Virus record (IMG/VR): IMGVR_UViG_2695420565_000021
Coordinates: 1 to 7,128 of that record
Origin: a virus
Lineage: Duplodnaviria > Heunggongvirae > Uroviricota > Caudoviricetes
Strand: one strand, 5' to 3'
Length of the DNA stretch: 7,128 nt
In this document: piece after piece, positions 1 through 7,128 of the stretch
Position numbering within the stretch: position 1 is the stretch's first letter
How the letters are laid out: each line of letters starts with the position of its first letter
The notes under the pieces: model-generated
What the model was told of the DNA's origin: nothing
Seen by the model: the letters and a program-made list of their open reading frames with translations, nothing else
The model's database searches: none
Translations under genes and position numbers: made by a program

Positions 1-140
1 CTCTCGTCTGGGGAATATCTCCCCGGCAGCCTTCAGGGAAAAATATCATCAGATAGCTGCTTAAAAAAAGAACAAATGGTAGTGTCCGCTATTGTCAGTA
101 CACCTCAAATATCGCAAAACTCAAGCGATACGAGCTTGAT

Positions 141-305
141 ATGGATGGTTGTGACTCGTTCGGTCAGGATTGTGGCGCTGACATGACTGAAGATTCTGAT
201 GGCGATTATGTCCTGTTTGATGACGTGGTTAAGTTGTTTGAGTTTGATACAACCACTCAGAAGATAGAAAGCCCAGCAAAGGAGGCAACCAGTGAGCGAA
301 ATTAA
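141..305 (+). CDS. Doubtful small acidic protein (54 aa)
   Basis: ATG at 141 to TAA at 303-305, found by hand translation; below the length cutoff of the supplied ORF track. Product MDGCDSFGQDCGADMTEDSDGDYVLFDDVVKLFEFDTTTQKIESPAKEATSERN has about 15 Asp/Glu against 4 Lys/Arg. Only a weak SD (GAG about 6 nt upstream). Its 3' end overlaps the next gene start by 14 nt in another frame. Confidence 0.25.
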   Translation: MDGCDSFGQDCGADMTEDSDGDYVLFDDVVKLFEFDTTTQKIESPAKEATSERN

Positions 306-942
306 TTACCAGGCACTGCGTGAGGCGGCAGAGCGTGCAATTCCGGCAATGGAACGCCTGTTAATGTTGCCAGTTGATGATGATTTGTTAAGTGAACAGG
401 AACTTAAAGATTACGGTGTGGATATTGATGCGCTCAACGCCTTCAAATTTCTGGCCGGACCAGAAACCGTGCTGGCACTACTGGATGAATGGGAAAGAAA
501 CCAGCAATACATCAAACGCCGCGACCAGGAGAACGAGGATATTGCGCTTACGGTTGGGAAGCTGCGCGTTGAGCTGGAAGGCAAAGACAGCAAAATAGCC
601 AATCTTACCGCCGAACGCGATGCTCTTCGTGAAGGTGAGATGGGCGACGCTAGGCATAGCAACACACGGGCCGCAGCTGATATCTACTTCCAACTGGTCG
701 AGGAATGCGAAATTCCTGCTGGCGGATCTCTGGTCGAGTACGTTGACGATATGCGCGAGAAGCTGGAAGCCGCAGAGAAGCGGATTGCTGAACTGGAAGC
801 GCGGGAAATATCGCTCCCAGAACGTAGCAGCATGCTTCATCGAACAGATTTTCACGAGGATTACCAAACGGTAATGGCATACAAAGTTTCTGAAGTCATC
901 GATGCAATCCGCGCTACTGGCATTCGCATCAAAGGAGAGTGA
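292..942 (+). CDS. Ea22-like prophage early-region protein with coiled-coil segments (216 aa)
   Basis: GTG start at 292 preceded by GGAGG at 281-285 (6-nt spacer). The translation has heptad-like charged stretches (IKRRDQENEDIALTVGKLRVELEGKDSKIANLTAERDALREGE, MREKLEAAEKRIAELEAREI) and an N-terminus MSEINYQALREAAE and C-terminus GIRIKGE that I recall as characteristic of lambda Ea22 and relatives. This is a memory-based assignment, not a search result. Confidence 0.7.
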   Translation: MSEINYQALREAAERAIPAMERLLMLPVDDDLLSEQELKDYGVDIDALNAFKFLAGPETVLALLDEWERNQQYIKRRDQENEDIALTVGKLRVELEGKDSKIANLTAERDALREGEMGDARHSNTRAAADIYFQLVEECEIPAGGSLVEYVDDMREKLEAAEKRIAELEAREISLPERSSMLHRTDFHEDYQTVMAYKVSEVIDAIRATGIRIKGE

Positions 943-943
943 T

Positions 944-1801
944 ATGAGCACTATCACTAAAGAACGTATCGAATTGTTCATTAAATCCCCGCTTGAAAAC
1001 GGGCTTACTCGTGGCGAACAAATGGAACTGGCACGAATTGCGCTGGCATCGCTGGAAGCAGAGCCTGTGGCGTATATCATTCAGGACTCTGACGCTCGTA
1101 GTCGTGGAGAGAAAGGCATCCTTCGCTATTTCGCAAATATCAGCGACGAGGATATAAACGAGTACGAAATTACCGTAACTCCGCTTTACGCCGCCCCTCC
1201 AGAGACGGTATCTGTGCCTGATGCGATGGAAATGGATGATGACTTTGACAGCGCGTTTGAACACGGAAAAGCTGTCGGCTGGAACGCCTATCGCGCAGCC
1301 ATGCTTCAGTCCGGAAACTTTCGGGAAAACAAGAATTCGTCAACCAATAATTTTCGTGAAATCGCGGAAACGTCAACCAACTATCCGGTAATTCCTAGTG
1401 AGGTGTTGTCCGCAATCCAGAAGGTTGCCAAGATTCGTGCCGATTTCGATGATTTTGACGGTGACAGGCGAGGTATCTGTGATTGTCTGGATGAGGCTGA
1501 GCAAGAGCTTATCGTTACCATTAACAAATATGCCAGTCAGTTGGCAGCAGAACCTATCGCGCCTAATGACGTTCGAGAGCAGACAGCCATTCCGCAAGTT
1601 CCGGTAACTCCGGATGGTTGGATAAGCTGTAGTGAGCGAATGCCGAAAGGGTATGCTGATGTGTTAGTGACCGATGGCGAGCATGTCGAGGTTAAATGGT
1701 GGGATGAATCTGGGTATTGGAATAGTTGGACGGAACTTAACTCAGATATCTTTGCCGATGAAATAACTCACTGGATGCCGCTACCAGAGCCTCCACTTTG
1801 A
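944..1801 (+). CDS. DUF551 domain-containing prophage protein (285 aa)
   Basis: ATG at 944 with SD AAGGAGAG at 932-939, one nucleotide after the upstream TGA (940-942), which suggests translational coupling. The C-terminus (PDGWISCSERMPKGYADVLVTDGEHVEVKWWDESGYWNSWTELNSDIFADEITHWMPLPEPP) matches the DUF551 signature as I recall it. The ORF-track start at 902 is in the same frame but lies inside the upstream gene and has no SD. Confidence 0.8.
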   Translation: MSTITKERIELFIKSPLENGLTRGEQMELARIALASLEAEPVAYIIQDSDARSRGEKGILRYFANISDEDINEYEITVTPLYAAPPETVSVPDAMEMDDDFDSAFEHGKAVGWNAYRAAMLQSGNFRENKNSSTNNFREIAETSTNYPVIPSEVLSAIQKVAKIRADFDDFDGDRRGICDCLDEAEQELIVTINKYASQLAAEPIAPNDVREQTAIPQVPVTPDGWISCSERMPKGYADVLVTDGEHVEVKWWDESGYWNSWTELNSDIFADEITHWMPLPEPPL

Positions 1802-1897
1802 AAGCGAAGCTTATACATATCTTTTACATCAGCAATCTATTGTTAATCTCCAATCAATGTTACGTTGTCATCTCACTCATGCTTTGGAGGTAGTGAT

Positions 1898-2077
1898 ATG
1901 TCTTGTCCAAAATGCGGTTCTGGAAATATTGCAAAAGAAAAAACAATGCGTGGATGGTCTGATGATTATGTGTGCTGCGATTGCGGATACAACGACTCTA
2001 AAGACGCATTTGGAGAGCGTGGTAAAAACGATTTTGTCAAAATTAATAAAGAACGCGAAGGCAACGAAAAAAGCTAA
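1898..2077 (+). CDS. Small Cys4 zinc-ribbon protein (59 aa)
   Basis: ATG at 1898 preceded by GGAGG at 1886-1890 (7-nt spacer). Product MSCPKCGSGNIAKEKTMRGWSDDYVCCDCGYNDSKDAFGERGKNDFVKINKEREGNEKS has a CxxC...CCxC cysteine arrangement and a Lys/Glu-rich tail. The gene is AT-rich relative to its neighbours and is followed by an intrinsic terminator. The ORF-track start at 1865 is a TTG without SD. Confidence 0.6.
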   Translation: MSCPKCGSGNIAKEKTMRGWSDDYVCCDCGYNDSKDAFGERGKNDFVKINKEREGNEKS

Positions 2078-2140
2078 TTTATTTATTCATATATGAAAAC
2101 AATGTAACCAATATTCGAATTGAAGAACTGAAAGAACACC

Positions 2141-2164
2141 AAGCCGCCTGATGGCGGTTTTTTT
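2141..2164 (+). terminator. Rho-independent terminator downstream of the zinc-ribbon gene
   Basis: Stem AGCCGCC (2142-2148) / GGCGGTT (2153-2159) with loop TGAT, running into a run of 7 T (2158-2164); located 64 nt after the zinc-ribbon stop codon. Confidence 0.55.
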
Positions 2165-2178
2165 ATTGGAGACAAGAA

Positions 2179-2523
2179 ATGTCAGATTTGGCTATGAAGG
2201 TTTTGAAATGGCAATCGACTGGCGATGTCGGCATCAGTAGCGCAACTCTTGCCTCAATCGCATGTGGACTGAAAAAGAATATCTATGGTCATCACTTCGG
2301 CGCTCCACATGACGCAGCAGACTTCCGGCGATGCGTTGCACTTGTTGAGCAGATTCCAGAAATCAGAGATTCATTCGACAAGGTTGCAAAGCGCGTTCCG
2401 GCATTCAAAGGAATCCTCAACGAATGGGATTCACTCGTTGCTCTGTTGAAGTCTGAAATGAAGATACACGAAAACAAAGCACCAGAGACTTACAGAAGAA
2501 TTAGCGAGCTACGCAAGGACTAA
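2179..2523 (+). CDS. Hypothetical prophage accessory protein (114 aa), family not recognised
   Basis: ATG at 2179 with GGAG at 2168-2171 (7-nt spacer). Soluble-looking product with no obvious transmembrane segment (MSDLAMKVLKWQSTGDVGISSATLASIACGLKKNIYGHHFGAPHDAADFRRCVALVEQ...). Flanked by a terminator upstream and hairpin plus T-tract downstream. Confidence 0.6.
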   Translation: MSDLAMKVLKWQSTGDVGISSATLASIACGLKKNIYGHHFGAPHDAADFRRCVALVEQIPEIRDSFDKVAKRVPAFKGILNEWDSLVALLKSEMKIHENKAPETYRRISELRKD

Positions 2524-2524
2524 C

Positions 2525-2543
2525 GCCTCACACTCGATGAGGC
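2525..2543 (+). other. Perfect 6-bp stem-loop immediately after the 114-aa gene stop, without a U-tract
   Basis: GCCTCA (2525-2530), loop CACTCGA, TGAGGC (2538-2543). It starts 2 nt after the TAA at 2521-2523. Could be an RNA-stabilising or processing hairpin rather than a terminator. Confidence 0.3.
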
Positions 2544-2562
2544 CTGTACATATCTGATAGAT

Positions 2563-2585
2563 CCGCTATATGGCGGTTTCTTTTT
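2563..2585 (+). terminator. Weak candidate intrinsic terminator upstream of the AlpA-family gene
   Basis: Short GC stem CCGC (2563-2566) / GCGG (2573-2576) followed by TTTCTTTTT (2577-2585). The sequence resembles the terminator at 2141-2164 (CCGCCTGATGGCGGTTTTTTT versus CCGCTATATGGCGGTTTCTTTTT). Confidence 0.35.
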
Positions 2586-2600
2586 GCCTGGAGAATTAAG

Positions 2601-2792
2601 ATGACCGATACCAGCCTGATTCCTGAGAAAGAAGTGATGAACAAGCTCGGTGTTTCATCACGTCAGACAATCTGGAACTATACCAAACGGCACGGATTTC
2701 CGAAGCCAGTCAGAACCCACCCCAAATCATACCTTCGTGAAGCTGTTGAGGGGTGGATTCTTAACGGTGGCGTTAATCAGAAATGCTCCTGA
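2601..2792 (+). CDS. alpA: AlpA/Xis-family helix-turn-helix protein (prophage excisionase or integrase regulator), 63 aa
   Basis: ATG at 2601 with GGAG at 2590-2593 (7-nt spacer). Translation shows the AlpA-type HTH pattern (KLGVSSRQTIWNYTKRHGFPKPVRTHPKSYLREAVEGWI). Lies directly beside the integrase. An in-frame ATG at 2638 is an alternative start. The gene symbol reflects family membership only. Confidence 0.7.
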   Translation: MTDTSLIPEKEVMNKLGVSSRQTIWNYTKRHGFPKPVRTHPKSYLREAVEGWILNGGVNQKCS

Positions 2793-3951
2793 TGTGCCAG
2801 AACAATTTATCAGCGTGAAGCTCATACGCTTTGCGCTGAGCCTCTATCCAGTCGTGTTTATTGTATACGGACATTATCCCGCCAAGTTCATGACCGAGCA
2901 TTCGCTCAGTAACATGAGGCTCGACATTCATCTCGGACAGACGTGTAACAAGCGTTCTTCTGAAATCATGTGTTCGCCAGTAACCTAGATCCATCCCTCC
3001 CCTTATTCTATTTACGAATCGGTTGGCTGCAGCGATGCTGATCGGTTTGTTTATGTCTTCTCCAGGGAAAAGAACATCATTGTACGTTGTCATGGCCTTT
3101 TCGAGAAAAGGCTTAATTTGTTCGAATATTGGACGACGGATAACATTACCCATCTTGCTATGCTCTTTCGGTACGGTCCATACGTTGTCCAGCAGGTCAA
3201 ATTCTGTCTTTGTTGCCAGCCTAAGCTCTGAGAGCCTCGCCCCCCACAGCATAAGCATCTGATGAAGGAGCTTATTTGACGTAGACGCACGGCTTCTTTC
3301 AATAGCAAGCCAAATCTTAGCCAGTTCGTGATACGACAGTACCCGATCCCCTACCTCAGCGCGGGAGCCGAAGTCCCTTGGTTGGATGCTCATAATTGCG
3401 CAACTATCTATCAACTGACGCCGCATGCACCAACTTATTGCTGATCTTAGTTGACTTAGCACCTGCCTTGCTCGGCGTGGATTATCTCTTTCTTCTTCGG
3501 TAAGCAGGTCAACCCATTGCTTAACCGTGATAGAAGATGCCGGACGATTAGGAAAGGCGTCATGCATGCGCTTCATAACCGTTGATCGGTAAAGTGCCTG
3601 GGTCTTTTCTCTGAGAGTTGTAGAGACGTAGTTGTCGAACCAGTAGTCGAGACACTGGGCGACCGTCATGGAGTTCTCCACCTTCTCTTCAAAATAAGTG
3701 CGTGGATCCGTTCCTGAGAAATAGAGCTTTCGCAAGTCAGCAGTGATCTGTCTGGCATCCTTCAAAGACAGGGATGGGTATCGACCAAGCCCAAGTCGAT
3801 TAGGCTTGCCATGCCAGCGATAGCGGTACTGGAACTGGATGACCCCCTTCGGTGAAATTCGTACGCTGAGGCCATCGGCATCAGCCACTTCTTGTGGGCC
3901 CGAATATGGTTTACCATAAATAGTACGCAGTTTTGTGTCGCTTATAGCCAT
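2773..3951 (-). CDS. int: Tyrosine-type site-specific integrase of the P4/IntS type (392 aa)
   Basis: Full-length - strand ORF. N-terminal arm-binding-like region (LSVRISPKGVIQFQYRYRWHGKPNRLGLGRYPSLSLKDAR) and C-terminal catalytic signature (HDFRRT as the H-x-x-R box, and SVYNKH with the candidate catalytic Tyr). No SD before the ATG. Family named from memory of the fold signature. Confidence 0.9.
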   Translation of the reverse strand: MAISDTKLRTIYGKPYSGPQEVADADGLSVRISPKGVIQFQYRYRWHGKPNRLGLGRYPSLSLKDARQITADLRKLYFSGTDPRTYFEEKVENSMTVAQCLDYWFDNYVSTTLREKTQALYRSTVMKRMHDAFPNRPASSITVKQWVDLLTEEERDNPRRARQVLSQLRSAISWCMRRQLIDSCAIMSIQPRDFGSRAEVGDRVLSYHELAKIWLAIERSRASTSNKLLHQMLMLWGARLSELRLATKTEFDLLDNVWTVPKEHSKMGNVIRRPIFEQIKPFLEKAMTTYNDVLFPGEDINKPISIAAANRFVNRIRGGMDLGYWRTHDFRRTLVTRLSEMNVEPHVTERMLGHELGGIMSVYNKHDWIEAQRKAYELHADKLFWHIRSISD

Positions 3952-4132
3952 AAATAATATTTGGTACGCTCAGAAATAATAGTTTGGTACACACCTGGTA
4001 CACAATATCACATGGACAACAGCGCACAGTAAACAACTATATTTGACGTTCGTAGACATACTCAGGTGAAAAAATGGTTGTTTTTCGAGTTATAACAGAC
4101 AGTTAATTAACTACAGTGGACAATGCTAGACA
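3952..4132. promoter_or_regulatory. Integrase-sbcB intergenic region carrying candidate attachment-site arm repeats and the divergent int and sbcB promoters
   Basis: Direct repeats AAATAATA(G)TTTGGTAC (3952-3967 and 3974-3990), GGTACACA twice with about 10-bp phasing (3987-3994 and 3997-4004), GACAATG twice (4119-4125 and 4129-4135), and CACAG(A)TAAACAAC (4025-4037 here, 4141-4154 inside sbcB). Promoter-like hexamers exist on both strands (for example TATAAC at 4091-4096) but none with a convincing -35/-10 pair. Confidence 0.4.
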
Positions 4133-5557
4133 ATGACAGACACAGATAAACAACCTACCTTCCTCTTTCACGATTACGAAACCTTTGGCACGCACCCCGC
4201 GTTAGATCGCCCTGCACAGTTCGCAGCCATTCGCACCGATAGCGAATTCAATGTCATCGGCGAACCCGAAGTCTTTTACTGCAAGCCCGCTGATGACTAT
4301 TTACCCCAGCCAGGAGCCGTATTAATTACCGGTATTACCCCGCAGGAAGCACGGGCGAAAGGAGAAAACGAAGCCGCGTTTGCCGCCCGTATTCACTCGC
4401 TTTTTACCGTACCGAAGACCTGTATTCTGGGCTACAACAATGTGCGTTTCGACGACGAAGTCACACGCAACATTTTTTATCGTAATTTCTACGATCCTTA
4501 CGCCTGGAGCTGGCAGCATGATAACTCGCGCTGGGATTTACTGGATGTTATGCGTGCCTGTTATGCCCTGCGCCCGGAAGGAATAAACTGGCCTGAAAAT
4601 GATGACGGTCTACCGAGCTTTCGCCTTGAGCATTTAACCAAAGCGAATGGTATTGAACATAGCAACGCCCACGATGCGATGGCTGATGTGTACGCCACTA
4701 TTGCGATGGCAAAGCTGGTAAAAACGCGTCAGCCACGCCTGTTTGATTATCTCTTTACCCATCGTAATAAACACAAACTGATGGCGTTGATTGATGTTCC
4801 GCAGATGAAACCCCTGGTGCACGTTTCCGGAATGTTTGGAGCATGGCGCGGCAATACCAGCTGGGTGGCACCGCTGGCGTGGCATCCTGAAAATCGCAAT
4901 GCCGTAATTATGGTGGATTTGGCAGGAGACATTTCGCCATTACTGGAACTGGATAGCGACACATTGCGCGAGCGTTTATATACCGCAAAAACCGATCTTG
5001 GCGATAACGCCGCCGTTCCGGTTAAGCTGGTGCATATCAATAAATGTCCGGTGCTGGCCCAGGCGAATACGCTACGCCCGGAAGATGCCGACCGACTGGG
5101 AATTAATCGTCAGCATTGCCTCGATAACCTGAAAATTCTGCGTGAAAATCCGCAAGTGCGCGAAAAAGTGGTGGCGATATTCGCGGAAGCCGAACCGTTT
5201 ACGCCTTCAGATAACGTGGATGCACAGCTTTATAACGGCTTTTTCAGTGACGCAGATCGTGCAGCAATGAAAATTGTGCTGGAAACCGAGCCGCGTAATT
5301 TACCGGCACTGGATATCACTTTTGTTGATAAACGGATTGAAAAGCTGTTGTTCAATTATCGGGCACGCAACTTCCCGGGGACGCTGGATTATGCCGAGCA
5401 GCAACGCTGGCTGGAGCACCGTCGCCAGGTCTTCACGCCAGAGTTTTTGCAGGGTTATGCTGATGAATTGCAGATGCTGGTACAACAATATGCCGATGAC
5501 AAAGAGAAAGTGGCGCTGTTAAAAGCACTTTGGCAGTACGCGGAAGAGATTGTCTAA
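4133..5557 (+). CDS. sbcB: Exodeoxyribonuclease I (exonuclease I, 3'-5' ssDNA exonuclease), 474 aa
   Basis: Full-length ORF whose translation from residue 9 onward matches E. coli SbcB as I recall it (FLFHDYETFGTHPALDRPAQFAAIRTD... to ...ALWQYAEEIV). The first 9 residues (MTDTDKQPT) differ from the K-12 N-terminus I remember (MMNDGKQQST). No clear SD. Confidence 0.95.
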   Translation: MTDTDKQPTFLFHDYETFGTHPALDRPAQFAAIRTDSEFNVIGEPEVFYCKPADDYLPQPGAVLITGITPQEARAKGENEAAFAARIHSLFTVPKTCILGYNNVRFDDEVTRNIFYRNFYDPYAWSWQHDNSRWDLLDVMRACYALRPEGINWPENDDGLPSFRLEHLTKANGIEHSNAHDAMADVYATIAMAKLVKTRQPRLFDYLFTHRNKHKLMALIDVPQMKPLVHVSGMFGAWRGNTSWVAPLAWHPENRNAVIMVDLAGDISPLLELDSDTLRERLYTAKTDLGDNAAVPVKLVHINKCPVLAQANTLRPEDADRLGINRQHCLDNLKILRENPQVREKVVAIFAEAEPFTPSDNVDAQLYNGFFSDADRAAMKIVLETEPRNLPALDITFVDKRIEKLLFNYRARNFPGTLDYAEQQRWLEHRRQVFTPEFLQGYADELQMLVQQYADDKEKVALLKALWQYAEEIV

Positions 5558-5599
5558 TTTGAAGCCTTCGCCGCTGGTACGGCGGAGGACAATGTTGAG

Positions 5600-5827
5600 T
5601 CAGGCTTTTTGAACGGTGATGCTCCACGCTGCATCGCCAATCTGCTGATAATCGGTGATGGCATGTCCTTCTTCTGCCGCCCACTGTGGGATTGCTTCAG
5701 TTGCCTGGGTGCAATCAAACTCAATCACTAACTCATCGCCGCTGACCATTTCTGCCAGAGCTGCTTTTGCTTCTATGAGTGGAAACGGACAGACCTGCGT
5801 CACCACATCCAGCTTTTTAATCACCAT
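5600..5827 (-). CDS. yeeD: TusA-like sulfur-carrier protein YeeD (75 aa)
   Basis: Small - strand ORF with the TusA-family CPFP motif (MVIKKLDVVTQVCPFPLIEAKAAL...), 13 nt downstream of yeeE on the same strand (operon arrangement), convergent with sbcB. Confidence 0.9.
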   Translation of the reverse strand: MVIKKLDVVTQVCPFPLIEAKAALAEMVSGDELVIEFDCTQATEAIPQWAAEEGHAITDYQQIGDAAWSITVQKA

Positions 5828-5840
5828 CTTTACACCTTAC

Positions 5841-6899
5841 TTAATTTGCCGCAGCAGTTGCCAGTCGCGCCTTACGCTGCGGTCGAACATACACAAGCCA
5901 GGACGCAGTCCAGACTCCGAGAATCATAAATACAAGGCCAATCCAGCCCTGCCAGGTCATCATTGCAGTCATAACCAGTCCATTACCGATAGAGCAACCA
6001 CCTGCAATACTGGCACCGAAGCCCATCAGTACACCACCTAACCCGCTACGTAATGTTGTTTGTGCATCAGCTGCGCGAACGCGGAACTCACGGCTCGCTT
6101 TGGCTGCAATAAATGACCCCACGAAGATCCCTAACACCAGGAAAACGCCCCAGTTAATGTATTTCATGTCACCCGCGACCAGAAATTGCAGAATATTGGC
6201 CGTTGGGGAAGTGATTCCTAACCCAAACATGCGTCCGGTTGCTTCACTCAGGGGCCAGGCTAAAAGCGCAATCAAACCGATGAGTACAGCAGTGACAAAG
6301 GGATGCCAGCGTTTTTCAAACAGAATATGAGCGATCCCGGTTCGGCGCGGCGGTAAGGTCGCGACTTTGAGTTTTGGCTTCTTCAACTCTTTCATCACCA
6401 CCCAGAGCGTTATCACCAGCAAAACGGCAACCAACGGCCACACAGACAAATTAAAAGTCTCAGCAATAGAGTTATGTTCAGTACTGTAGTGCTGCAAGGT
6501 TTGATTTAAACCACTGGCATGTGGAGAACGCATCACCGCACTCATCACCATATAAGTGAAAAGCGCGATCCAACTGCCGATCAATCCCTCACCCGCGCGA
6601 TACCAGGTCCCGGTGGCACATCCACCCGCCAGAACAATTCCCAGCCCGAAGATATACCCACCTATAACAGTACCAAGCCACGGGAACGCCCCGGCTTCGT
6701 AAGTCAGTAGGCCCGCCTGAATTAACGCAAAAACCCCCACGCTTTGTACCGAAATTGCAATCAGCAAGGCGTAAAACATGCGATTATTTTTCACGATATA
6801 CATATCGCGAAAACCACCTGTCAGGCAAAAACGCCCACGCTGCATGACAAATCCCAGCAGAGCACCACAAATTAGCCCGCTTAATATCATTGAAAACAT
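5841..6899 (-). CDS. yeeE: YeeE/YedE-family inner-membrane transporter (thiosulfate uptake), 352 aa
   Basis: Long - strand ORF encoding a highly hydrophobic multi-pass membrane protein with repeated Cys-containing motifs (RGRFCLTGGFRD, GGCATGTWYRAGEG, GGCSIGNG) typical of YeeE/YedE. Conserved position upstream of yeeD. Confidence 0.9.
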   Translation of the reverse strand: MFSMILSGLICGALLGFVMQRGRFCLTGGFRDMYIVKNNRMFYALLIAISVQSVGVFALIQAGLLTYEAGAFPWLGTVIGGYIFGLGIVLAGGCATGTWYRAGEGLIGSWIALFTYMVMSAVMRSPHASGLNQTLQHYSTEHNSIAETFNLSVWPLVAVLLVITLWVVMKELKKPKLKVATLPPRRTGIAHILFEKRWHPFVTAVLIGLIALLAWPLSEATGRMFGLGITSPTANILQFLVAGDMKYINWGVFLVLGIFVGSFIAAKASREFRVRAADAQTTLRSGLGGVLMGFGASIAGGCSIGNGLVMTAMMTWQGWIGLVFMILGVWTASWLVYVRPQRKARLATAAAN

Positions 6900-7053
6900 A
6901 AATTAATTAACCAGATGAATGTTAATGAGGAAATTATTCATGACTGGTGGAATGCAGACCAATAACCAAATTCTCTAAATTAGAACAAATGGTTATTAAT
7001 GAGGAGTTCGATACAAAAGAATAAAAAAACCGAAGCCAGGTAATGACTCCAAC

Positions 7054-7128
7054 TTACTGATAGTGTTTTATGTTCAGATAATGCCCGATGACCTTGTCAT
7101 GCAGCTCCACCGATTTTGAGAACGACAG
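7054..7128 (-). CDS. plaP: Probable 3' end of an upstream - strand gene, consistent by synteny with plaP/yeeF (partial, continues beyond the window)
   Basis: The only - strand frame open to the window edge reads ...LSFSKSVELHDKVIGHYLNIKHYQ then stop (TAA complement at 7054-7056). Assignment to plaP/yeeF rests on remembered gene order sbcB-yeeD-yeeE-yeeF, not on the 24 visible residues. Confidence 0.4.
   Translation of the reverse strand: MSFSKSVELHDKVIGHYLNIKHYQ

Follow-up and report, generated by a model that had tools for sequence, protein, structure and literature searches.

The int-proximal end of a lambda-like prophage in Escherichia coli sbcB and its 2851-type integration cassette

Genes and features of the locus

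The window analyzed here is an entire draft contig of 7,128 bp, to which the late region of the phage has no linkage. It represents the int-proximal end of a lambda-like prophage sitting in E. coli sbcB (Table 1). Gene order and strands are as given in the preliminary description: five early genes on the plus strand, the integrase gene on the minus strand and sbcB next to it. The accompanying statement that the early-left genes and xis-int of lambda run in the same direction also holds, since in the lambda record N, ea22 and xis-int share a strand and attP adjoins the 3´ end of int.

Table 1. Features of the window with their coordinates and supporting evidence.
Feature	Position	Strand	Evidence or remark
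Contig-start segment	1..104	.	Deviates from sister contigs; lambdoid repeat or mosaic boundary
Ead/Ea22-like early-left gene, 216 aa	292-942	+	Pfam PF13935 Ead_Ea22, E 3.9e-30; PHROG 250
DUF551-domain early-left gene, 285 aa	944-1801	+	Pfam PF04448, E 5e-15
Zinc-ribbon gene (Eag/Lar-like), 59 aa	1898-2077	+	Weak Pfam Lar_restr_allev, HVO_2753; PHROG 2945, E 5e-31
Intrinsic terminator-like hairpin and T-run, 3´ of zinc-ribbon gene	2141..2168	+	-13.2 kcal/mol, z -3.35
All-helical gene, 114 aa	2179-2523	+	PHROG 1229; AlphaFold2 mean pLDDT 92.9
Module left boundary with terminator-like hairpin (2563-2576 and T-run)	2552..2600	+	-8.2 kcal/mol, z -2.1
AlpA/Vis-like HTH protein, 63 aa	2601-2792	+	PHROG 66 "excisionase and transcriptional regulator", E 1.9e-8
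Tyrosine integrase, 392 aa, phage-2851 type	2773-3951	-	Pfam Arm-DNA-bind_3 (E 8e-18) and Phage_integrase (E 1e-16)
Three direct TGGTACRC repeats (3962-3969, 3985-3992, 3996-4003)	3962..4003	+	Predicted Int arm-type sites, overlapping presumed int promoter/leader
sbcB (exonuclease I), whole ORF	4133-5557	+	Pfam RNase_T, Exonuc_X-T_C
Phage-supplied surrogate sbcB 5´ end, start codon and 10 codons	4133..4165	+	Tracks HK140/Sf101 attP, not K-12
13-bp att core TTTCACGATTACG, crossover region	4166..4178	+	sbcB codons F12-H13-D14-Y15 and one base
Chromosomal remainder of sbcB	4179..5557	+	Exonuclease I

The early-left region is finely mosaic. Its first two genes (292-1801) find matches in 521 phage records, each covering at most 42% and always in pieces. 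For the DUF551 gene we follow the public gene call, 902 being an alternative start. The zinc-ribbon gene carries the label "Eag protein" in phage Sf101 and in strain E3. Behind it, a segment of 60 nt (2104-2163) is 100% identical to lambda, and the HK140 counterpart of the hairpin is annotated as a rho-independent terminator. A structure search with the 114-aa protein returned no PDB match, only uncharacterized phage proteins. Its gene accompanies both integrase types described below and, judging from these sequence comparisons, belongs to the early-left block and lies outside the integration module. No phage record covers more than 66% of the early-left combination (Ea22, DUF551, Eag and 114-aa genes, with Rad52-ssb-abc2 in a sister contig), and it exceeds 83% coverage in no complete E. 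coli genome searched.

The integrase possesses all catalytic residues (R239, K266, H328, R331, H354 and Y363) and is 99.2-99.5% identical to the integrases of 2851, HK140 and Sf101 over all 392 aa. Its earlier designation as P4/IntS-type is justified for domain architecture and attP layout. The Arm-DNA-bind_3 domain (PF13356; 64.8 bits, cut-off 27) is the one found in P4 Int, IntS and IntA, while lambda Int has Arm-DNA-bind_1 (PF09003). At the level of sequence the designation does not stand: identity is 22-25% to P4 Int, IntS and IntA (IntS 22%, P4 25%) as against 24% to lambda Int. NCBIfam PRK09692 scores 51 bits where 434 are required, and Phage_int_M, which is present in P4 Int, IntS and IntA, is not matched.

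The AlpA-like gene is convergent with int and their 3´ ends overlap by 20 nt. Against Pfam AlpA (PF05930) the protein reaches 17.8 bits, which is below the gathering threshold of 21; seven of its ten homologues match the family (best E 2.5e-6), and hhalign aligns it with P4 Vis at a probability of 92% (E 6e-7). It is 100% identical in HK140, Sf101 and 2851. Contigs L024 and L025 carry a distant homologue, with no integrase adjacent to it.

The preliminary description placed the boundary between phage and host at 4160; it is formed instead by the 13-bp core TTTCACGATTACG, which is exactly common to K-12 attB and phage attP and occurs once in the window. The core, defined by Strauch 2008 and Jakhetia 2014, appears in the literature on phages 2851 and Sf101 in the opposite orientation, CGTAATCGTGAAA (PMC4159516). 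Positions 4149-7038 are 99.76% identical to K-12. The first nine residues of exonuclease I (ExoI) differ, the N-terminus being MTDTDKQPT here and MMNDGKQQST in K-12. Phage sequence brought in with the cassette takes the place of the native sbcB promoter, of its start codon and of the first nine residues. All attP and prophage forms have preserved a start in frame and an open reading frame. Because the prophage supplies a substitute start, sbcB stays intact. The common description of sbcB as "disrupted" should therefore be corrected: the prophage rebuilds an intact gene with a phage-derived start.

Boundaries and spread of the integration cassette

Two comparisons separate the early genes from the integrase. 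Firstly, the E. coli contigs L017-L020 have window positions 764-2551 in common at 99.05% identity, with an identical DUF551 protein. Their homology stops at 2551. Next come an HTH_17 xis-like gene and the gene of a 386-aa integrase, which have the same orientation as the early genes, the integrase gene abutting tRNA-Thr(CGU) beside proA by its 3´ end (thrW-type). Secondly, block 2570-4178 gives one unbroken match of 98.8-99.5% in 27 phage records whose early and virion genes are quite different; they represent three virion types, those of Lederbergvirus (Sf101), Hendrixvirinae (HK140) and Pankowvirus (2851). Homology to HK140 begins at 2570 and to Sf101 at 2524, which places the left boundary of the module within about 50 bp (2524-2570), at the terminator. 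The integrase and the early genes consequently differ in history by both comparisons, and the swapped integration module and mosaicism suspected beforehand are borne out.

The module itself is well known. Repeats of the form TTTGGTACRCA and an AlpA-like gene convergent with int, the marks of the 2851 type, are both present, and "attP (type 2851)" is annotated in the GenBank records of mEp234 and HK544. The cassette occurs in 583 of 5,426 complete E. coli genomes. More distantly, a Serratia prophage at sbcB and contig L023 keep the convergent pair together with its 20-nt overlap, at identities to the window of 65-73% for the AlpA-like protein and 69-70% for Int.

We conclude with high confidence that the window is the int end of a lambdoid prophage that entered the 5´ end of sbcB by means of a 2851-type cassette (about 2552-4178), whose regulatory scheme would resemble those of P4 and KplE1. 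The cassette comprises a terminator, a small AlpA/Vis-like HTH protein, a convergent tyrosine integrase with the arm-binding domain of the P4 family and one attP arm. This self-contained unit recombines onto varied lambdoid backbones just 3´ of the last early-left gene, which accounts for the orientation of the integrase opposite to that in lambda. The observation is correct, but the arrangement is common and has been published before: the backwards-facing integrase belongs to a known interchangeable cassette in roughly one tenth of E. coli genomes. Its value lies mainly in a clean, fully resolved example, in which an orientation unusual by the standard of lambda identifies a portable integration cassette that is already known.

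The P4-family arm-binding domain, the P4-like attP layout and an AlpA-family regulator, typical of P4-like islands and PICIs, could also suggest a separate P4-like satellite or island, composed of the AlpA-like gene and int and inserted in tandem, with an unrelated lambdoid prophage on one side and sbcB on the other. We regard this as extremely improbable. Such a tandem is contradicted by the single att core, both in the window and in a 13.8-kb sister contig, with none between the early genes and the AlpA-like gene. Further, the block lies inside the packaged genomes of HK140, mEp234, HK544, Sf101 and 2851, where attP is contiguous with tail or cargo genes, and it measures just 1.6 kb, without replication or capsid-redirecting genes.

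The preliminary description gave sbcB as an Stx2c-type prophage site. The literature agrees (PMC8309913, PMC4159516); in O157, sbcB is the usual Stx2c site (PMC8309913). The element might then be an Stx2c-type or other Stx converting prophage with toxin cargo in its unseen remainder. The same int module is indeed present in Stx2c, Stx2a and Stx1a phages (2851, 1717, Stx2_5044 and the WGPS series), and positions 1 to about 110 match Stx2a phages at 96-98%. It is, however, equally present in the non-Stx phages HK140, mEp234, HK544, Sf101, E212, EC.P3 and APC_JM3.2, and its E. coli carriers are of all kinds. Sister contig L005, 99.96% identical to the window, has a recombination region of Rad52-ssb-abc2, unlike the gam-bet-exo of 2851, and its closest phage is Sf101 (45%) as against 39-44% for Stx phages. 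Two complete relatives were viewed, with stx annotated in neither: E3 is a P22-like prophage, and S1, which has the IS1 insertion in common, has nothing but tRNA genes in the interval from Q to the holin gene. The sequence of the window gives no indication on stx either way. We therefore judge a toxin phage very unlikely. A Shiga-toxin phage should not be deduced from a 2851-type integrase at sbcB alone, as this cassette is carried by P22-like and HK97-like phages as well as by Stx phages.

Another interpretation is that of an incomplete prophage remnant eroded by IS elements, in the manner reported for S. flexneri, in which eight of ten genomes have IS elements and Sf101-like int upstream of sbcB (Jakhetia et al., PMC4159516). 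An IS1 lies at the contig end. Moreover, the left end of the window is altered: identity with sister contigs L005, L007 and L010 begins only at position 105, and the change there breaks a 105-aa ORF which the sister contigs possess. Against this, the IS1 is located outside the prophage, between tsuA and plaP, and none of the seven phage genes of the window is damaged. Lambdoid repeats normally interrupt short-read contigs in damaged and undamaged prophages alike. The alternative of a short degraded island, considered from the outset, does not agree with L005, which has intact N, cI, cro and cII, reaches into O and adds Rad52, ssb and abc2. Erosion thus appears rather unlikely, and the reading as the int end of a lambdoid prophage remains the preferred one.

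Presumed regulation of int, excision and sbcB

The three TGGTACRC repeats exceed chance, with 0.25 matches expected and none of 200 shuffles reaching three. In the attP of HK140, Sf101 and L023 two further copies lie beyond the core; the window lacks these far-arm repeats, as expected at a prophage junction. The GTAC cores of the arm repeats are invariant in relatives with 70% Int identity. Position and conservation together predict that the repeats are bound by Int.

The int promoter had been placed in the att-proximal spacer. The geometry fits this, although a strict sigma-70 scan found no promoter in the spacer between int and sbcB. A weak candidate, the best there is, is the extended -10-like element TGTGATATT on the minus strand (4012-4004). 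Transcription of int would start in the 181-bp spacer and proceed away from att, and Int might repress its own promoter through the TGGTACRC repeats, which precede its start codon by 11-52 bp. For KplE1-type modules, the published model is that Int and the RDF exert negative autoregulation (PMC2951348), and Piazzolla 2006, as cited there, gives the regulatory precedent in P4.

We suggest that the AlpA-like protein is a putative recombination directionality factor (RDF, excisionase), acting in excision by analogy with the P4 Int/Vis and KplE1 IntS/TorI systems. Its start codon follows the T-run of the second hairpin after 15 nt and the stem after 24 nt, so there is no room for a dedicated promoter downstream of the hairpin. 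Presumably, the gene would be expressed only when N-antiterminated transcription from pL reads through both upstream terminators. Excision would then be switched on at prophage induction through the RDF, not through int.

The surrogate 5´ end of sbcB is kept open even in relatives with Int only about 70% identical. Because it is conserved, with phage promoter, start and nine residues, ExoI of lysogens may come from a phage-controlled promoter in the 181-bp spacer, which is also common to Pint and the Int/RDF sites. The 20-nt overlap of the AlpA-like gene and int could in addition work as a switch when the prophage is induced, by an antisense or transcription-interference effect. We consider this combined scheme unlikely; if true, ExoI levels would be coupled to the recombination state of the prophage.

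Comparison with known systems

The modules of 2851, 1717, Sf101, HK140, mEp234 and HK544 have the same core, arm repeats, convergent pair and insertion point in the 5´ end of sbcB. Only the attached backbone distinguishes these phages from the window.

P4 resembles the window in its Arm-DNA-bind_3 integrase, in int transcribed away from attP and in a small AlpA/Vis-like HTH protein. The attP of both types consists of three repeats, a core and two repeats: the first three coincide with the int start or immediately precede it, the core is found about 150-215 bp upstream and the two remaining repeats about 55-80 bp beyond the core. Apart from the low Int identity, the differences are that P4 targets a tRNA gene, whereas a protein-coding gene is used here, that about 5 kb separate int from vis, a gene of the immunity/early region, whereas the AlpA-like gene adjoins int convergently, and that P4 is a satellite while the present element is probably a full lambdoid phage.

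In KplE1 (CPS-53), HK620 and Sf6, with IntS and TorI, the region of the int promoter is at the same time the att arm next to int, and transcription of int and the RDF is uncoupled, as would both be the case here. The Ea22, DUF551 and Eag genes of HK620 are even 95-99% identical to those of the window. Because the attP of HK620 lies between the RDF-side genes and int, the two are co-oriented at opposite ends of its prophage; here int and the putative RDF gene are adjacent and convergent at one end. Lambda xis-int likewise stands at the distal end of pL after the ea genes, with upstream terminators calling for N antitermination. In lambda, however, xis and int are read in the direction of pL transcription, attP adjoins int on its 3´ side (sib retroregulation) and the integrase has Arm-DNA-bind_1, none of which applies to the 2851-type cassette in the window.

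Exchange of the integration module

The gene order and strands given in the preliminary description were reproduced by ORF listing and Pfam, as collected in the table. Its contrast with lambda is likewise correct, for the lambda record shows N, ea22, xis and int on a single strand, with attP beside the 3' end of int.

Features of the window and the basis of their assignment
Feature	Position	Strand	Basis
Ead/Ea22-like gene	292-942	+	ORF listing, Pfam
DUF551 gene	944-1801	+	Public gene call; ORF listing, Pfam
Eag/Lar-like small zinc-ribbon gene	1898-2077	+	ORF listing, Pfam
114-aa gene	2179-2523	+	ORF listing
AlpA-like HTH gene, 63 aa	2601-2792	+	ORF listing, Pfam
Tyrosine integrase, 392 aa	2773-3951	-	ORF listing, Pfam
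sbcB	4133-5557	+	ORF listing, Pfam
tsuB/yeeD	5600-5827	-	ORF listing, Pfam
tsuA/yeeE	5841-6899	-	ORF listing, Pfam
IS1 end	7039-7128 (last 90 bases)		100% identity over 90 nt to plasmid IS1 copies

From this arrangement a swapped integration module had been proposed. The module is swapped, and this can be seen directly. Firstly, four E. coli contigs (L017-L020) encode the window's DUF551 protein unchanged and match the window over 764-2551 at 99.05% (L017 from 916), and there the homology ends. Beyond 2551 they carry, in the same direction as the early genes, an HTH_17 xis-like gene and the gene of a 386-aa integrase, whose 3' end abuts tRNA-Thr(CGU) beside proA; such a layout is in the style of lambda and P22. 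Secondly, block 2570-4178 is found as a single unbroken match (98.8-99.5%) in 27 phage records, among them Sf101 (P22-like podovirus, Lederbergvirus), HK140 (HK97-like siphovirus, Hendrixvirinae) and Stx phages (2851, Pankowvirus). The Ea22-DUF551 segment is matched by 521 phage records, each over at most 42% of its length and always in two to four pieces. Thirdly, the convergent AlpA-like/int pair is kept with its exact 20-nt overlap in a Serratia prophage, also located at sbcB, and in L023, where identities have dropped to 65-73% (AlpA-like protein) and 69-70% (integrase); the two genes are therefore passed on together. Across independent recombinants the left boundary of the module falls within 2524-2570 and coincides with a hairpin resembling a terminator (2563-2576). 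That lambdoid phages exchange integration cassettes as modules is textbook knowledge. A reading as a tandem P4-like satellite was rejected, as window and sister contig each have one att core only.

The remainder of the element

Sister contig L005, 99.96% identical over 105-7128, reaches 6.3 kb further and in this extension encodes DUF2737, abc2, ssb, a Rad52-type recombinase, ral, N, cI, cro, cII and a partial O. With recombination, immunity and replication genes present, the element is therefore not the short island that the preliminary description had considered as an alternative. Complete E. coli genomes cover at most 83% of the whole window. For the extended element the best coverage is 65% among these genomes and 45% among phage records, and none reproduces the whole combination.

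The same description had advised a search for toxin cargo. Two complete relatives, E3 with a P22-like prophage and E. coli S1, possess a full late region with no annotated stx, and we regard it as very unlikely that the present element carries stx. The cassette occurs in 583 of 5,426 complete E. coli genomes and is therefore not a marker of Stx phages. The site, the core, the integrase and its AlpA-family neighbour have already been published or annotated (Strauch 2008, as cited in PMC4159516; Jakhetia 2014), and GenBank features label the attP "type 2851". Both the observation and its reading are thus correct, and the arrangement itself is already known and common.

In Stx phages, tRNAs and stx are situated between Q and the holin gene. 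The S1 prophage at sbcB has tRNA-Thr and tRNA-Asn only at this position (L026 5988-6143).

The window equals an entire draft-assembly contig (CYCZ01000104.1 of GCA_001283765.1, 7,128 bp), whose protein accessions point to E. coli. It stops at 7128 because of an IS1 inserted between tsuA/yeeE and plaP, the same insertion being present in S1, again next to tsuA, and in L005. At the other end, positions 1-104 differ from the otherwise identical sister contigs, match Stx2a phages at 96-98% and interrupt a 105-aa ORF, which L005 has intact. The contig edge here marks a repeat or a mosaic boundary, produced perhaps by genuine recombination, perhaps by faulty short-read assembly across a lambdoid repeat.

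No tRNA genes and no Rfam families were found in the window, and PADLOC returned no defence-system match except a weak HTH match of the AlpA-like protein. The accessory genes received no NCBIfam family assignment. In an exact-protein look-up, the 285-aa reading of the DUF551 gene and the Ea22 protein gave matches, the 299-aa reading none. The 114-aa gene, which accompanies the early-left block whichever integrase is attached, is bracketed by two terminator-like hairpins and adjoined by a low-GC stretch (36.5% over 1801-2200). Its product has no match in Pfam, NCBIfam or PADLOC and resembles uncharacterised phage proteins only, one of them from a Clavibacter phage. We pursued this gene as possible cargo: AlphaFold2 models its product with confidence as all-helical (pLDDT 92.9), yet no solved structural relative of known function emerged (best PDB E-value 5.5).

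Reconstruction of sbcB at the attachment site

When the int-sbcB junction was aligned with the empty site of K-12 and attP of HK140 and Sf101, phage DNA was seen to extend up to ...CCTACCTTCCTCTTTCACGATTACG and K-12 sequence to run from TTTCACGATTACG onward. The 13-bp core common to K-12 attB and phage attP (4166-4178) corresponds to sbcB codons F12-H13-D14-Y15 plus one base. All DNA upstream of the core comes from the phage, and with it the sbcB start codon at 4133. The gene is an intact 474-aa ORF, whose start and first codons (4133-4165) are supplied by the prophage; the N-terminus reads MTDTDKQPT in the window versus MMNDGKQQST in K-12, and the rest is identical. All attP and prophage forms examined have an in-frame start codon from which an open frame runs into the core; this codon is ATG in the E. 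coli phages and TTG in those relatives that share only about 70% integrase identity. The prophage therefore rebuilds sbcB instead of disrupting it. The exact hybrid protein was found on 337 contigs.

The core overlies the F-H-D-Y codons at the beginning of the exonuclease domain, and this aspartate and the following glutamate are active-site residues in the ExoI structure. Replacement of the 5' end of a target gene seems less usual than duplication of its 3' end. Presumably the sbcB promoter is replaced along with the 5' end, and a conserved phage-borne substitute for sbcB promoter and start is the first point of residual interest.

The integrase, its AlpA-like partner and their possible control

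The integrase has all the catalytic residues (R239, K266, H328, R331, H354, Y363). Its N-terminus is Arm-DNA-bind_3, the domain common to P4 Int, IntS and IntA, whereas lambda Int has Arm-DNA-bind_1. Identity amounts to 25%, 22% and 23% for these three, respectively, and to 24% for lambda Int. The earlier designation "P4/IntS-type" thus fits the architecture but is wrong as a statement of close kinship; by sequence the protein is a distant relative of the three, no closer to them than to lambda Int.

HK140 and Sf101 encode the AlpA-like protein with 100% identity. It matches PHROG 66, "excisionase and transcriptional regulator" (E 1.9e-8), and P4 Vis by hhalign (probability 92%, E 6e-7). Pfam AlpA is matched by 7 of 10 homologues, with the window's own protein under the gathering score, and the profile gave a single marginal AlpA-family match among solved structures (8c3t, E 0.08). 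We infer that this protein is an excision factor. A 71%-identical homologue stands without an adjacent integrase in L024 (5001-5192, downstream of a tail tape-measure gene) and in L025 (1850-2041), so pairing with int is not universal in the family.

Upstream of int, 11-52 bp from its start codon, is a set of three direct TGGTACRC repeats (3962-4003; 0.25 expected by chance; three reached in 0/200 shuffles). Two further copies follow about 60-80 bp beyond the core in free-phage attP (HK140, Sf101, L023). Where integrase identity has fallen to about 70%, none of the three proximal repeats has changed its GTAC centre, while the flanking bases drift. A second direct repeat, (A/G)TGGACAA, occurs between arm repeats and core at 4012-4019 and 4115-4122; L023 and the Serratia relative have kept it, and it may be bound by the AlpA-like protein or IHF.

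A strict sigma-70 scan of 1750-4250 found no promoter, and promoters picked by eye were too poorly conserved in diverged relatives to assert. An extended -10-like TGTGATATT (- strand, 4012-4004) abuts the nearest arm repeat; since the strict scan gave no consensus promoter, it is a weak candidate for an int promoter element. We suggest that int would be transcribed solely from the 181-bp spacer, with the arm repeats between any such promoter and the int start codon. Upstream of the AlpA-like gene are two terminator-like hairpins, at 2141-2160 (-13.2 kcal/mol, z -3.35) and 2563-2576 (-8.2 kcal/mol), the latter 24 nt from the start codon, and N, cI and cro lie upstream of this region in the sister contig. 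Given both hairpins and so short a distance, the gene would most plausibly be expressed from N-antiterminated pL transcripts after induction. Such transcripts would continue antisense into int. About 300 nt past the AlpA-like stop codon, inside int on its antisense strand (3094-3113, +), there is a hairpin of eight pairs with a weak T-run behind it. It could end antisense read-through, with a stability indistinguishable from that of shuffled sequence (z -1.6).

The putative regulatory logic of this convergent, overlapping RDF-int pair is the second point of residual interest. Its anatomy is directly seen; its regulatory steps are drawn from the precedents of P4 and KplE1. The annotated attP of P4 is arranged in this way too: transcription of int leads away from attP, the int start has three arm repeats, the core lies some 150 bp upstream of that start and two repeats are found beyond the core. 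In P4, Int and Vis both reduce int expression (Piazzolla 2006, as cited in PMC2951348). In KplE1, the intS promoter overlaps attL and is repressed by IntS and TorI, and excision depends on RDF expression (PMC2951348).

Follow-up and report, generated by a model that had tools for sequence, protein, structure and literature searches.

The stop/start junction between an Ea22-like gene and a DUF551 gene of a P22/HK620-like prophage is generic and portable

Do two early phage genes separated by a single nucleotide encode proteins that work together? The question is raised by a window of 7,128 nucleotides (the whole stretch of viral DNA that was analysed), in which an Ea22-like gene is immediately followed by the gene of a DUF551 protein. 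An earlier note on this DNA had read the junction as a sign of coupled expression at fixed stoichiometry and possibly of a physical complex, a reading that would steer effort to an Ea22-DUF551 heterocomplex without comparative support. The related loci compared here show that the stop/1-nt/start junction is generic and portable and is not specific to a partnership of Ea22 and DUF551.

Two accessory genes near the integrase

The prophage is P22/HK620-like and is inserted next to sbcB; the locus lies in its early-left (PL) operon, at the int-proximal end. A tyrosine integrase gene (2773..3951, minus strand; Pfam Arm-DNA-bind_3 and Phage_integrase) marks the end of the prophage and adjoins sbcB (4133-5557); this int/sbcB context is common to L002, L163 and L167 and is found on an E. 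coli chromosome. The recombinases Rad52/Erf, RecT and Sak4 are encoded upstream in the same operon, as known from the HK620 annotation and from relatives such as L163 and L167. The usual order of such loci is an Ea22-like gene, zero to five optional small cassettes, an EaA/DUF551-type gene, more optional cassettes, Eag, a xis-like gene and int. In the window, the next gene of the operon, 96 nt past the DUF551 stop, is an Eag-like zinc-ribbon gene of 59 aa (1898..2077, plus strand; phrog_2945, E 5e-31; weak matches to Lar_restr_allev and to the HVO_2753 zinc ribbon), whose homologue is labelled 'Eag protein' in HK620 and E. coli genomes. It is followed on the same strand by a phrog_1229 gene of 114 aa with no function assigned (2179..2523), which has a terminator-like hairpin ahead of it (2141-2160), and by an AlpA/Xis-like helix-turn-helix gene (2601..2792; phrog_66 excisionase/regulator, E 1.9e-8; weak Pfam Phage_AlpA). 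The product of the latter is named 'AlpA family transcriptional regulator' in RefSeq, and the gene is convergent with int, overlapping its 3' end by 20 nt. Positions 292-1801 hold two ordinary accessory genes, both already catalogued and annotated, and a promoter and terminator scan gave nothing notable within them.

The first is an ead/Ea22-like gene of 216 aa (292..942, plus strand), which starts at GTG292 behind the Shine-Dalgarno (SD) sequence AAAGGAGG (278-285) and stops at TGA 940-942. The GTG start is backed by a database protein (P0121; 216 aa, 100% identical). The product matches Pfam Ead_Ea22 (PF13935) above the gathering threshold (E 3.9e-30; 105.7 bits, cut-off 27), residues 2-169 being aligned to profile positions 1-139 of 139. 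Structurally, the gene is a mosaic: the N-terminus varies up to about nt 470, and there follow a conserved core LLDEWERNQQYIKRRDQENEDIALTVGK, a second variable part in the middle and, at the C-terminus, the module AEKRIAELEAREISLPER...AIRATGIRIKGE. Fifteen PHROGs match separate segments of the protein, module swaps are visible in the alignment of variants, and megablast breakpoints fall at 466-473 and 759-778. Segmental mosaicism has likewise been described for the Ea22 variants V1-V3 (PMC10834534).

Ea22 of lambda and Stx phages, EaD of P22 and HkaG of HK620 occupy the same early-left slot, with recombination genes on one side and int on the other. The gene neighbours of lambda Ea22, ea8.5 and orf61, differ from those found here. 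HkaG is 71% identical to the Ea22-like protein over the full length, and lambda Ea22 is 56% identical over residues 1-102 only, where the tblastn match ends; the protein shares the N-terminus and core of the lambda and Stx-phage Ea22. Ea22 has been described as an N-terminus, a coiled coil and a variable C-terminal domain, and as tetrameric and prolysogenic (PMC7093339, PMC10834534). By homology, the Ea22-like protein is most likely an oligomeric coiled-coil early protein biasing infection to lysogeny, although the prolysogenic phenotype was shown with the lambda and Stx-phage variants, which are different from the one encoded here. Coiled-coil family matches in it are weak (residues 137-178). 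A phmmer search of PDB chains returned 0 matches at E<=1, and the C-terminal module thus differs from the studied C-terminal domain of lambda Ea22; the latter, known from a published NMR structure, is unrelated to the module SLPERSSMLHRTDFHEDYQTVMAYKVSEVIDAIRATGIRIKGE. AlphaFold models of Ea22 have been reported in the literature to be unreliable.

The second gene is of EaA type (285 aa; 944..1801, plus strand) and extends from ATG944 to TGA1799-1801. Its start is backed by a database protein (P0001; 285 aa, 100% identical) named 'DUF551 domain-containing protein / Eaa protein'. The product consists of a leader ending in ..ARIALASLEAEP (aa 1-41, nt 944-1066), a middle part matching phrog_14306 (aa 109-225) and a C-terminal DUF551 domain (aa 225-284; 1616..1795, plus strand), which matches Pfam PF04448 above the gathering threshold (E 5e-15; 56.6 bits, cut-off 22; residues 225-284 against profile positions 1-67 of 68). 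Both gene families had been correctly named in the earlier note, and its statement that they are widespread in lambdoid early-left regions also holds; they are common in P22-like early-left regions too, and DUF551 has no assigned function. NCBIfam contains no family match for either protein. Ten PHROGs match separate segments of the EaA protein, and the alignment of EaA-type proteins displays a constant middle with several alternative leaders and DUF551 cores. The Ea22-like and EaA proteins are both mosaics of exchangeable segments.

In alignments of the DUF551 domain, a hypervariable core is found between the conserved flanks PVTPDGWISCSERMP and THWMPLPEPP. The domain is predicted to be all-beta, with strands at 238-243, 248-253 and 276-279 in a low-confidence AlphaFold2 model of the full-length EaA protein (52-row alignment; mean pLDDT 49), of which the DUF551 part alone reached 70-84. 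The isolated domain was modelled at pLDDT 56, worse than in the full-length run. With the EaA model, Foldseek gave a best E of 1.7 against the PDB, which is not usable, and against BFVD it retrieved only DUF551 proteins or unnamed viral proteins, with no functional lead; a PDB sequence search with the EaA protein gave no match at E<=1. P22 EaA is matched by tblastn with the DUF551 domain (37% identity, E 3e-5), and hkaE of HK620 has the same operon position as the gene here. Conversely, P22 EaA, HkaE (177 aa) and YfdS of E. coli CPS-53 have another module combination in the leader and the 180-aa middle. Deletion of yfdS causes H2O2 sensitivity, and YfdS contributes to the multicopy effects of yfdQRST (PMC4776307). 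These are the only phenotypes reported for a DUF551 protein, and they cannot be transferred with confidence to the EaA protein of the window. Within the EaA protein, DUF551 forms a portable beta domain at the C-terminus, conserved at its edges and hypervariable in its core; most likely, though with low confidence, it is a module that would bind a target in the host or in a competitor.

A conserved joint with changing neighbours

The sole base between the Ea22-like stop (TGA 940-942) and the start codon of the EaA-type gene (ATG 944-946) is T943. The SD sequence AAAGGAGAG (931-939) lies within the last Ea22-like codons, 4 nt before ATG944, and its GGAG (934-937) lies 6 nt before. The coordinates and frames on which the claim of a coupled pair was built, including the SD in the upstream coding sequence, were confirmed. 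The conserved joint covers 917..946 (plus strand) and reads CTGGCATTCGCATCAAAGGAGAGTGA-T-ATG, that is, the last eight upstream codons (..GIRIKGE), the SD, the stop, the 1-nt spacer and the start. Its geometry is that of classical translational coupling, with TGA-N-ATG on one strand and, within the upstream ORF, a strong SD placed 4 nt before the start; here, however, coupling is putative, known from geometry, and no significant structure occluding the SD or AUG is predicted. Since the predicted folding energy of the junction RNA does not improve on that of shuffled sequences (z 0.28 and -0.24), a conserved coupling hairpin was dropped as a candidate.

The joint is a block of about 30 nt. Among 34 distinct contexts its positions are 97-100% identical, third codon positions included, and identity in the flanks is about 50% upstream and about 30% downstream. 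Ea22-like genes end in it, as their final eight codons, regardless of the C-terminal domain before it, and so, occasionally, do unrelated genes: it also closes DUF7739/Mom-like genes and one EaA-leader gene. Exact direct repeats of the joint, 17-26 nt long, flank inserted cassettes, and similarity ends at the repeat. Tight packing is the norm in related loci: the median gap at 294 other consecutive junctions is 1 nt, 61% of the gaps are <=10 nt, and in the intact relative L163 the neighbouring junctions measure 0, 13, 10, -4, -14 and +1 nt. The junction is real and strongly conserved, yet it is not unusual for the region. Indeed, lambdoid and P22-like early operons pack their genes by default with a stop/start junction and an embedded SD, which is no evidence of partnership; as this geometry occurs at most junctions of the operon whatever the genes, it gives no information on whether two proteins are partners.

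The genes that follow the joint vary widely. Among 80 Ea22-anchored IMG/VR loci, the junction is nearly invariant, yet the next gene comes from any of 18 similarity groups that are unrelated to one another. In only 21 of 77 loci (27%) is the gene directly behind Ea22 of EaA type, with the DUF551 motif in 17 of the 21. In these and the other loci sampled, prophages of E. coli, Shigella and Salmonella make up the overwhelming majority, and the loci lack phylogenetic independence. In the opposite direction, the direct upstream neighbour is of Ea22 type in only about 7-8 of 75 DUF551-anchored loci, roughly one in ten; other upstream neighbours are genes of 87 aa (22), 171 aa (15), 69 aa (12) and 63 aa (9). 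A scan anchored on the joint itself, over the first 120 IMG/VR stretches, found it 122 times, always with the 1-nt spacer. Every one of the 102 complete downstream ORFs starts after that spacer; they fall into 14 unrelated families, and only 17 are of EaA type (DUF551 motif in 10). Adjacency of the Ea22 and DUF551 types is not conserved across genomes, with 14-18 alternative neighbours. A short junction that connects Ea22-like genes with at least 14 unrelated ones in other phages gives no indication of a dedicated complex of two proteins.

At the level of the region the two families do occur together, so that the lack of co-occurrence which the earlier note had named as evidence against the pair was not what was found. 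An EaA/DUF551-type gene lies within 3 kb downstream in 59 of 62 Ea22-anchored loci, and the reverse holds in 42 of 68. The distance between the two ranges from 0 to 2.1 kb and the intervening genes from zero to five, for example in HK620, where the order is hkaG-hkaF-hkaE; eaD and eaA are about 1.1 kb apart in P22, and their counterparts in BP-4795 about 0.9 kb. Co-occurrence of this kind is what conserved gene order among closely related prophages would give.

Allele exchange and competing explanations

Single alleles change partners. The identical DUF551 protein is found at two chromosomal sites, preceded by Ea22 variants of 216, 193, 210 and 218 aa or by a DUF7739 protein of 174 aa. An Ea22 that is 98% identical precedes a 63-aa gene, with no Pfam DUF551 product within 2.5 kb in five of six places. 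When alleles and partners were compared by raw counts among kin loci, the pair was not found to co-vary or to be transferred together. The upstream gene of the exact DUF551 allele is visible in 9 places, and in 8 of them it is an immediately adjacent Ea22-family gene with the same C-terminal module; such linkage is expected from recent common descent of one haplotype block. Thus, of the coupled pair, the geometry stands (same strand, 1-nt gap, SD in the upstream ORF) and the specificity of the partnership does not; the step from junction to fixed stoichiometry or complex fails on both the reuse of the joint and the exchange of partners.

Most probably, the junction is a generic cassette joint in the early-left operon of a P22/HK620-like prophage, supplying both a ribosome-binding site and a stretch of homology at which recombination could act. 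Such a joint would give any next gene a ready ribosome-binding site and a termination-reinitiation context. It would also present about 22-30 nt of perfect homology to incoming phage DNA, and the operon's own annealing recombinase of the Erf/RecT/Sak4 type could use these for exchanging, inserting or deleting cassettes. The sequence patterns suggest recombination at the joint, which has parallels in lambdoid phages, whose mosaics, of 404-494 bp in median length, have been attributed to Rad52-like recombinases acting on short, diverged homology, with about 30 bp as the Red-beta minimum (PMC3945230). As at such mosaic boundaries, a short conserved sequence marks the gene boundary exactly, with unrelated segments on either side. 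Likewise, the cassettes of about 0.2-0.8 kb match the reported median, the 22-30 nt of homology come close to the Red-beta minimum, and annealing recombinases are encoded in the same operon. The 'HR traces' of that work are diffuse, whereas the joint is one defined, much reused sequence that embeds stop, SD and start, and is more stereotyped. A description of the Ea22-terminal joint was not found in the searchable literature. Papers on HK620 and HK97 reportedly discuss conserved gene-boundary sequences.

A second explanation, which is tentative, considers the Ea22-like and EaA-type proteins as alternative carriers, paralogous in role, of interchangeable C-terminal domains such as DUF551, each acting independently and without a mutual complex. 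It draws on natural recombinants. In-frame Ea22::DUF551 fusions occur in L148, L081 and phiv205-1, and Ea22_V2 of Stx phages is such a fusion (PMC10834534). In L148 and L081 the Ea22 N-terminus and coiled coil are joined to DUF551 between ..AEKRIAELEA and (K/E)PVSQTYKL.., and the reciprocal recombinant L036 has an EaA leader joined to an Ea22 tail. The helical part of both chassis ends in a similar motif (LEAEP or LEAAE), and further fusion partners of DUF551 are DUF550 pyrophosphohydrolase modules (L012; the DUF550 module was identified in L027) and, according to the literature, helix-turn-helix proteins. Conversely, no homology is detectable between the two N-terminal regions, the role assigned to EaA proteins derives from sequence comparison, and the fusions could be tolerated accidents of microhomology recombination. 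Because these natural fusions exist, there may be a looser functional link between Ea22 and DUF551, or between the two chassis.

It is unlikely, though compatible with a cassette joint and not mutually exclusive with it, that the block of about 30 nt is conserved mainly for a function of its own, either as an RNA element in downstream translation or mRNA processing or as the Ea22 C-terminal peptide ..GIRIKGE. Conservation that extends to third codon positions exceeds the need of an SD alone, and the tail is kept on Ea22 proteins with differing C-terminal domains. A 7-bp inverted repeat (AGTGATA/TATCACT) flanks the stop and start codons in the window; it cannot be general, because its 3' arm sits in the variable downstream gene. 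The folding energies given above do not favour an RNA element, and a constraint on the peptide would allow synonymous changes, of which none are seen. The block also ends proteins other than Ea22 and forms the direct repeats around cassettes.

Virulent Kagunavirus/Jersey-like phages have DUF551 too, and the DUF551 proteins in BFVD come from phages, including Ackermannviridae, of hosts ranging from Klebsiella to Burkholderia. Although the real junction with its embedded SD, the synteny within 3 kb, the allele-level linkage and the Rosetta-stone-type evidence of the fusions speak for a dedicated Ea22-like and EaA/DUF551 pair held at a fixed ratio by translational coupling and acting as a heteromeric complex, such a pair is very improbable in view of the many unrelated families behind the same junction, the infrequent adjacency, the intervening genes, the reassorting alleles and this wide distribution of DUF551.

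The slot behind Ea22 and the interrupted operon

If the generic joint is accepted, the locus shows how the 'ea' accessory regions are built: from ordered optional cassettes and a reusable junction that carries a ribosome-binding site and homology for exchange. The cargo found behind Ea22 includes DpdA-like and Mom-like DNA-modification genes and DUF550 nucleotide pyrophosphohydrolase modules. A bolder extension, improbable as a whole, would make the end of the Ea22-like gene a dedicated site that recruits genes through recombinase-mediated annealing and expresses them at once, and the slot behind it a hotspot of counter-defence or host takeover. EaA/DUF551 proteins would then be modular early effectors whose hypervariable core is a target-binding surface under diversifying selection, and Ea22 an alternative oligomeric carrier of the same warhead, as the natural fusions suggest. 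PADLOC anti-phage defence models matched 0 families for both proteins and for six neighbouring or cargo proteins, a literature search combining exo-xis with anti-defence found no papers, and Ea22 and DUF551 are absent from the main text of a study of lambdoid co-transfer (PMC9836094). Were the joint to drive cassette capture, phage counter-defence genes could sensibly be sought in the slot behind Ea22, and the widespread DUF551 would be a candidate variable binding module.

In this strain the operon is interrupted. The window begins with the 3' end of an IS600 element of the IS3 family (1..104, plus strand), which comprises the last transposase codons in frame 2 (...LGNISPAAFREKYHQIAA, TAA 62-64) and the terminal repeat. 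A megablast search with positions 1-125 hit 3424 E. coli records, which are about 95% identical and are labelled 'IS3-like element IS600 family transposase'. The element ends 188 nt upstream of the Ea22-like start and probably uncouples the Ea22-like/EaA pair from PL. Homology to the intact prophage gene, seen in the alignment to L163 and L167, begins only at about position 105. This gene, a phrog_3126 early-left gene of 105 aa when intact in these two relatives, is reduced by IS600 to a C-terminal remnant (105..305, plus strand; profile positions 52-105 only), whose stop codon, TAA 303-305, overlaps the Ea22-like start by 14 nt.

Gene content and prophage setting

The window corresponds to the entire 7128-bp contig CYCZ01000104.1 from the E. 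coli draft genome GCA_001283765.1 (locus L169). On the plus strand, the 3′ end of an IS600 element (1-104) and the C-terminal remnant of a 105-aa phage gene (phrog_3126, ending at 305) are followed by the Ea22-like ORF (216 aa, GTG292-TGA942), the EaA-type ORF (285 aa, ATG944-TGA1801, with DUF551 at residues 225-284), an Eag-like zinc-ribbon gene (59 aa, 1898-2077), a 114-aa gene (2179-2523), and an AlpA/Xis-like gene (2601-2792). A tyrosine integrase is encoded on the minus strand (2773-3951), and beyond it lie the chromosomal genes sbcB, yeeD/tsuB, and yeeE/tsuA. The Ea22-like and DUF551 family assignments of the earlier note are supported by Pfam (Ead_Ea22, E 3.9e-30; DUF551, E 5e-15), and the start codons of both ORFs are backed by same-length, 100%-identical database proteins, P0121 (“ead/Ea22-like family protein”) and P0001 (“DUF551 domain-containing protein”), close homologues of the latter being named “Eaa protein.” Both the gene families and their geometry are confirmed, and public databases already annotate them; neither the genes nor this type of mosaic architecture is new.

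The AlpA/Xis-like gene converges on the integrase gene, with a 20-nt overlap of their 3′ ends. The 59-aa Eag-like protein resembles, below threshold, the Lar restriction-alleviation family (Pfam PF14354, E 1e-4) and also HVO_2753-type zinc-ribbon proteins. Genes past the DUF551 gene are spaced 77-101 nt apart, and GC-rich terminator-like hairpins with T-runs occur after the Eag-like gene (2141-2160) and after the 114-aa gene (2563-2576); on account of these hairpins, the tightly packed block is considered to end at the DUF551 gene.

Megablast against phages and E. coli genomes places the surroundings at the int-proximal end of the early-left (PL) operon of P22-like/lambdoid prophages. The best phage match is HK620, with the order hkaG (Ea22-like), hkaF, hkaE (DUF551), and hkaD (Eag). 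At a query coverage of at least 80%, positions 1-2100 matched no phage record, and positions 1-4100 matched no genome among 5,426 from E. coli. The Megablast alignment breakpoints (466-473, 759-778, ~942, 1277-1313, and 1607-1651) fall both within and between genes, and the region is therefore a fine-grained mosaic. In the intact relatives L163 and L167, the operon reads Ral ... Erf, SSB, Abc2, DUF2737, 105-aa gene, Ea22, DUF551, Eag ... int, and the gaps at its junctions are 0, 13, 10, -4, -14, and +1 nt. Overall, Ea22 is followed by 0-5 optional cassettes, EaA/DUF551, further optional cassettes, Eag and others, a xis-like gene, and int, which is a conserved gene order with optional slots and no fixed pair.

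The IS600 (IS3-family) remnant of ~104 bp is oriented as the operon and bisects the 105-aa phrog_3126 gene; it lies 188 nt ahead of the Ea22-like GTG. In the window's strain, IS600 has probably disconnected the distal early-left genes from PL, and the prophage may be defective. Because of this upstream element, expression of the Ea22-like and DUF551 genes from PL is doubtful in the lysogen, whatever the coupling geometry.

Junction geometry and partner genes

The stop/start arrangement is exactly as the earlier note described it: TGA 940-942, T943, and ATG 944-946, with the SD AAAGGAGAG (931-939) inside the last Ea22 codons. The claim built on it, that of a dedicated pair coupled at fixed stoichiometry, is unsupported, since the junction is the generic cassette joint of the operon. 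Junction specificity was examined in three samples of IMG/VR viral contigs, and all three agree. The first comprises 80 loci chosen by homology to the Ea22-like protein; the junction TGGCATTCGCATCAAAGGAGAGTGA(T/G)ATG hardly varies among them, and the genes next to Ea22 represent 18 similarity groups unrelated to one another. Of 77 loci, 21 have an EaA-type gene directly after Ea22 (17 of these 21 with the DUF551 motif); other genes at this position include 58-aa, 63-aa (hkaF-like), 69-aa, 87-aa, 171-aa, 251-aa, ClpX-zinc-finger, and Mom-like genes. The gap lies between -14 and +4 nt in 73/77 loci. The second sample, about 80 loci with the DUF551-type protein as anchor, has the 87-aa gene directly upstream in 22 loci, the 171-aa gene in 15, the 69-aa gene in 12, and the 63-aa gene in 9; no more than about 7-8 of 75 have an Ea22-type gene there. 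The third sample, an unbiased scan for the 22-mer CATTCGCATCAAAGGAGAGTGA, gave at least 122 occurrences in the first 120 IMG/VR stretches. Among the matches listed, exactly one spacer base precedes all 102 complete downstream ORFs, which fall into at least 14 unrelated families (17 are EaA-type, 10 of these with the DUF551 motif), and an Ea22-related gene is upstream in 112/117 cases. Over 294 other consecutive junctions in the compared loci, the median gap is likewise 1 nt. The +1 junction of the window is default packing.

Several of the genes behind the joint encode recognizable functions. Among the matches listed, 9 of 102 cases have a DpdA-like protein of the “queuine tRNA-ribosyltransferase” family (phrog_887, E 3e-101); the other products include DUF550 modules, a ClpX-zinc-finger protein, and a Mom-like protein of DNA modification (phrog_1384, E 4e-42). 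In other phages, genes located immediately after the Ea22 joint, including a DUF550 dATP/dGTP pyrophosphohydrolase fusion, lie at 4647-5399 (L003), 4729-5217 (L066), 4624-5241 (L027), and 4689-5009 (L004). PADLOC returned no match for any of these. This content suggests, circumstantially, an accessory and partly anti-restriction cargo slot.

Co-occurrence of the pair holds as synteny of the region and fails as fixed adjacency; 0-5 cassettes intervene, and alleles reassort. A relative of the window's EaA protein lies within 3 kb downstream in 59/62 Ea22-anchored loci, and the reverse is found in 42/68; the distances range from 0 to 2.1 kb. In P22, eaD and eaA are separated by ~1.1 kb, and the BP-4795 counterparts by ~0.9 kb. 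A 100%-identical DUF551 protein sits behind Ea22 variants of 216, 193, 210, and 218 aa, which have only the C-terminal module in common and differ in their N-terminal and middle modules, and also behind a 174-aa DUF7739 protein. The prophages with this identical protein occupy two integration sites, one beside sbcB and the other beside genes identified as proBA-type from their Pfam families; the relatives at the latter site (L162, L164-L166, and L168) carry a different, co-directional 386-aa integrase. P0127, an Ea22 protein with 98% identity, is located in a different prophage type and is followed by the 63-aa gene, with no Pfam DUF551 match within 2.5 kb in 5 of 6 places. The DUF551 domain is present in 640 phage records, including virulent Kagunavirus/Jersey-like phages, and BFVD proteins with this domain come from phages of hosts from Klebsiella to Burkholderia, Ackermannviridae included.

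The conserved joint and probable cassette exchange

When 34 distinct junction contexts anchored on the stop codon were compared with the window, per-position identity was 97-100% from ~917 to 946, third codon positions included, falling to ~50% further upstream and ~30% downstream. The ending ..(A/T)GIRIKGE* is common to different Ea22 C-terminal domains, unrelated DUF7739/Mom-like proteins, and one EaA-leader protein. Several loci have two copies of the joint on one strand, spaced by 494 or 843 bp (L110 3215/3709; L066 4710/5204; L153 2399/3242; L155 3102/3596; and others); the copies are exact direct repeats of 17-26 nt on either side of an inserted cassette, with no flanking similarity beyond them. 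Homologous recombination at the joint would add and remove cassettes, and this repeat pattern is the signature expected of it. The operon encodes annealing proteins of Erf/Rad52, RecT, or Sak4 type; recombinases of this kind build lambdoid mosaics from short, diverged stretches of homology, Red-beta needing at least ~30 bp, and the median mosaic is 404-494 bp long (PMC3945230). It is unlikely that the end of the Ea22-like gene serves as a dedicated joint for capturing cassettes, with DUF551 acting as a binding module that diversifies.

A conserved coupling hairpin was dropped as a candidate and is not invoked, because the RNA fold predicted across the junction does not exceed shuffled sequences in stability (z 0.28 and -0.24). 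A perfect 7-bp inverted repeat, AGTGATA/TATCACT, extends across the stop codon of Ea22 and the start codon of DUF551 (938-958; stem ~-6 kcal/mol, no better than shuffles); it is not general to the joint, as its 3′ arm lies in the downstream gene.

Protein architecture and domain fusions

The Ea22-like protein is homologous to lambda/Stx-phage Ea22 over the N-terminus and core, the alignment to lambda Ea22 being limited to residues 1-102, whereas its C-terminal module differs. This module is taken as non-lambda because no PDB match was obtained for the protein. The lambda and Stx-phage proteins are tetrameric coiled-coil early proteins which favour lysogeny and have variable C-terminal domains (PMC7093339, PMC10834534), and a similar role may be assigned to the window's protein.

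The EaA protein consists of a leader, a middle region, and the DUF551 domain. The leader ends in ARIALASLEAEP and has several alternatives among 52 aligned homologues, and the middle region of 180 aa is nearly invariant among the aligned matches. In the DUF551 domain (1616-1795), conserved edges, PVTPDGWISCSERMP and THWMPLPEPP, enclose several alternative cores (alignments A1 and A2). These cores differ in length and look unrelated within otherwise ~80-90% identical proteins; their variation could derive from cassette exchange within the domain or from diversifying selection. The AF2 model has a small all-beta DUF551 domain (pLDDT 70-84), the rest being of low confidence, and Foldseek with this model found no solved structural relative. 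The only phenotypes in the literature for a DUF551 protein are those of YfdS, whose deletion causes H2O2 sensitivity and which contributes to the replication-initiation effects of multicopy yfdQRST (PMC4776307). Our best guess, held with low confidence, is that EaA is a modular early protein carrying a variable binding module.

Evidence on the side of the earlier note's pairing comes from natural in-frame fusions, in which the Ea22 N-terminus and coiled coil are joined straight to DUF551. They occur at 3461-4282 of L148, where the DUF551 core is as in the window, and at 3977-4771 of L081, both with the fusion point ..AEKRIAELEA|(K/E)PVSQTYKL.., as well as in phiv205-1 and phiSTEC1575. The Stx-phage variant Ea22_V2 is a published example (PMC10834534), and the HK620 annotation notes tie hkaG and hkaE alike to 933W L0140. 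DUF551 is also found behind DUF550 dATP/dGTP pyrophosphohydrolase modules (L012; module identified in L027). From the natural fusions we read DUF551 as a portable C-terminal domain. Together with the DUF550 cases, they fit Ea22-like and EaA proteins that look like interchangeable carriers rather than subunits of one complex. A looser functional relation between the two proteins is possible, as the same fusions point toward a relation between Ea22 and DUF551. A reciprocal recombinant, EaA leader::Ea22 tail, is present in L036 (4732-5043), and both fusion types are joined at a common ..LEA(E/A).. microhomology.

Follow-up and report, generated by a model that had tools for sequence, protein, structure and literature searches.

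The 114-aa gene ORF114, located near the end of a lambdoid prophage, forms together with its own RBS and its 3' flank what is very probably a dispensable, horizontally exchanged single-gene cassette. This cassette occupies the final slot in the leftward early operon, between a tL3-type terminator and alpA, and we assign this reading a probability of about 0.8. A preliminary description of the DNA, made from the sequence alone, had proposed that the gene was inserted as a cassette between two similar junctions. The cassette claim is borne out by the comparison with related prophages, which revealed an exact empty site, alternative cargo and ORF114 in other contexts.

Organization of the prophage end

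The window, i.e. the whole stretch of 7,128 nt that was analysed, covers the end of a lambdoid prophage inserted beside sbcB of Escherichia coli, followed by yeeD and yeeE. Every phage gene except the integrase is carried on the plus strand. The features of the slot and its surroundings are as follows:

292-942, plus strand: Ead/Ea22-like gene
944-1801, plus strand: DUF551 gene
1898-2077, plus strand: 59-aa zinc-ribbon gene with the RefSeq name 'Eag protein' (phrog_2945), the upstream neighbour of the slot
2104-2143, plus strand: 3'-terminal remnant of lambda orf55 (phrog_676); megablast breakpoints at 2104
2141-2164, plus strand: junction A, intrinsic-terminator hairpin and T tract (terminator scan, folding energy, identical in lambda DE3)
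2151-2160, plus strand: left copy of the 10-nt direct repeat ATGGCGGTTT, crossover point (EM03-18-08 alignment)
2165-2178, plus strand: leader specific to the cargo, with the RBS TGGAGA at 2167-2172, 6 nt 5' of the ATG
2179-2523, plus strand: ORF114, 114-aa conserved phage protein (434 ORF114, HK022 gp32, phrog_1229)
2525-2548, plus strand: GCCTCA..TGAGGC palindrome, relic of a P22-type HTH_17 excisionase gene
2563-2585, plus strand: junction B, weaker terminator hairpin (terminator scan, folding energy)
2570-2579, plus strand: right copy of the 10-nt direct repeat ATGGCGGTTT (EM03-18-08 alignment; a breakpoint class begins at 2570)
2601-2792, plus strand: alpA-type excisionase/regulator gene (phrog_66), with the RBS TGGAGA at 2589-2594
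2773-3951, minus strand: P4-type tyrosine integrase, convergent with alpA, 20-nt overlap
4133-5557: sbcB, abutted by the prophage end

The 59-aa Eag gene yields Pfam matches to Lar and zinc-ribbon families, both of which are sub-threshold. For the alpA-type gene, the match to Pfam Phage_AlpA (17.8 bits, E 0.0032) lies under the gathering cut-off of 21 bits; the gene matches phrog_66 ('excisionase and transcriptional regulator') with an E value of 1.9e-8, and the RefSeq naming varies between AlpA family and HTH regulator. The integrase next to alpA contains Arm-DNA-bind_3 and Phage_integrase domains, the P4-type arrangement.

Two terminator and RBS junctions flank ORF114

As the preliminary description had stated, ORF114 is surrounded by two junctions in which a terminator is followed by an RBS (2141-2181 and 2563-2603), and the equal spacing of 12 nt between the first base of TGGAGA and the first base of ATG, with N6 separating the two motifs, can likewise be read directly at both of them. 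Junction A consists of AAGCCGCC-TGAT-GGCGGTTT at 2141-2160, a T run that extends to 2164, TGGAGA and the ATG at 2179. Junction B consists of CCGCT-ATAT-GGCGG at 2563-2576, which is followed by TTTCTTTTT, TGGAGA and the ATG at 2601. Hairpins A and B are in register, each with a 5-bp core stem and a 4-nt loop, and share 11 of 14 core bases; the 10-mer ATGGCGGTTT is common to both junctions. A pattern scan classifies both junctions as terminator-like: hairpin A (8 pairs, five of them G-C, and a T7 tract; predicted stability -12.5 kcal/mol) and hairpin B (5 pairs, four G-C and one G-U, before the TTTCTTTTT tail; -7.3 kcal/mol) each conform to the pattern of a Rho-independent terminator. Hairpin B, which is weak and has an interrupted T tract, is therefore a putative terminator. 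Its 3' arm and tail constitute a conserved lead-in to alpA, and this gene comes after hairpin B at 57 of 59 sites.

The local alignment of junctions A and B has a score of 15, which was reached once in 5000 mononucleotide shuffles. This null model is blind to both sequences being composed of a terminator and a Shine-Dalgarno sequence, and a background of terminator sites was therefore used. From fetched lambdoid DNA, 728 distinct terminator-like sites were collected, and the 662 sites without GGCGGTTT were scored against junction A. Forty of these 662 equal or exceed junction B in their match to junction A, among them several that represent junctions A and C themselves, as variants or in overlapping registers, as well as unrelated terminators, e.g. 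AAGCCGCCTTCTGGCGGCTTTTTT. Because so many background terminators score as high, the pairwise similarity of A and B alone is weak evidence, and functional convergence could account for their likeness even if it had played no part when the segment was first inserted. The preliminary description had taken the likeness of the junctions as the sign of a cassette. Similarity alone fits a generic terminator consensus, but the comparison of prophages supports a cassette, and it is this comparative evidence, not the similarity score, that gives the junction observation its meaning.

The TGGAGA-N6-ATG element resembles a generic Shine-Dalgarno arrangement and is found before orf55 too. TGGAGA is present at both junctions, as described, but the left copy belongs to the cargo, since it moves with ORF114 into the context of phage 2851 and the alternative cargo has GGGGTAG in its place.

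Empty slots, alternative cargo and breakpoints

The sbcB prophage of E. coli EM03-18-08 agrees with the window at every base on both flanks and differs by one indel of 419 bp, which may represent an insertion or a deletion. Identity runs from the Eag gene through GCCGCCTGATGGCGGTTT, after which the EM03-18-08 sequence proceeds directly with CTTTTTGCCTGGAGAATTAAGATG into alpA; in the alignment, the indel is bounded by the left and right copies of ATGGCGGTTT. The sole junction of this empty allele is a hybrid, in which the 5' arm and loop of hairpin A are joined to the tail and RBS of junction B. The same hybrid junction, preceded by other genes, is present in strains 2014C-4587 and O111:H8 TW05614.

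To place this allele in a wider sample, 100 alpA starts were inspected, mostly from IMG/VR contigs that were retrieved by a pattern inside alpA itself. A single junction of the hairpin A type, i.e. an empty slot, precedes alpA in 38 cases and hairpin B in 62, and a third type was found in none. The C/A polymorphism directly 3' of GGCGGTTT occurs in both alpA classes alike. The hairpin B loci contain ORF114 (about 36), an unrelated hydrophobic 71-aa ORF (about 13) and, for the remainder, deletion remnants or rare other genes. This 71-aa membrane-protein ORF (phrog_15342), whose own RBS GGGGTAGTAG (GGGGTAG) replaces the ORF114 leader, is located inside the same junctions in phage Sf101 and in the sbcB prophage of E. 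coli isolate OZ040555. Thus, the variability between the two junctions that the preliminary description had suggested looking for among related prophages does exist: the slot can be empty or hold ORF114 or the 71-aa gene, and the empty allele keeps one junction.

The window was compared by megablast with 5426 complete E. coli genomes, of which 1171 matched, and with 50,697 phage records; breakpoints pile up at window positions 2104, 2153-2168, 2524/2525, 2543-2562 and 2570. Four clusters of exchange boundaries can be distinguished, namely the T tract and RBS after hairpin A, the ORF114 stop, the relic of the P22-type xis and the 3' arm of hairpin B. The short repeats would permit deletion or re-insertion of the cargo by short-homology recombination, for which a phage system of the Red/RecT type or a host system might be used. 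An insertion of the transposon type, duplicating a 10-bp target, was considered as well and rejected: ATGGCGGTTT is part of two terminator hairpins, identical flanks enclose different cargo, and one and the same cargo occurs with other flanks.

Hairpin A is a shared joint of the mosaic

In lambda (DE3 prophage, J02459), a hairpin that is base-for-base identical to hairpin A is found between orf55 and pI/xis. It belongs to an identical block of 60 nt that comprises the last orf55 codons (...EHQAA, with the stop inside the loop) and the hairpin, and the pI region and xis follow directly. Based on the lambda map, we take this hairpin before pI/xis to be tL3. The 434 and HK97 records both list a terminator at the corresponding site, which the lambda record J02459 leaves unannotated; a literature search on tL3 mapping, ORF114, its RefSeq accessions and lambdoid hotspots retrieved nothing specific to them. 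In the window, about 40 nt of orf55 (2104-2143) are left behind the Eag gene. They are identical to the end of the intact orf55 in lambda and 434 and form, together with hairpin A, a conserved block of about 60 nt, which sits after an unrelated gene in L009.

The sequences to the right of hairpin A were classified for at least 146 occurrences. These include the lead-in to lambda xis (at least 52), the lead-in to torI (at least about 37), ORF114 (at least about 32), the 71-aa ORF (at least about 11), alpA directly (at least about 9) and single cases of others. In L063, a single case among the hairpin A matches listed, the cargo is a 209-aa gene that is followed by an intact P22-type xis. As it is combined with at least five different right-hand partners, hairpin A represents a shared joint of the mosaic. 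Separately, the conserved 60-nt block was evaluated as an isrK-like sRNA and this candidate was discarded, as the Rfam matches in the region are all sub-threshold (isrK with 18 bits at a cut-off of 50, the Phe and Trp leaders and STnc420) and driven by the terminator hairpin.

ORF114 in other contexts and the relic of an excisionase gene

ORF114 is situated between hairpin A and lambda-type xis/int in phages 434, HK022 and Huey and in strain YP3, and it precedes torI in strain EBJ001. In phages 2851, 1717 and mEp234, it is found behind a different terminator, CTCGC-TACG-GCGAG-TTTTGTTTT-ATGGAGA. This terminator normally precedes lambda orf55, and the orf55 unit is therefore missing in these three phages; the crossover that characterizes the 2851-type context falls within the T tract and TGGAGA. 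Homologues in Cronobacter and Citrobacter again adjoin excision/integration modules, with four different integrase module types. The Citrobacter homologue starts 9 nt after the preceding gene without a terminator, which indicates that flanking terminators are not universal for this gene. The location of a homologue beside excision/integration modules fits a slot at the end of the operon and would also be compatible with a link to excision.

Directly 3' of the ORF114 stop, the sequence GCCTCACACTCGATGAGGCCTG (2525-2548) folds as a 6-bp palindrome. This GCCTCA..TGAGGC element corresponds to codons 5-12 (SLTLDEAC) of a P22-type excisionase gene and matches the intact xis 5' end of Cronobacter L228 at 20 of 22 positions. 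In filled slots it follows each type of cargo, always before hairpin B, and can be described as a conserved right-hand linker. It also accompanies ORF114 into the context of phage 434, which retains 53 colinear nt of a P22-type xis. Owing to the codon match and these 53 nt, the palindrome is viewed as a fossil of an earlier P22-type excision module; the possibility that it is an RNA element was ruled out, as it is a coding relic of this excisionase. In Cronobacter prophages, an ORF114 homologue with 78% identity is followed by the hairpin GCCGCC-TGAT-GGCGGC-T6. The homologue ends in ...DAA and its stop lies in the hairpin loop, the same arrangement that is observed for lambda orf55. After the hairpin, the RBS CCTGGAGA leads to an intact HTH_17 excisionase gene (MEQYSLTLDEACAMLGISRPTATNWIKSGRLQ...) that overlaps the start of the integrase gene.

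The ORF114 protein family

ORF114 is the 'ORF114' of the 1990 phage 434 entry M60848 and, according to a note in the HK97 record, corresponds to HK022 gp32. The preliminary description had regarded the gene as an orphan, a designation that does not hold: ORF114 is a member of phrog_1229 (E 5e-52), it is found in 202 phage records and in 63 clusters, and an exhaustive HMMER search identified 1838 remote representatives at E<=1e-3. Roughly 880 of the 5426 complete E. coli genomes (~1 in 6) contain ORF114, a figure roughly extrapolated from evenly spaced match rows, and an exact count yields 274 complete E. coli genomes with both ORF114 and alpA. Residues G18, S20, P43, D45, D48, R51, C52 and W83 are invariant across 45 aligned remote members. 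AlphaFold2 predicts a confident seven-helix bundle (pLDDT 93, pTM 0.87); given the conserved alignment and this pLDDT, ORF114 is a real gene.

Database comparisons provided no lead to its function. A profile search with ORF114 against PDB sequences returned no fold match (best E 0.31), and the BFVD search retrieved uncharacterised viral proteins only. The structure prediction that had been proposed as a check delivered a confident model but, in the PDB profile search, no match to a known fold. Pfam, NCBIfam and PADLOC gave no match for ORF114, the best PADLOC hit (DndE, E 0.038, 11.8 bits) being noise, and Pfam gave no match for 45 remote homologues and 10 long fusion members. A role of ORF114 as an early accessory or host-interaction factor is a guess. 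It can further be speculated, although we consider the full proposal rather doubtful, that small helical phage proteins form a large family founded by ORF114 (phrog_1229), with a fold absent from the PDB and the invariant signature G-x-S...P-x-D-x-x-D-x-x-R-C...W. The protein might be made early after induction and neutralise a host or competitor function (anti-defence or host takeover), and lambdoid phages of several genera might generally use the terminator-bounded slot before the excisionase to exchange such genes.

Expression of the cassette and alternative explanations

The T tract of hairpin A is separated from the ORF114 ATG by only 14 nt, and a consensus scan between hairpin A and the ATG detected no promoter-like site at the scan threshold. 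In a relaxed scan, the best match (8/12) is located upstream of the terminator, and such matches number 39 on the plus strand of the window, which corresponds to background level. ORF114 is co-oriented with the long early operon and lies at its end. As no promoter was seen and a strong terminator is present just upstream, ORF114 is most likely read only by antiterminated early-left transcripts. These transcripts would probably set its timing, so that it would be transcribed during induction or lytic growth only; the antiterminator gene lies outside the window. Translation would then start from the gene's own TGGAGA-N6-ATG, and hairpin B would restore the transcription barrier before alpA. The likeness of the two junctions can be explained by the retention of a terminator directly before the excisionase, so that the cassette would end in a second terminator.

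The preliminary description had called the cassette moron-like. Its presence or absence at a collinear site and the predicted terminator downstream agree with this term, but a promoter of its own does not show in the scan. A classical moron would be an autonomous unit of promoter, gene and terminator that is expressed from the repressed prophage and benefits the lysogen, e.g. by phage exclusion. Such a unit would produce the observed presence/absence polymorphism between otherwise collinear prophages and would carry a terminator 3' of the gene; the alternative cargo is in keeping with it too, as it encodes a small membrane protein and small membrane proteins are common among exclusion genes. 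Nevertheless, this explanation is unlikely, since the 14 nt between hairpin A and the ATG contain no sigma-70-like site, the best upstream match (8/12, one of 39 on this strand) comes before the terminator, ORF114 comes last in a long early operon that runs in the same direction, and PADLOC returned no match. As it is most likely read from the antiterminated early operon only, we do not class the cassette as a moron in the strict sense.

That ORF114 is a fixed operon member whose junctions resemble each other through a generic terminator and Shine-Dalgarno consensus would be compatible with the 40 of 662 other terminator-like sites that are as similar to junction A as junction B is, with Rfam matches that are sub-threshold and of the generic-terminator kind only, and with the TGGAGA-N6-ATG that likewise precedes orf55. 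Exact empty-site counterparts with an A/B hybrid junction crossing within ATGGCGGTTT, other cargo inside the same flanks and the 38 empty modules among 100 sampled alpA modules render this extremely improbable. It is also very unlikely that ORF114 is functionally tied to excision/integration, e.g. as an accessory factor or regulator of recombination directionality, even though the gene or its homologue is found directly upstream of an excision/integration module in E. coli, Cronobacter and Citrobacter. At least five non-homologous modules are involved (lambda xis/int, torI, alpA with a P4-type int, P22-type xis/int and DUF1233 with an Arm-DNA-bind_2 int), and the relic of the P22-type xis travels with ORF114. 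However, lambda and ~38% of the alpA modules lack ORF114 and are otherwise intact-looking, unrelated genes can take the same slot, and a terminator stands between ORF114 and the excisionase gene; the position is also no more than the tail of the early operon, a place where accessory genes gather. A horizontally exchanged single-gene cassette in this last slot is therefore the reading that we prefer.

Such a cassette is an ordinary instance of lambdoid mosaicism, and the current understanding is unchanged. It offers a base-resolved example of how a single lambdoid gene is gained, lost and swapped, with crossovers inside terminator hairpins, and it identifies the tL3-type hairpin as a joint at which recombination recurs and which is shared by at least five different modules on its right side. 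The fossil excisionase start that is carried along with the cargo is a small addition to known mosaicism. Additionally, the widespread family of small proteins with a confident, unmatched fold is a candidate for functional screens.

Comparison with known systems

Lambdoid morons, which were reportedly described in the HK97/HK022 comparison by Juhala and colleagues in 2000, share several features with the cassette: it is one extra gene between two genes, it is absent from some collinear relatives, and it has a predicted terminator, hairpin B, at its downstream end. Unlike these morons, it lacks a detectable promoter of its own. Expression in the lysogen is the hallmark of morons, and for a cassette just after a strong terminator in an antitermination-dependent operon, expression in the lysogen is unlikely. 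With the lambda tL3 region and the N-antiterminated pL operon, the locus has in common that hairpin A is found in the same orientation directly before excision genes. Here, in contrast to the lambda region, the cassette and a second, weaker terminator precede a non-lambda excisionase (alpA) and a convergent P4-type integrase, and the pI/CII site is absent in the window.

The exchange of modules at linker sequences is said to have been formulated in the modular theory of Susskind and Botstein and taken up by Clark and colleagues in 2001 for HK620, and relaxed homologous recombination was reportedly described by De Paepe and colleagues in 2014. As in lambdoid linker exchange, the mosaic boundaries lie at gene ends, short intergenic sequences are common to unrelated neighbours, and hybrids cross inside homologies of 10-12 nt. 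The linkers differ in that they are terminator hairpins with T tracts and an older excisionase relic; to our knowledge, such linkers have no earlier description for this slot.

Similar to integron cassettes, the units are promoterless single genes in series, served by an upstream promoter and bounded by imperfect palindromes. Unlike integrons, the locus probably has no IntI-type integrase acting on it and no attC/attI sites, the adjacent integrase is of the P4 type, the palindromes are terminators and the boundaries vary by context, so that the resemblance is architectural only. Finally, the hotspots of P2 phages and P4 satellites harbor multi-gene defence systems that are expressed in the lysogen (Rousset et al., 2022; PMC9122126). 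Compared with these hotspots, the slot next to sbcB is likewise a fixed position in a temperate element with conserved flanking genes and alternative cargo, and it differs in that it holds single small genes with no PADLOC match.

Remnant of an excisionase gene 3' of ORF114

The palindrome that directly follows the stop codon of ORF114, the 114-aa cassette gene (2179-2523, plus strand), lies at 2525-2548 and is what remains of an HTH_17 excisionase gene of the P22 type, corresponding to its codons 5-12 (SLTLDEAC). An intact gene of this type follows the ORF114 homologue in a Cronobacter prophage (L228, 3380-3751), and another is found behind a 209-aa cargo near position 6890 of an IMG/VR contig (L063). 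Approximately 53 nt of the gene are kept in phages 434, HK022, Huey and HK97.

Several related sbcB prophages carry insertion sequences (IS1203, IS100) beside junction B, the weaker hairpin ahead of alpA, or inside the integrase gene, leaving alpA stranded. In the window, alpA and the integrase gene converge and share their last 20 nt (2773-2792). The insertion-sequence loci are:
L010 (E. coli NZRM4169), 245-1458
L009, 2171-3331
L006, 2292-3876

Conserved block upstream of ORF114

At 2104-2164, the final 40 nt of lambda orf55 and hairpin A, the terminator hairpin of junction A, form a 60-nt block, in which an A-rich stretch precedes the hairpin. The block is nearly invariant behind three different upstream genes, and its left homology edge falls within ~3 nt in each of these contexts:
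intact orf55
the Eag gene, encoding a zinc-ribbon protein
a phrog_3680 gene (L009)

A search of the block against Rfam returned only an isrK-like match, below threshold and due to the terminator. The 59-aa Eag protein (1898-2077) matches the Lar restriction-alleviation family PF14354 with an E-value of 9.6e-5 and 23 bits, below the cut-off of 28.6, and the Lar family model TIGR03655 at a sub-threshold E-value of 0.033.

Within 2151-2181, the T tract of hairpin A varies from 6 to 8 T among phages. A tract of 6 T puts an ATG of the hairpin loop into the ORF114 reading frame, and gene callers then give a 123-aa product (MAVFYWRQEMSDL..., P0001); with the 7 T of the window, this ATG is out of frame.

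Deletions and chimeric genes

HK97 gp37 (L234, 430-530) and the sbcB prophage of E. coli TUM12357 (L011, 1460-1550) have one deletion in common, joining the beginning of an Ea22-like gene to the final ~50 nt of ORF114. Since the protein database also holds many further chimeras, in which pieces of ORF114 are combined with Erf, Kil, Ea22 and dATP/dGTP pyrophosphohydrolase genes, illegitimate deletions are frequent in this region.

Recurrence of the terminator-RBS joint

In two Cronobacter prophages (L227 and L229, ~2940-3400), the early operon closes with a series of small genes, each joint reading hairpin-T6-ATTGGAGA-N5-ATG. The lead-in of lambda orf55 is of like design (T tract-ATGGAGA-N6-ATG). 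The terminator-plus-TGGAGA joint is thus found in more than one genus, and E. coli phages have it at three junctions in a row.

What the first reader, a model, noticed from the sequence alone, without database searches (positions are those of the whole stretch)
2179..2523. 114-aa protein of unrecognised family as a candidate accessory (exclusion, defence or anti-defence) factor
I cannot place this protein in any family I know. It is a single soluble-looking protein with an unusual His-rich patch (GHHFGAPHDAADFRRC). Its position between a stand-alone small gene and the excisionase/integrase module is where prophages commonly carry cargo that is not needed for phage growth.
Basis: inference. Interest (0 to 1): 0.5.

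Follow-up and report, generated by a model that had tools for sequence, protein, structure and literature searches.

The report
Phage 434 ORF114-family early accessory protein
The 114-aa gene is real and is the long-catalogued but never characterised ORF114 of phage 434, one member of a very large phage-only protein family whose confidently predicted helical fold matches no solved structure; it most likely acts early in lytic growth rather than protecting the lysogen, but its function is still unknown.

Summary
The ORF (2179-2523, +, 114 aa, GGAG 7 nt before the ATG) is a real gene. dN/dS is 0.03-0.17 against phage alleles. It is not unplaceable: it is 98% identical to ORF114 of phage 434 (M60848), 99% to mEp043_029, whose record calls it similar to HK022p30, and matches phrog_1229 end to end. 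It occurs in 940 of 5,426 complete E. coli genomes. The family has at least 2,818 clusters at 50% identity, in phages and prophages of many phyla.

The His patch is not conserved. The family signature is W11, G18-x-S20-S21, P43-x-D45-P-x-D48-x-x-R51-C52, W83.

The gene is the last one before the excision/integration genes. Two terminator-like hairpins flank it and no promoter was found. The same slot is used in 434, mEp043, P22-like and Mannheimia phages. Other members lie in Mu-like early regions, in the virulent-collection phage Bas82 and in early-gene clusters of Vibrio and Clavibacter phages.

This favours an early lytic-cycle accessory role (counter-defence or host takeover) over lysogen-expressed exclusion. 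The mechanism remains inferred.

The parts
2141..2166 (+). Upstream terminator-like hairpin (AAGCCGCC-TGAT-GGCGGTTT) followed by a T run. It overlaps the stop codon of a remnant of phage 434 ORF55.
   Evidence: Terminator scan. RNA fold: centroid stem of 8 pairs, z -2.35. Conserved in 434 and mEp043. 81% identical to the downstream hairpin (D2).
2168..2171 (+). Shine-Dalgarno GGAG, 7 nt before the ATG.
   Evidence: Read from the sequence. Invariant in window, 434, mEp043 and g341c.
2179..2523 (+). The gene: 114-aa soluble all-helical protein, ortholog of phage 434 ORF114, family phrog_1229.
   Evidence: ORF list. PHROG E 5e-52 over 1-114. 98-99% identity to 434 ORF114 and mEp043_029. dN/dS 0.03-0.17. 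AlphaFold2 pLDDT 96, pTM 0.89, seven helices.
2305..2334 (+). Codons 43-52, the invariant family signature P-x-D-P-x-D-[FL]-x-R-C at the start of helix 3.
   Evidence: Invariant P43, D45, D48, R51 and C52 in 82 diverse members. A DNA pattern built on this motif retrieved 120/120 true members from viral contigs and 109/120 from genomes.
2209..2241 (+). Codons 11-21, the second conserved element W11-x3-G15-x2-G18-x-S20-S21: the helix 1 - helix 2 turn and the N-cap of helix 2.
   Evidence: W11 99%, G18 99%, S20 100%, S21 98%. Covariation couples D16 with R50, C52 and A54, which places this turn against helix 3.
2525..2543 (+). Hairpin GCCTCA-CACTCGA-TGAGGC immediately after the stop codon. It marks the 3' edge of the conserved ORF114 cassette.
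   Evidence: Invariant in window, 434, mEp043 and g341c; the sequences diverge a few bases later. Folded.
2563..2586 (+). Downstream terminator-like hairpin CCGC-TATA-TGGCGG plus T-rich tail, between ORF114 and the AlpA-like gene.
   Evidence: Terminator scan. Fold. Direct-repeat relation to the upstream hairpin. A terminator t'I is annotated at the equivalent place in 434.
2601..2792 (+). Context: 63-aa AlpA-type HTH protein, the putative excisionase/regulator.
   Evidence: phrog_66 'excisionase and transcriptional regulator' E 1.9e-8. Pfam Phage_AlpA E 3e-3, below cutoff. RefSeq names it 'AlpA family/helix-turn-helix transcriptional regulator'.
2773..3951 (-). Context: 392-aa tyrosine integrase, convergent with ORF114 and adjacent to chromosomal sbcB.
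   Evidence: Pfam Arm-DNA-bind_3 and Phage_integrase. phrog_1. The RefSeq locus carries sbcB, tsuB/yeeD and tsuA/yeeE next to it.
1865..2077 (+). Context: 70-aa zinc-ribbon ORF upstream. It is not a conserved partner of ORF114.
   Evidence: phrog_2945 E 5e-31. Weak matches to HVO_2753 and Lar, below cutoff. 434 and mEp043 carry the unrelated ORF55 here, and the Mannheimia and Klebsiella phages carry other small genes.

Best explanation
The gene is the E. coli prophage allele of phage 434 ORF114. It is a stand-alone, soluble, seven-helix protein of about 13 kDa from a very large family found in phage and prophage gene neighbourhoods.

Shown:
- It is a real gene under strong purifying selection.
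- It is a mobile cassette bounded by mosaic junctions.
- It occupies the last slot of the leftward early gene block, just before the excision/integration genes.
- Its family also occupies Mu-like early regions and early/replication gene clusters of other phages, with no fixed neighbour.

Inferred:
- It is transcribed with the early genes by read-through of the flanking terminators (N-type antitermination from a pL-type promoter). It would therefore be made after infection or induction, not in the resting lysogen.
- It acts alone during lytic development on something common to very different hosts: a conserved host protein, a nucleic-acid structure or a small nucleotide-type molecule.
- The most likely purpose is to neutralise a host barrier (counter-defence) or to redirect a host process (takeover).
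- The invariant residues S20/S21, D45/D48, R51/C52 and W83 lie at helix starts and a tight turn that covariation places next to each other. They either form the working site or lock the fold, while variable surfaces and variable N-terminal extensions supply specificity.
For: Identity and reality:
- phrog_1229 E 5e-52.
- 98-99% identity to 434 ORF114 and mEp043_029.
- 940 of 5,426 complete E. coli genomes carry it, 915 with at least 80% of the gene.
- dN/dS 0.03-0.17.
- 2,818 family representatives at E up to 1e-3.

Early, not lysogenic, expression:
- No sigma-70-like promoter in 1700-2900, against about 2 expected by chance. Terminator-like hairpins lie on both sides.
- Terminators are annotated around the homologues in 434, g341c and Mannheimia phage 1152AP2.
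- The exo-xis stretch of lambdoid phages is transcribed from pL and repressed by CI in lysogens (PMC10789677).

Useful in lytic growth:
- Members occur in Mu-like transposable-phage early regions between DUF3164/MuB and GemA/Mor: 15 loci in 6 lineages.
- Members occur in Nonanavirus KarinMuster/Bas82 of the BASEL collection, which focuses on virulent phages.
- Members lie among small early genes of Vibrio, Clavibacter, Klebsiella and Aeromonas phages.

Acts alone:
- No neighbour family recurs in more than 9 of 118 lineages.
- Most members are single-domain proteins of 105-140 aa.

Universal target or ligand:
- Seven invariant and five near-invariant positions persist at 25% mean column identity. 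The family spans Proteobacteria, Bacteroidota, Acidobacteria, Chloroflexi, Actinobacteria and Myxococcota. pI ranges from 4.5 to 10.1.
- Covariation puts the G15-G18 turn against R50-A54 and the 36-44 loop near D84.

Loose co-location with anti-restriction-type genes:
- C5 DNA methylase, other methyltransferases and a Lar-like gene.
Against: - There is no experimental datum for any family member. Every source calls it hypothetical.
- No similarity exists to any characterised anti-defence protein, by sequence (PADLOC) or by fold.
- Bas82, which carries a member, is markedly sensitive to the tested restriction-modification systems and to Old (PMC11990801). A broad anti-restriction role is therefore unlikely.
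- The invariant residues fit classical helix-capping boxes (S-x-x-T, D-P-x-D) and tight-turn glycines. They may be purely structural, which weakens the 'conserved binding site' argument.
- The promoter scan is a simple consensus scan and could miss a weak or non-canonical promoter.
- The lifestyles of several 'virulent-looking' phages were not verified.
- The gene neighbourhoods are equally typical of replication/recombination modules.
Confidence: 0.4

Rival explanations
1. DNA-metabolism accessory. The protein works on the phage's own DNA transactions (replication, recombination, nucleotide supply or DNA modification), for example as a small adaptor that binds SSB, a recombinase or a modification enzyme, rather than on host barriers.
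For: - Recurrent neighbours are SSB (21 loci, 6 lineages), RdgC (11 loci, 7 lineages), YqaJ exonuclease, DnaB, DUF5131, C5 DNA methylase, radical SAM, DUF4406 and Rv2179c-like exonuclease.
- P0105 lies next to a primase and a PAPS-reductase-like gene.
- In lambdoid phages the gene lies in the same leftward block as erf/abc2.
- One metagenomic protein fuses the domain to a CCA-adding enzyme.
Against: - No neighbour is constant. The best is present in 9 of 118 lineages.
- These gene sets are simply what early regions of phages contain.
- pI varies from 4.5 to 10, so there is no family-wide nucleic-acid-binding charge.
- The region is dispensable in lambdoid phages (PMC6213356 abstract).
- The CCA-enzyme fusion rests on a single 1.9-kb contig.
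Confidence: 0.22
2. Lysis-lysogeny or integration-excision modulator. Like other genes of the exo-xis stretch, it would tune the developmental decision, or assist Xis/Int, and is kept next to them for that reason.
For: - In 25 loci from 9 lineages the family gene lies 0.2-1.9 kb from an integrase gene (3.2 kb in one locus), upstream on the same strand in 19.
- The same slot is used in 434, mEp043, g341c, SE22 and, at 33% identity, Mannheimia phage 1152AP2.
- Other exo-xis genes (ea22, ea8.5, orf60a/61/63) affect lysogenisation and induction (PMC7093339, PMC3824215 abstracts).
Against: - The family is equally present in Mu-like transposable phages, where none of the 15 loci has a gene of the neighbouring integrase cluster, and in the virulent-collection phage Bas82.
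- The integrase/excisionase module next to it has been swapped (434-type versus P4/AlpA-type, convergent here) while the ORF is unchanged. It is therefore not co-adapted to a particular recombinase.
- No HTH or other DNA-binding family was detected.
Confidence: 0.15
3. Lysogen-expressed cargo (moron). It would give superinfection exclusion or anti-phage defence to the host.
For: - It lies next to the attachment-site end of the prophage, where cargo is common.
- The gene is bracketed by hairpins like an insertion cassette with sharp mosaic junctions.
- It is kept intact in 915 of 940 E. coli genomes that have it.
Against: - No promoter-like site lies upstream, and a terminator lies directly in front of the RBS.
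- No PADLOC match: best hit DndE, E 0.038, 11.8 bits.
- The family occurs in Mu-like early regions, and in lytic phages (Bas82) a lysogen-protecting function has no use.
- It is a single small helical protein without any recognisable effector domain.
Confidence: 0.07
4. The ORF is evolutionary filler: a selfish or decaying cassette without a function of its own.
For: - Truncated and chimeric copies are frequent in databases: P0015, P0048, P0063 and the phi296 remnant.
Against: - dN/dS 0.03-0.17.
- Invariant residues persist across phyla.
- A confident fold.
- Thousands of sequence clusters.
Confidence: 0.02

Closest known systems
ORF114 of bacteriophage 434 (GenBank M60848, protein AAA67902); also mEp043_029 (annotated as similar to HK022p30) and g341c gp20
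   Same: - 98% (434), 99% (mEp043) and 93% (g341c) amino-acid identity over all 114 residues.
- Same RBS and the same hairpin after the stop codon.
- Same place just upstream of the excision/integration genes.
   Different: - Here the neighbouring recombination module is an AlpA-type gene plus a convergent P4-type integrase, instead of the co-directional 434 xis-int.
- The upstream gene ORF55 has been replaced, except for its last ~15 codons, by a zinc-ribbon ORF.
- None of these homologues has a known function.
PHROG family phrog_1229, with the related phrog_15291, phrog_8038 and phrog_4212 (all 'unknown function')
   Same: Full-length profile match, residues 1-114 to profile positions 1-113 of 116, E 5e-52. 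Longer family members also hit the same PHROGs.
   Different: The PHROG entry gives no function and no category. The family has no Pfam or NCBIfam model.
Genes of the lambda exo-xis ('bin') stretch: ea8.5, ea22, orf61, orf63, orf60a
   Same: - Same genomic neighbourhood. An Ea22-like gene is in this window at 292-942.
- Same expected early transcription from pL.
- Dispensable for growth in the laboratory (PMC10789677, PMC6213356).
   Different: - No sequence relation.
- No solved structure resembles the model.
- Unlike those genes, this family extends far beyond lambdoid phages.
Small stand-alone phage counter-defence proteins that soak up immune signals (Acb2, Tad1, Tad2)
   Same: By analogy only, from general knowledge: about 100 aa, no partner gene, early gene regions, spread over phages of many hosts, a few strictly conserved polar residues.
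   Different: - No ligand binding or anti-defence activity has been tested.
- The oligomeric state is unknown. The natural two-domain member gave no confident domain packing, pTM 0.54.

Membership tests
phrog_1229 / phage 434 ORF114 family | Full-length profile match | tested here: met
   E 5e-52, residues 1-114 on profile positions 1-113 of 116.
phrog_1229 / phage 434 ORF114 family | Family signature W11, G18-x-S-S, P-x-D-P-x-D-[FL]-x-R-C, W83 | tested here: met
   All invariant positions of the 82-member alignment are present in the window protein.
phrog_1229 / phage 434 ORF114 family | Orthology to 434 ORF114: near-identity and conserved position before xis/int | tested here: met
   98% identity and the same flanking sequence from about 60 nt upstream to about 30 nt downstream.
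Any Pfam-A, NCBIfam or PADLOC family | Score above the curated cut-off, or at least a consistent weak hit across family members | tested here: not met
   - Pfam best hit DUF5798, 12 bits against a cutoff of 27.
- NCBIfam none.
- PADLOC best hit DndE, E 0.038.
- No Pfam family is hit by more than 3 of 82 members.
[not shown]
   - Foldseek PDB best E 1.7, TM 0.3.
- Profile against PDB sequences, best E 0.2.
- The AlphaFold database library was not available.
Prophage moron / lysogenic-conversion or defence cargo | Own promoter upstream and terminator downstream, allowing expression in the lysogen | tested here: inconclusive
   A terminator-like site lies downstream, but one also lies upstream, and no sigma-70-like promoter was found in 1700-2900. 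The scan uses a simple consensus, and no expression data are available.
Prophage moron / lysogenic-conversion or defence cargo | Restricted to temperate elements | tested here: not met
   Members occur in Bas82, a Nonanavirus of the BASEL collection, which focuses on virulent phages, and in Mu-like early regions.
Excisionase / recombination directionality factors | HTH or winged-helix DNA-binding domain; co-inheritance with a cognate integrase | tested here: not met
   No HTH family was detected. An identical ORF sits next to unrelated int/xis modules.
Anti-defence protein (functional class) | Restores phage growth on hosts carrying a defence system; binds or destroys a defence component or signal | not testable with these tools
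   Only indirect data exist: an early-gene context, and the sensitivity of Bas82 to the tested restriction systems and to Old.

The most novel reading that the evidence does not exclude
ORF114 is the founding, still unrecognised member of a new fold class of phage counter-defence (or host-takeover) proteins. It would use the invariant S-S / D-x-x-D / R-C site to bind or destroy a molecule common to bacteria of many phyla, for instance a nucleotide immune signal or a conserved host protein. That would explain why the same 110-aa module is kept in lambdoid, P22-like, Mu-like and virulent phages and is fused to many different N-terminal extensions.
Probability: 0.2. Interest if true: 0.7.

Novelty: new member of a known kind. 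Interest (0 to 1): 0.4.

Why it matters
The sequence is not new. It has been in GenBank as phage 434 ORF114, and PHROGs catalogues the family without a function.

What is worth knowing:
- This 'hypothetical protein' belongs to one of the larger uncharacterised phage families: at least 2,818 clusters at 50% identity, and present in 17% of complete E. coli genomes.
- It has no Pfam model.
- It has a very confident predicted fold with no solved counterpart.
- It keeps a handful of invariant residues from Actinobacteria to Proteobacteria.

It is carried by classic, genetically tractable phages (434, HK022, mEp043, P22-like phages) and by a BASEL-collection phage. Its role could therefore be tested directly with existing defence-system panels. 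If it proved to be a counter-defence or takeover factor, it would annotate thousands of phage genes at once. If it has no phenotype, it is one more dispensable exo-xis gene.

Tried and rejected
1. Family libraries. Pfam, NCBIfam and PADLOC on the protein, and Pfam on all 82 aligned members, gave nothing usable.

3. Domain fusions as functional clues.
- The 'DNA methyltransferase' overlap in phage phi296 is a truncated remnant in another frame.
- Proteins carrying PF04447, Ea22, ERF or Kil domains are mosaic recombinants or merged gene calls.
- Twenty longer members had no Pfam domain, except one CCA-adding enzyme fusion on a single 1.9-kb contig and one weak zinc ribbon.
- Their extensions hit no other PHROG.
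- A profile search with precomputed Pfam labels showed no further architectures among the 120 best hits listed, of 306.

4. A two-gene system with the upstream zinc-ribbon ORF was rejected. The upstream gene differs in 434 and mEp043 (ORF55), Mannheimia, Klebsiella and Vibrio phages. About 23 distant loci do, however, have an unrelated N-terminal zinc-ribbon extension.

5. A dimer hint from the natural tandem-domain protein P0243: both halves fold but pTM is 0.54, so nothing can be said.

6. The search for related loci with the diverse alignment failed because no stretch was conserved enough. A DNA pattern on the signature motif replaced it.

7. The first covariation run was corrupted by gap columns. 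The cleaned run is used.

8. Literature. Searches for 434 ORF114, phrog_1229, mEp043/HK022 with anti-defence, and the exo-xis papers found no functional statement on this gene.

9. Source names for ten distant clusters are all 'hypothetical protein'.

10. No Rfam family and no tRNA in the window.

Full report
**The observation**

The window carries an ATG-initiated ORF at 2179-2523 on the plus strand, encoding 114 aa. GGAG lies 7 nt before the start. The quoted peptide GHHFGAPHDAADFRRC is residues 37-52. No 19-residue window is hydrophobic enough for a membrane helix: the Kyte-Doolittle maximum is 1.02, and pI is 8.95.

- Ea22-like gene, 292-942.
- DUF551 gene, 902-1801.
- 70-aa zinc-ribbon ORF, 1865-2077.
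- The target ORF.
- AlpA-type HTH gene, 2601-2792.
- Tyrosine integrase, 2773-3951. It is on the minus strand, convergent with the target, which is the correction.
- Chromosomal genes that RefSeq names sbcB, tsuB/yeeD and tsuA/yeeE in an E. coli strain with the same junction.

The window is therefore the left end of a lambdoid E. coli prophage.

**The gene is real and already catalogued**

The protein matches PHROG family phrog_1229 end to end (E 5e-52; 'unknown function'). By tblastn its identity to phage genes is:
- 99% to mEp043_029.
- 98% to ORF114 of phage 434 (GenBank M60848).
- 93% to gp20 of Salmonella phage g341c.

The mEp043 and g341c records describe these genes as similar to HK022p30, and a distant family member also hit the HK022 genome.

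Megablast finds the gene in 940 of 5,426 complete E. coli genomes. In 915 of them at least 80% of the gene is covered, at 90-99% identity.

Nei-Gojobori dN/dS against the 434, mEp043 and g341c alleles is 0.05, 0.03 and 0.17. That is strong purifying selection.

The statement that it cannot be placed in any family is therefore wrong as to cataloguing. It is right as to function. Every source name seen for this protein and for ten distant clusters is 'hypothetical protein'. Full-text searches found nothing on it.

**Size and spread of the family**

A profile of six close relatives, run against 1.84 billion cluster representatives, found 2,818 proteins at E up to 1e-3 and 625 at E up to 1e-10. 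Most are stand-alone proteins of 105-140 aa.

An alignment of 82 diverse members has 25% mean column identity:
- Seven invariant positions: S20, P43, D45, D48, R51, C52, W83.
- Five positions at 90% or more: W11, G18, S21, L55, P60.

The three histidines of the 'His patch' (H38, H39, H44) vary even among 60%-identical relatives. The patch as such is not a feature. Only its second half, P-x-D-P-x-D-[FL]-x-R-C, is.

A degenerate DNA pattern for that motif retrieved 120 loci from IMG/VR, all confirmed by the family HMM. It retrieved 120 loci from GTDB genomes, 109 of them confirmed. The genome records are titled Gamma-, Alpha- and Betaproteobacteria, Myxococcota, Acidobacteriota, Bacteroidota (Pedobacter, Lutibacter), Chloroflexota (many Dehalococcoidia, Anaerolineae) and Actinomycetota.

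**Structure**

AlphaFold2 with the 82-sequence alignment gives a very confident model: pLDDT 96, pTM 0.89. It has seven helices (3-14, 19-28, 46-58, 60-72, 74-81, 83-96, 102-112) and a long variable loop at 29-45.
- Foldseek against 350,542 chains found nothing below E 1.7; TM was about 0.3.
- Profile and sequence searches of PDB sequences were negative.
- Foldseek against BFVD found only uncharacterised family members, such as Clavibacter phage CN1A, plus a weak match to a Sylvanvirus protein.
- The AlphaFold-database library was not installed.

The fold therefore has no solved counterpart, and no characterised protein with a solved structure resembles it.

The conserved residues sit at helix starts and in the helix 1 - helix 2 turn. 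A mean-field covariation analysis on 495 domain sequences gave these couplings:
- D16 with R50, C52 and A54.
- The 36-44 loop with D84.
- Helix 3 with helix 6.

The G15-G18-S20-S21 turn, the D45-C52 segment and W83/D84 are therefore probably neighbours in space.

Two readings remain. They may form a working site. Or they may be capping boxes (S-x-x-T, D-P-x-D) and small residues that lock an unusual fold. I could not inspect coordinates, so this stays open. pI across the family ranges from 4.5 to 10.1. That speaks against a generic nucleic-acid-binding protein or a DNA mimic.

**Genomic setting in this prophage**

The ORF is bracketed by two terminator-like hairpins with T runs, at 2141-2160 and 2563-2576. 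They are 81% identical to each other. No sigma-70-like promoter was found between 1700 and 2900, where shuffles give about two.

An alignment with 434, mEp043 and g341c shows a cassette that is nearly identical from the RBS to a hairpin directly after the stop codon (2525-2543). In 434 and mEp043 the identity starts about 60 nt upstream of the start codon. Beyond the hairpin the sequences diverge.

The 434 record annotates terminators tL4 and t'I around ORF55-ORF114. The g341c and Mannheimia phage records also annotate terminators next to the homologue.

The exo-xis stretch of lambdoid phages is transcribed from pL, which CI represses during lysogeny (PMC10789677). I infer that the gene is a delayed-early gene read by antiterminated transcription and is not a lysogen-expressed moron.

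**Genomic setting elsewhere**

I clustered the neighbours of 228 confirmed loci, which fall into 118 lineages at 60% identity. Cluster representatives were named with Pfam.

- Next to an integrase. A tyrosine integrase lies 0.2-1.9 kb away, and 3.2 kb in one locus, in 25 loci from 9 lineages. It is downstream on the same strand in 19 of them. Mannheimia phage 1152AP2, at only 33% identity, has the gene in exactly this slot. So do the P22-like phages g341c and SE22.
- Mu-like early regions. Fifteen loci from 6 lineages are Mu-like early regions (DUF3164, MuB, GemA, Mor). None of them has a gene of the integrase cluster.
- Other recurrent neighbours: SSB (21 loci), RdgC, DUF5131, C5 DNA methylase, YqaJ exonuclease, DnaB, radical SAM, DUF4406 and Rv2179c-like exonuclease.

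No neighbour occurs in more than 9 lineages, so the protein has no obligatory partner.

Members also lie among small early genes of Vibrio phage D56, Clavibacter phage CN1A, Klebsiella phage Carvaje and Aeromonas phage ST4. One is in KarinMuster/Bas82, a Nonanavirus of the BASEL collection, which focuses on virulent phages.

**Fusions**

- Apparent fusions with methyltransferase, PF04447, Ea22, ERF or Kil are frame-shifted remnants or mosaic recombinants.
- Many distant members carry N-terminal extensions of 60-160 aa. These fall into several unrelated groups without Pfam or PHROG matches. About 23 loci have a zinc-ribbon-like extension.
- One metagenomic protein joins a CCA-adding enzyme to the domain. 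It rests on a single 1.9-kb contig.
- Two proteins are tandem duplications with one degenerate copy. A model of one gave pTM 0.54, so it says nothing about dimer-like packing.
- The upstream zinc-ribbon ORF of this window is not a conserved partner. The corresponding gene is unrelated in 434, mEp043, Mannheimia, Klebsiella and Vibrio phages.

**Interpretation**

Shown: a real, selected, mobile, stand-alone phage gene of a huge uncharacterised family, placed in early accessory regions of temperate, transposable and lytic phages.

Inferred: early lytic expression and a role that pays during lytic growth in very different hosts.

My ranking:
- 0.40: an early accessory factor acting on a host barrier or host process (counter-defence or takeover).
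- 0.22: a helper of the phage's own DNA transactions.
- 0.15: a lysis-lysogeny or excision modulator.
- 0.07: lysogen-expressed exclusion or defence.
- 0.02: no function.

A broad anti-restriction role is unlikely. Bas82 carries a member yet is markedly sensitive to the tested restriction systems and to Old (PMC11990801).

**Novelty and interest**

The sequence and the family are already in databases. The function is not known to anybody, and the fold has no solved analogue. Uncharacterised phage families are common (about 87% of PHROGs). This one stands out by its size, its breadth, its invariant signature and its presence in classic tractable phages. I rate interest at 0.4.

The most novel reading not excluded is a new fold class of counter-defence or takeover protein with a universal target. 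I give it a probability of about 0.2.

Noticed in passing
window 2097-2151: The last ~15 codons of phage 434 ORF55 (…TNIRIEELKEHQAA*) survive here. The rest of ORF55 is replaced by the unrelated 70-aa zinc-ribbon ORF (1865-2077). This gives a sharp mosaic junction near 2095.
   Followed up: partly
window 2144-2164 and 2563-2583: The two terminator-like hairpins flanking ORF114 are 81% identical direct repeats (CCGCCTGATGGCGGTTTTTTT / CCGCTATATGGCGGTTTCTTT), 419 nt apart. A second pair of 31 nt (1806-1836 and 2539-2569, 74% identical) lies just after the stop codons of the DUF551 gene and of ORF114. These may be recurrent inter-cassette boundary sequences, or chance.
   Followed up: no
window 2601-3951: The integrase (minus strand; Arm-DNA-bind_3 plus Phage_integrase) is convergent with the AlpA-like gene and overlaps its 3' end by 20 nt. 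In 434 xis and int are co-directional with ORF114. The recombination module has been exchanged while ORF114 stayed. No tRNA gene is present; the prophage abuts sbcB.
   Followed up: partly
window 1865-2077: The 70-aa zinc-ribbon ORF (CPKCG…CCDCG) matches phrog_2945 (E 5e-31). Its matches to the HVO_2753 zinc-finger and Lar restriction-alleviation Pfam models are below threshold. It could be a small anti-restriction-type protein.
   Followed up: no
window 902-1801 (and proteins P0015, P0109): The N-terminal module MSTITKERIELFIK…ARIALASLE of the DUF551 protein recurs in front of unrelated C-terminal domains: PF04447 in P0015 and the ORF114 domain in P0109. It behaves as a shuffled N-terminal module of ea-region proteins.
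   Followed up: no
L005 37-1713 (protein P0159): A 558-aa metagenomic protein joins a CCA-adding/poly(A) polymerase head, RNA-binding and HD domains to an ORF114-like domain at its C-terminus. It is seen on one 1.9-kb contig only, so it may be a merged gene call.
   Followed up: partly
proteins P0243 and P0067; loci L132, L159, L064: Natural tandem duplications of the domain occur. In the two inspected, P0243 and P0067, the first copy has lost part of the signature (S-S, C52 or D45) while the second is intact.
   Followed up: partly
GTDB loci L139-L209 (Dehalococcoidia MAGs): About twenty of the 120 genome loci come from Dehalococcoidia, sometimes two per genome. Across the genome loci an SSB gene is the commonest neighbour just upstream (15 loci). 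In L155 there are ORFs that look by eye like a primase and an exonuclease. These are probably integrated phage-like elements.
   Followed up: partly
L008 3986-4369 (Mannheimia phage 1152AP2 gp33): At only 33% identity the homologue keeps the same slot directly upstream of excisionase-integrase and is flanked by annotated terminators, as in E. coli phages.
   Followed up: yes

Follow-up and report, generated by a model that had tools for sequence, protein, structure and literature searches.

The tail-to-tail overlap of xis and int in an sbcB-integrated lambdoid prophage: a probable by-product of compact convergent gene packing

The locus described here raises the question of whether two recombination genes that converge, and share the last bases of their coding regions, are also coupled in their expression. 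It was found within a 7,128-nt stretch of caudovirus DNA (IMG/VR record IMGVR_UViG_2695420565_000021, positions 1 to 7,128; the window), in which a small plus-strand gene meets an integrase gene on the minus strand. A sequence-only reading of this DNA had proposed that transcription through the plus-strand early genes would run antisense into the integrase gene and might so tie integrase expression to the activity of the early operon. The overlap is real, and probably represents the 3'-3' junction of a phi24B-type recombination module, carried by a lambdoid prophage in the 5' end of sbcB, that has been locked in as a by-product of compaction.

The small gene, xis (2601..2792, plus strand), is a 63-amino acid (aa) ORF with an ATG start, and is the final plus-strand gene ahead of int. 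The latter occupies 2773..3951 on the minus strand, also begins with ATG, specifies a 392-aa tyrosine integrase, and is read inward from the att side. The ORF table and the sequence both gave a convergent, tail-to-tail coding overlap of exactly 20 bp (2773..2792, both strands), just as had been claimed. Read directly from the sequence, the Xis stop codon (TGA) is at 2790-2792, and the TTA at 2773-2775 gives, on the complementary strand, the TAA stop of int. In xis, the shared bases run from the third position of the codon for Val58 through codons 59-63 (NQKCS) to the terminating TGA. Read on the opposite strand, they contain some of the codon for Ile386, followed by Int codons 387-392 (RSISD) and the stop of int. 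It had also been argued that no terminator can be situated between the two genes, and this is correct, as overlapping coding ends leave zero intergenic space. The overlap had been made conditional on a xis start at 2601; the end at 2792 was confirmed but the condition is unnecessary, since starts at 2601 and 2638 share that end. The upstream start is nevertheless the better supported of the two on sequence features: a GGAG Shine-Dalgarno motif is present at 2590-2593 (plus strand), with 7 nt between it and the ATG at 2601, and Xis residues 6-12 (LIPEKEV) are kept across the family. A start at 2638 was rejected on both counts, and also because Met13 is absent or replaced in the phi24B clade.

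By homology, the small ORF is an excisionase (Xis), that is, a winged-helix recombination directionality factor (RDF) of the AlpA/Xis type. It showed 47% identity to the Xis of phi24B (E = 4e-19) and matched PHROG 66, 'excisionase and transcriptional regulator' (E = 1.9e-8), while a family profile matched PDB entry 8c3t, an AlpA family protein, over residues 4-56 (E = 0.0019). The Pfam family Phage_AlpA (PF05930) gave a score of 17.8 bits for Xis (E = 0.0032), under the 21-bit gathering cutoff, and was matched by 9 of 16 relatives, with a best E value of 6.9e-6; from these profile scores, kinship with Phage_AlpA is supported at the level of the superfamily. There is also a weak resemblance to Pfam HTH_17, and RefSeq labels the protein a 'helix-turn-helix transcriptional regulator'. 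The earlier description as an AlpA-family gene therefore holds as a statement of superfamily, but the product is better regarded as the excisionase of the module than as a generic regulator, given its homology to the experimentally validated Xis of phi24B. In that phage, the small ORF at the 3' end of int was recognized as a distant member of the AlpA family and proved by experiment to be an excisionase: Int alone, supplied from an inducible plasmid, failed to resolve an attL/attR substrate, and co-expression of xis and int from one construct confirmed excisionase function by complementation (PMC3064807).

Int is a P4-type tyrosine integrase with the Pfam domains Arm-DNA-bind_3 (E = 8e-18) and Phage_integrase (E = 1e-16), and was 57% identical to phi24B Int over 391 aa (E = 8e-172). 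At the DNA level, the int region was 98-99% identical to those of phages Sf101, HK140, mEp234 and 2851, and the region 1..4132 showed 97-99% identity over aligned parts to Stx2c-, Stx1a- and Stx2a-converting phages, as well as to 2851, 1717, Sf101, HK140, mEp234 and HK544. The attL core, TTTCACGATTACG, occurs once in the window (4166..4178, without strand), at the prophage/host junction inside sbcB, and is the exact 13-bp attP core of phages 2851 and Sf101, for which a 13-bp attachment core has been reported (PMC4159516). The free-phage genomes of HK140 and Sf101 align with the window up to this core and no further, and to the right of the prophage are sbcB (4133..5557), followed by yeeD and yeeE. 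These alignments identify the window as the left end of a lambdoid prophage that has integrated at the 5' end of E. coli sbcB. The sbcB start codon, the first 11 codons of the gene (4133..4165) and everything upstream of them consist of phage DNA, which HK140 and Sf101 have too, so that the original 5' end of sbcB and its promoter region are replaced by prophage sequence. The host gene lies in the sense direction for any read-through out of xis.

With int starting at 3951 and directed away from the att core (4166-4178), the promoter of the gene has to be located within the att arm region. The sequence between the int start and sbcB (3952..4132, minus strand) is thus a candidate for the int promoter and for att arm sites, functions that are predicted from its position. 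Direct repeats were found 10-55 bp upstream of the int start (window 3960..4004), with TGGTACACA at 3985 and 3996 (11-bp spacing), and TTTGGTAC at 3960 and 3983. GTAC(A/C) motifs are position-conserved in the relatives and occur also in the region of phi24B where pInt and its start site were mapped. These repeats are candidate arm-type sites for Int or Xis that overlap the int promoter. A sigma-70 consensus scan of positions 2000-4200 returned no match at threshold for a promoter of int or xis. In phi24B, int is inverted relative to its orientation in lambda, and its own promoter, pInt, was mapped by 5'-RACE (Fogg et al. 2011, NAR 39:2116, PMC3064807); the gene is expressed in uninduced lysogens, and overexpression of CI does not reduce it (PMC3064807). 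By analogy with this homologue, int of the window would be read inward from a promoter of its own, located between the att core and the int start, and Int would therefore be made independently of the CI/pL circuit. On the same analogy, the supply of Int would be uncoupled from the early operon by design, and not tied to it.

In phi24B, xis is oriented like lambda xis, and the authors placed it under pL/CI control (PMC3064807). In the window, xis is on the same strand as the genes upstream of it, namely Ead/Ea22, DUF551, a zinc-ribbon ORF and phrog_1229. The recombination genes and N are co-stranded in HK140 and phi24B, and the N gene, nutL and pL of this prophage fall outside the window. The nearest element to xis is a hairpin, CCGCT-ATAT-GGCGG followed by TTTCTTTTT (2563..2586, plus strand; stem-loop 2563-2576), which ends 15 nt before the xis ATG, and leaves no space for a promoter between itself and the gene. 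It is weak in the window (-8.2 kcal/mol, z -0.43). A hairpin and T run at -41..-21 from the xis start were present, with differing stems, in several clades and in phi24B, and a rho-independent terminator is annotated at the equivalent spot, directly before xis, in HK140; in a strict hairpin scan upstream of xis, not every clade had one. A second terminator-like hairpin and T run (2141..2170, plus strand; stem-loop 2141-2160; -13.2 kcal/mol, z -2.68) precedes ORF 2179..2523, and its stem sequence, AAGCCGCCTGATGGCGGTTT, was found directly upstream of xis in relatives.

With T-run hairpins placed before xis, ordinary early transcription should stop short of the gene, and only antiterminated transcripts would pass. 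Antitermination by N proteins of lambdoid phages lets polymerase pass terminators, and xis, as the last gene of the early-left operon behind one or two hairpins resembling intrinsic terminators, would be made only with antiterminated (N-type) pL transcription after induction, if antitermination operates here as in the lambdoid relatives. Excision would then be gated by the supply of Xis alone. The proposal that plus-strand transcription runs antisense into int is plausible once xis has been reached, and no conserved intrinsic terminator was found on the xis-sense strand inside int, but it took no account of the hairpins before xis, so that it is probably only antiterminated early-left transcripts that reach xis and then run antisense into int.

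Cargo genes upstream of xis differ among the sbcB phages. ORF 2179..2523 (114 aa) is an extra gene in the window; it matches phrog_1229 (no known function), is without a Pfam match, and lies between the two terminator-like hairpins (2141..2586). HK140 does not have this ORF and shows a single terminator directly before xis, and the ORF looks like a moron-type cassette inserted at the end of the early-left operon. Rfam family isrK, a prophage sRNA, gave a sub-threshold match at 2104..2164 (plus strand; 18.3 bits, where the gathering score is 50; E = 0.51) that is probably nothing other than the strong terminator hairpin it covers. Farther upstream, the zinc-ribbon ORF (1865..2077, plus strand) specifies a 70-aa protein with a CxxC...CxxC pattern and weak matches, below threshold, to families of small zinc fingers and of Lar restriction-alleviation proteins. 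A possible equivalent in HK140 is gp31, which is annotated as similar to lambdap35 and ends at the terminator before xis.

Features that could stop or process transcripts were then sought at, and on either side of, the overlap. Folding of 2740-2830 gave no significant structure for the RNA of either strand (z -1.35 and -0.20), the hairpin scan detected no terminator-like element on either strand of the overlap, and no Rfam family matched at its position. A sib-like RNase III hairpin or other structured element was not detectable at or near the overlap, and retroregulation of the lambda sib type was rejected for want of a hairpin, an Rfam match or a conserved fold. A hairpin within int (3094-3113, plus strand) was considered as a terminator for xis and rejected, as it is part of the coding sequence, is weak (-8.2 kcal/mol, z -1.07), and was present only in relatives with Xis at least 95% identical. 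On the minus strand, the interval from the int stop to the xis start held no convincing terminator, the lone match (2616-2603) having a 5-bp stem. The 2563-2576 hairpin is without a T run on that strand, and the next minus-strand candidate is at 2157-2144. It is thus probable that an antisense copy of xis forms part of the int mRNA. More generally, as no terminator separates the two genes, antiterminated xis transcripts would be expected to run antisense across int, and int transcripts across xis. The antiterminated polymerases would ignore weak signals in int, and continue through the int promoter region and attL into sbcB. The reverse effect, in which int transcription proceeds antisense through xis, is no less possible, and a dampening of int or xis by mutual antisense read-through is plausible as a secondary effect.

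Comparison with relatives revealed that the overlap is widespread. Among 75 viral loci evaluated from IMG/VR, with Int proteins 50-100% identical, 71 showed an overlap of one of four lengths, which was 20 bp in 40 loci, 17 bp in 26, 23 bp in four and 14 bp in one, and there were four exceptions. A second set, of 80 loci with one genome per species, included 58 in which an Xis-like ORF adjoined int. This ORF was opposite-stranded and convergent with int in every one of the 58, and the coding ends overlapped by one of these same lengths in 43 (20 bp, 21 loci; 17 bp, 11; 23 bp, 8; 14 bp, 3). The overlap persisted down to about 50% Int identity and 36-57% Xis identity, and the genera represented in the species set included Escherichia, Erwinia, Pantoea, Serratia, Yersinia, Xenorhabdus, Providencia and Gilliamella, among others. 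The more distant Vibrionaceae, Shewanella and Aeromonas (Int 42-48%) were mostly without an adjacent Xis, or showed other geometries. One overlap of 20 bp could readily arise by chance, the probability that some six codons remain free of stops being ~0.75. From these comparisons the overlap is old and its conservation is more than chance would give, with the proviso that the loci share descent and so do not represent independent trials. Selection acting on the layout itself, and not mere lock-in, might explain why the overlap has persisted in many genera.

The junction alignment revealed a fixed point. The int stop, which appears as TTA, TCA or CTA when xis is read, was always located within Xis [V/I/S][N/K] codons directly after a near-invariant GG, and the conserved C-terminal motif of Xis that carries it is GG(V/I)N. 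The geometry of the overlap is stable because the int stop is anchored in these codons, and the length classes are set by the position of the Xis stop, 3-6 codons beyond the anchor. That the overlap length is constantly 2-mod-3 was considered as an independent sign of selection and rejected, since it follows automatically from the conserved stop-codon anchor. The overlap comprises the poorly conserved, variable tails of both Xis and Int; in Xis it encodes only tail, since the match to the domain does not extend beyond about residue 56. In phi24B, the C-terminal seven residues of Xis could not be modelled (PMC3064807).

Instead of overlapping, the two genes were separated by a gap of 2 bp at two loci (L045 and L099) and of 25 bp at another (L125), while about 830 bp lay between them in Pantoea dispersa and two viral contigs (L030, L034 and L087). 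An inserted gene of about 280 codons, at 4184..5029 in L030 and 1773..2603 in L034, starts 1-2 bp past the int stop on the int strand and, at both of the junctions examined, overlaps xis tail-to-tail again (by 13 bp in L030 and 8 bp in L034). The protein specified by this gene has an N-terminal signal or membrane segment, and that of L030 matches phrog_18019 (function unknown). The int/xis module was also detected in genome records that bear the names Chryseobacterium sp., Martelella alba and, for a MAG, Pararhizobium (L105, L110 and L126; Int 53-60%), with overlaps of 20 bp in L105 and 17 bp in L110. These names are outside of the Enterobacterales, and contamination, mislabelling or long-range transfer could account for the occurrence of the module there.

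On the interpretation favored here, the overlap would be the locked-in outcome of compact convergent packing, with the int stop embedded in the GG(V/I)N codons of Xis, and the variable tails of Xis and Int encoded on opposite strands of the same bases. A stricter form of this, in which the overlap and the convergent layout are neutral compaction without any regulatory consequence, and are hard to undo since the two frames share bases, falls somewhat short of an even chance. It would explain why only poorly conserved tails are encoded in the overlap, why the length can vary from 14 to 23 bp as the Xis stop shifts, why the overlap can be lost (the gaps in L045/L099 and L125, and the insertions in L030, L034 and L087), and why there is no RNA structure at the overlap, but it sits less easily with a layout held across many genera of Enterobacterales and with a tail-to-tail overlap that was re-created after gene insertion. 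The latter observation would suit the original proposal, that after induction pL transcription through xis passes antisense over int and lowers Int, whether by collision, promoter occlusion or decay of duplex RNA, and so ties int to the early operon. The convergent layout kept in 58 of 58 species-level loci with Xis also favors it, as does the lack of both intergenic space and a conserved intrinsic terminator on the xis-sense strand in int, and polymerases that arrive at xis are probably terminator-resistant because they have already passed the terminator-like hairpins. Even so, this coupling is doubtful. In the account of phi24B, int is uncoupled from the circuit of the phage, some lineages have a 2-bp or 25-bp gap and no overlap, and, as Int is required for excision, repressing int at induction would be sensible only if pre-made Int suffices.

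Antisense control might instead act in the other direction, with constitutive int transcripts from the att side passing the int stop and traversing the whole 192 nt of xis, thereby quenching leaky xis expression and stabilizing a lysogen in which Int is always present. The phi24B int gene is on in uninduced lysogens, so the stability of the lysogen rests wholly on keeping xis off, and the minus strand has no convincing terminator from the int stop to the xis start. This role is unlikely, however, in that CI repression of pL together with the upstream terminators may already suffice, and the argument for it is purely inferential. That both directions have been selected together, making of the terminator-less, conserved int/xis junction a bidirectional antisense switch in which int RNA silences stray xis in the lysogen and antiterminated pL transcription overrides the int promoter upon induction, is improbable. 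Least credible is a different role for the small protein, as an AlpA-like activator of int (comparable to the activation of intA by AlpA in CP4-57) rather than a directionality factor. The weak similarity to Phage_AlpA and HTH_17, and the RefSeq label, would agree with an activator, but the phi24B homologue acts as an excisionase and xis is not upstream of int but convergent with it; this very improbable reading was set aside on the phi24B complementation data.

The control logic of the module has consequences beyond this prophage. The int-xis-sbcB stretch was found in 528 of 5426 complete E. coli genomes, or about one in ten, and sbcB is where the module directs toxin phages (Stx2c, Stx1a and Stx2a) and a serotype-converting phage of Shigella. 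With this frequency and this cargo, the way in which the module is controlled affects prophage stability and the mobility of toxin phages. Should either gene indeed be dampened by the convergent layout, this would add an extra, RNA-level layer to directionality control of the phi24B type, and such dampening might bear on the multiple-lysogeny behaviour of phi24B. Were the bidirectional switch to be true, the directionality of recombination would be enforced at the level of RNA or transcription, besides that of the Xis protein.

The locus can be compared to several known systems. Phages 2851, 1717, HK140, mEp234, HK544 and Sf101 are sbcB-integrating lambdoids with the same int module, and the feature tables of HK140 and Sf101 list the same AlpA-family and integrase CDSs with an identical 20-bp overlap. 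In lambda itself, int and xis are not on opposite strands, unlike those of the window. There are precedents for downstream sequence or a convergent transcript setting the levels of Int or the balance of lysis and lysogeny, in the sib retroregulation of lambda and the pR/pL convergent-promoter interference of phage 186. In KplE1 (CPS-53), which carries the IntS/TorI pair, the RDF gene is presumably not adjacent to int on the K-12 map. According to the available part of the published account, attL of KplE1 overlaps an int promoter that is subject to repression by Int and the RDF (Panis et al. 2010, PLoS Genet, PMC2951348), and the RDF belongs, like Xis here, to the AlpA/TorI winged-helix group; that part of the account describes no coding overlap between IntS and TorI (PMC2951348). 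The upstream repeats of int would fit an autoregulated, att-overlapping promoter of the KplE1 type, autoregulation having been tested in KplE1; the candidate counterpart here consists of position-conserved repeats. [quoted passage not shown] 2015, PMC4344509), and reports no overlap between them; these elements differ in having unrelated regulators (SetCD-activated promoters), and in being ICEs rather than phages.

The closest counterpart is phi24B (vB_EcoP_24B, HM208303), in which int (236..1405, plus strand) and xis (1389..1571, minus strand) overlap by 17 bp, compared to 20 bp in the window, where the Xis tail is one codon longer, and in which N lies farther along the xis strand. The two share the convergent layout, coding ends that overlap in the same frame, a T-run hairpin before xis and GTAC(A/C) repeats before int. 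The text of the phi24B paper (PMC3064807) contains none of the words "overlap", "antisense" and "convergent", and a literature search found no transcriptome or antisense data for int of Stx or sbcB phages. The module is nevertheless already known and characterized, because the work on the phi24B homologue (PMC3064807) covers the arrangement, and the overlap is visible in public annotation (20 bp in HK140 and Sf101, 17 bp in phi24B), yet undiscussed in the published accounts found. To this known arrangement, sequence comparison adds two small points, the conserved anchor of the int stop codon and the family-wide retention of the overlap. The locus does not represent a new kind of system, but is a homologue of the phi24B module that differs in its attachment site, which is sbcB here, whereas phi24B Int has been described as extremely promiscuous in its selection of integration sites.

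Follow-up and report, generated by a model that had tools for sequence, protein, structure and literature searches.

Phage 21 and e14 in icd, and the elements that integrate into tRNA genes, carry in attP a copy that reconstitutes the part of the target gene lost upon insertion (Campbell's reviews). These elements replace the 3' end of their target, so that its promoter and start codon remain native, whereas the element analyzed here, which is inserted in sbcB, replaces the 5' end together with the upstream signals. Replacement of a 5' end has been described for the islands and prophages of dusA, which enter the 5' coding end of the gene, provide a new one and leave the old one as the outer boundary of the element, and whose authors argue that the function of the target gene is preserved (Farrugia et al. 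2015, PMC4482086). The element in sbcB follows the same logic as the dusA-specific integrases, in that an in-frame start and N-terminal codons are supplied and the target ORF remains full length (474 aa). On the other hand, the target gene is a different one, the integrase lineage is presumably different as well (only the mechanism is compared here), and the dusA elements are mostly genomic islands found across many Proteobacteria, while the sbcB elements are lambdoid phages of Enterobacteriaceae.

The sbcB gene itself is a known insertion site of Stx2c phages (PMC4159516, PMC3519850, PMC8065619), and a preliminary description of the DNA considered here, which named it as a site for lambdoid prophages of the Stx2c type, was right in this respect. 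The analyzed stretch of 7,128 nucleotides (hereafter the window) shares with the "type 2851" module, known from phages 2851, Stx2c 1717, HK544, mEp234 and Sf101, a near-identical integrase and P arm, the same core, the same target between dacD and sbcB, at the 5' end of the latter, and the flanking AlpA-like gene. Nothing essential differs between the window and these phages; the left cargo (Ead/Ea22-like, DUF551 and zinc-ribbon genes) is mosaic from one phage to another. The element in the window belongs to the type-2851 group as published.

The window is a segment of an E. coli chromosome, with a prophage early region on the left and sbcB and other host genes on the right. The early region (1..2792) comprises ORFs for an Ead/Ea22-like protein, a DUF551 protein, a small zinc-ribbon protein, a 114-aa product and a 63-aa AlpA-like product. 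It is followed by the gene of a 392-aa tyrosine integrase of the phage 2851/HK544/Sf101 type (2773..3951, minus strand), by a spacer of 181 bp with 35% G+C between the divergent genes on both sides (3952..4132), and by sbcB, which encodes the 474-aa exodeoxyribonuclease I (4133..5557, plus strand). The ORF calls confirm the coordinates given previously for the divergent pair, i.e. an integrase start at 3951 and an sbcB start at 4133, 181 bp apart. Downstream of sbcB, the minus strand carries tsuB/yeeD and tsuA/yeeE, and an IS1 end occupies 7039..7128. The top-matching complete genome is 97.7% identical across 83% of the window; a contig of E. coli SCPM-O-B-8794 (locus L005) exhibits 98.9% identity over 2475..7037 and diverges leftward.

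The integrase possesses both the catalytic domain (Pfam Phage_integrase PF00589, residues 204-366, E 1e-16) and the N-terminal arm-binding domain (Pfam Arm-DNA-bind_3 PF13356, residues 4-85, E 8e-18) that characterize P4-like tyrosine recombinases, and the GARLSELRL, HDFRRT, LGHE and SVYNKH motifs are visible by eye in its translation. The AlpA-like helix-turn-helix ORF (63 aa, 2601..2792, plus strand) is convergent with the integrase gene, the 3' end of which it overlaps by 20 nt. An identical gene carries the annotation "AlpA family" in HK544, WGPS8 and SEN34-type phages and "helix-turn-helix transcriptional regulator" in RefSeq; it had no Pfam or NCBIfam match at the thresholds used, and its role as a candidate excisionase or directionality factor is for this reason only a putative one. 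The sbcB CDS (4133..5557) matches the NCBIfam exodeoxyribonuclease I equivalog with 815 bits, and its product comprises the Pfam domains RNase_T, from residue 12, and Exonuc_X-T_C.

The position of the junction was determined by a four-way comparison of the window, the attP of the free phage HK544, the empty site of a K-12-type E. coli, and the junction of phage 1717. The only stretch common to attP, attB and both junctions is the 13-bp core TTTCACGATTACG (4166..4178, plus strand), which spans the sbcB codons F12-H13-D14-Y15 and the first base of E16. The core thus lies within the coding sequence of sbcB, downstream of the start codon, and not wholly upstream of it. To its left the window is identical to attP (...GACAATGACAGACACAGATAAACAACCTACCTTCCTC) and to its right it is identical to the host DNA (AAACCTTTGGCACGCA...). 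Prophage-free E. coli, including K-12 derivatives, match the window only rightward from about 4149, while the free phages (HK544, mEp234, HK140, Sf101, 2851 and several Stx2a, Stx2c and Stx1a phages) match it leftward, up to 4178; the crossover is placed in the core. Over 2500..4178 the window exhibits 98.8-99.2% DNA identity to 26 phage records, and the same range applies to the integrase gene and P arm compared with phages 2851, 1717, HK544, mEp234 and Sf101. The host-derived remainder of sbcB (4179..5557) is 96-99% identical to the gene of prophage-free E. coli. Everything to the left of 4166, i.e. the ATG at 4133, codons 1-11 and all upstream sequence, is phage DNA, and the segment 3952..4178 is very probably the junction next to the integrase (P-O-B') in a lambdoid prophage with the type-2851 module. 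In GenBank, precisely the 13 bp of the core bear the label "attP; prophage attachment site (type 2851)" in the record of HK544 and "duplication due to insertion of stx2c phage" in that of phage 1717, and the same core is given as the reverse complement CGTAATCGTGAAA in the description of Sf101 (PMC4159516).

The preliminary description had proposed that attP carries a substitute 5' segment and that integration took place in the 5' end of sbcB, and the boundaries, the core and the identity to attP all bear this out. It had also placed the beginning of the match to the known protein at about residue 9. This holds for the amino acids, which agree from T9 on, and does not hold for the DNA, where the boundary lies further into the gene, in the core; the amino acid match starts earlier because T-F-L is, as it happens, also encoded by the phage segment. 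The K-12 ExoI residues D15 and E17 that correspond to this stretch are catalytic metal ligands (Breyer and Matthews 2000), which would account for the conservation that lets so short a sequence act as an attachment site in different genera.

The far, dacD-side junction was compared in two related prophages, phage 1717 and E. coli LCP17S3_I1, the latter being an IS-riddled prophage remnant of 11 kb. In phage 1717 the order is the native dacD-sbcB spacer, ATGATGAATGACGGTAAGCAACAATCTACCTTTTTG, the core TTTCACGATTACG, and then CGCAACACCCCTGAGAACC... and TTTGGTACGCAATTTGGTACACAAC, and the structure in LCP17S3_I1 is the same; in both, two further TGGTACRC repeats follow in the P' arm after the far core. 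The displaced native 5' end of sbcB (MMNDGKQQSTFL with its upstream region) adjoins dacD in these relatives, where it forms a short dead-end ORF, MMNDGKQQSTFLFHDYA(K/Q)HP-stop. The displaced fragment and the direct repeat of the core, both anticipated at the far end of the element, are therefore present in the relatives, and attB, attP and the two junctions are mutually consistent.

The P arm (3952..4132) is colinear with the attP of the free phages and unrelated to the native dacD-sbcB spacer. It contains three copies of the arm-type repeat TGGTACRC, all on the plus strand: P1 (TGGTACGC, 3962..3969), P2 (TGGTACAC, 3985..3992) and P3 (TGGTACAC, 3996..4003). These are the only copies in the window, where 0.25 would be expected by chance. 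The attP of HK544 has five and no others in 4.7 kb, with 0.15 expected; three of the five lie in the P arm, and the remaining two in the P' arm, at 57 and 69 nt past the core. Such a 3+2 arrangement is the classic arm-type layout of integrases that bear an arm-binding domain at the N-terminus, and TGGTACRC is probably the arm-binding site of the integrase.

The phage-supplied start and codons 1-11 (4133..4165, plus strand) encode MTDTDKQPTFL and are identical to the attP of the free phage. The chimeric SbcB begins with MTDTDKQPTFLFHDYE and the K-12-type protein with MMNDGKQQSTFLFHDYE, and the native counterpart of MTDTDKQPTFL is the colinear (M)MNDGKQQSTFL, the phage ATG corresponding in position to the second ATG of K-12 sbcB. 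ExoI of E. coli, as crystallised, begins with (M)MNDGKQQSTFLFHDYE and is identical to the query from T9 through residue 100. Across the junction, the predicted peptide of the lysogen is QPTFLFHDYETFGTHPALDR and the native one is QQSTFLFHDYETFGTHPALDR. A TAG two codons upstream makes the ATG at 4133 the sole start that yields a protein with the catalytic motif. A frame of 20 codons that begins with the substitute 5' end in the free phage contains the 19-aa peptide MTDTDKQPTFLFHDYAKHP. Substitute and native codons, aligned without gaps from the core, are identical at 21 of 33 nt (chance rate 0.26, binomial P = 8e-6), and the last three differ only synonymously (ACC TTC CTC vs ACC TTT TTG for T-F-L). 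This nucleotide similarity to the left of the core could result in part from the needs of the integrase in core binding and not from selection on the protein. Further upstream, local alignment revealed no significant homology between the phage P arm and the DNA preceding native sbcB: the score was 11, compared to 8.5 +/- 1.5 for the null, and the best segment was merely 13 nt beside the core.

Among complete E. coli genomes, 5423 of 5426 match the sbcB part of the window. The query 3952..4300 is matched in full in 582 of the 5426 (~11%), and the match extends across the integrase gene, spacer and sbcB in 578 genomes. Since 578 of the 582 also carry the integrase gene, the upstream sequence almost never occurs without it, and prophage-free strains with this upstream sequence, which would have spoken against the proposal, are not what the survey found. 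In all four carriers sampled, sbcB is annotated as an intact CDS of 1425 nt. One empty-site genome (hit H40), in which the match starts at the first core base and not before, was suspected to contain a third element; this was rejected, as it is a native locus with a frameshifted sbcB annotation.

A scan of 80 Enterobacteriaceae sbcB loci, with one genome per species, found the 463 codons from the core to the stop retained in all 80. The native N-termini differ by genus, i.e. MNDGKQQ(S/P)(T/G)FL in Escherichia and Citrobacter, MQDSANQPGFL in Klebsiella and Raoultella, and VSDSA..PTFL in Enterobacter and Kosakonia, and all end with (P/S/A)(T/G)F(L/V) before FHDYET. A discordant class, (V)T(V/D)KN..IQ(S/P)TFL, is found across unrelated genera, and in one Citrobacter (L030) and two Kosakonia loci (L063 and L065) it is preceded by an integrase ~61% identical to that of the window. 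The same class occurs within the attP of the free genome of Salmonella phage SEN34 (Brunovirus). SEN34 resembles the window in its core, TTTCACGATTACG extended to ...AAA, in its sbcB target, and in the layout of attP: integrase gene, three arm repeats, about 160 bp, start, core and two arm repeats. It differs in that it carries its own in-frame substitute, GTG-TVKNNSVQNTFL (GTG ACA GTT ... ACA TTC CTC), with a start and 12 more codons, so that its N-terminus is V/M-TVKNNSVQNTFL from a GTG, compared to MTDTDKQPTFL from an ATG in the window. Its arm repeat is TGTACTYA and not TGGTACRC, in the same 3+2 geometry, and its integrase has ~61% protein identity to that of the window, as estimated from the relatives in L030, L063 and L065. 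Two integrase lineages about 40% diverged thus keep the same design, which is an independent replication of it.

Genomes of five species contain decayed remnants of such elements, in which a P arm of ~250-300 bp or a weaker trace of one is left: Intestinirhabdus alba (L031), Enterobacter sp. (L066), S. enterica subsp. arizonae (L037), Klebsiella sp. WOUb02 (L051) and, as the weaker trace, Phytobacter diazotrophicus (L033). The integrase gene is lost or cut to 34 codons, and sbcB is intact, with 463 codons from the core. No second copy of the core was found within 2.5 kb upstream in these loci; the far junction is either lost or further away. The remnants provide the best available, albeit indirect, evidence that the signals supplied by a phage may suffice for the expression of sbcB.

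We propose the following scenario. The tyrosine integrase would recombine attP with the identical 13 bp in sbcB, in codons 12-16, which encode the F-H-D-Y-E exonuclease motif. Directly to the left of its core, attP holds, in frame, an ATG and 11 codons mimicking the native 5' end, for which reason integration does not truncate the gene. The native upstream region, start and first codons are exchanged for phage-borne ones, giving a full-length ExoI of 474 aa, and the native 5' piece would be left beside dacD, where the prophage ends on the other side, and form a short dead-end ORF. If the element were excised precisely, the original gene would be restored. We regard this model as a whole, a type-2851 prophage junction that replaces the 5' end of sbcB, as highly probable. 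The sequences directly show the anatomy of the junction, the core, the arm-type repeats, the intact chimeric ORF and, for all DNA to the left of 4166, an origin in the phage. The geometry of the locus further suggests that sbcB is transcribed and translated from phage-supplied signals, and selection presumably maintained the substitute, by which exonuclease I would be preserved in lysogens. Because all DNA upstream of codon 12 is of phage origin and the nearest upstream gene is divergent, any sbcB promoter would be phage-derived, and the P arm (3952..4132) would have to hold the integrase promoter as well as the current promoter and 5' UTR of sbcB.

A consensus promoter scan of 3800..4300 found no sites, and no sigma-70-like promoter was predicted in 3952..4132; the best PWM scores, 9.8 on the plus and 9.1 on the minus strand, fell within the range obtained for shuffles of the AT-rich spacer (8.2 +/- 1.9). 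Together with the weak and distant Shine-Dalgarno-like element and the description of the locus in papers as disrupted or occupied, this could be taken to mean that the phage upstream DNA has no adequate promoter or ribosome-binding site, that integration silences or weakens sbcB and leaves lysogens poor in ExoI, and that the in-frame substitute is a by-product of the sequence similarity that the integrase requires around its core. However, the native promoter is likewise undetected by the same scans, with scores that are lower still, so that the scans say little about the spacer, the ORF is intact in every carrier examined, and the two lineages ~40% diverged both keep an in-frame start 11-13 codons before the core, as well as T-F-L. 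A full-length sbcB behind a phage-derived 5' end in genomes where the element has decayed is also hard to explain if the gene is dead, and we consider silencing unlikely.

Another source of transcription could be the plus strand deeper in the prophage, e.g. a promoter of the AlpA-like gene at 2601, with read-through antisense to the integrase gene, in which case expression of sbcB would be coupled to that of prophage genes. Between 2792 and 4133 the plus strand has a single weak terminator-like hairpin (3094-3113), and the strong hairpins (2141-2160 and 2563-2576) are upstream of the AlpA-like gene, which would leave such a path open. Nonetheless, antisense transcription over 1.2 kb of the integrase gene would be unusual as the sole source, and the remnants that keep sbcB intact with only ~250-300 bp of P arm suggest that the proximal arm is sufficient, which makes read-through quite improbable. 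The N-termini of SbcB vary widely among Enterobacteriaceae, and the unusual one in the window might a priori be ordinary allelic variation or a product of gene conversion, with the attachment site wholly upstream of sbcB. This reading, otherwise a prior possibility alone, is refuted for practical purposes by the identity of the 33 nt encoding MTDTDKQPTFL to the attP of free phages, by their restriction, within E. coli, to the 582 genomes that have the P arm (the integrase gene is also present in 578), and by the displaced native 5' end at the far junction of related prophages.

With respect to replacement of the sbcB 5' end by a type-2851 prophage, the site, the core and the principle have already been described, so the finding is correct but ordinary and opens no new question. 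In the literature on the sbcB site, Strauch et al. 2008 aside, we found no explicit statement of a phage-borne start and 11 codons, which nevertheless follows directly from the published position of the core. Our analysis adds the anatomy at the level of codons, the statistics of the colinear mimicry, the prevalence of 11%, a second phage family on the same core, and fixed phage-derived 5' remnants with an intact sbcB in other genera. The literature usually terms the site "occupied" or "disrupted", and this shorthand in the typing of Stx phages should be corrected: sbcB is not broken, and in lysogens it encodes a full-length exonuclease I, its N-terminal codons and upstream region being those of the phage. 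The N-terminus MTDTDKQPTFL can serve annotators, and those who compare SbcB alleles, as a marker of the prophage. The locus is a clean example of a temperate phage that replaces the displaced part of a gene, in the less common 5' variant, which also hands the expression signals of the gene to the phage.

Exonuclease I degrades the 3' single-stranded ends used in recombination by phage and host. One may speculate, tentatively and with considerable doubt, that the phage-borne 5' end is a selected functional module and not a passive scar, that it places ExoI under phage-specified expression in about one in nine E. coli, and that after decay of the element it has become the resident 5' end and promoter in several enterobacterial species. 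On this idea, an in-frame start, a substitute N-terminus ending in TFL, and upstream signals would be maintained in two or more diverged phage lineages. If it were true, and if expression from the substitute differed from the native one, lysogeny would retune a DNA-repair nuclease.

Several minor features of the spacer may be mentioned. A GGA resembling a Shine-Dalgarno element is located rather distant from the ATG, at ~14-16 nt, and this also applies to the native gene. The GGA common to the phage and native upstream DNA (~12-16 nt before the ATG) and a CAGACAG motif were noticed only by eye. A perfect 12-bp palindrome, AGTTAATTAACT (4101..4112), is phage-derived and precedes the ATG of sbcB by 21 nt; the region upstream of native sbcB in E. 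coli lacks it, and it is mostly conserved in the diverged remnant of Klebsiella sp. WOUb02.

In five sbcB loci from the one-genome-per-species scan of Enterobacteriaceae, those of Intestinirhabdus alba (L031), Enterobacter sp. (L066), Salmonella enterica subsp. arizonae (L037), Klebsiella sp. WOUb02 (L051) and Phytobacter diazotrophicus (L033), the P arm of an element, i.e. the phage-derived attachment DNA, is cut to a few hundred bp or less upstream of sbcB (about 2240-2550 in each locus), the integrase gene is lost or reduced to 34 codons, and no second copy of the core is present within 2.5 kb. The sbcB gene itself is of full length in all these loci, and its element-derived 5' end therefore appears to have become fixed in these genomes.

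The sbcB core is also targeted by a second family of phages, represented by Salmonella phage SEN34 (L087, 1813-2107) and by one Citrobacter locus (L030) and two Kosakonia loci (L063 and L065; around 2290-2530). The SEN34-type integrase is about 61% identical to that of the window, and the family supplies its own substitute N-terminus for SbcB, GTG-TVKNNSVQNTFL; its five arm repeats, TGTACTYA, follow the same 3+2 layout as in the phage type of the window. Klebsiella phages such as ST11-VIM1phi8.3 (L088) encode an integrase about 75% identical to the SEN34 type at the DNA level, and the sequence at the expected place of the sbcB core (...GCCGAAGATTACGAAACG..., around 2200-2260) differs from the core. 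This may be a related integrase that has been retargeted to another site.

Other unusual sbcB 5' ends were encountered. In Raoultella lignicola (L052, around 2470-2534) SbcB begins with MVDSTQPTTFL, as opposed to MQDSANQPGFL in other Raoultella, and the distance to dacD is about 1.4 kb greater than usual; sbcB may here have an element-derived 5' end of a third type. SbcB of Salmonella enterica subsp. diarizonae (L014, 2501-2533) has the N-terminus MTDDKQQPTFL, very similar to MTDTDKQPTFL of the phage substitute, and the 2.5 kb upstream contain no dacD; the Salmonella 5' end may be either native or an old element-derived replacement. In Shigella flexneri SFBU0723 (L010, around 2470-2510) the native 5' end, atgatgaatgacgggaggtaacaatctaccttttgTTTCACG, is mutated and out of frame, and therefore sbcB seems to be left without a usable start.

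Within the window, the sbcB ATG supplied by the phage is preceded, at a distance of 21 nt, by a perfect 12-bp palindrome, AGTTAATTAACT (4101-4112). The native sequence upstream of E. coli sbcB lacks this palindrome; most of it is retained in Klebsiella sp. WOUb02, whose P-arm remnant has diverged. The palindrome could be an operator or a binding site for a bending protein. To the left, terminator-like hairpins on the plus strand follow the zinc-ribbon ORF (2141-2160) and the 114-aa ORF (2563-2576). The AlpA-like ORF and the integrase gene are convergent, their 3' ends sharing 20 nt (2773-2792).

The last stretch of the window (7039-7128) is the terminal part, about 90 bp long, of an IS1 copy whose insertion site lies upstream of tsuA/yeeE; an IS1 is present at the equivalent location, in the tsuA-plaP interval, in E. 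coli strain S1. Inclusion of this segment explains the median of 13 matches per genome in the whole-window search.

Follow-up and report, generated by a model that had tools for sequence, protein, structure and literature searches.

Organization of the integrase-proximal attachment-site arm of a 2851-type lambdoid prophage at Escherichia coli sbcB

The int-sbcB locus and the crossover core

A tyrosine integrase gene (int) and the gene for exodeoxyribonuclease I (sbcB) diverge from a short interval that is rich in direct repeats. They lie in the window, the 7128-nt stretch of DNA that was analyzed, and the 3' end of int is overlapped convergently, by 20 nt, by a small gene for a 63-aa protein (Table 1). 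The prophage is lambda-like, of the Shiga-toxin-phage type, and is inserted in E. coli sbcB, an attachment site that is already known. sbcB is a main insertion site of Shiga-toxin phages (Stx2c, some Stx1a and Stx2a). The int-sbcB junction is present in 582 of 5426 complete E. coli genomes (~11%), and the remainder match only from about position 4149 on. An Rfam scan of 3800-4300 returned 0 families.

Comparing the empty site with the int-side and dacD-side junctions places the boundary between phage and host in a 13-bp core. This sequence, TTTCACGATTACG, is common to the empty site, both prophage junctions and the attP of the free phages mEp234 and HK544; an identical short core in attB, attP and both junctions is a property of lambda-type sites. 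In attB, the core stands in the context GTTTC-ACGATTAC-GAAAC. These 13 bp are labeled attP in the records of mEp234 and HK544, the record of phage 1717 has them as 'duplication due to insertion of stx2c phage', and the core of 'attP type 2851' has been published for 2851/Sf101 as CGTAATCGTGAAA (PMC4159516). Everything to the left of 4166 in the window is phage DNA, including the sbcB start codon and codons 1-11. All of the repeats are phage-borne and are unchanged in free-phage attP.

The comparison of junctions and attP bears out the original prediction that the repeat-rich interval is the arm of an integrase attachment site. The prediction also allowed for a core-type site within 3952-4154, but none is found there; the core lies at 4166-4178. 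It is likely that 3952-4178 represents the core and the int-proximal arm of attL in a lambdoid prophage of type 2851 that is inserted in the sbcB 5' end. This judgment covers the whole of the explanation given below, that is, the attL identity, the proposed Int/RDF/IHF mechanism and the repair of sbcB together.

Table 1. Features of the int-sbcB locus (positions in the window)
Feature	Position	Strand	Sequence or units	Remarks
63-aa winged-helix/AlpA-Xis-like protein, probable recombination directionality factor (RDF)	2601..2792	+		ORF list; PHROG 66
int, tyrosine integrase, 392 aa	2773..3951	-		P4/CP4-type N-terminal arm-binding domain; transcribed away from the attachment site
Arm-type site 1 (probable)	3960..3969	+	TTTGGTACGC	TGGTACRC match; 11-18 nt upstream of the int start codon
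Arm-type site 2 (probable)	3983..3992	+	TTTGGTACAC	TGGTACRC match; 23 bp from site 1
Arm-type site 3 (probable)	3994..4003	+	CCTGGTACAC	TGGTACRC match; 11 bp from site 2
Predicted extended -10 of the int promoter	4004..4012	-	TGTGATATT (int-sense strand)	Conservation and PWM
Array 1	4014..4057	+	GGAC 4014, GCAC 4024, CAAC 4034, TGAC 4044, AGAC 4054	Five 10-bp-phased units
IHF-consensus site	4093..4105	+	TAACAGACAGTTA	8/9 specified positions of WATCARNNNNTTR; preceded by an A/T tract, 4068-4088
Array 2	4108..4157	+	TAAC 4108, GGAC 4118, AGAC 4128, AGAC 4138, AAAC 4148	Five 10-bp-phased units
Phage-borne surrogate start and codons 1-11 of sbcB	4133..4165	+		MTDTDKQPTFL in place of native MMNDGKQQSTFL
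Common core, crossover region	4166..4178	.	TTTCACGATTACG	13 bp; sbcB codons Phe-His-Asp-Tyr-Glu
Host-derived rest of sbcB (exodeoxyribonuclease I)	4179..5557	+		Pfam RNase_T, Exonuc_X-T_C; E. coli genome matches

Direct repeats of the arm

Four families of short direct repeats had been predicted in 3952-4154, and all four are present, with one coordinate off by 1. In family 1, AAATAATA occurs at 3952 and 3974, and each copy is followed by (G)TTTGGTAC. Family 2 consists of GGTACACA at 3986-3993 and 3997-4004, with a spacing of 11; the second copy had been placed correctly, whereas the first had been given as 3987-3994. Family 3 is GACAATG at 4119 and 4129, and family 4 is CACAG(A)TAAACAAC at 4025-4037 and 4141-4154. 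Because int occupies 2773-3951 on the minus strand and sbcB is annotated at 4133-5557 on the plus strand, the last repeat copy covers annotated sbcB codons 3-8. Its assignment to the annotated gene is right, but this stretch is phage-derived and is not host DNA common to both junctions.

The repeats are more frequent than expected by chance. The region 3900-4200 contains 7 repeated 8-mers, compared with 1.04 in 1000 shuffles (P=0.005), and 16 repeated 7-mers, compared with 3.8 in shuffles. TGGTACRC occurs three times in the window, always within 3962-4003, against an expectation of 0.25, and none of 200 shuffles reached three. It could be argued that the repeats are promoter or operator elements of host sbcB, as they stand directly upstream of the annotated ORF and run into it, or that they are chance repeats in AT-rich intergenic DNA, where short 7-8-mers often recur. 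Such an origin is extremely improbable, as the repeats are missing from the prophage-free upstream region, unchanged in free-phage genomes and enriched over shuffles, and their positions are kept across genera while the flanks diverge. None of the repeat motifs is found in the prophage-free dacD-sbcB region of ETEC H10407. The repeats are retained in the same element family in other genomes and are not a feature of empty sbcB sites, both in keeping with the original prediction.

For the comparison across genera, 21-26 non-redundant relatives from Enterobacterales and Orbaceae were used, with Int identities of 40-74%; the features kept among them reflect partly shared ancestry. The layout is held to the base pair in distant relatives, and in 16 of 21 arm-type site 3 and the core are exactly 171 bp apart. 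At the sequence level, the four families reduce to two classes of putative site at fixed positions. The AAATAATA half of family 1 drops out, its sequence not being kept in relatives and one copy being the int translation-start region. Families 3 and 4 do not stand as separate families; both are pieces of two 10-bp-phased arrays of one unit.

The integrase and its arm-type sites

Int has the domain structure of an arm-binding integrase. Pfam places Arm-DNA-bind_3 at residues 4-85 (E=8e-18) and Phage_integrase at residues 204-366, and the PDB matches include the N-domain of a CP4-like integrase (3JTZ, E=5e-11) and lambda Int (1Z1B/5J0N). The protein is 99-100% identical to Int of phages 2851, 1717, Sf101, mEp234 and HK544. 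As at lambda-type sites, a tyrosine recombinase with a separate N-terminal arm-binding domain is thus encoded beside the site.

Three direct ATTyKGTACRC sites located 11-55 bp upstream of int, together with two on the distal arm, are probably the arm-type sites of Int. They account for the TTTGGTAC and GGTACACA repeats of families 1 and 2, for which an arm-type function had been suggested and is probable. The consensus of the relatives at these sites is ATTyKGTACRCA, with GTAC invariant at each of the three fixed positions in 26 of 26. Sites 1 and 2 are 22-24 bp apart in all relatives, and sites 2 and 3 are 11 bp apart in all 26. In the attP of mEp234, five copies of TGGTACRC in the same orientation flank the core, three proximal and two distal. 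Arm repeats that are unlike the core and present on both attP arms, another property of lambda-type sites, are found in mEp234 and in the relative L071, and are kept in 26 relatives. The five sites change together by lineage: each reads GGTAC in the E. coli type, and each reads TGTAC in L071 (Int identity 73%). The Int residue that best tracks G or T before GTAC is residue 39 in the arm-binding domain (Q/R/L/N versus T/A/S/N). As a specificity determinant it was set aside, since N occurs in both sets and the lineages lack independence.

The predicted int promoter

The int gene adjoins attL and reads away from the core, as in KplE1-type modules, and all relatives are alike in this respect. Its start at 3951 faces away from the core with the arm alone in between, an arrangement in which the int promoter would have to lie in attL. 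A consensus promoter and terminator scan of 3850-4250 gave nothing at threshold. In a PWM scan, an extended -10 at 4012-4004 is the top-scoring sigma-70 candidate on the int-sense strand of the arm. The corresponding pattern TGnNAnnnT is found at a fixed offset in 19 of 21 non-redundant relatives, compared with 15% of shuffled 30-mers. This extended -10 appears to read into int and to overlap the arm sites. With the start from this promoter predicted at about 3997, sites 3 to 1 would span about -6 to +45. A second candidate, TTGTGT-18-TATTAT (4005-3976), was dropped, as it is not kept in relatives.

Phased arrays and the 63-aa protein

Array 1 adjoins the predicted int promoter and contains the first CACAGTAAACAAC copy of the original prediction. 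It is degenerate in the window, its second unit being GCAC. Among 21 relatives, NRAC is present at 16, 26, 36, 46 and 56 nt from site 3 in 15, 13, 13, 11 and 11, respectively, whereas most other offsets give 0-2. Array 2, which takes in the sbcB start codon, lies right next to the core and contains both GACAATG copies and the second CACAGATAAACAAC copy. Here, NRAC is present at core-61, -51, -41, -31 and -21 in 16, 16, 10, 18 and 11 of the 21 relatives (most other offsets give 0-1). Both sets of five rTGRACA units are probably binding sites for the 63-aa AlpA/Xis-like protein, judging by their resemblance to the TorI (excision factor) sites of KplE1.

The ortholog of the 63-aa gene occupies the same position in relatives. 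Its product matches PHROG 66, 'excisionase and transcriptional regulator' (E=1.9e-8), and is named in RefSeq/GenBank as AlpA family or as similar to the phi24B excisionase. It scores 17.8 bits (E=0.003) against Pfam AlpA (PF05930), below the cut-off of 21, and its HTH_17 match is sub-threshold too; TorI likewise falls under the AlpA cut-off. A sequence search of the PDB gave matches at E>0.2 alone, to MerR/AlpA-type HTH proteins, and the single-sequence AlphaFold model has a pLDDT of 59.6.

The closest mapped system is the KplE1 module, in which the TorI sites are GTTCG/GATCG/GTCCG, the reverse complement of CGAAC-type units. These sites are 10-bp phased and form two blocks between the core and the int promoter, in the same orientation relative to int as the arrays described here. 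By analogy with TorI in KplE1 (PMC2951348), the 63-aa protein would be an excision factor that represses int and does not activate it.

The arrays could also be something other than RDF sites. Many units hold GAAC or GAAAC, oriented as the right half-site of the attB core context. Because of this resemblance to the GAAAC half-site, Int itself could bind the units as low-affinity core-type-like sites. Intrinsic curvature, too, would show as A-rich units in strict 10-bp register, and the arrays could be phased bends that wrap the arm, with KGTAC remaining arm-type in either case. The lack of detectable similarity between the RDF and TorI (pairwise BLAST, E=1.1) is in line with such a role. However, the AC dinucleotide is far more sharply conserved than A-richness, and the motif, phasing, position and orientation of the arrays match those of the experimentally mapped TorI sites. 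In the Tatumella type, moreover, all units of both arrays have changed in concert to AGGAW while the core is still TTTCATGATTATGAGAC, and the recognition helix of the putative RDF reads RSPNT and not SSR(Q/T)T. A role as Int sites or bends is therefore unlikely, and an assignment to the RDF is preferred.

A different role for the 63-aa protein was raised in the original prediction, in which the repeats would be operators of an AlpA-type activator that switches on int. AlpA activates intA of CP4-57, the 63-aa protein carries the AlpA family name in RefSeq and has a weak Pfam AlpA match, and the predicted int -10 has array 1 immediately upstream. Against this, the Pfam score is under the cut-off, and the gene is convergent with int, overlaps its 3' end and has the orientation of the early-left operon, like xis of phi24B, a shown excisionase. 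TorI in the closest mapped system represses int from equivalent sites, and no clear function can be seen for a transcription operator beside the core, the place of array 2. Activation of int through AlpA-type operators is thus very unlikely.

The IHF-consensus site

The IHF-consensus site lies between the two arrays. At the corresponding position, core-76, at least 8 of 9 IHF consensus positions are matched in 12 of 21 relatives, against a background of 0.4% per position. Since phi24B Int works without IHF, this candidate site may be dispensable. Some lineages have an inverted YAAnnnnTTGATW site nearby.

The rebuilt 5' end of sbcB

The segment 4133-4165 is identical in the free-phage attP of mEp234 and HK544. 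It is unlike the empty site and unlike the dacD-side junction, where the native 5' end remains. An in-frame ATG, GTG or TTG is present at core-36 (+/-3) in 21 of 21 relatives. The so-called 'disruption of sbcB' thus leaves, as read from the sequence, an intact ORF with a phage-made N-terminus. No -10 directed toward sbcB is conserved at a fixed position in the arm among the relatives.

The prophage might go beyond repair and take over the control of sbcB, making ExoI output dependent on attL occupancy and on read-through from pL. The native sbcB promoter and start would be lost on integration and replaced by a promoter-poor arm. The new start, often GTG or TTG, and the first codons would lie inside the core-side array of probable excision-factor sites, and the attL occupants governing ExoI would be Int, RDF and IHF. 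If so, ExoI would be lowered or timed, which would favor the Erf/Rad52-type recombination of the phage or affect SbcB-dependent defenses. We regard such a takeover as decidedly unlikely.

A model for attL function

We infer the protein-site assignments from position, conservation and analogy. The N-terminal domain of Int would bind the three sites at 3960-4003 and the two distal sites, and the catalytic domain would act at the core. By bridging arm and core, Int would build the intasome, as lambda Int does. The int gene would have its own promoter within the arm (extended -10 at 4012-4004), and because the arm sites lie at about -6 to +45, bound Int is proposed to repress its own gene, like IntS in KplE1. 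The arrays at 4014-4057 and 4108-4157 would be cooperative sites of the 63-aa RDF, which together with IHF at 4093-4105 would bend attL for excision. RDF bound at array 1 would also shut off int in a TorI-like manner. The last 33 nt of the arm bring a start codon and 11 codons, and as a result sbcB is proposed to stay an intact ORF after integration, with surrogate codons that would overlap array 2.

Comparison with known systems

Phages 2851, 1717 (Stx2c), Sf101, mEp234, HK544 and HK140 carry the same element and integrate in sbcB; their arms are 98-99.5% identical to that of the window and the core is identical. The records of 2851-type phages and the Sf101 paper define the 13-bp core alone. 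In these records, the Sf101 paper and the further literature searched, no description of arm-type sites, RDF arrays, an int promoter or a surrogate sbcB start was found. A base-level map of the arm (Int sites, probable RDF arrays, IHF site, int promoter and core) provides targets for experiments on prophage stability, excision and superinfection.

The blueprint matches the attL of KplE1, with the int promoter inside attL, combined with the gene order of phi24B, with an inverted int. The system is ordinary in that it extends the KplE1/phi24B paradigm and requires no change to current concepts. The KplE1 (CPS-53)/HK620/Sf6 module consists of IntS, TorI and attL at argW (Panis et al., PMC2951348). 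In KplE1, int adjoins attL and is read outward from a promoter in attL that is overlapped by arm-type sites, as is predicted here, and the N-domain of its Int is likewise a P4-type Arm-DNA-bind_3 domain (34% identity over 71 aa). The two systems differ in the arm-type motif, which is KGTAC here and TAAA-containing in KplE1, and in the number of RDF-type units, five plus five predicted here versus five mapped TorI sites (2+3). The probable RDF gene overlaps the int 3' end, whereas torI is located at the opposite end of its prophage, beside attR. Integration here targets a protein gene at its 5' end and in KplE1 a tRNA gene at its 3' end, and the predicted int promoter, unlike that of KplE1, has an extended -10 and no good -35.

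In phi24B (vB_EcoP_24B), int is inverted relative to lambda, has a promoter of its own on the side of attP, between the two, and escapes CI control, and a small xis in the pL orientation adjoins the 3' end of int, an arrangement shown experimentally (PMC3064807, PMC7581858). An inverted int with a small RDF-type gene at its 3' end is common to phi24B and this element, and attP is large in both (350-427 bp in phi24B; ~295 bp between the outermost KGTAC sites here). phi24B differs in its integrase lineage and target, and its Int is promiscuous and IHF-independent.

The lambda attP (P1, P2, P'1-3, X1/X1.5/X2, H1/H2/H', COC') resembles the arrangement predicted here in its heterobivalent Int, its 2+3 direct arm-type sites, its IHF sites, its RDF sites about one helical turn apart and its short common core. 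Lambda int is transcribed together with xis, from pL/pI and in the direction of attP, and there is no autoregulation through attL. The Xis sites are on the arm distal to int, and insertion takes place between genes, without repair of any gene.

Stx2a phages at argW (e.g. Stx2a_F723) belong to a sister integrase clade with 56% identity and the same layout. The strict geometry across Enterobacterales and Orbaceae, together with this sister clade, makes a good system for the study of arm/Int/RDF co-evolution. Upstream of int, the argW phages have three KGTAC sites, spaced by 24 and 11; they also have two distal ones and GAAC units. They also replace the 5' end of their target gene, the target being the 5' part of tRNA-Arg and not sbcB.

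Repeats, core and phage boundary

The repeat cluster between int and sbcB is above the level expected by chance. The interval 3900-4200 holds 7 repeated 8-mers, compared with 1.04 in shuffled sequences (P=0.005), and TGGTACRC occurs three times, at 3962, 3985 and 3996 only, where 0.25 copies are expected over the whole window. All four repeat families of the original prediction are found in the window. The sole correction concerns the first copy of GGTACACA, which is present but lies at 3986-3993, not 3987-3994.

The phage boundary was located by a three-way comparison of the empty dacD-sbcB site of ETEC H10407, the window, and the opposite prophage end in strain S1, which carries the same prophage type. 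The empty site reads ...ATGATGAATGACGGTAAGCAACAATCTACCTTTTTGTTTCACGATTACGAAACC.... At the dacD-side junction in S1, the native 5' end continues through TTTCACGATTACG and is followed by phage DNA. In the window, the phage portion runs to 4165, followed by TTTCACGATTACG at 4166-4178 and then by host sbcB. This comparison with the other junction, proposed earlier, identifies TTTCACGATTACG as common to both ends. This 13-bp core covers the Phe-His-Asp-Tyr-Glu codons of sbcB, in the N-terminal exonuclease domain; the corresponding peptide, HDYET, is kept in sbcB of every sbcB-linked relative that was examined. No core-type site lies within the repeat interval itself, where one had been suggested.

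The attachment site and its core were previously known, since the records of phages mEp234 and HK544 label precisely this 13-bp stretch 'attP; prophage attachment site (type 2851)' and that of phage 1717 calls it a 'duplication due to insertion of stx2c phage'. Both free phages, mEp234 and HK544, hold the whole of 3949-4178 contiguous with a distal arm. All of the repeats are therefore phage DNA, including the copy thought to lie inside sbcB. Among 5426 complete E. coli genomes searched by megablast, the int-sbcB junction is present in 582 (10.7%), and in the remaining genomes the match starts at about 4149.

Features of the window
Feature	Position	Strand	Remark
Early-left-operon genes, lambdoid prophage	141-2792	+	
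63-aa HTH ORF	2601-2792	+	
Integrase, 392 aa	2773-3951	-	
Non-coding DNA, 181 bp	between integrase and sbcB		
Probable arm sites 1, 2, 3	3960-3969, 3983-3992, 3994-4003		first and second predicted repeat families
Predicted extended -10, TGTGATATT	4012-4004	int-sense (-)	also top PWM promoter on that strand
Array 1	4014-4057		
IHF-consensus site	4093-4105		core-76
Array 2	4108-4157		
sbcB (annotated)	4133-5557	+	
tsuB/yeeD and tsuA/yeeE	beyond sbcB, to its right		
IS1 end (terminal inverted repeat and first bases)	7039-7128		insertion downstream of tsuA/yeeE

Probable arm-type sites

An integrase search gave 35 loci in one-genome-per-species contigs and 79 viral contigs. Relatives of Int with 46-99% identity are divergent from sbcB in 26 of the 35 genome loci, in E. 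coli, Shigella, Buttiauxella, Erwinia, Pantoea, Serratia, Tatumella, Rosenbergiella, Rahnella, Chimaeribacter, Klebsiella, Orbus, Gilliamella, Photobacterium and Parendozoicomonas. The HDYET peptide is recognisable in sbcB of 23 of these 26 loci, and its His-Asp-Tyr codons lie 206-234 bp from the int start codon (213-217 in most Enterobacterales). Removal of near-duplicates left 21 sbcB-type and 5 argW-type arms. Overall conservation of the arm is poor (mean column identity 65%, owed mainly to its two ends), yet several features hold fixed positions.

Among these are three direct sites with the consensus ATTyKGTACRCA, in which GTAC is invariant at each site (26/26 arms). Sites 1 and 2 are 22-24 bp apart, sites 2 and 3 exactly 11 bp; between site 1 and the int ATG there are 8-18 nt (mostly 10-12), and site 3 is exactly 171 bp from the core in 16 of 21 arms. 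The intact attP of mEp234 has two extra KGTAC copies on its distal arm, 57-69 bp past the core, in the same orientation and 12 bp apart. The base preceding GTAC is usually uniform across one element's sites. The E. coli type has G at 5/5 sites, and a relative with a 73%-identical Int (L071) has T at 5/5; among arms with three clear sites, 13 proximal triplets are all-G, 25 all-T and 3 mixed. Int carries a P4/CP4-type Arm-DNA-bind_3 domain. Located on both arms, different from the core and evolving in concert, the KGTAC repeats look like the arm-type sites of a heterobivalent integrase. The original prediction was right to propose an attachment-site arm with arm-type sites. Its first two families correspond to the conserved GTAC sites, although the AAATAATA half of the first is without sequence conservation.

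Residue 39 of Int (3835-3837, - strand), in the arm-binding domain, best separates GGTAC from TGTAC elements, with Q/R/L/N in the former and T/A/S/N in the latter; N belongs to both sets, however, and the lineages are not independent of one another.

Phased arrays and the 63-aa protein

The arm also contains two arrays of five units each at exact 10-bp spacing, with the unit consensus rTGRACAr. NRAC occurs at core-61, -51, -41, -31 and -21 in 16, 16, 10, 18 and 11 of 21 arms, and at site 3 +16, +26, +36, +46 and +56 in 15, 13, 13, 11 and 11, against a background of 0-2 arms at most other offsets. The third and fourth predicted families are not distinct, both being fragments of this one site class: units 2-3 of array 2 form the GACAATG pair, units 4-5 of array 2 one copy of CACAG(A)TAAACAAC, and units 2-3 of array 1 its other copy.

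The candidate binder of the arrays is the 63-aa protein, a weakly AlpA/Xis-like putative recombination directionality factor (RDF). The arrays may instead reflect a role for Int, or intrinsic curvature. In Tatumella-type elements, all units of both arrays have AGGAW in place of TGRAC, and the small protein carries RSPNT rather than SSR(Q/T)T in its putative recognition helix. Since units and helix differ together and the core does not, the RDF is favoured over Int.

Two further GAAC units, exactly 10 bp apart, lie between the core and the distal KGTAC sites of mEp234 (L004, 2794-2807). In Klebsiella sp. BIGb0407 (L032), within the first 120 nt upstream of int, 13 tandem 7-bp GTGAACA repeats replace sites 2-3 and array 1. 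The array unit is here expanded in the manner of a microsatellite, in an element that may be defective.

A predicted int promoter and a proposed mechanism

Just distal to site 3, an extended -10 (TGnNAnnnT) is found on the int-sense strand in 19 of 21 arms, versus 15% of shuffled segments. The IHF consensus at core-76 is matched at ≥8/9 positions in 12 of 21 arms, with a background of 0.4% per position. By analogy with known systems, we infer that Int would bridge the KGTAC sites and the core, and the 63-aa protein would coat both arrays and, together with IHF, bend attL for excision. Int on sites 3 to 1, about -6 to +45 of its own predicted promoter, would limit int transcription, and the 63-aa protein on the arrays would shut int off. 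Activation of int by an AlpA-type protein, as originally proposed, is judged unlikely.

The closest mapped system is KplE1/HK620, whose intS promoter is located within attL, with its -10 overlapped by arm-type sites for IntS; five sites for the RDF TorI form two blocks between core and -35, and intS is repressed by both IntS and TorI (PMC2951348). In K-12, TorI sites reading GTTCG, GTTCG and GATCG are spaced 10 bp apart, directly before the -35. GTTCG is the reverse complement of CGAAC-type array units and has the same orientation relative to int. A second likeness is to phi24B, which also has an inverted int and a small pL-orientation ORF overlapping the int 3' end. In phi24B this ORF was demonstrated to be the excisionase, and int has its own promoter and CI-independent expression (PMC3064807). 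The fine structure of the arm is apparently undescribed in the searchable literature, yet it appears to be built on a known blueprint.

The sbcB 5' end in lysogens

The phage supplies the sbcB start codon (4133) and codons 1-11, MTDTDKQPTFL in place of the native MMNDGKQQSTFL. Each of the 21 arms has an in-frame ATG, GTG or TTG located 36 (±3) nt ahead of the core, in many cases straight after a stop codon, and the sbcB ORF is restored intact in every lineage. RefSeq annotates a complete 474-aa SbcB in the window. The replacement start and first codons overlap array 2. In 11 of 21 lineages the phage provides GTG or TTG as this start, and a clear Shine-Dalgarno is usually absent, which hints at weak sbcB translation in lysogens. 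Promoter scans and the 21 arms revealed no promoter toward sbcB at a conserved position in the arm. Because the early-left operon is directed at attL and sbcB, pL transcription would cross int antisense and enter sbcB when induced. Lysogeny might change exonuclease I levels. A 2026 preprint reports that activation of the DRT10 defence system is under the control of host SbcB together with a phage SSB-like protein (bioRxiv 10.64898/2026.04.29.721553), a link of possible relevance to the targeting or rewiring of sbcB by phages.

Gene context and a sister clade

The early-left ORFs (ead/Ea22-like, DUF551, a 114-aa PHROG 1229 protein and the RDF) are all directed at int, attL and sbcB. The int and RDF ORFs converge and share 20 nt at their 3' ends (2773-2792); an overlap of 14-23 nt is retained by nearly all relatives with an identified RDF ORF (L008-L101). 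Such an overlap hints that pL-driven transcription of the RDF may interfere with int or be coupled to it in antisense. At the other end, the last base of the window is reached by the match in strain S1 only, and other genomes end at 7038.

A sister integrase clade (50-57% identity; L024, L025, L026, L028, L091, L100 and L101, with attP in L118), which includes Stx2a phages such as Stx2a_F723, is divergent at the 5' end of tRNA-Arg (argW) and keeps the arrangement of KGTAC sites, three proximal and two distal. Its attP junction is in the D-arm region of tRNA-Arg, and the 5' end of this tRNA gene thus appears to be phage-supplied. In L101, some 200-420 nt upstream of int (window orientation), a single argW lies between prophage ends on either side, with the KGTAC-clade element next to its 5' end and an attL like that of KplE1 (GTTCG sites, TTGACA, GGGTAAAA) next to its 3' end.
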